This document shows positions 1 through 24,000 of a stretch of DNA of 24,000 nucleotides, in pieces (positions within the stretch are counted from its first letter, which is position 1; the number at the start of each line of letters is the position of its first letter). Source of the stretch: Candidatus Micrarchaeota archaeon (GTDB lineage Archaea > Micrarchaeota > Micrarchaeia > Norongarragalinales > JBBILJ01); assembly GCA_037444945.1 (NCBI GenBank), contig JBBILJ010000001.1:28684-52683 (forward strand), read 5' to 3'. The notes under the pieces were generated by a model. That model was given only the letters and a program-made list of their open reading frames with translations, ran no database searches and was not told the DNA's origin. Made by a program: the position numbers and the translations under genes.

Positions 1-50
1 GTAACTCTGGCGTGGTAACAAACTGCCGCGCTGGTGGGGGTTGGCACAAA

Positions 51-461
51 ATGTTCTTGGACAAATTCCTGCGCAAAACCGGGCTCGGCACGTGGCGTGC
101 GATGCCCGAACCGTCGAGTGAATTCCAGCCAAAAGAAAACGTTGCGGGCATGAAGCGTGCCAACAACGACCTGCTTTGGCGCGTCTCCACTCGCCGCGAA
201 CTCATCGAAAAATACAACGCCACGATGGCGAAGACTTACCAGAACTTCACCCTCTCAATCGTGAGCCTGCTCGGCACACTGTGGACTTTTTCAGCGTACG
301 GCGGCTCCGGCGACCTTACCTTCGCGCTACTCTCCATCGCGGGCGCCTACCTCGTCGTCACCTTCTGGTGCAAAGCCTGGGGCGGCTACGCGGGAGATTG
401 GAGCGACTACGAGAACGACCCGGTGCGCGCCATCGTGCACCCCGAACTTGAATACCGCTAA
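51..461 (+). CDS. small 2-TM membrane protein, paralog 1 (unknown family)
   Basis: ORF 12..461 trimmed to ATG 51. Its MFLDKFL N-terminus mirrors MVLESLFF of the next gene. GTTGGCACA lies directly upstream (40-48), as it does upstream of the next gene (507-515). Two hydrophobic helices (TLSIVSLLGTLWTFSAY, FALLSIAGAYLVVTFW). C-terminal W-x-[DE]-[YF]-E-x-x-P motif shared with the paralog. Confidence 0.6.
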   Translation: MFLDKFLRKTGLGTWRAMPEPSSEFQPKENVAGMKRANNDLLWRVSTRRELIEKYNATMAKTYQNFTLSIVSLLGTLWTFSAYGGSGDLTFALLSIAGAYLVVTFWCKAWGGYAGDWSDYENDPVRAIVHPELEYR

Positions 462-515
462 ACCGAACGAAGGTAGACGAATAACGAAACGAAAAAAATC
501 AGAGGTGTTGGCACA

Positions 516-938
516 ATGGTTTTGGAATCCCTGTTCTTCGACCCGTACGCGTTCGACACGAGCCTGCGCCAGTACGCGCCCGGCTTTAACCTCTTAGGCA
601 AGCCAACCGCGCTACGCGGCGAAGCCGCCATCAAAGAGTGGAAGGACACCGAATTCACCGCCGTCAAAAGCAAGGCGGAAGTCATCGAGGACCACGCGAA
701 AGTCATGCGAGGCGTCTACCAACTCGTCTCCAAAGCAATTCTCGCTGGCTTAGTGGGACTTTACTGCCTCTACACGCTCCTCACCGGTTTTGGCAGTCAG
801 CTCTACGTCCTCGGCGCCATGATTGGCTTCAGCTACGCCGGATACGCGTGGTGGGCCTCCAGCGCCAAGTACTCCAACTGGCAAGAATTCGAGCACCGCC
901 CCCTCTTCGTCCCCCTCGAAGACATCAGCGCCTACTAA
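516..938 (+). CDS. small 2-TM membrane protein, paralog 2 (unknown family)
   Basis: 140-aa ORF with GAGGTG SD at 501-506. Same layout as the gene at 51: ~75-aa soluble N-terminus, two TM helices, and a C-terminal NWQEFEHRP motif (DWSDYENDP in paralog 1). Confidence 0.65.
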   Translation: MVLESLFFDPYAFDTSLRQYAPGFNLLGKPTALRGEAAIKEWKDTEFTAVKSKAEVIEDHAKVMRGVYQLVSKAILAGLVGLYCLYTLLTGFGSQLYVLGAMIGFSYAGYAWWASSAKYSNWQEFEHRPLFVPLEDISAY

Positions 939-948
939 CCCGTTTCAA

Positions 949-957
949 TTTTTTTTT
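949..957 (+). terminator. oligo-T tract (T9) between membrane-protein pair and swivel-protein pair
   Basis: caaTTTTTTTTTcttt starts 11 nt after the stop at 938. Oligo-T is the archaeal termination signal. No TATA box is visible between it and ATG 1003, so it may act as a partial terminator. Confidence 0.4.
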
Positions 958-1002
958 CTTTCCCCCTGCCGCGTCCCACTCCTTCAATTCCGGGTGATTT
1001 TG

Positions 1003-2505
1003 ATGGTGAATAAAATCGAACTGCGCTGGAAAGCCCTCGCAGAAGAACACGACGTCGCGCCCTACCCGCACCCCGTAGCCTACGTTTACGCGTCCACGAC
1101 ACGCTTTAAGGACCTCGTCGGCAAACCCGAAGCGCCGTGGATCATCGAAAACAAGAAAGGCACCTTCCGCTGGTGCGGCGTCGAATCCACGTGGGTGGAG
1201 AACGCCAAACACGTTCTCACTCTCCTTGAAAATCCAGCGTTCTTTGCCCGAGTAAGCCAGGGGCAGCGCGACAGCGTGCGTGCTTTTCTCGCTCGCGCCC
1301 GCGAAGTGCAGCAAACGGTTTGGCGCGCCGCATCAAACGACGAGCTCGCCACGGGGTACGCGCGCCTCTTCGACGCGTGGATGGAAATGAATGTGTGGGG
1401 ACACGTCGTCCAAGTTATCGACTTTGATCACAATATCTTCACGCAGCAGCTCACGCGTCGCCTCGAGCACCGCATCCGCGAAAGCGGAAGTGGCATTACG
1501 CCCGTAGAAGCCTTCGCTGTCCTCGCGTATCCATCTGAAAAAAGTCAGGTTCAGCAGCAGGAGGAAGACTTTTACGCCCTCCTCACGCTCGCCGCCACGA
1601 GTGGAATCGATTCATCGGTGTTCGAGAAAGCCGTGCAAGCGCACGCGAAGCGCTACGACTGGATGCAGTACCACTACTCGGGACCCACCATCCTTGACGT
1701 CGCCTACTTTCGCTCCCTTGTCGAAAGCGAGTTGAGCCAAGGTGTGAGCGGCGAAGAAAAGCTGCGCGAGATACAGCAACGCCAAGCCTCCCAGCGCGAG
1801 CGTCGCCTCCAACTCATTGACGAACTCGGCCTTGATGAGAAAGACCGCTACTGGTTTGACGTTGCGGGCGCGTTTATGTGCTTTAAGGAAATGCGCAAGG
1901 AAGCCGTCTTCGAAGGCTGCCGCTGTGCGGCCCCCTTCTTTGCCGAACTCGGTCGCCGCCTCGGCGTCACTCCCTGGCTTGCGCAATTCATCGGTCCCCA
2001 CGAAATTCAGGACGCCTTGAACGGCAAGATCTTACGTGCCGAACTCGAAGAACGCGAACGCTTCAGCGTCTACCTCGCCGATGCGAACCAAATTCGCTCC
2101 TTCATCGGCGATGAAGCGAAAGCGTACGCCTCGCGCATTTACTCGCACCAAGCCCAGCTCGACGCCCGCGAAATGCGCGGCAGCCCCGCGTGCGCAGGAA
2201 CCGCGCGCGGCGTCGTTAAACTCGTAGCGAAAGCGGACGACATGGCGAAAATGAACGACGGTGACATCTTGATTTCGCCCGCCACGAACCCCAACCTCGT
2301 CCCCGCCGTGAAGAAAGCCGCTGCAATTCTCACAGACGAGGGCGGTATCACGTGCCATGCCTCGATTGTCTCCCGCGAACTTGGAATTCCCTGCGTTGTG
2401 GGCTTGCGCAGCGTCACGCGTTGGCTCAAAGACGGTGACCTCGTCGAAGTCAACGCCTCGACCGGCATCGTGCGAAAAATAGGTGACACTAATGAACGTG
2501 ACTAA
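1003..2505 (+). CDS. PEP-utilising-enzyme mobile (phosphohistidine swivel) domain protein A, with unrecognised ~400-aa N-terminal region
   Basis: ORF 823..2505 trimmed to ATG 1003 (GGGTGA SD at 992-997). The upstream part overlaps the gene at 516..938. The C-terminal ~100 aa match the swivel domain: GDILISPATNPNLVPAVKKAAAILTDEGGITCHASIVSRELGIPCVVG, with the His codon at 2356-2358. No GGK / VRSS ATP-grasp motifs and no PEP/pyruvate TIM-barrel domain recognised. Confidence 0.8.
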   Translation: MVNKIELRWKALAEEHDVAPYPHPVAYVYASTTRFKDLVGKPEAPWIIENKKGTFRWCGVESTWVENAKHVLTLLENPAFFARVSQGQRDSVRAFLARAREVQQTVWRAASNDELATGYARLFDAWMEMNVWGHVVQVIDFDHNIFTQQLTRRLEHRIRESGSGITPVEAFAVLAYPSEKSQVQQQEEDFYALLTLAATSGIDSSVFEKAVQAHAKRYDWMQYHYSGPTILDVAYFRSLVESELSQGVSGEEKLREIQQRQASQRERRLQLIDELGLDEKDRYWFDVAGAFMCFKEMRKEAVFEGCRCAAPFFAELGRRLGVTPWLAQFIGPHEIQDALNGKILRAELEERERFSVYLADANQIRSFIGDEAKAYASRIYSHQAQLDAREMRGSPACAGTARGVVKLVAKADDMAKMNDGDILISPATNPNLVPAVKKAAAILTDEGGITCHASIVSRELGIPCVVGLRSVTRWLKDGDLVEVNASTGIVRKIGDTNERD

Positions 2506-3976
2506 CTCTTGTCCACACCAGGACTGGGAAGAGCAAGCACGCCGCGGCCGCAACCACGCGATCTTGTTCATTGACGTAGTGGCGCGCGGAGTGAACAGCG
2601 ACCACGTCGGCGAATTCCTGCAAGTCCCCTTTCGCTTCACGCACTACCGACAATTTGCCGCAGCCCGCTGGTTCTTGTCGAGCGAAATAGCTGCGTATGT
2701 TCAACTGCTCAAGGATGAGGAGGCGCACCACCCCGGCTACCTGCTCGGCCTCGCGAACGCGCAATACGCCGTTACAGCAGACGCAGTCGACTGGGCGCAA
2801 ACGCAACTCGGGCGTGATTTTTCGAGCGCGTCCAACGACGAACTCATCGACGTCTTACGAGGATGGGCCAATCGCTTCGAACCCATTTTTGCGGCGTGTT
2901 ACACTTATACCTTCCTCAACCGCTTTTACCCCGACGTTTTAGTCGAAATCGTTTCTCGCCATGAGCCCGACTTCAAACGACAACAAGAAGACCTTCAAGC
3001 TCTCTTTGCGTTAGACGAGCCGTCCGAAACGCGCCAAGAACAAGAATCTATTCTCATTATCGCTCAAGCCGCGTTAGAAACAGGCGGCAACGACAACGAT
3101 GCCCGCATACAGCGATTGATTGAGACCCACGTGCGCCGCTTCGCGCACCTCGGCTTATATTACTTTTACCGCGAGCCGTATACGGCCGCGCAAATTCGCG
3201 AGCGCGTCAACGAACTGCTCGGCAAAGACTTGTCCGCCGAACGCGAAAAAATTAACGCCTCAAAAACATACGTCGACAAGTCGCGCGAAATCATGAATCG
3301 CCTCGGCTTCACGGCCGACGAGCGCCTGGTCGTAGAAACAATCAAGCGATGGGCATTCGTCGCGAACGACTTCGACGAGCAAACCATGCGTATCGTGTAC
3401 TTATTGTGGGATTTTTGGCATGCACTCGCCGACCGCCTCAGCATCTCGTACGCGCAACTCGTCGAAATGACGGTGAGCGAAGTCGAAGGCGCTTTACGCG
3501 CGGGTCGCGTTTCCGAGGAACTCAAGCGCGAGCTTTCTGATCGGTACGAGGACAGCGCGCTTGTACTCGACGAGCACGGCGTCCATGTTTTCGTCGGCGA
3601 ACCCCTTCAAGCGTACTATCGCGAGAACGCGGCAAGAGCGGAATCCTACGAGCATGTGCGCGAGCTGCGCGGCCAGCCCGCCTCTCCGGGCCTAGTAAGA
3701 GGAACGGTGCGCGTGCTCAACAGTATTCACGAACTTCACAAAGTGAAAAAAGGTGACATCCTCGTCGCGGCAGCAACCACGCCGGGGTTTGTGCCCGCGA
3801 TGGAGAAAGCCGCTGCCATCGTCACCAATGAGGGGGGATTGCTCTGCCACGCGGCAATTGTCTCGCGCGAGCTTCAAATCCCGTGCGTGGTCGGCACCAA
3901 AATCGCGACCAAAGCACTCAAAGACGGGGAAACCGTCGAAGTCGACGCGAACAAAGGCATCGTGCACAAGGTGTAA
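2492..3976 (+). CDS. PEP-utilising-enzyme mobile (phosphohistidine swivel) domain protein B (paralog of A)
   Basis: ATG 2492 is preceded by GGTGA (2482-2486). The gene overlaps the previous gene by 14 nt. C-terminus is GDILVAAATTPGFVPAMEKAAAIVTNEGGLLCHAAIVSRELQIPCVVG (His codon 3848-3850). The N-terminal region is colinear with protein A, e.g. an R-G-x-P-A-x-x-G-x-x-R-G-x-V linker before the swivel domain in both. Confidence 0.8.
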   Translation: MNVTNSCPHQDWEEQARRGRNHAILFIDVVARGVNSDHVGEFLQVPFRFTHYRQFAAARWFLSSEIAAYVQLLKDEEAHHPGYLLGLANAQYAVTADAVDWAQTQLGRDFSSASNDELIDVLRGWANRFEPIFAACYTYTFLNRFYPDVLVEIVSRHEPDFKRQQEDLQALFALDEPSETRQEQESILIIAQAALETGGNDNDARIQRLIETHVRRFAHLGLYYFYREPYTAAQIRERVNELLGKDLSAEREKINASKTYVDKSREIMNRLGFTADERLVVETIKRWAFVANDFDEQTMRIVYLLWDFWHALADRLSISYAQLVEMTVSEVEGALRAGRVSEELKRELSDRYEDSALVLDEHGVHVFVGEPLQAYYRENAARAESYEHVRELRGQPASPGLVRGTVRVLNSIHELHKVKKGDILVAAATTPGFVPAMEKAAAIVTNEGGLLCHAAIVSRELQIPCVVGTKIATKALKDGETVEVDANKGIVHKV

Positions 3977-3979
3977 CCT

Positions 3980-4183
3980 ATGGCTTATCGCTGGGAACTC
4001 GCCCTCCTCCTCACCCTCCTAATCGATGACGTGCGGAATGCGTTCTTCGACTGGTTCGGGCACGCGGACGCCGTTACCCTCCTTGCGTTCATCCTCCTCA
4101 TCTACTACGCGAGCCACGCCGACTTTGGCTTCAAACTCCCCGACTTCAAGCTACCCGGACTCAAAGACATCGCGGGGGGCTAA
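3980..4183 (+). CDS. small hydrophobic protein (67 aa), translationally coupled to swivel protein B
   Basis: ATG lies 3 nt after the stop at 3976. Two hydrophobic segments (WELALLLTLLI, VTLLAFILLIYY). C-terminal FKLPDFKLPG mini-repeat. No family recognised. Confidence 0.45.
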   Translation: MAYRWELALLLTLLIDDVRNAFFDWFGHADAVTLLAFILLIYYASHADFGFKLPDFKLPGLKDIAGG

Positions 4184-4249
4184 GCACCGAAGAACTTCGT
4201 AATCGCTACGCCTCTAAGCGGCAGTAATAGCCGAACTCTAAAATAAGGC

Positions 4250-4690
4250 TTATTGGGGGCGTTCGCAGTACGCGCACTCTAATGCTCGCGTGGCGGCATT
4301 CGTGACGCGCAGGCGGCTGGGGATTTTTTCCGCGTTCGAAATGCACTTGGGATTGCTGCACGCCAAGACGCCGACGAGCCACTCTGGGAGAACAATTTTT
4401 TCCTTCTTCACAATCGCGTAGTCGCGAATCGTGCTCACCGACGCGTCCGGGGCCAGAAGCGCCAAGCGACTGGCTTGGGCGGGCGTAAGGAAGCGGTCCG
4501 CGAGCTTAATGAAGTCCTTGCGCCCCAAACGCCGACTCGGCATATTCAAACCCACCGCTACGCGGCCATCAGCTGCATCACTCGCGGCACCCAAAATTTC
4601 GAGGGCGCGTAACCCTGTGCCGGCTGGCATGTGGTCGATGACGGTGCCGTTCGCGATTTTTTCGATGCGGACTTCCTTGGATTCATCCAT
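4250..4690 (-). CDS. pyrI: aspartate carbamoyltransferase regulatory subunit
   Basis: IEKIANGTVIDHMPAG N-terminal motif and a C-terminal Zn-binding pair of Cys motifs (CSNPKCIS ... CAYCE). Lies immediately downstream of pyrB on the same strand. Confidence 0.9.
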   Translation of the reverse strand: MDESKEVRIEKIANGTVIDHMPAGTGLRALEILGAASDAADGRVAVGLNMPSRRLGRKDFIKLADRFLTPAQASRLALLAPDASVSTIRDYAIVKKEKIVLPEWLVGVLACSNPKCISNAEKIPSRLRVTNAATRALECAYCERPQ

Positions 4691-4714
4691 TGCCTTTTTC
4701 GACCACTGAATCGT

Positions 4715-5611
4715 TTAACCGTTCACGAGGATGTCGAGAACCGCCATACGCACGGGCACACCGTTCGCGGCTTGCGCAAAATAACCCGCCTGCGGGAGCA
4801 CGTCCACGTCTGTCGCGATTTCGTCCACGCGTGGCAGTGGGTGCATCACGAGCGCATTCGGCTTGGCGCCTTCGAGGGTTTGCGCACTGAGCAGGTAAGC
4901 GCCACGCACTTTCTCGTACTCCTGCGCGTCTGCGAAGCGCTCTTTTTGGATGCGCGTGCAGTAAATCACGTCACAGTCGTCCACCACCAACTCGGCGCGC
5001 TCCTCAACCGGGTTTTTGGAGGCTCGCACGAATTGTGTCGGCATACGCAGCAAGGGGTGCGAGATGAGTTTGATACGCACGTCGTAGTGATTGAGGGCTT
5101 GCAGCAGCGAGTGCACCGTGCGACCGTACTTGAGGTCTCCAACGATTGCGACGGTCAGGCCGTCAATTTTACCAAAGTGTTTTTGAATTGTGTACAGGTC
5201 GAGCAGCGTCTGCGTGGGGTGCTGATTCGCGCCATCCCCCCCGTTCACCACGGGGTGCGTGGCGACTTCCGCGGCGCGTCGCGCGGAACCCTCCAAAGGG
5301 TGGCGGAGAACGATGGCGTCCGCGTACGCGTCCACCATACGAATTGTGTCGCTCAGCGTCTCCCCTTTTTGCACGCTCGTGCCTTCCGTGCCCGAGAAAC
5401 CGATGACGCGTGCGCCGAGACGCTGCGCTGCCGTCTCGCTCGATAGACGCGTGCGCGTGGAGGGTTCGTAAAAGAGTGACGCGACGACTTTGCCTTGCAG
5501 TGTGCGCGTGTGCCCCGGCGCTTCAAAGCTAGAGGCGCGTTTGAATACGGCGTCGAAGTCGGGGCGCGACAATTCGCGCACTGAAATTAAGTTCCCGCCC
5601 TTCGAAAGCAT
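4715..5611 (-). CDS. pyrB: aspartate carbamoyltransferase catalytic subunit
   Basis: ORF 4715..6085 trimmed to ATG 5611 (MLSKGGNLISVRELSR). The upstream extension overlaps the DUF63 gene. Hallmarks present: FYEPSTRTR, HPTQ, HPLPR. A/T-rich gtatttttaac box lies ~45 nt upstream on the minus strand. Confidence 0.9.
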   Translation of the reverse strand: MLSKGGNLISVRELSRPDFDAVFKRASSFEAPGHTRTLQGKVVASLFYEPSTRTRLSSETAAQRLGARVIGFSGTEGTSVQKGETLSDTIRMVDAYADAIVLRHPLEGSARRAAEVATHPVVNGGDGANQHPTQTLLDLYTIQKHFGKIDGLTVAIVGDLKYGRTVHSLLQALNHYDVRIKLISHPLLRMPTQFVRASKNPVEERAELVVDDCDVIYCTRIQKERFADAQEYEKVRGAYLLSAQTLEGAKPNALVMHPLPRVDEIATDVDVLPQAGYFAQAANGVPVRMAVLDILVNG

Positions 5612-5696
5612 GAGAATCAGGAAGAATTCTCCCCGCGAAGAGTTAAAAATACGCCGATGAGCCCGTCGCGGCGCGAAGGAAAGACTGGGGGAGGCG

Positions 5697-6560
5697 TTAG
5701 ACGCCGATCGCGATGCGCGTCGCGTCTCGCAAACCAGGACCCAAGCCAAAGATTGTGACGAGGAGGAGGATGTAAATTTTTTCCTCCCGCTCCTCGGGCT
5801 TGGCGAGTTCGCGGCGGATGAGGTAAACTGCAAGGGCGGCGAAAAGGAGCTTGATGAGGTAGAACGCGAAGGGGCCGCCGAAGAAGTCAAAAATCGCGTT
5901 CCCCACCACGTGCTGCTCGAAGTAACTCGTCGCGGGCGTGCCAATGCCGACGCCCACGAAGGTGGCGGCGCCGTCGAACACTTGCGCGAACACCGCACCG
6001 CGCTCCACCCCGTCCGGCGCGGTTTTTGTGAAGAAACGAAAAGCGAACTCGAAGACGCCGAACGCGGCAATTGCCAACCCTGCAATCAGCACGACGTGTA
6101 ATGGGTAGCGAAGGTTGAGGGCGAGGGGGAGAAAGGCGAGAACGGCGAGAATCAGGCCGGCGCGCTGCAGGGTTTTGGGGAACGAGCCGCCGCGTTTTTC
6201 GACGAGTTTGGCGGCTCCCAGGCAGGCGAGAAAGACGAGGAAGACGAGGACGTAAATGTACGGCGTCACGAAGGGGAACAATTCGATACCGAAGATGAAC
6301 ACTTGTCGGGGGAGGAGGGCGGCGTCCACGAGGACGCGTACGAAACTTCCCACCACCACGAACGGCACCACGGCCCAGTAAAACGGTTTGTCGATCTGGA
6401 TGTTCCAGTGCTTGAGGAGTTTGTAGATGACGAAAATCGCGGCGAGTGCAATAATCGCGAGCGTGACCGTGTTCACGACATTGTACGGCGCGTACTTGTC
6501 CGGGTACCGCAACGGGTTGAGAAAGTACTCGTCTAGAAAGCTCGAAAACGCGTCAGCCAT
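5697..6560 (-). CDS. DUF63-family polytopic membrane protein
   Basis: ORF 5697..6749 trimmed to ATG 6560 (MADAFSSFLDEYFLNPL). Seven or more hydrophobic helices. The N-terminal pattern YNVVNT..AII...I.YKLLK...I..D..F matches my memory of archaeal DUF63 proteins. Confidence 0.65.
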   Translation of the reverse strand: MADAFSSFLDEYFLNPLRYPDKYAPYNVVNTVTLAIIALAAIFVIYKLLKHWNIQIDKPFYWAVVPFVVVGSFVRVLVDAALLPRQVFIFGIELFPFVTPYIYVLVFLVFLACLGAAKLVEKRGGSFPKTLQRAGLILAVLAFLPLALNLRYPLHVVLIAGLAIAAFGVFEFAFRFFTKTAPDGVERGAVFAQVFDGAATFVGVGIGTPATSYFEQHVVGNAIFDFFGGPFAFYLIKLLFAALAVYLIRRELAKPEEREEKIYILLLVTIFGLGPGLRDATRIAIGV

Positions 6561-6596
6561 AGGGGAGAAAAACCCCACCAAACCTAAAATAACGAT

Positions 6597-7685
6597 ATGC
6601 TTCGCCTTTCCGCGCGCCGCTCTCTCGCGCTCAGCGTCCCCAAAGCAAACGCGGAGCAAACGCGCCAACGCCTCCTCGACGACGGCGTGCTCGACACTGG
6701 CCTCTACATTCGCCGCGATGAGCGCTTCGTTTTTTTTCCCGTCCGCCAAAAACCCAGCCCACTACCCCCTGGCGCCCAATTTTCCCGCCTCCTCTTCAAG
6801 CCTCTTCGCCCGCCCAAAGGCTCGCTGAAAGAACAGCTCGCCCAACGCGGTTTTAAGGCCAACGAACTCGAGCGCGTCGTCTCCTCCTTTGACGTGCTCG
6901 GCGAGGTTGCTCTCATCGAAATCCCGCCCGAGTTGCAAGCCAAGGAGAAACGGATTGCTGAAATCCTTCTCCAAACGCACCCTCGCCTTCGTCTGGTCGT
7001 CAAAAAAACTGCTCGCCAAGGCGAATACCGCGTTCAGCAACTCACTTCCCTTGCGGGGCACGGCTCGACCGAAACTCTCGTGACGGAGAACGGAGTGCGC
7101 CTTCGCCTTGACCCCGCCAAGGTGTACTACTCCGTCCGCCTCTCCACCGAACGCGCGCGCATCGCCTCGCTCGTCAAACCGGGCGAGCGCGTCCTCGTCC
7201 CTTTCGCAGGCGTCGGTCCCTTCCCCTTAACCATCGCGCGCGAACTGGAGAAGAAAAAACGGGCGGCGCAAATCATCGGTGTAGAACTCAACCCCGCCGC
7301 GGTCGCGTATTTTCAGCAAAATATCGCGCTCAACCACACCGAAAAACTCGTGCGCGTCATTGAAGGCGACGCCAACCACGTCCTCCCCACGCAGTTCAAA
7401 GCGTGGGCGGACCGCATCGTCATGCCTCTGCCGCACTCGGCGCACGAATTCCTTGACGCTGCCCTCGCTGCCGCGGCCGAAGGCTGCGTCATTCACTTTT
7501 ACGGATTCGTCGAGAAAGGTAAAAACGCTCTCCAACCGTACGCGCCGCTCGAAAAAATCGTTCAACAGGCCTGTGCGCGCAACCACAAGACCTGCCGTAT
7601 TCTTCTGCGAAAAATCGTGCGCCCTTACGCGCCCCACACTGATCAGGCCGTGCTCGACGTGCGCGTTACTTCTCGCGCCGCTTGA
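6597..7685 (+). CDS. trm5: tRNA (guanine37-N1)-methyltransferase Trm5 / Taw2-like (Met-10+ family)
   Basis: LRLDPAKVYYSVRLSTERARI, an SAM motif VLVPFAGVGPFPLTIA, a GVELNP motif and IVMPLPHSAHEFL are typical of archaeal Trm5-family enzymes. Divergent from the DUF63 gene with only a 36-nt spacer. Confidence 0.8.
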   Translation: MLRLSARRSLALSVPKANAEQTRQRLLDDGVLDTGLYIRRDERFVFFPVRQKPSPLPPGAQFSRLLFKPLRPPKGSLKEQLAQRGFKANELERVVSSFDVLGEVALIEIPPELQAKEKRIAEILLQTHPRLRLVVKKTARQGEYRVQQLTSLAGHGSTETLVTENGVRLRLDPAKVYYSVRLSTERARIASLVKPGERVLVPFAGVGPFPLTIARELEKKKRAAQIIGVELNPAAVAYFQQNIALNHTEKLVRVIEGDANHVLPTQFKAWADRIVMPLPHSAHEFLDAALAAAAEGCVIHFYGFVEKGKNALQPYAPLEKIVQQACARNHKTCRILLRKIVRPYAPHTDQAVLDVRVTSRAA

Positions 7686-8265
7686 GTTTGCCGGCGAGGG
7701 CTTTCCGCGCTGCCGTGAAGCGATTGAGTTTTTTCTTTTCGCCGCCCACGAATTCGGTTTCTACAAGGATGCGGCCGGTCAAGATTTTTCCGGCTCGCGC
7801 GAACCGTTTGCGGAACGGTTCCGGCGGCTGTTGTTGTCCGATGCCCATAAAATCGAGCTGCCCGTAAGCTTGGCTCAGTGCGTGGCGCACATCCGCACCG
7901 TTTTTGAACGAGTGCAGGCGGGCGAAGTACGGCACGTTTTTCAAGCCCGTTACGGCTTCGACATCTTCGCGCGCCCCCGCCAGCACGATGGGCAGGTAAG
8001 GATTTTTTTTCCGCATGCGGCGAATGAACGCTTCCAAGTCTTCAGGGCGGCCGGCCTGCGCGGAAACAAGAAGGAGGTGAAAACGCCCCTCGTCCGCGTG
8101 CTCCCTGGCCTCGAACTTTTCGCGTGCCTGTTCAAGCGAGGGCGCTTCGTGATACTCGTCGAACGACGCGTGCTGCTGCAGCACGGCCTTCAAACCCATC
8201 CGGTCTGGTCCACGGCCGACGAGAAGCGCTCGCCGAACGGGCCGCTCCCCTGCATCTGAAGCCAT
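7666..8265 (-). CDS. receiver-like (CheY-fold) protein lacking the phosphoacceptor Asp, with basic C-terminal tail
   Basis: beta-alpha pattern RALLVGRG...HLLLVSAQ...PIVLAGA resembles a receiver domain. The acidic pocket (DD, D) positions are GR and S. C-terminus is Lys/Arg rich (KKKLNRFTAARKALAGKLKRREK). The 3' end overlaps trm5 by 20 nt (convergent). Confidence 0.4.
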   Translation of the reverse strand: MASDAGERPVRRALLVGRGPDRMGLKAVLQQHASFDEYHEAPSLEQAREKFEAREHADEGRFHLLLVSAQAGRPEDLEAFIRRMRKKNPYLPIVLAGAREDVEAVTGLKNVPYFARLHSFKNGADVRHALSQAYGQLDFMGIGQQQPPEPFRKRFARAGKILTGRILVETEFVGGEKKKLNRFTAARKALAGKLKRREK

Positions 8266-8284
8266 GTGTGCAGTAGAGAAACCC

Positions 8285-8294
8285 TTTTATTTAA
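8285..8294. promoter_or_regulatory. TATA-like box (TTTTATTTAA) positioned for both the divergent gene at 8265 and the 5S rRNA
   Basis: It is the only A/T-rich element in the 8266-8310 spacer. Its centre is ~25 nt from ATG 8265 (minus strand) and ~21 nt from the 5S 5' end (~8311). Confidence 0.5.
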
Positions 8295-8308
8295 CCGCTT
8301 CCCTATTT

Positions 8309-8430
8309 GTGCGTCAGCGGTCATAGGGGAGGGGAGATACCCGATCCCTTCTCGAACTCGGAAGTCAAGCCCTCCTACGATGCTGCAAGTACTGCCGTTA
8401 AAGCGGGAACGCGCGTTGCTGCTGACACTT
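8309..8430 (+). rRNA. rrf: 5S ribosomal RNA (stand-alone, no 16S/23S in window)
   Basis: GCGGTCATAGGGGAGGGGAGATACCCGATCCCTTCTCGAACTCGGAAGTCAAGCCCTCC...AGTACTGCC matches the universal 5S loop B / helix III / loop C core. Terminal helix I: 8311-8321 pairs with 8418-8428. T-runs lie downstream (8466-8469, 8493-8497). Ends are +/- 3 nt. Confidence 0.85.
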
Positions 8431-8527
8431 CTCACAACCCCGTAGCGCGCGCCCTCCACTCGTTCTTTTCGCTCGCTCTCCCTCGCTCAATTTTTGTATC
8501 CTTCCGCTCGCGCGGCGCGTTAAAACG

Positions 8528-8535
8528 TTTTTATA
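8528..8535 (+). promoter_or_regulatory. TATA box (TTTTTATA) for leaderless gene at 8559
   Basis: aaaacgTTTTTATAccc ends 24 nt upstream of ATG 8559, with no SD in between. Confidence 0.5.
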
Positions 8536-8558
8536 CCCACACGCTGTTCCCCTCCATC

Positions 8559-8864
8559 ATGGTGGACGCGAACACGGTGGTTCTCGGCGCCAGTCTCGTC
8601 GCGCTCGGCGCGGCCGCCTGGCACGCACGCGAGCTGCGCGCCCTCGCCGAGGACGTGGAGGCGGGGTATCACCGCGAACTGCGCCGCCTCGTCGCCGCCG
8701 AAGGCGACTTGATGGAAGTGAGTCACGAGCTCGTCTCGCTGCGGCAACTCGCGGCCCGCAAGGCGAGCGTGCGTCAAACTGAAAGCCTCTTTAGCGAGGC
8801 CGTAGAGCGCGTCGCGCACAAACCGCGCGAGCGCGAAAAAGTGCGTGCAACAATCAAACGGTGA
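8559..8864 (+). CDS. small N-terminally anchored coiled-coil protein (101 aa)
   Basis: ORF 8307..8864 trimmed to ATG 8559, because the upstream part overlaps the 5S rRNA. One TM helix (TVVLGASLVALGAAAW) followed by a charged helical region. Confidence 0.5.
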   Translation: MVDANTVVLGASLVALGAAAWHARELRALAEDVEAGYHRELRRLVAAEGDLMEVSHELVSLRQLAARKASVRQTESLFSEAVERVAHKPREREKVRATIKR

Positions 8865-8875
8865 AAATCCCTTTT

Positions 8876-9148
8876 ATGGCGGACGACCTCTCCCCCCTCT
8901 CGCTGCTTCTACTCGTCATCGCGGCGCTCAGCGTCGCGTGGGTGTTCCTCTCCGGTTCCTCGCTACGCCGCCTCGCGCGCCGCCGCCACTCTGAGGTCGA
9001 CCGTCGTCTCGGCTCAATCGAGGCGGACGCGCGACTACTCAAAAAGGACGCGGAAAAAATGCGGCGCGAGTTGGGTGAGAAGGCGGATTACGAGTACATC
9101 GCGAAACGCATTGACGGTCTGGTCGAACTCTTGAGGGGATCCACATGA
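8876..9148 (+). CDS. small N-terminally anchored coiled-coil protein (90 aa; alternative GTG start 8861)
   Basis: TM helix (LSLLLLVIAALSVAWVFL) followed by a charged helix (EADARLLKKDAEKMRRELGEKADYEY). GTG 8861 overlaps the previous stop (GTGA). Same architecture as the previous gene. Confidence 0.5.
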   Translation: MADDLSPLSLLLLVIAALSVAWVFLSGSSLRRLARRRHSEVDRRLGSIEADARLLKKDAEKMRRELGEKADYEYIAKRIDGLVELLRGST

Positions 9149-9366
9149 AGACCTACCTCCTCCTCTTCTTCAACTCCGAAGGCGGCAAACCCAGCGACGT
9201 GACGGACCGCCTCATGGGGCTCGGCTTCAAGCCGACGGCCGGCAATTATGATTACGTGTATACGTGGCTCAAAGGCGCCGACCTCGACGACATTCTAACC
9301 ATCGGCGACAAAGTCGCTCTTACCCTCAAGGGTCTCCACGTCTACTTCCGCCTCGAAACCGTCTAA
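9145..9366 (+). CDS. small soluble protein (73 aa), unknown function
   Basis: ATGA start/stop overlap with the previous gene. The alternating beta/alpha-like pattern is consistent with a small alpha/beta fold. No family recognised. Confidence 0.45.
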   Translation: MKTYLLLFFNSEGGKPSDVTDRLMGLGFKPTAGNYDYVYTWLKGADLDDILTIGDKVALTLKGLHVYFRLETV

Positions 9367-9398
9367 GCAAAAGGAGAGGCGAGAACGGGAGAGTTGCC

Positions 9399-9409
9399 CT
9401 TTTTAATTT
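9399..9409 (+). promoter_or_regulatory. TATA box (CTTTTTAATTT) for response-regulator gene
   Basis: Ends 21 nt upstream of ATG 9430, with no SD. Consistent with a leaderless transcript. Confidence 0.45.
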
Positions 9410-9429
9410 CCGTCAGCCCAGGCTCTTTG

Positions 9430-9825
9430 ATGCCCGAAGAACCTCTCGAAAAACGCCCCCGCATCCTTCTTGCCGAAGACGACGACGGCGTCCGCCACGC
9501 GTTCGAACTCAGCCTCGGCCGCCACTATCGCGTTACCGCCTTCCCAGACCATCGTGAACTTCTCAAACACCTCGAGGACGCGGAGAACGCGCGCGACGCG
9601 CGCCTCGTCCTCTCCGACTTGCGCATGCCGGGAACGCGCGACGGCCTCGAACTCGCCGCCGCCCTGCAGCAACGCCACCCCGGCTTGCCGCTGGTGATGA
9701 TGAGTGGGAACTGGACGAAAGCGGAGCGCGACGAGGCGAGCAAGTTGGGTGCGCGCGAAACCCTCGAAAAGCCCATAAACTTGACCGACTTATTCGACGC
9801 AATCGAGCGCCACCGCCGGCGCTAA
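9430..9825 (+). CDS. single-domain CheY-like response regulator receiver
   Basis: All canonical receiver residues are present: LLAEDDD, VLSDLRMPG (phosphoacceptor Asp), VMMSG, LEKP (Lys). There is no output domain. ORF 9394 trimmed to ATG 9430. Confidence 0.85.
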   Translation: MPEEPLEKRPRILLAEDDDGVRHAFELSLGRHYRVTAFPDHRELLKHLEDAENARDARLVLSDLRMPGTRDGLELAAALQQRHPGLPLVMMSGNWTKAERDEASKLGARETLEKPINLTDLFDAIERHRRR

Positions 9826-9853
9826 CGACGGGCCGCGCTCGCGAGTTTTTGTT

Positions 9854-10150
9854 TTAAATGACGCCGAGCTTGCGCCCGATTTTTTCGAAGGCGCTGAGCG
9901 CGAAGTCGAGGTCGTCGCGGGTGAGGTCGGCGTTCATCATGGTGCGGATGCACGCTTTGTCTTTCGCCACCATGGGGAATACGATGGGGAGCGCGAAGAT
10001 GCCGGCACCGAAGAGCTCGTCGCTAAACGCGCGCGCCTTGGCGCTGTCCCCCATGACCGGCGTAATCGGTGTTTCGCTAATCCCCGTGTCGAAGCCCGCG
10101 CTCTTGAGTTCTTTCTTGAAGTAGTTTGTGTTCTCCCACAATTGCTGGAC
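9854..10150 (-). pseudogene. kbl: C-terminal remnant (~95 codons) of 2-amino-3-ketobutyrate CoA ligase
   Basis: VQQLWENTNYFKKELKSAGFDTGISETPITPVMGDSAKARAFSDELFGAGIFALPIVFPMVAKDKACIRTMMNADLTRDDLDFALSAFEKIGRKLGVI aligns by eye to the Kbl C-terminus (RLWANARQFREQM...IIPVMLGD...YPVVPKGQARIRTQMSAAHT...IGKQLGVI). The PLP-Lys region and N-terminal ~300 aa are absent. The rest of ORF 9854..10405 is antisense to the tdh remnant. Confidence 0.8.
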
Positions 10151-10450
10151 GTGTTGCGTCAAGTTTTTCAGGCGTTGCGCCCCGGCGGGCGCGCCTCCAT
10201 CCTCGGCGTCTTCCCTCGCGAAGTCAGTCTCGACGTGACGGATGGCATTGTGTTCAAGGGCGCGACCGTGCACGGCATCAACGGCCGCATCCTCTTCGAC
10301 ACGTGGTATACGGCCGCCGCTTTCCTGCGATCGGGCGCGATTGACTTGCGCAAAATCATTACGCACGAGTACACGGGTCTCGACAAAATTAATGACGCCA
10401 TTCAAACCATGGTGTCCGGCGAGAGCGGAAAAGTCGTCGTGTACCCGTGA
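10145..10450 (+). pseudogene. tdh: C-terminal remnant (~100 codons) of L-threonine 3-dehydrogenase
   Basis: LDVLRQVFQALRPGGRASILGVFPREVSLDVTDGIVFKGATVHGINGRILFDTWYTAAAFLRSGAIDLRKIITHEYTGLDKINDAIQTMVSGESGKVVV aligns to the Tdh C-terminus (GGRIAMLGI...[29 protein letters not shown]...PIITHRF...GKV). The Zn ligands and GxGxxG NAD motif are absent. No ATG and no promoter. Confidence 0.8.
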
Positions 10451-10480
10451 ACGCCGGCGAGTCTAGGCTAGTGCACTAAG

Positions 10481-10487
10481 AAAAAAA
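10481..10487 (-). terminator. oligo-T (T7 on minus strand) after the TBP-fold gene
   Basis: A7 on the plus strand equals T7 on the minus strand, 18 nt downstream of the stop at 10505. It is preceded on the minus strand by a GC-rich segment (gcccgcgcgagagcccc). Confidence 0.5.
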
Positions 10488-10504
10488 GGGGCTCTCGCGC
10501 GGGC

Positions 10505-10807
10505 TTACTTAATGTATTTTTGGAGGAGTTCGACGGCGCGCTTAATCGAGCGGCGGATTTGCTCCTCGCTTTTCGCGCCCGAGCAAATCACTTTCCCGTT
10601 CTTAAAGAGCAGCAGGGTGGTGCCAATTTCTTTCAGACGCATAATTGCGCCAGGGAATTGTTCGGGCTCATACTCCACGTTGTCGACTTCCATCGCAATG
10701 TTGAACAAGTCGAGTTCGACTTCGAGGTTTGCAGACGCGACGATGTTTTCGACCTTAAACGACATGTTGACGCGCTTGTGCGGCTTGCCTGCGGCTTTCT
10801 TCGCCAT
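10505..10807 (-). CDS. single-repeat TATA-box-binding-protein (TBP) fold protein, 100 aa
   Basis: FKVENIVASANLEVELDLFNIAMEVDNVEYEPEQFPGAIMRLKEIGTTLLLFKNGKVICSGAKSEEQIRRSIKRAVELLQKY is one complete TBP repeat (ENIVAS, EYEPEQFPG, GK-V-CSGAKS). It is preceded by a basic tail, MAKKAAGKPHKRVN. Canonical archaeal TBP has two such repeats (~180 aa). Confidence 0.8.
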   Translation of the reverse strand: MAKKAAGKPHKRVNMSFKVENIVASANLEVELDLFNIAMEVDNVEYEPEQFPGAIMRLKEIGTTLLLFKNGKVICSGAKSEEQIRRSIKRAVELLQKYIK

Positions 10808-10840
10808 AACAATTACACCTTCCGAGAGCGGGACTACAGA

Positions 10841-10853
10841 TAAAAATAAAAAG
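10841..10853 (-). promoter_or_regulatory. TATA-like box (TTTTTATTTTTAT on minus strand) for the TBP-fold gene
   Basis: Downstream edge is 33 nt from ATG 10807. GGTG lies 9-12 nt upstream of the ATG on the minus strand. It is adjacent to the 14-nt perfect palindrome GGCTTTATAAAGCC (10854-10867), itself a TATA-like element. Confidence 0.4.
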
Positions 10854-11042
10854 GGCTTTATAAAGCCTCGTTCGAAGTTGAATAAGACGCCCCGCGGCGC
10901 GGTCGGAGCGTATAAATACTTGCGGGGCCGTATTTATTTTCCTTTTCCGTTTTTCGCCCGAAAAGGCCTACTCGCCGTTGTGGGCGAGACTGGCTCCGGC
11001 GCGGGTTTCGGATTGTTGCGTTTTTGGCAGGTGTAATGCAGT

Positions 11043-11321
11043 ATGAAGCGTTCCCACGGAGCCCACAGCAAGGGTAGCCGCAACCTCAAAACCAAGGGTC
11101 GCGTGAGCGCCCTCGCGCGCTTGCGCGAGTTTGAAACGGGCGCGCGTGTACGCATCGACCTCAACCCCGTCTACCTCGAAGGCCGCCAACCCCTGCGCTT
11201 CAACGGGTGCGTGGGCGTCGTGGCAGGCAAGCAGGGCTCCTCGTACAAAGTCGTCCTCAAAGACGGCGGCAAAGCAAAAACCTTTTTCATTCCCAACGTG
11301 CACTTGCGCCCCGCCGCTTAA
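11043..11321 (+). CDS. rpl21e: 50S ribosomal protein L21e
   Basis: MKRSHGAHSKGSRNLKTKGR...F.TGARVRIDLNP...FNGCVGVV..K.G..YKV.L.DGGK.K.F....HLRP matches L21e. GGTG SD at 11030-11033. First gene of the conserved archaeal rpl21e-rpoF-DUF655-ksgA cluster. Confidence 0.9.
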   Translation: MKRSHGAHSKGSRNLKTKGRVSALARLREFETGARVRIDLNPVYLEGRQPLRFNGCVGVVAGKQGSSYKVVLKDGGKAKTFFIPNVHLRPAA

Positions 11322-11367
11322 GCGGCCCCGGGCGCCGCGGAGTTTACCCCCCCTCGAGGCGTTCAAC

Positions 11368-11694
11368 ATGAAGATTATCGAAGAAAAGTACCCGACTTAC
11401 GCGGAACTCAAGGAGATGCTGGAAGAGCGTTCCGGCGAGGGCGAACTCGGGTACGAGCAGAAAAACACGCTCGAGTACTTACAAAAGTTCGCGAAACTCG
11501 ACGTCAAGGAAAGCAAGGCACTCAAAAAGGAACTCATCGAGGCGGGGTTGAGCGAGAAGCTCGCCACGCTGTGCGTGAACCTGCTGCCGCGCAAAGAAGA
11601 CGAAGTCAAACTCATTCTCCTCTACGGCAACGTGGAGGACGCGAAGGGAGAACTCGCGAAAACCGTCCTCAAAACCCTCAAAGGCGCCAAGTGA
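11368..11694 (+). CDS. rpoF: DNA-directed RNA polymerase subunit F (Rpo4)
   Basis: ORF 11131..11694 trimmed to ATG 11368 (MKIIEEKYPTYAELKEMLEE...). ~108 aa helical protein with the E..L.YL.KF pattern of Rpo4. Its position directly after rpl21e is the conserved archaeal synteny. Confidence 0.75.
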   Translation: MKIIEEKYPTYAELKEMLEERSGEGELGYEQKNTLEYLQKFAKLDVKESKALKKELIEAGLSEKLATLCVNLLPRKEDEVKLILLYGNVEDAKGELAKTVLKTLKGAK

Positions 11695-11739
11695 AAACCC
11701 TTCGGAAAGTCACGTAACGCGTGAGTGAGGTGCCCCCCC

Positions 11740-12444
11740 ATGCAGTCCCTGCCGTCCAGTCAACCCCCGCAGAAACGAGAAGCCTACGCCGTCGTCCTCG
11801 ACTACCTGCCCTCCGGCAAAGCCGGCGAAGCAGAGCGCTTCCCCTTAGCGCAAGTCGTGGGTGACACATTCTTCACGCTCCTCGAAGTCGCCCTCAAGCC
11901 CGGCGTCCAAGTCAACGTCGGCGACCGCCTCTACATCGGACCCGAAGACCGCCCGCATGTGGACCGCATCAAGGGCCGCGTTTCGTACGCGGAACTCACA
12001 CGCCAAGCCCAGAACGAAGTCGAAACGGCGGTCCGCAAAATCGTGCAGTCCCGCGAAGCCGACTTCGTGAACTTCCTCAACAAGGCGGGCGCCATCAACA
12101 TCCGAACGCACTCCCTCGAGCTGCTTCCCGGCATCGGCAAAAAGCACCTCGAAGAGCTCGTCGCCATCCGCGAAAAAGACCCGTTTAAGAGCTTCGCGGA
12201 CGTCCACGCCCGCATTCCCACCATCGGCCACCCCGAAGACTTGTTCGTGAAACGCATCGTCGAAGAACTCAAAGGCTTGGAGAAGTACTACTTCTTCGCC
12301 AAACAACCCAGCCGCGAAATCGAAGAGCGCGAACACGGCGGCGGATCGAGTGGGTACTCCGGCCGATACGGTTCGGGCGGCGGGTACGGCAACCGCACCT
12401 ACTCGCACGGCGGTCCCGGCGGCTACGGCGGCCGACGCTACTAA
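11740..12444 (+). CDS. DUF655-family protein (OB + helix-hairpin-helix) with Gly/Tyr/Ser/Arg-rich C-terminal tail
   Basis: GAGGTG SD at 11726-11731, then ATG 11740. AYAVVLDYLPSGK...FTLLEVALKPGV...RIKGRVSYAELT...FVNFLNKAGAINIRTHSLELLPGIGKKH matches DUF655. Conserved position between rpoF and ksgA. The last ~37 aa are HGGGSSGYSGRYGSGGGYGNRTYSHGGPGGYGGRRY. Confidence 0.8.
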   Translation: MQSLPSSQPPQKREAYAVVLDYLPSGKAGEAERFPLAQVVGDTFFTLLEVALKPGVQVNVGDRLYIGPEDRPHVDRIKGRVSYAELTRQAQNEVETAVRKIVQSREADFVNFLNKAGAINIRTHSLELLPGIGKKHLEELVAIREKDPFKSFADVHARIPTIGHPEDLFVKRIVEELKGLEKYYFFAKQPSREIEEREHGGGSSGYSGRYGSGGGYGNRTYSHGGPGGYGGRRY

Positions 12445-12512
12445 CTCTTTTCATCTTTCTTTGCTCTTTTAATTTCCCGCCCCACTGCTTAGTTCAACCG
12501 TTGATTGAATCC

Positions 12513-13328
12513 ATGTTTTCTCCCCGCGTGCGCCTCAAAAAGCGCTTCAGCCAAGTCCTGCTCACGGACGCGGCCGTCCTCGAACTCATCACCACTACGC
12601 TCCCCATCCGAGGCAAAACGGTTCTCGAAATCGGTCCCGGCACCGGCAACCTCACCGAGTGGCTGCTGCAAGCAGGCGCGAAAGTCGTGGCAATCGAGAA
12701 GGACGTCGAGATGGCGAACGCGCTGCGCGAACGCTTCGGCGAGCGCCCCAAAAACCTCAAAGTCGTGCTCGCGGACGCCCTCCAAGAAGACCTCTCCGCA
12801 TTCGGCGCGCGCACCTACTTCGGCAATCTGCCTTACAATATCTCTTCTCCGTTGTTGCTCCACATTTTGGAGAGCGATTTCGACGAAGCCTTGCTGTTGC
12901 TGCAAAAAGAGTTCGCCGACAAACTCTGCGCCCCGCCTGGCTCTCCCCAGCACTCGCGTTTGAGTGTCGCCGCGCAGAACCGCGCGCGCGTCGAGATCGC
13001 GCTTCCCGTCAACCGTCTCTCCTTTACTCCCGTCCCGCGCGTGGATAGCGCTCTCGTCTACATCAAACGGTTTAAGCGAAAGCAACGCGCCCTCGATGAT
13101 GAACTCGTCAACTTGCTCTACCAGCACAAGAAGCAAGACGTTCGCAAGGCGTTGCTTTCAAGCGCGCACGCGTTCGGTGCTGAGAAGAAAGAGTGGCGCG
13201 AAAAAATCGAGCGCGTCCTCCCCGCTGAACTGCTCCACCGCAAAGTCTTCTCCCTCTCTATGGACGAGCTCGCCGCCCTCACCACTCAAGTAAAGGCGCT
13301 CGCCGCGAAAAAGACTGGAAAAAACTAG
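12513..13328 (+). CDS. rsmA: 16S rRNA (adenine1518/1519-N6)-dimethyltransferase KsgA/Dim1
   Basis: KKRFSQVLLTD, SAM motif VLEIGPGTGNLT and the FGNLPYNISSP catalytic motif. TATA-like TTTTAATTT at 12466-12474. An alternative leaderless TTG start at 12501 cannot be excluded. Confidence 0.9.
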   Translation: MFSPRVRLKKRFSQVLLTDAAVLELITTTLPIRGKTVLEIGPGTGNLTEWLLQAGAKVVAIEKDVEMANALRERFGERPKNLKVVLADALQEDLSAFGARTYFGNLPYNISSPLLLHILESDFDEALLLLQKEFADKLCAPPGSPQHSRLSVAAQNRARVEIALPVNRLSFTPVPRVDSALVYIKRFKRKQRALDDELVNLLYQHKKQDVRKALLSSAHAFGAEKKEWREKIERVLPAELLHRKVFSLSMDELAALTTQVKALAAKKTGKN

Positions 13329-13334
13329 GGCTGC

Positions 13335-13420
13335 AAAAGATTGGAGTGCGGGGGCGTGAACCCCCGCGCGGCGCGACTCGACGGGATTGCCTCCTTGGAG
13401 AATCGACCGCTTTGAACTCC
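13335..13420 (-). ncRNA. candidate small structured RNA (unclassified), ending in a 9-bp GC hairpin + TTTT
   Basis: On the minus strand, GCGCGGGGG-TTCACG-CCCCCGCAC (13346-13369, 9 bp incl. one G:U) is followed by TCCAATCTTTTG. GGAGTTC (13420-13414) can pair 6/7 with GCACTCC (13349-13343). No family assigned and no clear promoter. Confidence 0.2.
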
Positions 13421-13599
13421 GCCACCAAAAAAAAAACCCAAAGGGCGTAATGCTCGCTCTCTGCTTTTAAGGATTGTTTACTCGCGCGCCGTGGTAAAGA
13501 CGCCGCCCTCTGCAAAAAAGAACCGTTGGCTTTCAGCGCGGCATTTTAAACGGCGCTAGGGAAAAGCCTTCACCGCGTGAAAAAAGGTTGGTGACAACA

Positions 13600-14610
13600 A
13601 TGACGGCAATGCTCCTCAAAACGAGCTTCTTCCTCCTCCTTGCTGCCCTTCTGCTGATGGGTTGTGCGCAGTCAGCTCAGCCGTCCTTCCAAGGATCATT
13701 TCCAACGGTGTACGCCAAATCCACTCCCACCAGTACCGCCGCTGCGCCGACCGCCACTCCGCAAGTTACAGGGAAATCTTCAACGCAACCAACGGGAATT
13801 GCTTCACCCACCCCTGCCGCATCGCGCATTGCGCGGACGTTTAAAACCGCCATATTAGCTTTCGAGGAAGGGTGCTGGGCAAACGGACCGTACCGAATGG
13901 ATTCGATAGATGAGTCCGCGTTCCTCGAAAAATGTAGTGAAATGTCAGCGTTTGTGCGGGCAAATTTTTGCTCGAGAAACCCCAGCTTTGGTTTGCGCGC
14001 CGCCCTCACCAGCCTCCATGATTCAGCCGTGTTGGCGCGCTACGACTCTATGGGAGATAACGCTTGTGAAAACCTCATCTCTGGAATAGATTCCGAGTGC
14101 GCTTCACTCGCGTCAGGCTCCGCCCGCTGCGCGAACGCGGCTTGCAACGACTCGTACTCCTTCGCCCTCAGGCTCAACCAGACCGCTTGGGCGTACGTGC
14201 TCGACGAGTCCGCGAACTCGATTCCGAGTGAAATTCCAATCCGCAGTTCGGTTTTCCGCTTGCTTCGGGACGCTTTTGAGGTAAACAAAAAACTTGCGGG
14301 TCCCCTGCTTTCCGTGAGTGGAGGGGCGTCAAATGAATCCGCACGAGCGGCCGTCGCGCAACAATTCGTCTCGCAGCGGTGGCGTGCCGCGTGCACCCTT
14401 CAGCCCTCCCTCGAAATTGTGTCTCCGTGCCCCAATTGCGGCTGCAATAACCCCGCCAACGTGGCAGCGTTCTTCGCGCAATACTACGTCCAAATCGTCT
14501 CCTGCAGCAACCCGTCGTGCGCCCAACAACCGCAAAATCCAGTGATAACGCTGAACTTTTCGCGCGGCGACGAAAGCTTTTGCTTTACGGCGCAACCGCT
14601 CGCTTCGTGA
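13600..14610 (+). CDS. secreted Cys-rich protein with lipobox-like signal peptide
   Basis: ORF 13588 trimmed to ATG 13600 (GGTGA at 13590-13594). TATA-like ATTTTAAA at 13543-13550. Signal MTAMLLKTSFFLLLAALLLMGC, then a Thr/Pro/Ala-rich linker, then a domain with many Cys residues (roughly 16-17 by eye, e.g. CPNCGCNNP, CSNPSC). No family recognised. Confidence 0.6.
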   Translation: MTAMLLKTSFFLLLAALLLMGCAQSAQPSFQGSFPTVYAKSTPTSTAAAPTATPQVTGKSSTQPTGIASPTPAASRIARTFKTAILAFEEGCWANGPYRMDSIDESAFLEKCSEMSAFVRANFCSRNPSFGLRAALTSLHDSAVLARYDSMGDNACENLISGIDSECASLASGSARCANAACNDSYSFALRLNQTAWAYVLDESANSIPSEIPIRSSVFRLLRDAFEVNKKLAGPLLSVSGGASNESARAAVAQQFVSQRWRAACTLQPSLEIVSPCPNCGCNNPANVAAFFAQYYVQIVSCSNPSCAQQPQNPVITLNFSRGDESFCFTAQPLAS

Positions 14611-14616
14611 GTAGTC

Positions 14617-14934
14617 ATGAATAACCGTTTATTTCTCCTCGCTCTCCTCTCTCTAAGTGTGTTGCTGCTGGCGGGTTGCGTTCAGTCGTCGGGTTCGCAA
14701 TCTGGAAAGCGGTCGGGCGTGATTTTGACGCCGCCGCCGGATGTGACGCTGCTCGCGACGCCGTCCCCGACGCGTCCGCCGATCGCGACGATAACGACAA
14801 TGCCCTCCGCAACGCTTTCAGTCACGGACACAAGTCAGCCGCCGCCGCTTCCAACGGATGAGACAGCGGTGTCGCCTTCTCCCATAACTTCGCCGTCCGC
14901 CTCTCCGGCCGAAGTGCCGCCGCTTCCTGCCTAG
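14617..14934 (+). CDS. secreted Pro/Thr/Ser-rich low-complexity protein with lipobox-like signal peptide
   Basis: Starts 6 nt after the previous stop. Signal MNNRLFLLALLSLSVLLLAGC. The rest is P/T/S-rich (TPPPDVTLLATPSPTRPPIATITT...). Confidence 0.5.
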   Translation: MNNRLFLLALLSLSVLLLAGCVQSSGSQSGKRSGVILTPPPDVTLLATPSPTRPPIATITTMPSATLSVTDTSQPPPLPTDETAVSPSPITSPSASPAEVPPLPA

Positions 14935-14944
14935 CTTGCGCTAA

Positions 14945-14963
14945 TTCTTTTTGAGAAAAAGAA
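14945..14963. terminator. bidirectional terminator palindrome TTCTTTTT-GAG-AAAAAGAA
   Basis: Perfect 8-bp inverted repeat with a 3-nt loop that gives a T5 run on both strands. It lies between convergent gene ends 14934 (+) and 14983 (-). Confidence 0.55.
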
Positions 14964-14982
14964 GCGGGGAGAGTGGTGGGCG

Positions 14983-15255
14983 TTATTGTCCTTGTTCGGC
15001 GGCTTGGGCTTCTTGTTGGCTTTGTTCCGCGTTTTGGCCGACGGGGATTTCGACGAAGCGGACTTGGTCGTTGTCGGCGGTGTAAATGATGCGAATCACG
15101 CCGCTAATCATTTGGTTGTCGTTGAGGCCGTCCACCACGGTGAGCGTGGAGTCGTCCTTGACGCCGACGGCGCCTTCGAATACGGCGTCGACGGGGTTAA
15201 AGCCCGCTTTTTTGAGCGAATCGATGACTTTGAGCACTTCGTCTTTGATTTTCAC
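14983..15255 (-). CDS. small hypothetical protein (~90 aa; GTG start 15255 or 15264)
   Basis: ORF 14983..15612 has no internal ATG, and its 5' part overlaps the PRC-barrel gene and promoter region. GGTGG precedes GTG 15255. Sequence is (M)KIKDEVLKVIDSLKKAGFNPVD... with a Gln/Glu/Ala-rich C-terminus. No family recognised. Confidence 0.35.
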   Translation of the reverse strand: MKIKDEVLKVIDSLKKAGFNPVDAVFEGAVGVKDDSTLTVVDGLNDNQMISGVIRIIYTADNDQVRFVEIPVGQNAEQSQQEAQAAEQGQ

Positions 15256-15433
15256 GGCAACCACCTGAGGGCAGAGAGAGGGGCGAACACCACGCGTTTG
15301 CTTTGGCGGATTAGCCGAAGCGAGTTTAAGAGGTTTTGGGGAAGCGGAGGGGAAGGCTTTTAAATTTGGGGCGGAAAAGGAAGGTTGCTTTTCAGCCGGT
15401 TTTATTGCAATTCTAGTGGAGGAATCGATTCCT

Positions 15434-15697
15434 ATGGTCAAGTACGCTGTGGCCAAGCAGTTGGCGGGCAAACGCATCATCACGACGGACGGCGAGGAAA
15501 TCGGCCGCGTCGTCGACTTGTTCATCAACGAGTTGACGGGCAAAATCGAGACGGTCCTTCTCGAACCCAACCCGGACTCTTCGATTGCGGCGCGCTCCAA
15601 AAAAGAAGGCAACGGCCTCGTGACGGTACCCTATGCGTCCGTGCTCGACGTCAAGGACGTCATGGTCGTGGACCGCCGCGGTCTCAATCCGCTCTAA
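15434..15697 (+). CDS. PRC-barrel domain protein
   Basis: ORF 15416 trimmed to ATG 15434. LAGKRIITTDGEEIGRVVDLFINELTGKIETVLLEP is the typical PRC-barrel core of small archaeal proteins. Confidence 0.7.
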   Translation: MVKYAVAKQLAGKRIITTDGEEIGRVVDLFINELTGKIETVLLEPNPDSSIAARSKKEGNGLVTVPYASVLDVKDVMVVDRRGLNPL

Positions 15698-15721
15698 TTA
15701 CTCGCGCGTTTCCTTGTGCTC

Positions 15722-15745
15722 GTGCGCCCCTTGGCGCACCTTTTT
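15722..15745 (+). terminator. hairpin + T5 terminator after PRC-barrel gene
   Basis: GTGCGCC-CCTT-GGCGCAC (7-bp perfect stem, 15722-15739) followed by C and TTTTT (15741-15745). Confidence 0.55.
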
Positions 15746-15781
15746 CAAACCCGTTAGCGTCAAGCCTGCGACCCACTCCGC

Positions 15782-16336
15782 ATGCTCACGATGCTTACCC
15801 AACTCGTTTTCCTCGTCGCCGCACTCCTCGCCATCCTCGCGTACTACGCGCCCTCCCTACGCCGCGAGGCGCCCGCCGAGCGACACGCAGCGTGGATTTC
15901 GCTCGCCATGCGCGCCACGTATGCCGCCGCCCTCGCTCTGCTAGTGAGTGGGTTCCTTCTCGCCGGCCGCGTGACGCTGCTTAACGCGTTCGGCGTGCCG
16001 CTGCTTGTGCTCGGCATTCTGCTTCACACGCGTGCCGTTAATGAACTCGGTAAGCACTGGAGCCCTCATGTCGCGATTCAGCCGCGGCACGTTCTCGTCA
16101 CGACCGGGCTTTACGGCGTCGTTCGTCACCCGATTTATCTCGCTGCCTTCCTCTTTTACGCCGGTCTCGCCGTTTGGATGGCGTCCCCATTGAGTGTGTT
16201 CGCGCTCGCCCTCGTGGCGGCGTACTTGCTCGTCCGCATCCGCGTCGAAGAGCGAGCGCTGAAGCAAAAATTCGGCAAAACCTACGACGCGTACGCGGTG
16301 CGCGTGCCCGCCCTCGTCCCCTGTTTTTGGGTTTAA
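15782..16336 (+). CDS. isoprenylcysteine carboxyl methyltransferase (ICMT/PEMT) family membrane methyltransferase
   Basis: Polytopic membrane protein. Family signature present: LVTTGLYGVVRHPIYLAAFLFYAGLAVW...RIRVEERALKQKFGKTYDAYAVRVP. Confidence 0.75.
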   Translation: MLTMLTQLVFLVAALLAILAYYAPSLRREAPAERHAAWISLAMRATYAAALALLVSGFLLAGRVTLLNAFGVPLLVLGILLHTRAVNELGKHWSPHVAIQPRHVLVTTGLYGVVRHPIYLAAFLFYAGLAVWMASPLSVFALALVAAYLLVRIRVEERALKQKFGKTYDAYAVRVPALVPCFWV

Positions 16337-16350
16337 CTCGTTACGGAGTT

Positions 16351-17448
16351 TCAGGCACCAAATTCGAGTTCGAAACCCTCGGTTTTCACGCGAGCCTTCG
16401 CAACGCCCTTGACTTGTTGAGCGGTGGCCTCAATTTCGCTCGCACCCGCCTTCTTTTTCTTGAGCGCGTTCGCGGCTTCGACGACGCGAGCGAGCGTCTC
16501 GTAGTTTGCGTACACTCCTTGCGCCACGGCGCGCGCTTCGCCCTCTTCTTTCGCGTCGCGTGCAACCGCCTGTTCTTGCTGTTCAAGCATCTTCTCCAAA
16601 CGAATCAGTGCTTCGGGTTTTTGAGGTGAATCGCTTTTCAGTGCGCTCGCCATCCCGTGCTGGTACAATTCGTCAATCGCTTCACTCAAACTCGCAACGC
16701 GTTTAGCCATCCATCCAGCCGGCGCGCTCAGCAGCGGGAAGGGCGCGAACGAGACGGGGTGGTCGCCCTCCACATAGAGAATCGGGGTCGCGTCCGCCAG
16801 CAAGGTTTGAAACGCGGAACACAGTCGGGTTAACTCGCTTCGGGAGAGTTCATCGATTTTCGAGTCGGGACGTAAATCCGCGCGAGCGAGCGCCTCACGC
16901 GCGTATCGGGGAGGCAAATTGCTCGCACCAAAAATTGCTTTTGCCGCATCGCCCGTCAAACCATCGAAGTCCGCAGGCGCCAACGTACGAAAGTCCTTAT
17001 GAGCGGCCACCGGCGGTGCGCCAATCCTGCGGTTTTTTTCGAGATCGCGGTTGAGGCGAGTGATTACCGCGCCTTTTTCGTCAAGAAGGACGAGGTTACC
17101 TTTGCCGTAGAGTTCCACGACAAGGCGATAGCGCTCCTTTTTGCGGAAAATAAGGGCGACGACGCGGTCGAAATTCACGTGTTCGGCGCCCTCGAAAACC
17201 GCATTGTCAAGACGCTTGCGCAACGCTTCCACGAAGGCAGGAGGCCGCGCGGGGGCCTCAAACGCGTAGCGCGTTTCGTGTACGCGCTCGCCGGGCACAG
17301 CGAGCACACGTGCCTCCTCCGTCGGGGTCTTGAGGCGCAGCACGAGGTGGCCGTCAGCCCAGCCCGTAATTTTGGCGACGCGAGCGTCGCGCAGGCGCTG
17401 CAGTTCCGCCGCGAGATAGTGATAGTCAACGTTGCTGAGGCGCTCCAT
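16351..17448 (-). CDS. NFACT-family (FbpA/RqcH/NEMF-like) protein, short form ending in the coiled-coil region
   Basis: ORF trimmed to ATG 17448 (MERLSNVDYHYLAAELQRLRDARVAKI). NFACT-N pattern present, including the DR motif (NFDRVVALIF) and ELYGKGNLVLLD. The C-terminal third is a charged coiled coil. No NFACT-R/DUF814-like region before the stop. Confidence 0.65.
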   Translation of the reverse strand: MERLSNVDYHYLAAELQRLRDARVAKITGWADGHLVLRLKTPTEEARVLAVPGERVHETRYAFEAPARPPAFVEALRKRLDNAVFEGAEHVNFDRVVALIFRKKERYRLVVELYGKGNLVLLDEKGAVITRLNRDLEKNRRIGAPPVAAHKDFRTLAPADFDGLTGDAAKAIFGASNLPPRYAREALARADLRPDSKIDELSRSELTRLCSAFQTLLADATPILYVEGDHPVSFAPFPLLSAPAGWMAKRVASLSEAIDELYQHGMASALKSDSPQKPEALIRLEKMLEQQEQAVARDAKEEGEARAVAQGVYANYETLARVVEAANALKKKKAGASEIEATAQQVKGVAKARVKTEGFELEFGA

Positions 17449-17512
17449 AGCTTTCCCGCTTGAATTGGAGCGGCGGGGTTTTTCAAACGCGCGGCCGACC
17501 GCGCGCGGAAGC

Positions 17513-17520
17513 ATTTAAAT
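17513..17520. promoter_or_regulatory. palindromic TATA box ATTTAAAT upstream of the PadR/ABC operon
   Basis: Its end is 38 nt upstream of ATG 17559. It is the only strong A/T box in the 17449-17558 divergent spacer. Confidence 0.5.
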
Positions 17521-17533
17521 ATCGGTTCCGATA
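17520..17533. promoter_or_regulatory. operator-like palindrome 1: TATCGGTTCCGATA
   Basis: Perfect inverted repeat TATCGG/CCGATA with a 2-nt centre. It abuts and overlaps the last base of the TATA box. Confidence 0.5.
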
Positions 17534-17540
17534 ATACTCA

Positions 17541-17554
17541 TATCGATTCCGATA
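17541..17554. promoter_or_regulatory. operator-like palindrome 2: TATCGATTCCGATA
   Basis: Second copy differing by one base, centre-to-centre 21 bp from palindrome 1. It covers the expected transcription start and ends 4 nt before ATG 17559. Confidence 0.5.
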
Positions 17555-17558
17555 CATC

Positions 17559-18128
17559 ATGCGCCCCCGCCCCCTTTCCTCCACGCGCCCCCCCGCAAAC
17601 CCCACCGGCTTCGCCGGCTCGGTGCACGTGAAAGGCATGCTCGACGTTTTCGTGCTCAGCCTGGCTTCACGCGGCCCCATCTCCGGTCACAACATCGCGT
17701 TGACGCTCTCCCAACTGACGAACGGCGCGTGGACACCCTCACCAGGAACGATTTATCCCCTTCTTCACACCCTCAAGAAAAAAGGATTTTTAGTCGAAGC
17801 ACGCGGCGCGGGGCGTGAGACGAAGAACGCACGCGAAGTCCGCTACGCGATTCGCCCCCTCGGGCGCCGATGGCTCTCCTCTCAGCAAGCCATGATGCGC
17901 GAGCGGGCAGCCTGCCTTCGGCGCCTCATGCTCCCCCTCGTCGGCGTCGCTGCATACCAGTTGGCGCCGGACGAAGCAACCGAGTTGGCGGGGCAAATGG
18001 AGGCGGGCACAATGCTCATGTTATCCATCCTCACGCTTCCGCAGCCCGCGCGTACAAACGCTTTTCTGCGCCTCCGCCGTTCGATTACATCCCTAGAACG
18101 CGAGTTTGGTTCTCATGCCGACCGCTAA
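17559..18128 (+). CDS. PadR-family winged-helix transcriptional regulator
   Basis: GMLDVFVLSLASRGPISGHNIALTLSQLTNGAWTPSPGTIYPLLHTLKKKGFLVEA...REVRYAIRPLGRRWL is the PadR wHTH signature. Alternative start at ATG 17637. Confidence 0.75.
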   Translation: MRPRPLSSTRPPANPTGFAGSVHVKGMLDVFVLSLASRGPISGHNIALTLSQLTNGAWTPSPGTIYPLLHTLKKKGFLVEARGAGRETKNAREVRYAIRPLGRRWLSSQQAMMRERAACLRRLMLPLVGVAAYQLAPDEATELAGQMEAGTMLMLSILTLPQPARTNAFLRLRRSITSLEREFGSHADR

Positions 18129-18843
18129 AAAACCAGTCAAGTCCAGCAAGCCCGCCGTCGTCTTCAGCGTGCAGAACGTGAGCAAGCGCTACCGCCTCGG
18201 TGACGCGGACGTGTGGGCCTTGCGCGACTTCAACCTCGACATTCGCCGCGGCGAATCCGTCGTCATTTTGGGGCCAAGCGGAAGCGGCAAAAGCACGCTA
18301 CTCCACCTCCTCGGCGCCCTCGACCACCCCACCTCGGGCCGAATGCTGCTCGACGGCATCGACGTGACGCGCCTCTCCGACGTGGAGCTCGCGCGCGTGC
18401 GGGGACTCAAAATCGGCTTCGTGTTTCAGTTCTTCTTCCTCGTCCCCACCCTCACCACGGTGCAGAACGTCGAGCTCCCCATGGTGTTCGCGGGCGTGCC
18501 GGCGGCCGAGCGCCGCGAGCGCGCTGAAGCTCTACTGCGTAACATGGGTCTCGGCGACCGCCTCAATCATAAGCCGAACGAGCTCTCGGGTGGGCAGCGC
18601 CAGCGCGTCGCGGTCGCGCGTGCCTTGGCGAACAACCCGTCCGTTATTTTGGCGGACGAGCCGACGGGAAACTTGGATTCAAAGACCGGCAAGGAAATCA
18701 TGCAGTTATTCACCGACCTTAACCGCAAGGAAGGTCGAACCATCGTGACCGTCACGCACGACGCGTCGCTTGTTTCGCACGCGACGCGCTCGATTCACTT
18801 GCGCGACGGGAAAATTGAAAAACAAGAGGAGATCCGCAAATGA
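18115..18843 (+). CDS. ABC transporter ATP-binding protein (MacB/LolD-type)
   Basis: Walker A GPSGSGKST, Q-loop, signature LSGGQRQR, Walker B ILADEPTGNLD and H-loop VTHD. Overlaps the padR end by 14 nt. Confidence 0.9.
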   Translation: MPTAKKPVKSSKPAVVFSVQNVSKRYRLGDADVWALRDFNLDIRRGESVVILGPSGSGKSTLLHLLGALDHPTSGRMLLDGIDVTRLSDVELARVRGLKIGFVFQFFFLVPTLTTVQNVELPMVFAGVPAAERRERAEALLRNMGLGDRLNHKPNELSGGQRQRVAVARALANNPSVILADEPTGNLDSKTGKEIMQLFTDLNRKEGRTIVTVTHDASLVSHATRSIHLRDGKIEKQEEIRK

Positions 18844-20411
18844 ACCGCCGGCCCGCCTTCGCCCTGTTCGCGCTCGCCTTCATGGCGCTCGCCTTCCTGC
18901 CCAGCTTCGCCGCCGCGCTGGGACCCTCCATCGCAATCACGAACTACTCGGTCGTCCCCTCGACGATTAAGCCAGGGAGTTCGGGTAAAATCCTCCTCAC
19001 GCTCGCCAACATGGGGGATCAAACGGCGAACTCAATCACGATTTCGCACGATCTCATTGGCGTGAATTCTCAGGGAACCGTTTTCGCGGGCGACATCGGA
19101 CCCAGCGGCAGTACGCTGGTCTCCATTCCCTTCAGCGTGCCTAGTACCTTCAAGCCCCAAGTTTTCTCGCTCTCCATGACGGTGTACTACAACAACAAGG
19201 CGACGCCGCTAAGCGTTCTACTCTCAATCACCAAGCCCCCCATCCTGCAAGCGGAAACGCTTTCCGTCAGCCAGGGCGTGGTGTCGCCAGGCGATTCATT
19301 CTCGATTCGGGTACGCTTTAGCAACGCGGGCGGCGCCGCGAACAACCTCGTAATCTCGTACCCCTCCGATAGCGCCTTCTCACCAACGGGTACCTCGCAA
19401 ATTAGCATCGGGTCGCTCGCGGAAGGTGAGATGAAGGAAGTGGAGATTCCGTTCCGTGCCGGCACCGCCATTGCGTCCGGTGTTTACACGGTTCCCGTCA
19501 CGCTCGCGTACGACGACTCGAACGGGTTCTCGAGCTCGTCGAACATCACGCTCGGCCCCATTGCGGCCTCCGCAACCACGGATGACTTGGCGATTTCGCT
19601 CGTCACGCCCCAAGGTGCGCTGGGTTTGGGTGACTCGGCGGACTTACGCGTCAACATCCACAACCTACAAAACGTGGACCTAACGAGCCTCACAGTTAGC
19701 CTCGTCCCGGACGCCAACGCGTCACAGTACTTCACGCTCCTCTCAGAGAACGACCAGCGCATCCTCACCATTCCGGCGGGACAAACGGCGTCTGTGAACT
19801 TTAAGGTCGGCGTTTCGCCATCCGCGCTCGTCACATTCTACCCCTTGAGTATCCGCGTGACCTACCAGTCCCCGCGCCGCGGTAGCGCCACTATCACCAA
19901 GCAAATCGGCGTGCAGGTGAGCGGCAACCCCGCCCTCTCCACTATCGTAACGAGCAACCCCGCGCCGTTGACGACGAGCGGTGACGTCTACACGCTCTCC
20001 ATACAAGTGAGCAACACCGGCAACACACCCGTCCGCGCCTTGAGCATGCACGCTTCCTCGCCAGTCCTCAATTTCGTGGGCGGCAATGAAGGCTACATTG
20101 GCACCCTCAACATTGACGACTACTCCACGCCCCAGTTCACAGTCCTCGTCAAAAAGGGGACCGCGCCCGGCTCGCATCCGTTGTCTGTGCAACTCACGTA
20201 CAAGGACACATACAACCAAGTCCACGTGGAAACGCAGAACGTGACGGTGGACGTCGTGTCCCCCGAGGTAGCGGCGCTCGCCTCCCAGAAGAACGGCAAC
20301 AGCAGCCCCCTGCCCCTCATCATTGGCGGCATCATCGTTCTTGCGGTGGCGTACCTCGCCTATCGACGCTTTCGGCACAAAGAAAAACGCGCCGCCAAGG
20401 CGAGCGAGTAA
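18840..20411 (+). CDS. secreted, C-terminally membrane-anchored protein with four CARDB/COG1361-like Ig-fold repeats
   Basis: ATGA overlap with the ATPase gene. Sec-type signal MNRRPAFALFALAFMALAFLPSFAAA. Four ~100-110-aa repeats of the pattern ...V.PG....+.+.+.N.G...A.......... C-terminal TM helix LPLIIGGIIVLAVAYLAY plus a basic tail RRFRHKEKRAAK. Confidence 0.7.
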   Translation: MNRRPAFALFALAFMALAFLPSFAAALGPSIAITNYSVVPSTIKPGSSGKILLTLANMGDQTANSITISHDLIGVNSQGTVFAGDIGPSGSTLVSIPFSVPSTFKPQVFSLSMTVYYNNKATPLSVLLSITKPPILQAETLSVSQGVVSPGDSFSIRVRFSNAGGAANNLVISYPSDSAFSPTGTSQISIGSLAEGEMKEVEIPFRAGTAIASGVYTVPVTLAYDDSNGFSSSSNITLGPIAASATTDDLAISLVTPQGALGLGDSADLRVNIHNLQNVDLTSLTVSLVPDANASQYFTLLSENDQRILTIPAGQTASVNFKVGVSPSALVTFYPLSIRVTYQSPRRGSATITKQIGVQVSGNPALSTIVTSNPAPLTTSGDVYTLSIQVSNTGNTPVRALSMHASSPVLNFVGGNEGYIGTLNIDDYSTPQFTVLVKKGTAPGSHPLSVQLTYKDTYNQVHVETQNVTVDVVSPEVAALASQKNGNSSPLPLIIGGIIVLAVAYLAYRRFRHKEKRAAKASE

Positions 20412-20501
20412 GCCGCCTCGTCCCTTCGAACGCCCCCGTACTCGCTTCGTCTCTCCTGCACGCAGTCTCCCCCATGTCGTGTGATACTCCAAGGCTTTGA
20501 C

Positions 20502-21707
20502 ATGAACTTCGCCGACCTGCTCTCTTACGTCATCACGAGCCTGCGTTACCGCAAGCTGCGCGCCTACCTCACGATTTTAGGTATCGTGATTGGGATTGCG
20601 AGCATCGTAATCCTTATCTCGCTTGCACAAGGTCTCGACGCCAGCATCCGCAGCCAACTCAGCGTGCTCGGCACCAATTATGTGTTCGTCATTCCAGGCA
20701 GCGTTGGAGCGAGCTCATTTCGCCTCGGCCCCCCCGTCCTGCGCGGTCAACTCACCACTCGCGATGTCGACGCCATCCGCGAAGTGCAGGGCGTCGTGGC
20801 GGTGAGCGGTAACATCGCGTACCCGCTCGCCGAAATCGAGTTTAAAGGCGAAAAAACGGGAGTTAGCTTAGCGGGCGTCGAGCCAAGCGCGTTCTCAAAA
20901 TTCATTACGACGGGGTACGATGCAGGGCGCTTCATCTCTGATGGGGACACGAGCGGCGCCGTCATCGGGTGGGAAGTCGCGAACACGTACTTTAAGAAAA
21001 ACGTCACGCTCGGCTCCACCATCCGCGTCAACGGCCACGATTTCCGCGTTAAGGGCATCTTGAGCAAAGTCGGCAACACGGGCCCGCAGGACACTGCCGT
21101 CTACGTGGACCAAAAAGTGGTGCGCGCCATGCTCGGCTCCAGCTACGCCCGCGACCGCGTGACCACCATCATCGTCGTCACGAACAAAGACATTCCCATT
21201 TCCCGCGTCTCGGACGAAATCGACCGCCGCCTTCAAGCACTGCATAAAGTGACGCCTGACAACAAGGATTACACGCTTTTCACGGCCGACAGCATCGCGG
21301 CTCAAATCAGTCAAGTCACCGGCATTCTCTCCGTTTTCCTTGCCGGCGTGGCCGCCATCTCGCTGCTCGTCGGCGGCATCGGTATCGCGAACGCCATGTT
21401 CACCTCCGTCTTCGAGCGGACGCGCGAAATCGGCATCCTCAAAAGCATCGGCGCCAACGACGCCCACATCCTGCAACTCTTCCTCCTCGAAAGCGGCCTC
21501 ATCGGCCTCATCGGCGGCATTGTGGGCGTCATGCTGGGCTTCGCGACGGGTCTGCTCCTCAGCGTCTTCGGCGTCCCCACCATCATTACGCCCGAACTCG
21601 TGATTTTCAGTATCGCCTTCTCCTTTGCGGTTGGTATGGTGAGTGGCTATTTTCCCGCCAAAAACGCGGCCGCTCTCCAGCCTATTGAAGCACTCCGCTA
21701 CGAGTGA
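20502..21707 (+). CDS. MacB-type ABC permease 1 (MacB periplasmic-core domain + FtsX domain)
   Basis: ORF 20481 trimmed to ATG 20502. LRYRKLRAYLTILGIVIGIASIVILISLAQG (TM1), a large extracytoplasmic domain, then the FtsX region with ERTREIGILKSIGA and the C-terminal FPAKNAAALQPIEALRYE. Confidence 0.85.
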   Translation: MNFADLLSYVITSLRYRKLRAYLTILGIVIGIASIVILISLAQGLDASIRSQLSVLGTNYVFVIPGSVGASSFRLGPPVLRGQLTTRDVDAIREVQGVVAVSGNIAYPLAEIEFKGEKTGVSLAGVEPSAFSKFITTGYDAGRFISDGDTSGAVIGWEVANTYFKKNVTLGSTIRVNGHDFRVKGILSKVGNTGPQDTAVYVDQKVVRAMLGSSYARDRVTTIIVVTNKDIPISRVSDEIDRRLQALHKVTPDNKDYTLFTADSIAAQISQVTGILSVFLAGVAAISLLVGGIGIANAMFTSVFERTREIGILKSIGANDAHILQLFLLESGLIGLIGGIVGVMLGFATGLLLSVFGVPTIITPELVIFSIAFSFAVGMVSGYFPAKNAAALQPIEALRYE

Positions 21708-21778
21708 GCCGCGTAACGATTGCGTTTAGGTCGACCAGCGACATTGCGAAACTACTTCTGGGTGCGAATGGGGCAGGG

Positions 21779-21787
21779 CATAAAAAG
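21779..21787 (+). promoter_or_regulatory. TATA-like box (CATAAAAAG) upstream of permease 2
   Basis: Ends 25 nt upstream of GTG 21812, which aligns with the start of permease 1 (M-KLSEHIDYAFNSLRYR vs MNFADLLSYVITSLRYR). Suggests an internal promoter with a leaderless start. Confidence 0.35.
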
Positions 21788-21811
21788 CCGAAAACCCGTA
21801 AGTGGTTCACC

Positions 21812-23059
21812 GTGAAACTCAGCGAGCATATCGATTACGCGTTCAACAGTCTGCGCTACCGCAGCCTCCGCAGCTGGCTCACTATCTTGGGCATCGTGAT
21901 TGGGATTGCGAGCATCGTCATCCTTATCTCCCTCGCTCAAGGCCTCGACACCAGTATCCGCGACCAACTCAAAGTCTACGGCTCCAACTACCTCGCCGTC
22001 ATACCTGGCCAAGTCGGCGGCGCAAGCGGGTACGCCTCCCTCTCATCCTTCGCTTTTCAAGGCGCCCTTTACGACTCCGACGTGGCGGAAGTGCGCCGCG
22101 TCCCCGGCATCAAGAGCGCGGGCGGCGTCGTCGCTATTCTAGACGGGCACTTGTCGTACCGCGGGCAGCCCGCCTCGCAAATGATTTCGGGTGTCGACCC
22201 TGGCGTTTACGCCGACTTTTTGGCGAGCAGCACTGCGAAACTTCAGTCCGGCCGCTGGCTCAAGAACTCAGACCGCGGCAAAATCGTGATCGGCGACACC
22301 GTCGCGAAGACGCGCTTCAAGACGCGCAAGAACAGCAACGAGGTGCGCCTCAACGACATCATCACCATCAACGGCCGCGACTTCCGTGTCGTCGGTATCT
22401 TCGCCAAAGTCGGCTCCTTCATCGCCTCCACCGACTTCGACGAAGCCATCTACATGAATATCGAGGACGCGCGCGACATCTCCGGCGCGACGGGAGCCGA
22501 CCGCCAACGCGTGTACAGTATTTTCGCCGTCACGGAAAACGGCGTCGACCCCCGCACCGTCGCCGACGACATCAAGCTCCGCCTCGCGAACAAACGCCAC
22601 GTCCCCCTCGACGACCTCGATTTTTCCATCTTCACGGCGGACCAAATACTTAATCTCGTCGGCTCTATTACTAGCATCCTCGCTCTCTTCATGGCGGGCG
22701 TCGCCGCCATCTCGCTGCTCGTAGGCGGCATGGGGGTCGCGAACTCAATGTTCACTTCCGTGCTTGAGCGGACGCGCGAAATCGGCATCCTCAAGAGCGT
22801 TGGGGCGAGTAACGCCGACATCCAGAACATCTTCCTCTTCGAGAGCGGCATTATCGGCGCCGTCGGCGGTATTATCGGCGCCGTAACCGGCTGGCTCTTC
22901 GCCGCCATCTTCTCCGCCTTCGGCATCCCTACCACGGTCAGCCCCGAACTCCTCCTCTTTGCCGTTGCGTTCTCCTTCGCCGTCGGCATGGTGAGCGGGT
23001 ACTTCCCTGCCCGCAATGCCGCTCGCCTTCAACCCGTTGAAGCCCTTCGCTACGAGTAA
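21812..23059 (+). CDS. MacB-type ABC permease 2 (paralog; alternative GTG start 21704)
   Basis: Same architecture as permease 1: LRYRSLRSWLTILGIVIGIASIVILISLAQG ... ERTREIGILKSVGA ... FPARNAARLQPVEALRYE. Start chosen by alignment to the paralog. The ORF is open from 21704. Confidence 0.85.
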   Translation: MKLSEHIDYAFNSLRYRSLRSWLTILGIVIGIASIVILISLAQGLDTSIRDQLKVYGSNYLAVIPGQVGGASGYASLSSFAFQGALYDSDVAEVRRVPGIKSAGGVVAILDGHLSYRGQPASQMISGVDPGVYADFLASSTAKLQSGRWLKNSDRGKIVIGDTVAKTRFKTRKNSNEVRLNDIITINGRDFRVVGIFAKVGSFIASTDFDEAIYMNIEDARDISGATGADRQRVYSIFAVTENGVDPRTVADDIKLRLANKRHVPLDDLDFSIFTADQILNLVGSITSILALFMAGVAAISLLVGGMGVANSMFTSVLERTREIGILKSVGASNADIQNIFLFESGIIGAVGGIIGAVTGWLFAAIFSAFGIPTTVSPELLLFAVAFSFAVGMVSGYFPARNAARLQPVEALRYE

Positions 23060-23083
23060 CCCGTTTGAGCGCGTTTCGAGCTC

Positions 23084-23818
23084 ATGCCTTCCAACCCTTC
23101 CCGTGCTTTTCTCGCGCCGTTTCGCGCCGAACTGCGCGCTGCCGCTAACGCCAAGCACCGCCAAGGGGTTCTGAATTACTTCAAGGAACCGGTCCATCCC
23201 CTCGGCGTGCCGCTCCCCCGCGTCCAACTCATCGCGCGCAGTCTTTATGCCGCCTCGAAGTCGTTCTCCATTGACGACGTTCTCTCTCTCGCCGAACAAC
23301 TCGTCTCAACTCGAATTCACGAAGAAGGCTTGCTGGGGTTGTTCTGGGTGCAGAAACGCGGGCACCAACTTGACGTACGGCATTTTCGAGTTCTCGAGCG
23401 GTGGTTCAAAAAATTCGTGCACAACTGGGCGTGGGACGACACGCTCTGCGGCAACATTCTTGGCCCGCTGCTCTGCCGCAAACCCGGGTTGTTGCCTCGC
23501 GTGTACGCGTGGCGAGCCTCGAAAAACCGGTGGGTGCGTCGCGCCTCCGCCGTCGCCCTCGTTGTCCCCGTCCGCCGAGGGCTTTACTTAAAACAAGCCT
23601 TACAAACCGCGCACGCACTCGCGCAAGACGAGGATGACATGGTGCGCAAAGGCGTCGGTTGGCTCCTCAAAGACGCGAGCATTCGCTATCCGGAAGATGT
23701 GAAACGCTTTTTGCGCCGTCACCCGCGTCTGCCGCGCTTGGTGGTGCGCCTCGCGTGCGAACGCTTGAGCCCCCGCGAGCGCGCCGAATTCTTCCCGCGA
23801 ACAAAATCAGGGCCTTAA
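23084..23818 (+). CDS. DNA alkylation repair protein (AlkD/AlkC-like HEAT-repeat family)
   Basis: W..S.NRWVRRASAVAL...D.DDMVRKGVGWLLKDAS..YPEDVKRFL is characteristic of the DNA_alkylation family. ~240 aa helical repeat protein. Confidence 0.7.
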   Translation: MPSNPSRAFLAPFRAELRAAANAKHRQGVLNYFKEPVHPLGVPLPRVQLIARSLYAASKSFSIDDVLSLAEQLVSTRIHEEGLLGLFWVQKRGHQLDVRHFRVLERWFKKFVHNWAWDDTLCGNILGPLLCRKPGLLPRVYAWRASKNRWVRRASAVALVVPVRRGLYLKQALQTAHALAQDEDDMVRKGVGWLLKDASIRYPEDVKRFLRRHPRLPRLVVRLACERLSPRERAEFFPRTKSGP

Positions 23819-24000
23819 GCGGACGGCAGCACGTGAAGCGGGATAACGCCCTTATCGAACTCTTGCAGCGCCAAGTCGACCGCGTTAATCGTCTCAATAC
23901 TTTTGAGCAACGGCGGGGCGCCGAGGGCGAGCTGCAGGGCGCGCGCGCCGATAAGGCGCGCTTTCTCGTATTTAGTGAGAACGATTTCTTTCTTCGTCAT
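23815..24000 (-). CDS. rpoK: DNA-directed RNA polymerase subunit K (Rpo6)
   Basis: LTKYEKARLIGARALQLALGAPPLL is the Rpo6/omega signature. Complete 61-aa ORF whose ATG is the last codon position of the window. 4-nt convergent stop overlap with the AlkD-like gene (TTAA at 23815-23818). Confidence 0.9.
   Translation of the reverse strand: MTKKEIVLTKYEKARLIGARALQLALGAPPLLKSIETINAVDLALQEFDKGVIPLHVLPSA

What the first reader, a model, noticed from the sequence alone, without database searches (positions are those of the whole stretch)
51..4183. Five-gene cassette: duplicated 2-TM proteins, duplicated 'orphan' phosphohistidine-swivel proteins and a mini membrane protein
Five co-directional genes are packed with 3-65 nt gaps or overlaps. 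Genes 1 and 2 are paralogs. They share a soluble N-terminus (MFLDKFL / MVLESLFF), two TM helices, a C-terminal W-x-[DE]-[YF]-E-x-x-P motif, and even the same GTTGGCACA element just before the ATG (40-48 and 507-515). Genes 3 and 4 are also paralogs (500 and 494 aa). Their only recognisable part is the ~100-aa swivel domain of PEP synthase / PPDK / PTS enzyme I, with the catalytic His in T-[DN]-E-GG-x-x-C-H-A. The preceding ~400 aa show none of the ATP-grasp motifs (GGK..., VRSS...ED), and there is no PEP/pyruvate TIM-barrel domain. A swivel domain can only shuttle phosphate between two catalytic sites, so these proteins need a partner. Split kinases such as phenylphosphate synthase set a precedent, as do antibiotic kinases such as rifampin phosphotransferase, where a large helical substrate-binding domain precedes the swivel domain. 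The 2+2 duplication linked to membrane proteins suggests two parallel membrane-associated phosphotransfer modules of unknown substrate. I do not recognise this combination as a described system.
Basis: partly seen in the sequence, partly recalled or inferred. Interest (0 to 1): 0.75.

Follow-up and report, generated by a model that had tools for sequence, protein, structure and literature searches.

The report
Split dikinase subunits beside membrane trio
Two adjacent archaeal genes encode the substrate-binding and phosphate-carrier part of a split kinase related to rifampin phosphotransferase; its ATP-binding part is not in the window, three small membrane-protein genes sit beside it, and it is an uncharacterised branch of a known enzyme family, not a new kind of system.

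Summary
Five co-directional genes lie at 51-4183, with 3-64 nt gaps or a 14-nt overlap. Genes 3 and 4 are clear paralogs (31% identity, E 6e-44). Their only Pfam/NCBIfam match is the C-terminal phosphohistidine swivel domain.

The ~385-aa N-terminal domain is not an ATP-grasp. An AlphaFold2 model of gene 4 (pLDDT 88) matches rifampin phosphotransferase (RPH) over its whole length (TM 0.61, E 3e-14). Swivel-only relatives give TM about 0.2. Genes 3 and 4 therefore look like 'H-type' subunits (substrate-binding domain plus swivel) of a split RPH-like small-molecule dikinase, as in HpeHI, CreHI and PpsAB.

The N-domain family has about 4,200 cluster representatives. It forms arrays of 2-5 paralogs. 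A separate ATP-grasp (PPDK_N) gene is adjacent in four related loci, and one relative is a fused RPH-like protein.

The window has no ATP-grasp gene, so the partner must act in trans. This is inferred.

Genes 1, 2 and 5 form a small-membrane-protein trio specific to Micrarchaeota. It is linked to swivel arrays at about 10 loci. It also occurs with no swivel genes in three lineages, so the '2+2 modules' idea fails. The substrate is unknown. I rate this a new variant of a known kind, of moderate interest.

The parts
51..461 (+). g1: 136-aa small membrane protein with a soluble N-terminus, a two-helix hydrophobic hairpin and a conserved C-terminal motif KAWGGYAGxWSDYExDPV (WSDYENDP at nt 399-422)
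   Evidence: ORF. The exact product is in the public collection. Orthologs at 41-56% identity lie at the same position in L003, L004 and L013-L031. No Pfam or NCBIfam family matches.
516..938 (+). g2: 140-aa small membrane protein and distant paralog of g1. Conserved motifs: LR..APGF.RLG.P, KTK.E and W..AAYSN.Q.FE.RP (WQEFEHRP at nt 879-902)
   Evidence: ORF. 32 homologous clusters were found, and every one that carries a name is from Micrarchaeota or Norongarragalinales MAGs. Alignment A7. The AlphaFold2 model has pLDDT 74.7 with a hairpin at H53-89 and H95-126. hhalign against the g1 family gives E 1.5e-5. No informative fold match was found.
1003..2505 (+). g3: 500-aa H-type dikinase subunit. 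It has an N-terminal substrate-binding domain (about res 1-386, nt 1003-2160) and a C-terminal phosphohistidine swivel domain (about res 389-493, nt 2167-2481). The catalytic His452 codon is at 2356-2358
   Evidence: Pfam PF00391, E 2e-23. Family HMM hits for the N-domain (1e-127) and swivel (9e-50). Paralog of g4. Orthologs L3_507, L4_501 and L1_528 share 34-42% identity over the full length. It keeps the family-conserved H214, E315, R319, E334, R351 and G369.
2492..3976 (+). g4: 494-aa H-type dikinase subunit. It has an N-terminal substrate-binding domain (about res 1-388, nt 2492-3655) and a swivel domain (res 389-494, nt 3656-3973). The catalytic His453 codon is at 3848-3850. Its start overlaps the end of g3 by 14 nt
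   Evidence: Pfam PF00391, E 3e-26. AlphaFold2 model: pLDDT 88.2, pTM 0.86; residues 63-353 are all helical. The best Foldseek hits in the PDB are RPH-Lm entries 5FBT, 5FBU and 5HV1, E 3e-14, TMq 0.61. Orthologs share 36-47% identity in L001-L004 and 28-40% in Micrarchaeota MAGs.
3980..4183 (+). g5: 67-aa mini membrane protein with a conserved D-[DE]-V-R motif between hydrophobic segments. It is the third member of the membrane trio. Here it lies after the swivel pair, whereas in relatives it lies between g2 and the swivel genes
   Evidence: ORF. The exact product is in the collection. The g5-family HMM hits the small gene after g2 in L003, L004, L015-L022 and L024-L031.
40..48 (+). GTTGGCACA 9-mer just upstream of the g1 start codon, preceded by the G-rich stretch GGTGGGGG
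   Evidence: Only two exact copies occur in the 24 kb, against 0.1 expected. Sequence. Its function is unknown; it may be a duplicated translation-initiation region.
507..515 (+). Second copy of GTTGGCACA, abutting the g2 start codon and preceded by GAGGTG
949..957 (+). T9 run 11 nt after the g2 stop codon. It may be an archaeal oligo-T termination signal separating g1-g2 from g3-g4-g5
   Evidence: Sequence. The terminator function is inferred from general knowledge of archaeal termination and was not tested.

Best explanation
g3 and g4 are two anciently duplicated 'H-type' subunits of a split small-molecule dikinase related to rifampin phosphotransferase (RPH). Each has a ~385-aa, mostly helical substrate-binding domain with the fold of the RPH rifampin-binding domain, followed by a phosphohistidine swivel domain (His452 in g3, His453 in g4).

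Proposed mechanism, by analogy with RPH, HpeHI and PpsAB. A separate ATP-grasp ('I-type', PPDK_N) subunit, encoded outside this window, binds ATP and loads the swivel histidine. The swivel domain then swings back onto its own N-domain and passes the phosphate to a hydroxyl-bearing small molecule bound there, giving AMP, Pi and phospho-substrate. g3 and g4 belong to different orthologous groups. Their genes are kept adjacent and abutting or overlapping in other genomes, so they probably handle different substrates or work as a heterodimer.

g1, g2 and g5 are a separate small-membrane-protein trio specific to Micrarchaeota. In this lineage the trio is stably syntenic with the dikinase genes. In relatives the cluster also includes a membrane-anchored HAD-like protein. 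This suggests, but does not prove, that the enzyme works at the membrane.

Shown here: domain content, fold, paralogy, family size, synteny. Inferred: the trans-acting ATP-grasp partner, dikinase chemistry, membrane coupling. Unknown: the substrate.
For: - Only the swivel domain is recognised by sequence.
- The g4 model is confident (pLDDT 88.2, pTM 0.86). It matches RPH-Lm over its whole length (E 3e-14, TMq 0.61), while PPDK, EI and pyruvate kinase, which share only the swivel, give TMq 0.15-0.20.
- RPH domain order is ATP-grasp 1-314, RIF-binding domain 327-754, swivel 767-865 (PMC4844700). Family member P0088 (819 aa) is collinear with this: PPDK_N 15-319, N-domain 335-705, swivel 741-811. 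Its ATP-grasp aligns with RPH residues 6-319.
- The NCBIfam RPH models align with g4 from residue 312/324, which is 70-80 aa upstream of the swivel.
- A stand-alone PPDK_N gene lies next to H-type arrays in L001, L002, L005 and L007, the last from a Micrarchaeota MAG.
- HpeHI, CreHI and PpsAB are characterised two-component dikinases with this same split. HpeH and HpeI form no stable complex, so a trans-acting, shared ATP-grasp subunit is plausible (PMC12167813).
- Both g3 and g4 keep the catalytic His motif and the family-conserved polar N-domain residues H213, R315, E330 and R351 (g4 numbering).
- The order g3-type then g4-type, with abutting or overlapping stop and start codons, recurs in L001, L003 and L004.
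- The trio is linked to swivel arrays in the window, L003/L030, L004, L013, L016, L018, L020, L021, L023 and L031. In the window the swivel pair sits inside the trio.
- The HAD-like protein that ends these arrays carries two N-terminal hydrophobic helices in Micrarchaeota.
Against: - No PPDK_N gene lies in the 24-kb window or within 10 kb of any trio-linked array (L018, L021, L030, L031). The ATP-grasp partner of this particular cassette has not been seen.
- The N-domain profile gives no sequence-level hit to RPH, or to HpeH/PpsA-type models, outside the swivel. The link to the rifampin-binding domain is structural, and Foldseek did not report which residues align.
- Only g4 was modelled.
- The trio occurs without any swivel gene in L022 and L024-L029.
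- A T9 run separates g2 from g3, so the five genes may be two transcription units.
- The window lacks the HAD-like gene that ends the arrays in relatives.
Confidence: 0.65

Rival explanations
1. The five genes are not one system. g1-g2-g5 is an autonomous membrane complex of Micrarchaeota with a function of its own, and the dikinase H-subunit genes merely sit beside it in one sub-lineage. The identity of g3 and g4 as dikinase subunits is unchanged under this reading.
For: The trio, in the same gene order, is followed by a MiaB-like radical-SAM gene in a housekeeping context. No swivel, HAD or PPDK_N gene lies within 10 kb in L022 and L024-L029, which represent three lineages. Trio-less H-type arrays are the rule in the Patescibacteria-like loci and in L007-L011. 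A T9 run lies between g2 and g3. The number of swivel genes beside the trio varies from 2 to 5.
Against: The linkage is kept across about 10 loci whose proteins share only 40-56% identity. It also survives a rearrangement: the order is g1-g2-[g3-g4]-g5 in the window and g1-g2-g5-[swivel genes]-HAD elsewhere. The HAD-like protein of these same arrays is itself membrane-anchored.
Confidence: 0.3
2. The cassette works without an ATP-grasp subunit. The H-type proteins move phosphate between phosphorylated and unphosphorylated metabolites through the swivel His. Alternatively, they pass it to the Asp nucleophile of the atypical HAD-like protein or to a receiver domain, forming a His-to-Asp relay at the membrane.
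For: No PPDK_N gene lies near any trio-linked array. HpeH alone catalyses phosphotransfer from 4-phosphoacetophenone to acetovanillone (abstract of PMC12167813). HAD-like genes end nearly every array and occur fused to a swivel domain (L005, 311 aa) or to N-domain plus swivel (P0130). P0083 carries a response-regulator receiver between two units. These HAD-like proteins keep the nucleophile Asp but lack Asp+2. From general knowledge of the HAD superfamily, loss of Asp+2 slows hydrolysis of the aspartyl phosphate.
Against: The window has no HAD-like gene. PPDK_N is adjacent in four trio-less arrays that also carry the HAD-like gene (L001, L005, L007) or a His-phosphatase-like gene (L002), so the HAD-like protein does not replace the ATP-grasp. 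No phosphotransfer from a swivel His to a HAD Asp is known.
Confidence: 0.12
3. g3 and g4 are ordinary, complete PpsA-, PPDK- or EI-type enzymes whose ATP-grasp or PEP-binding domains are merely too divergent to recognise.
For: Their best NCBIfam and PDB sequence hits are labelled PEP synthase.
Against: Those hits cover only about 100 aa of swivel. Pfam finds no PPDK_N or PEP-utilizers_C at E<=1. Residues 63-353 of the model are all helical, unlike the alpha/beta ATP-grasp fold or a TIM barrel. Whole-chain structural similarity is to RPH, not to PPDK or EI. Real stand-alone PPDK_N proteins in related loci score E 1e-98.
Confidence: 0.02
4. The cassette is a PTS-like group-translocation device. 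The membrane trio forms a channel, and the swivel proteins phosphorylate the solute as it enters.
For: A swivel domain of the kind used by PTS enzyme I lies next to small membrane proteins. TrmB-type, nominally sugar-specific, regulators lie divergently upstream in L018, L030 and L003. Both cytoplasmic tails of g1 and g2 carry an invariant acidic-aromatic motif that could serve as a docking site.
Against: No HPr-, EIIA-, EIIB- or EIIC-like parts were found. Hairpin proteins of 136-140 aa make poor transporter candidates, and g2 has no structural match. The trio exists without any swivel genes.
Confidence: 0.05

Closest known systems
Two-component small-molecule dikinases: HpeHI (Rhodococcus), CreHI (Corynebacterium), phenylphosphate synthase PpsAB (Thauera/Aromatoleum)
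   Same: They show the same split. The H/A subunit carries a rifampin-binding-like substrate domain plus a C-terminal swivel His domain. The I/B subunit is a stand-alone ATP-grasp of about 340 aa (PMC12167813). Related loci here carry stand-alone PPDK_N proteins of 311-342 aa beside the H-type genes.
   Different: g3 and g4 are about 500 aa, against about 600-650 aa for HpeH and PpsA. Outside the swivel they show no sequence similarity to the PRK08296/PpsA-type models. The hosts are DPANN archaea and Patescibacteria-like organisms, not aromatic-degrading bacteria. The H-type genes form arrays of 2-5 paralogs per ATP-grasp gene. In this cassette the ATP-grasp gene is not adjacent. No carboxylase genes are nearby. 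The cluster is associated with a membrane trio and an atypical HAD-like protein.
Rifampin phosphotransferase RPH (Listeria monocytogenes; PDB 5FBT, 5FBU, 5HV1) and the wider RPH-like dikinase family
   Same: It is the best structural match to the g4 model over the whole chain (E 3e-14, TMq 0.61). The order of substrate domain then swivel is the same. The phosphocarrier motif T-x-E-G-G-x-x-x-H is shared. A fused relative, P0088, reproduces the full three-domain RPH order.
   Different: RPH is a single chain of about 865 aa with its own ATP-grasp domain. The N-domain profile shows no detectable sequence similarity to the rifampin-binding domain. The substrate is almost certainly not rifampin.
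Prodiginine-condensing enzymes PigC, RedH and HapC
   Same: The NCBIfam models for PigC and RedH hit the swivel region of g3 and g4 (E 1e-14 to 8e-21). They belong to the same RPH-like architecture of ATP-grasp, central domain and swivel.
   Different: They are single-chain enzymes of about 880 aa that use phosphorylation to drive a condensation. Only the swivel region aligns.
PEP synthase, PPDK and PTS enzyme I
   Same: The swivel phosphohistidine domain (PF00391) is homologous.
   Different: g3 and g4 have no PPDK_N domain, no PEP-utilizers_C TIM barrel and no EIN helical subdomain.

Membership tests
RPH-like small-molecule dikinases (including the two-component HpeHI/CreHI/PpsAB subfamily) | C-terminal swivel phosphohistidine domain with the conserved T/S-x-x-G-G-x-x-x-H motif | tested here: met
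   PF00391 hits at E 2e-23 (g3) and 3e-26 (g4). The motifs are TDEGGITCH (H452) and TNEGGLLCH (H453). The His is conserved in 98% of 112 family members.
RPH-like small-molecule dikinases (including the two-component HpeHI/CreHI/PpsAB subfamily) | Second-substrate domain with the fold of the RPH rifampin-binding domain, placed directly N-terminal to the swivel | tested here: met
   The g4 AlphaFold2 model (pLDDT 88.2) matches RPH-Lm at E 3e-14 and TMq 0.61, against about 0.2 for swivel-only relatives. g3 is included by homology to g4 and was not modelled. Caveat: Foldseek did not print the residue ranges, and there is no sequence-level hit.
RPH-like small-molecule dikinases (including the two-component HpeHI/CreHI/PpsAB subfamily) | ATP-grasp (PPDK_N) domain, either fused or as a separate subunit encoded next to the H subunit | tested here: inconclusive
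   Absent from the 24-kb window and from within 10 kb of the trio-linked arrays L018, L021, L030 and L031. Present next to homologous arrays in L001, L002, L005 and L007, and fused in P0088. The rest of the source genome could not be read.
RPH-like small-molecule dikinases (including the two-component HpeHI/CreHI/PpsAB subfamily) | Dikinase chemistry: ATP + substrate + H2O gives AMP + Pi + phospho-substrate via phospho-His | not testable with these tools
   Needs biochemistry.
HpeH/CreH/PpsA orthologous group (NCBIfam PRK08296-type models) | Full-length sequence similarity (about 45% pairwise identity among HpeH, CreH and PpsA) and a score above the model cut-off | tested here: not met
   The PRK08296 sub-models hit only residues 375-493, at 58-114 bits against cut-offs of 578-730.
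PEP synthase / pyruvate phosphate dikinase | Three domains: PPDK_N ATP-grasp, swivel, and the PEP-utilizers_C TIM barrel | tested here: not met
   Only the swivel is found. Scores of 110-134 bits fall far below cut-offs of 598-740. The N-domain is helical.
PTS enzyme I | EIN (swivel-like alpha/beta subdomain plus the HPr-binding helical subdomain) and the C-terminal PEP-binding TIM barrel | tested here: not met
   Only 28-42 bits on the swivel against cut-offs of 342-824. TMq is 0.15 to EI structures.
Any described family for g1, g2 or g5 | A match to a curated protein family or to a solved fold | tested here: not met
   No Pfam or NCBIfam hit at E<=1. The g2 model has no PDB match below E 1.

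The most novel reading that the evidence does not exclude
In DPANN archaea and Patescibacteria, dikinase parts may have been rebuilt into a branched phosphorelay. One ATP-grasp charging subunit would feed a set of 2-5 paralogous proteins, each combining a swivel-His carrier with a substrate-binding domain. These would hand phosphate on to an atypical HAD-like Asp acceptor that lacks Asp+2, is membrane-anchored in Micrarchaeota, and is sometimes fused to the swivel, or to a receiver domain. The whole assembly would sit on the g1-g2-g5 membrane trio. Functionally this would be a PTS-like or His-Asp system for capturing or sensing host-derived metabolites in organisms that lack a PTS.
Probability: 0.1. 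Interest if true: 0.85.

Novelty: new variant of a known kind. Interest (0 to 1): 0.5.

Why it matters
Two-component RPH-like dikinases have so far been characterised only in bacterial catabolism of aromatic compounds. The authors of the HpeHI study expected homologs in other processes (PMC12167813).

This cassette belongs to a large, unannotated branch of that family: about 4,200 representatives at 50% identity clustering. Named members come from genome-reduced episymbionts, Micrarchaeota and Patescibacteria, which keep up to five paralogs in a row.

Organisms with such small genomes rarely keep paralog arrays unless they matter. Possible roles are scavenging of host metabolites, sugar or glycan handling, or inactivation of xenobiotics. 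Identifying the substrates would add to the sparse picture of DPANN and CPR metabolism.

The recurrent, atypical HAD-like partner and the membrane trio are concrete, testable leads.

Tried and rejected
- The word-indexed homolog search found only 6-8 relatives, which made the family look extremely rare. The exhaustive HMM search showed about 4,200 representatives, so rarity was an artefact of that tool.
- I tried to read upstream of window position 1 by exact-protein look-up of g4 and g1. Neither is on record, and the source genome is not among the GTDB representatives scanned.
- The family alignment A1 was too diverse for the locus scan. The g4-orthologue alignment A2 was used instead.
- The N-domain profile searched against PDB sequences gave only spurious hits to a designed repeat protein.
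- The fold search with the g2 model was uninformative, as expected for a helical hairpin.
- The sigma-70 promoter and hairpin-terminator scan found nothing above background, and it does not suit archaea in any case.
- The Rfam scan of the window and six related loci found no riboswitch that could hint at a ligand. It found only a 5S rRNA and tRNAs.
- tblastn with HAD-like and PPDK_N queries against the window was negative.
- The idea that g3/g4 pair one-to-one with g1/g2 was rejected, because the number of swivel genes varies while the trio stays constant.

Full report
**1. The observation**

The window carries five co-directional genes: g1 51-461, g2 516-938, g3 1003-2505, g4 2492-3976 and g5 3980-4183. 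The spacings are 54 nt, 64 nt, a 14-nt overlap and 3 nt. All five products are present with exactly these boundaries in the public protein collection, on one 52,843-bp NCBI contig.

The rest of the window is typically archaeal:
- pyrI and pyrB on the minus strand at 4250-5650;
- a DUF63 protein and a Trm5/TYW2 methyltransferase;
- an RpoF-DUF655-KsgA cluster;
- an NFACT protein and a MacB-type ABC transporter;
- a 5S rRNA at 8313-8427.

**2. g3 and g4 by sequence**

The two are paralogs: 31% identity over residues 168-494, E 6e-44. Pfam recognises only the PEP-utilizers mobile (swivel) domain at the C-terminus. It finds no PPDK_N or PEP-utilizers_C even at E<=1.

NCBIfam models for PEP synthase, RPH, PigC/RedH and the PRK08296 group all hit only the last 100-180 residues, far below their cut-offs. 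PDB sequence hits are likewise limited to the swivel. The phosphocarrier histidines sit in TDEGGITCH (H452, nt 2356-2358) and TNEGGLLCH (H453, nt 3848-3850).

**3. What the N-terminal domain is**

I modelled g4 with AlphaFold2 from a 10-sequence alignment. The model is confident (mean pLDDT 88.2, pTM 0.86) and residues 63-353 are all helical. That rules out a cryptic ATP-grasp domain or TIM barrel.

Foldseek against the PDB puts rifampin phosphotransferase from Listeria first (5FBT, 5FBU, 5HV1; E 3e-14, TM 0.61 normalised to the query). Proteins that share only the swivel (PPDK, enzyme I, pyruvate kinase) reach TM 0.15-0.20. RPH consists of an ATP-grasp (1-314), a rifampin-binding domain (327-754) and a swivel (767-865) (PMC4844700). 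So g4, and g3 by homology, correspond to the last two RPH domains without the first.

This is exactly the split described for the two-component dikinases HpeHI, CreHI and PpsAB. There the H/A subunit carries the substrate domain and swivel, and the I/B subunit is a separate ATP-grasp (PMC12167813).

**4. The family**

The word-indexed search suggested extreme rarity, with 6-8 hits. An exhaustive HMM search with the N-domain alone found far more cluster representatives:

| E-value threshold | Representatives |
|---|---|
| <= 1e-3 | 4,187 |
| <= 1e-10 | 2,518 |
| <= 1e-30 | 270 |

Most are 480-520 aa. Informative exceptions:
- P0088 (819 aa) is a collinear fusion of PPDK_N, N-domain and swivel. 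Its ATP-grasp aligns with RPH residues 6-319.
- P0130 is N-domain + swivel + HAD.
- P0083 has two units with a response-regulator receiver between them.
- Tandem fusions reach 1,500-2,309 aa.

Across 112 members the N-domain keeps a small set of polar residues: H213, R315, E330 and R351 (g4 numbering), with R351 conserved in 99%. Both g3 and g4 retain these four. At a fifth conserved position (Glu in 89% of members) g3 has E315 but this alignment places A311 in g4.

**5. Gene neighbourhoods of the H-type genes**

- L001 (88-kb Logan contig): a 314-aa stand-alone PPDK_N, then five H-type paralogs and a HAD-like gene. The cluster lies next to GH77, transketolase, transaldolase, PGI and 6PGD.
- L002: three H-type genes, a His-phosphatase-like gene and a PPDK_N gene.
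- L005 (Patescibacteria MAG GCA_041645555.1): two H-type genes, a HAD-swivel fusion and a PPDK_N gene.
- L007 (Micrarchaeota MAG): H-type, PPDK_N, HAD-like, H-type.

BLAST relationships show that g3-type and g4-type are distinct orthologous groups. The adjacency of g3-type followed by g4-type, with abutting or overlapping stop and start codons, recurs in L001, L003 and L004. HpeH appears to dimerise and forms no stable complex with HpeI. A g3/g4 heterodimer served in trans by a shared ATP-grasp is therefore a reasonable inference, not a result.

**6. The membrane genes**

g1 and g2 share no BLASTP similarity, but profile methods link them. hhalign gives 79.6% probability and E 1.5e-5. Reciprocal HMM cross-hits recur at many loci. 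The two proteins share a layout: a soluble N-terminus, a helical hairpin (g2 model H53-89 and H95-126) and an invariant cytoplasmic tail motif. I accept them as distant paralogs.

Probing metagenomes with the g1 family and the protein database with the g2 family (32 clusters, all named ones from Micrarchaeota or Norongarragalinales) gave two kinds of locus:
- **(A)** g1-g2-g5, then 2-5 H-type genes, ending where visible in a HAD-like gene. These are L003/L030, L004, L013, L016, L018, L020, L021, L023 and L031.
- **(B)** g1-g2-g5 followed by a MiaB-like radical-SAM gene in a housekeeping context, with no swivel, HAD or PPDK_N gene within 10 kb. These are L022 and L024-L029, three lineages.

So the membrane unit is a trio that includes g5, not a duplicated pair matched to the duplicated kinase genes. 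It can exist on its own.

For functional coupling:
- Linkage persists over considerable divergence.
- In the window the swivel pair sits inside the trio.
- The HAD-like protein of type-A arrays has two N-terminal hydrophobic helices.

Against coupling:
- Type-B loci exist.
- A T9 run follows the g2 stop codon.

**7. The unresolved point**

No type-A locus has a PPDK_N gene within 10 kb. These are the window (24 kb), L018, L021, L030 and L031. The window also lacks the HAD-like gene. I could not read the rest of the source genome.

The most economical reading is an unlinked ATP-grasp subunit, of the kind encoded in the Micrarchaeota locus L007. The alternative is ATP-grasp-independent phosphotransfer, possibly to the HAD-like Asp. 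It is kept as a rival. HpeH alone can shuttle phosphate between substrates. The HAD-like partners have lost Asp+2 while keeping the nucleophile Asp and motifs II-IV.

**8. Substrate**

The substrate is unknown. Weak hints point to carbohydrates. TrmB-type regulators lie divergently upstream in L003, L018 and L030. L001 sits next to GH77 and pentose-phosphate genes. No riboswitch was found.

By family precedent the acceptor should be a hydroxyl or carbonyl oxygen of a small molecule. Known acceptors include rifampin, phenols, benzyl alcohols and a prodiginine precursor.

**9. Verdict**

g3 and g4 are H-type subunits of a split RPH-like dikinase. They belong to a large, uncharacterised clade in DPANN archaea and Patescibacteria that forms paralog arrays. 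g1, g2 and g5 form a lineage-specific membrane trio whose coupling to the kinase is plausible but unproven.

This is a new variant of a known kind, and of moderate interest. The mechanism class is known. The substrate, the multi-paralog logic, the atypical HAD-like partner and the membrane association are open and testable.

Noticed in passing
L001 16040-16663; L003 4852-5460; L005 13444-14379; L007 12529-13122; L018 14022-14606; L021 15676-16168; L030 5928-6536; L031 19177-19776: A HAD-like gene ends nearly every H-type array. It is fused to a swivel domain in L005 and to N-domain plus swivel in P0130. All copies keep the nucleophile Asp and motifs II-IV but replace Asp+2 (FDFNGV, FDCYGL, AFDMGGV, IFDFVGV and similar). 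The Micrarchaeota versions carry an N-terminal extension of about 65 aa with two hydrophobic helices. The window has no such gene.
   Followed up: partly
L022 41-2679; L024 9460-12098; L026 9515-12187; L028 7901-10913: The g1-g2-g5 trio also occurs with no swivel genes. There it is followed by a MiaB-like (UPF0004 + radical SAM) gene among housekeeping genes (RLI, Pelota, RFC, topoisomerase, NFACT, CDC48).
   Followed up: yes
proteins P0016 (1500 aa), P0021 (2309 aa), P0037, P0083 (1103 aa), P0117, P0140: Some family members are tandem fusions of 2-4 units of N-domain plus swivel. P0083 has a response-regulator receiver domain between two units.
   Followed up: partly
L001 11583-13454; proteins P0008 and P0009 (625 aa): One paralog type carries an extra N-terminal segment of about 90 aa that looks like a winged helix-turn-helix, fused to the dikinase H-subunit. 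It was not confirmed with a domain search.
   Followed up: no
L018 9115-9894 (-); L030 785-1552 (-); L003 1-483 (-); L031 16836-17549: TrmB-type transcription regulators lie divergently upstream of the trio in several type-A loci, and an HTH_10 regulator sits inside the L031 array. The corresponding region of the window lies before position 1 and cannot be seen.
   Followed up: partly
window 949-957: A T9 run lies 11 nt after the g2 stop codon. It may be an archaeal oligo-T terminator splitting the cassette into g1-g2 and g3-g4-g5.
   Followed up: no
window 8313-8427 (+): A 5S rRNA gene (Rfam RF00001, 71.8 bits) lies here. The mechanical ORF 8307-8864 that overlaps it is therefore probably not a gene.
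   Followed up: no
L018 14643-14725; L030 6597-6679: A tRNA gene directly follows the HAD-like gene at the end of the array in two related loci. None follows g5 in the window.
   Followed up: no
window 9394-9825 (+) and 9854-10405 (-): A stand-alone response-regulator receiver protein (143 aa) lies about 5 kb downstream of the cassette. The neighbouring 183-aa ORF matches only the C-terminal quarter of class I/II aminotransferases, so it is either a fragment or has a mis-set start.
   Followed up: no
L001 1-5829: The five-paralog array in L001 sits next to genes for transketolase, transaldolase, PGI, 6-phosphogluconate dehydrogenase and a GH77 4-alpha-glucanotransferase. This is a weak hint towards carbohydrate substrates.
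   Followed up: no
L026 1-153: A bona fide three-domain PEP synthase (PPDK_N + swivel + PEP-utilizers_C, 830 aa) is encoded about 10 kb from a swivel-less trio in a Micrarchaeota-type contig. These organisms can therefore have a canonical PpsA as well.
   Followed up: no

Follow-up and report, generated by a model that had tools for sequence, protein, structure and literature searches.

TBP, the TATA-binding protein, is a textbook pseudo-symmetric protein: the canonical saddle is built of ten strands from two covalently linked repeats, and the protein is thought to have descended from a homodimer. To our knowledge, the single-repeat stage of TBP evolution has so far been hypothetical. Brindefalk et al. 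(2013) found monopartite TBP-domain proteins only in Halobacteria (TbpA) and Thermococcales (PMC3597702). TbpA of Halobacterium coexists with very similar full-length TBPs and was reported not to be essential (PMC3597702). The Thermococcales proteins, of ~91-97 aa (P. furiosus NP_578195), also coexist with a normal TBP; they form a separate cluster and are only distantly TBP-like, with, for instance, 14 positives over a 25-residue local alignment (PMC3597702). In a structural paper of 2026 (PMC12917281), the monopartite TBP is still a hypothetical prototype whose form is drawn by inference from RNase HIII. We found no description of a one-repeat TBP of Micrarchaeota or DPANN in the literature searched, an earlier mention elsewhere being possible, and two DPANN genomics papers list no TBP, K03120 or PF00352 entries in their supplements.

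The window, meaning the whole 24-kb stretch of DNA analysed here, encodes a 100-aa protein (Table 1) whose residues 16-98 match positions 1-85 of the 85 in PF00352, with an E value of 1.6e-29 and a score of 102 bits against a cut-off of 22.9 bits. Given this end-to-end match, the protein is a single complete TBP repeat and nothing more, and a six-frame HMM search detected no second repeat in the 24-kb window. The NCBIfam TBP models score it at 61-93 bits, against full-length cut-offs of 181-347 (93 versus 255 in one example), and align to it through either their first or their second half. Its 35 best PDB sequence matches are all TBPs (E down to 1e-39, for 1mp9), and each aligns twice, once per repeat. 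Canonical TBP is defined by two repeats, and this protein has one only. An exact-sequence look-up returned no identical record. The earlier note had described a complete stand-alone TBP repeat in a 100-aa product, preceded by a basic Lys/Arg tail; the PF00352 match bears out the former, and the latter is present in the sequence and kept across the family. Its gene span of 10505-10867 holds for the coding sequence only as far as 10807, the end coordinate having taken in the promoter region, and its view that the repeat is closest to the C-terminal repeat of TBPs gives way to about equal matches with N and C repeats in the NCBIfam and PDB alignments.

The AF2 model of the protein, made with a 77-sequence alignment (pLDDT 87.8), has its elements in the order S1-H1-S2-S3-S4-S5-H2 and a disordered tail. 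All 44 of its best, significant Foldseek matches in the PDB are TBPs, with rmsd values of 0.9-1.6 Å to archaeal repeats and ~1 Å to the repeats of 1mp9, 2z8u and 1ais. With the canonical archaeal TBPs used as references, those of Pyrococcus woesei (1PCZ/1AIS), Sulfolobus acidocaldarius (1MP9) and Methanocaldococcus jannaschii (2Z8U), the protein thus shares the repeat fold; it is 40-45% identical to either repeat and has both kinking phenylalanines, the S1 asparagine, the EYEPEQFPG stirrup and the genomic position of TBP in related DPANN lineages. Unlike them, it has one repeat per polypeptide, a basic N-terminal tail and no inter-repeat linker. With one repeat per polypeptide, the saddle must come from two chains and would be exactly symmetric, which upholds the earlier expectation that this protein needs to pair with a second repeat to form one.

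The described monopartite proteins resemble this one to different degrees. Like halobacterial TbpA, it consists of one repeat on its own and groups with genuine TBP repeats; unlike TbpA, it belongs to a family that spans at least one Micrarchaeota order, is encoded at the canonical TBP locus and evolves under very strong constraint. The Thermococcales proteins are similar in size and likewise have a single TBP-like domain, but the strength of the match to the TBP profile and the identity to archaeal repeats given above set the window protein apart from that cluster. The TBP-like domains of RNase HIII and of DNA glycosylases have the same single helix-grip fold, but inside multidomain enzymes and with very distant sequence, and neither is among the significant matches of the window protein in the Pfam, PDB sequence and Foldseek searches.

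Judged by its sequence, the gene carries the signals expected of an expressed gene (Table 1). The A/T-rich box, the GGTG motif and the T7 run that had been pointed out before are all present and recur across the family: (A)GGTG stands at a similar distance from the TBP start in most related loci, and the T7 run is presumably an oligo-T termination signal of the archaeal type. Upstream of the gene, the octamer TTTATAAA is the sole copy in the 24-kb window. Across 784 kb of related loci, 29 of 40 TTTATAAA octamers lie within 230 nt upstream of a TBP gene, and these upstream regions make up 1.8% of the sequence searched. Direct octamer counts replaced a Markov-corrected 10-mer enrichment, meant for a genome-wide TATA consensus, which was dominated by conserved genes. 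The palindromic element CTTTATAAAG, with at most 1 mismatch, is found in this 230-nt stretch in 25 of 59 loci; it is ~40-fold concentrated in the TBP/L21e intergenic region relative to the remainder of the loci, often in two copies there. It precedes TBP in L005, L006, L009, L011, L021, L025, L034 and L049, among others, and also in L064, L066, L068, L071 and L073. A symmetric TATA element before the gene of a symmetric TBP suggests a strong, autoregulated or bidirectional promoter. The TBP-L21e intergenic region further contains an inverted repeat of 8 bp with a 10-nt spacer, ATAAATAC (10912-10919) and GTATTTAT (10930-10937), which amounts to two TATA-like boxes in opposite orientation, some 105-130 nt upstream of where L21e starts. 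The TBP gene and its immediate surroundings gave no match in Rfam and tRNA scans.

Table 1. Features of the one-repeat TBP locus, in window coordinates.
Feature	Position	Strand	Basis
Kbl (glycine C-acetyltransferase) C-terminal fragment, profile 281-385/385	9854-10174	-	
Tdh (L-threonine 3-dehydrogenase) C-terminal fragment, profile 243-338/340	10142-10450	+	
T7 run, 18-24 nt past the TBP stop codon	10481..10487	-	sequence
One-repeat TBP CDS, stop codon included; 100 aa, ATG start	10505..10807	-	ORF list
TBP repeat proper, residues 16-98 (S1-H1-S2-S3-S4-S5-H2)	10514..10762	-	Pfam envelope, model secondary structure, 77-sequence alignment
Lys/Arg-rich N-terminal tail MAKKAAGKPHKRVN, predicted disordered	10766..10807	-	family alignment, pLDDT ~50 for residues 1-10
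GGTG, Shine-Dalgarno-like, 8 nt before the ATG	10816..10819	-	sequence
Perfect 14-bp palindrome GGCTTTATAAAGCC, centre ~53 nt upstream of the ATG	10854..10867	.	sequence
TATA-like octamer TTTATAAA within the palindrome GGCTTTATAAAGCC	10857..10864	.	sequence
L21e-Rpo4-DUF655-KsgA block, divergent from the TBP gene	11043..13328	+	
L21e	11043-11321	+	Pfam
Rpo4/RpoF	11368-11694	+	Pfam
DUF655	11725-12444	+	Pfam
KsgA/Dim1	12501-13328	+	Pfam

The gene is one of a large family. A homology search returned 958 homologues of the protein, and 98 of the best 120 are 91-116 aa long, contain one repeat and are 76-90% identical to it; these one-repeat members come from MAGs labelled Micrarchaeota, Micrarchaeia or Norongarragalinales. 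A GTDB scan with six exact 8-mer peptides found 366 relatives among 185,579 species-representative genomes, and loci were taken from the best 80 of the 366. The 60 best loci all encode one-repeat proteins, 76-92% identical to the window protein (92% in the closest species representative; the window's own genome is not in this set), and the 8 kb flanking the TBP gene in each direction contain no second repeat. A survey of relatives for ~100-aa TBP-fold ORFs, which the earlier note had called for, has thus found them, at 95-116 aa, in at least 60 species-level Micrarchaeota genomes, Norongarragalinales included. The main family includes Norongarragalina meridionalis LFW-144_1 (MAG names in PMC8561730), whose order Norongarragalinales has been placed as sister to all other Micrarchaeia (PMC8561730). 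In a search of 1.84 billion representatives, the one-repeat family forms one cluster. More divergent one-repeat genes, 53-63% identical, occur in Gugararchaeum (L064), in Burarchaeum (L066, L073), in the complete genome of Fermentimicrarchaeum limneticum (L078) and in some Iainarchaeum/Diapherotrites-labelled MAGs (L069, L077, L083). A Lys/Arg-rich N-terminal tail of variable length is found in essentially all 98 aligned family members. The window protein has an internal methionine, Met15, where other members have Leu, Thr or Val; since it is not conserved, the annotated start is correct. One locus labelled Marsarchaeota (L054, JAMCXP01) combines a main-family gene with Micrarchaeota-type synteny and is probably mislabelled.

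Gene order places the family at the locus of canonical TBP. The divergent L21e-Rpo4-DUF655(-KsgA) arrangement seen in the window stands beside the one-repeat TBP gene in about 50 of 60 main-family loci, and in L001 too. Two-repeat TBPs occur at the same position beside the L21e block in L002 (Anstonellaceae), in L003 (a Diapherotrites MAG) and in four more Micrarchaeota MAGs (L065, L067, L071, L080). As it shares the L21e-Rpo4-DUF655-KsgA position with these two-repeat TBPs, the one-repeat gene is TBP's positional orthologue rather than an additional copy at another site.

Several further features of the window are recorded here in their own right. On the other side of the TBP gene, genes for a Trm5/TYW2 methyltransferase and a DUF63/AliA_AliB membrane protein, in divergent orientation, are shared by the window (5697-7685) and L001 (10043-11982; Norongarragalinales), and the intervening genes differ. 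A stand-alone 5S rRNA gene lies at 8313-8427 on the plus strand (Rfam RF00001, 71.8 bits), and the ORF overlapping it at 8307-8864 is probably at least partly spurious. The tRNA scan detected no genes anywhere in the 24 kb. Two adjacent ORFs, 823-2505 (+, 560 aa) and 2483-3976 (+, 497 aa), match Pfam only in a C-terminal PEP-utilising mobile domain, the remainder of each having no family match.

The one-repeat TBP is far more constrained than the adjacent ribosomal-protein and RNA-polymerase genes. Across loci, identity is 76-92% for TBP and 39-58% for L21e, 31-58% for Rpo4, 46-61% for DUF655 and 34-52% for KsgA. Over 1,711 pairs of family members, from genomes of 34 to 61% GC, the median pN is 0.10 and the median pS 0.79, the latter saturated. 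The 77-sequence alignment has 34 invariant columns, among them N21 in ENIVAS (S1), F51 in EQFPG, F68 in LLFKNG and the whole stirrup EYEPEQFPG (E45-G53). We take F51 and F68 to be the DNA-kinking phenylalanine pair, counterparts of yeast F99/F116 and F190/F207, and N21 is presumably the minor-groove asparagine of S1, equivalent to yeast N69/N159. The stirrup is identical to that of repeat 2 of P. woesei TBP (1AIS alignment) and would contact TFB/TFIIB. The unusual conservation may reasonably be put down to homodimerisation, in which one sequence would have to meet the constraints that two halves share in a two-repeat TBP.

How does this repeat relate to those of two-repeat TBPs? In a bootstrapped NJ tree of repeats from an 86-column alignment, the one-repeat family falls outside both N- and C-repeats, with 3-43% bootstrap at the deep nodes. 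The window repeat is 38-63% identical to N or C repeats alike, and the profile scores are similar. The main one-repeat family is monophyletic (97% bootstrap), and the DPANN repeats form one clade (90%). That clade also includes the two-repeat TBPs of Anstonellales and other Micrarchaeota (P0343, L071), which share the locus and are 49-63% identical to the window protein per repeat, but in which the repeats are covalently fused. Within the two-repeat proteins, the N and C repeats of L080 are mutual closest relatives (79% bootstrap), as are those of L071 (67%), and this pairing within a lineage speaks for duplication or gene conversion in the recent past. In the group of P0001 and L003 (the latter from the Diapherotrites MAG), by contrast, a single clade unites the N repeats (97%), and the C repeats group apart from it (51%).

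Repeat number and repeat similarity appear to be fluid in these archaea. Within 115 two-repeat TBPs of Micrarchaeota-type lineages, N and C repeats share 44-91% identity (median 66%), compared with 42-54% in the TBPs of S. acidocaldarius, M. jannaschii and P. woesei. Identities of 70-91% (P0343, P0291, P0283 and P0288; loci L071, L080, L065 and L067) imply a recent internal duplication or gene conversion. The pS between repeats of one gene, 0.41-0.52 in L071, L065 and L067, is below the 0.79 between orthologues of different species. One contig of a Fermentimicrarchaeum-like MAG (L075) has two one-repeat genes in tandem, at 5133-5462 and 6411-6737, ~1 kb apart; they are nearly identical (pN 0.018, pS 0.086), have similar upstream regions, and stem either from a gene duplication of very recent date or from an assembly artefact. 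Together, these sequence comparisons suggest that the group has repeatedly undergone duplication-fusion, gene conversion and/or the loss of a repeat through recombination, and the one-repeat form of the window's family may be a retained ancestral state or a secondary reduction. There are also putative chains with three TBP repeats, which may be fusions, misassemblies or eukaryotic, in P0122, P0277, P0302, P0309 and P0330 (272-289 aa) and in P0121 (376 aa), P0128 (702 aa) and P0148 (329 aa). The first two repeats of P0122 are almost identical, and some three-repeat representatives have four matched stretches. Long, extremely Lys-rich tails occur in two-repeat TBPs of the P0001/L003 group, as in P0273 (N-terminal, ~45 aa) and P0281 (C-terminal, ~85 aa). 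Such basic extensions seem to recur in the group, and the one-repeat family may carry a short form of them in its own tail.

So, is this gene the TBP of its organism? We consider it likely, with a probability of about 0.68, that it encodes the general transcription factor TBP in a one-repeat form that would act as a homodimer. A ten-stranded saddle would arise by S1-S1 pairing of two identical subunits, each providing one DNA-kinking phenylalanine pair (F51, F68) and one EYEPEQFPG stirrup. Such a homodimer would be truly two-fold symmetric, could bind a TATA box in either orientation and would offer a TFB-binding stirrup on both sides. With a symmetric saddle and a stirrup on either side, TFB and the BRE would have sole control of the direction of transcription. 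Identical halves seem feasible, since natural two-repeat relatives have repeats that are up to 91% identical. The extreme case, P0343, served as a proxy for the one-repeat homodimer: its AF2 model is a canonical saddle (pLDDT 95) with a TM of about 0.9 to both DNA-bound and free TBPs, which indicates that near-identical halves of this clade can build both sides of the saddle. The basic N-terminal tail would sit where two-repeat TBPs have their basic inter-repeat linker, and probably adds non-specific DNA contacts or stabilises the dimer.

The surroundings of the gene call for a different explanation to be weighed, that it is a functionless remnant of a two-repeat TBP, truncated by a deletion like the one behind the neighbouring tdh and kbl fragments. 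These fragments, noted before, are real. They lie 55 nt past the TBP stop codon, stand head-to-head with an overlap of ~30 nt, and, as both lack the N-terminal two-thirds or more, look like the pseudogene scar of one deletion. Moreover, full-length TBPs are indeed found at the syntenic L21e position in related lineages. However, the gene itself is no dead remnant: its pN of 0.10 and pS of 0.79 are those of a conserved sequence under strong purifying selection, its start codon, ribosome-binding motif, promoter element and terminator are all intact, and no remains of a repeat are left in the flanking gaps (235 bp upstream, 54 bp downstream). The earlier note had also considered truncation in connection with the scar, and here the family speaks against it. 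The same tailed one-repeat architecture is present in at least 60 species-level genomes, and the tdh fragment, the one fragment tested, is absent from all 83 related loci examined. With this spread, the purifying selection and the intact signals, the reading as a truncated remnant is effectively refuted and retains hardly any of our credence.

A functional gene could still be something other than the TBP. In the main rival reading it is an accessory paralogue in an organism whose two-repeat TBP is encoded elsewhere, and might modulate transcription, for instance through competition for TATA boxes or TFB, or have another nucleic-acid-binding role, as has been suggested of Halobacterium TbpA. 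Full-length TBPs are present alongside every monopartite TBP-domain protein described before (PMC3597702). Also consistent with this, the divergent one-repeat genes of Iainarchaeota-labelled MAGs (L068, L069, L077, L083) lie off the L21e locus, where other Diapherotrites-labelled genomes hold a two-repeat TBP; and as the scan covered six exact 8-mers and its best 80 matches, a divergent canonical TBP may exist elsewhere in the genomes. We nonetheless judge an accessory role unlikely, because of the gene's place at the canonical TBP locus and its conservation, which exceeds that of the adjacent L21e and Rpo4. The same two facts, position and a constraint far above that of the neighbouring genes, make the alternative or competitor factor envisaged in the earlier note less likely. 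The most similar two-repeat proteins all come from other lineages and stand at the same locus where the context is known, so they are orthologues, not paralogues. Among the matches listed, no second match occurs on one-repeat contigs of 1.30 Mb, 1.18 Mb (a complete genome) and 452 kb, and the order labels are disjoint, with one repeat in Norongarragalinales and two in Anstonellales; in a weak comparison, no contig is common to the one-repeat and two-repeat match lists. A split TBP, in which the protein would pair with a different one-repeat subunit encoded elsewhere, would fit the two one-repeat genes of L075 and the two contigs with family members (L021, L034) of MAG JAZDKC01. We think it quite improbable. 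The near-identity of the L075 copies marks them as a recent duplication rather than differentiated subunits, and L021 is identical to L022 of another MAG, which suggests that JAZDKC01 is a binning mixture. Of 60 main-family assemblies, 59 show a single copy among the matches listed, with no partner within 8 kb on either side in any of them.

The interpretation as a homodimeric one-repeat TBP can be carried further. The one-repeat protein may be the sole TBP of Norongarragalinales, Gugararchaeales, Burarchaeales and Fermentimicrarchaeales, and a true homodimer, with the two-repeat TBPs of neighbouring lineages being recent, independent duplication-fusions; we give this extended version even odds. 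If it holds, the tandem pair of L075 would be an intermediate, the one-repeat protein would be a living example of the postulated ancestral state of TBP, and the founding event of TBP would have been replayed several times and could be studied in extant organisms.

NCBI records name the one-repeat TBPs "hypothetical protein", and because pipelines annotate them in this way, Micrarchaeota may wrongly seem to be without a TBP. Through a one-repeat TBP, the architecture presumed for the ancestor of the protein could be studied by experiment. If this lineage transcribes its genes with it, it would become testable whether initiation can be directional with a perfectly symmetric TBP, what share of promoter polarity TFB and the BRE provide by themselves, what was gained when the repeats fused and diverged, and why a sequence that has to play both roles is so strongly conserved.
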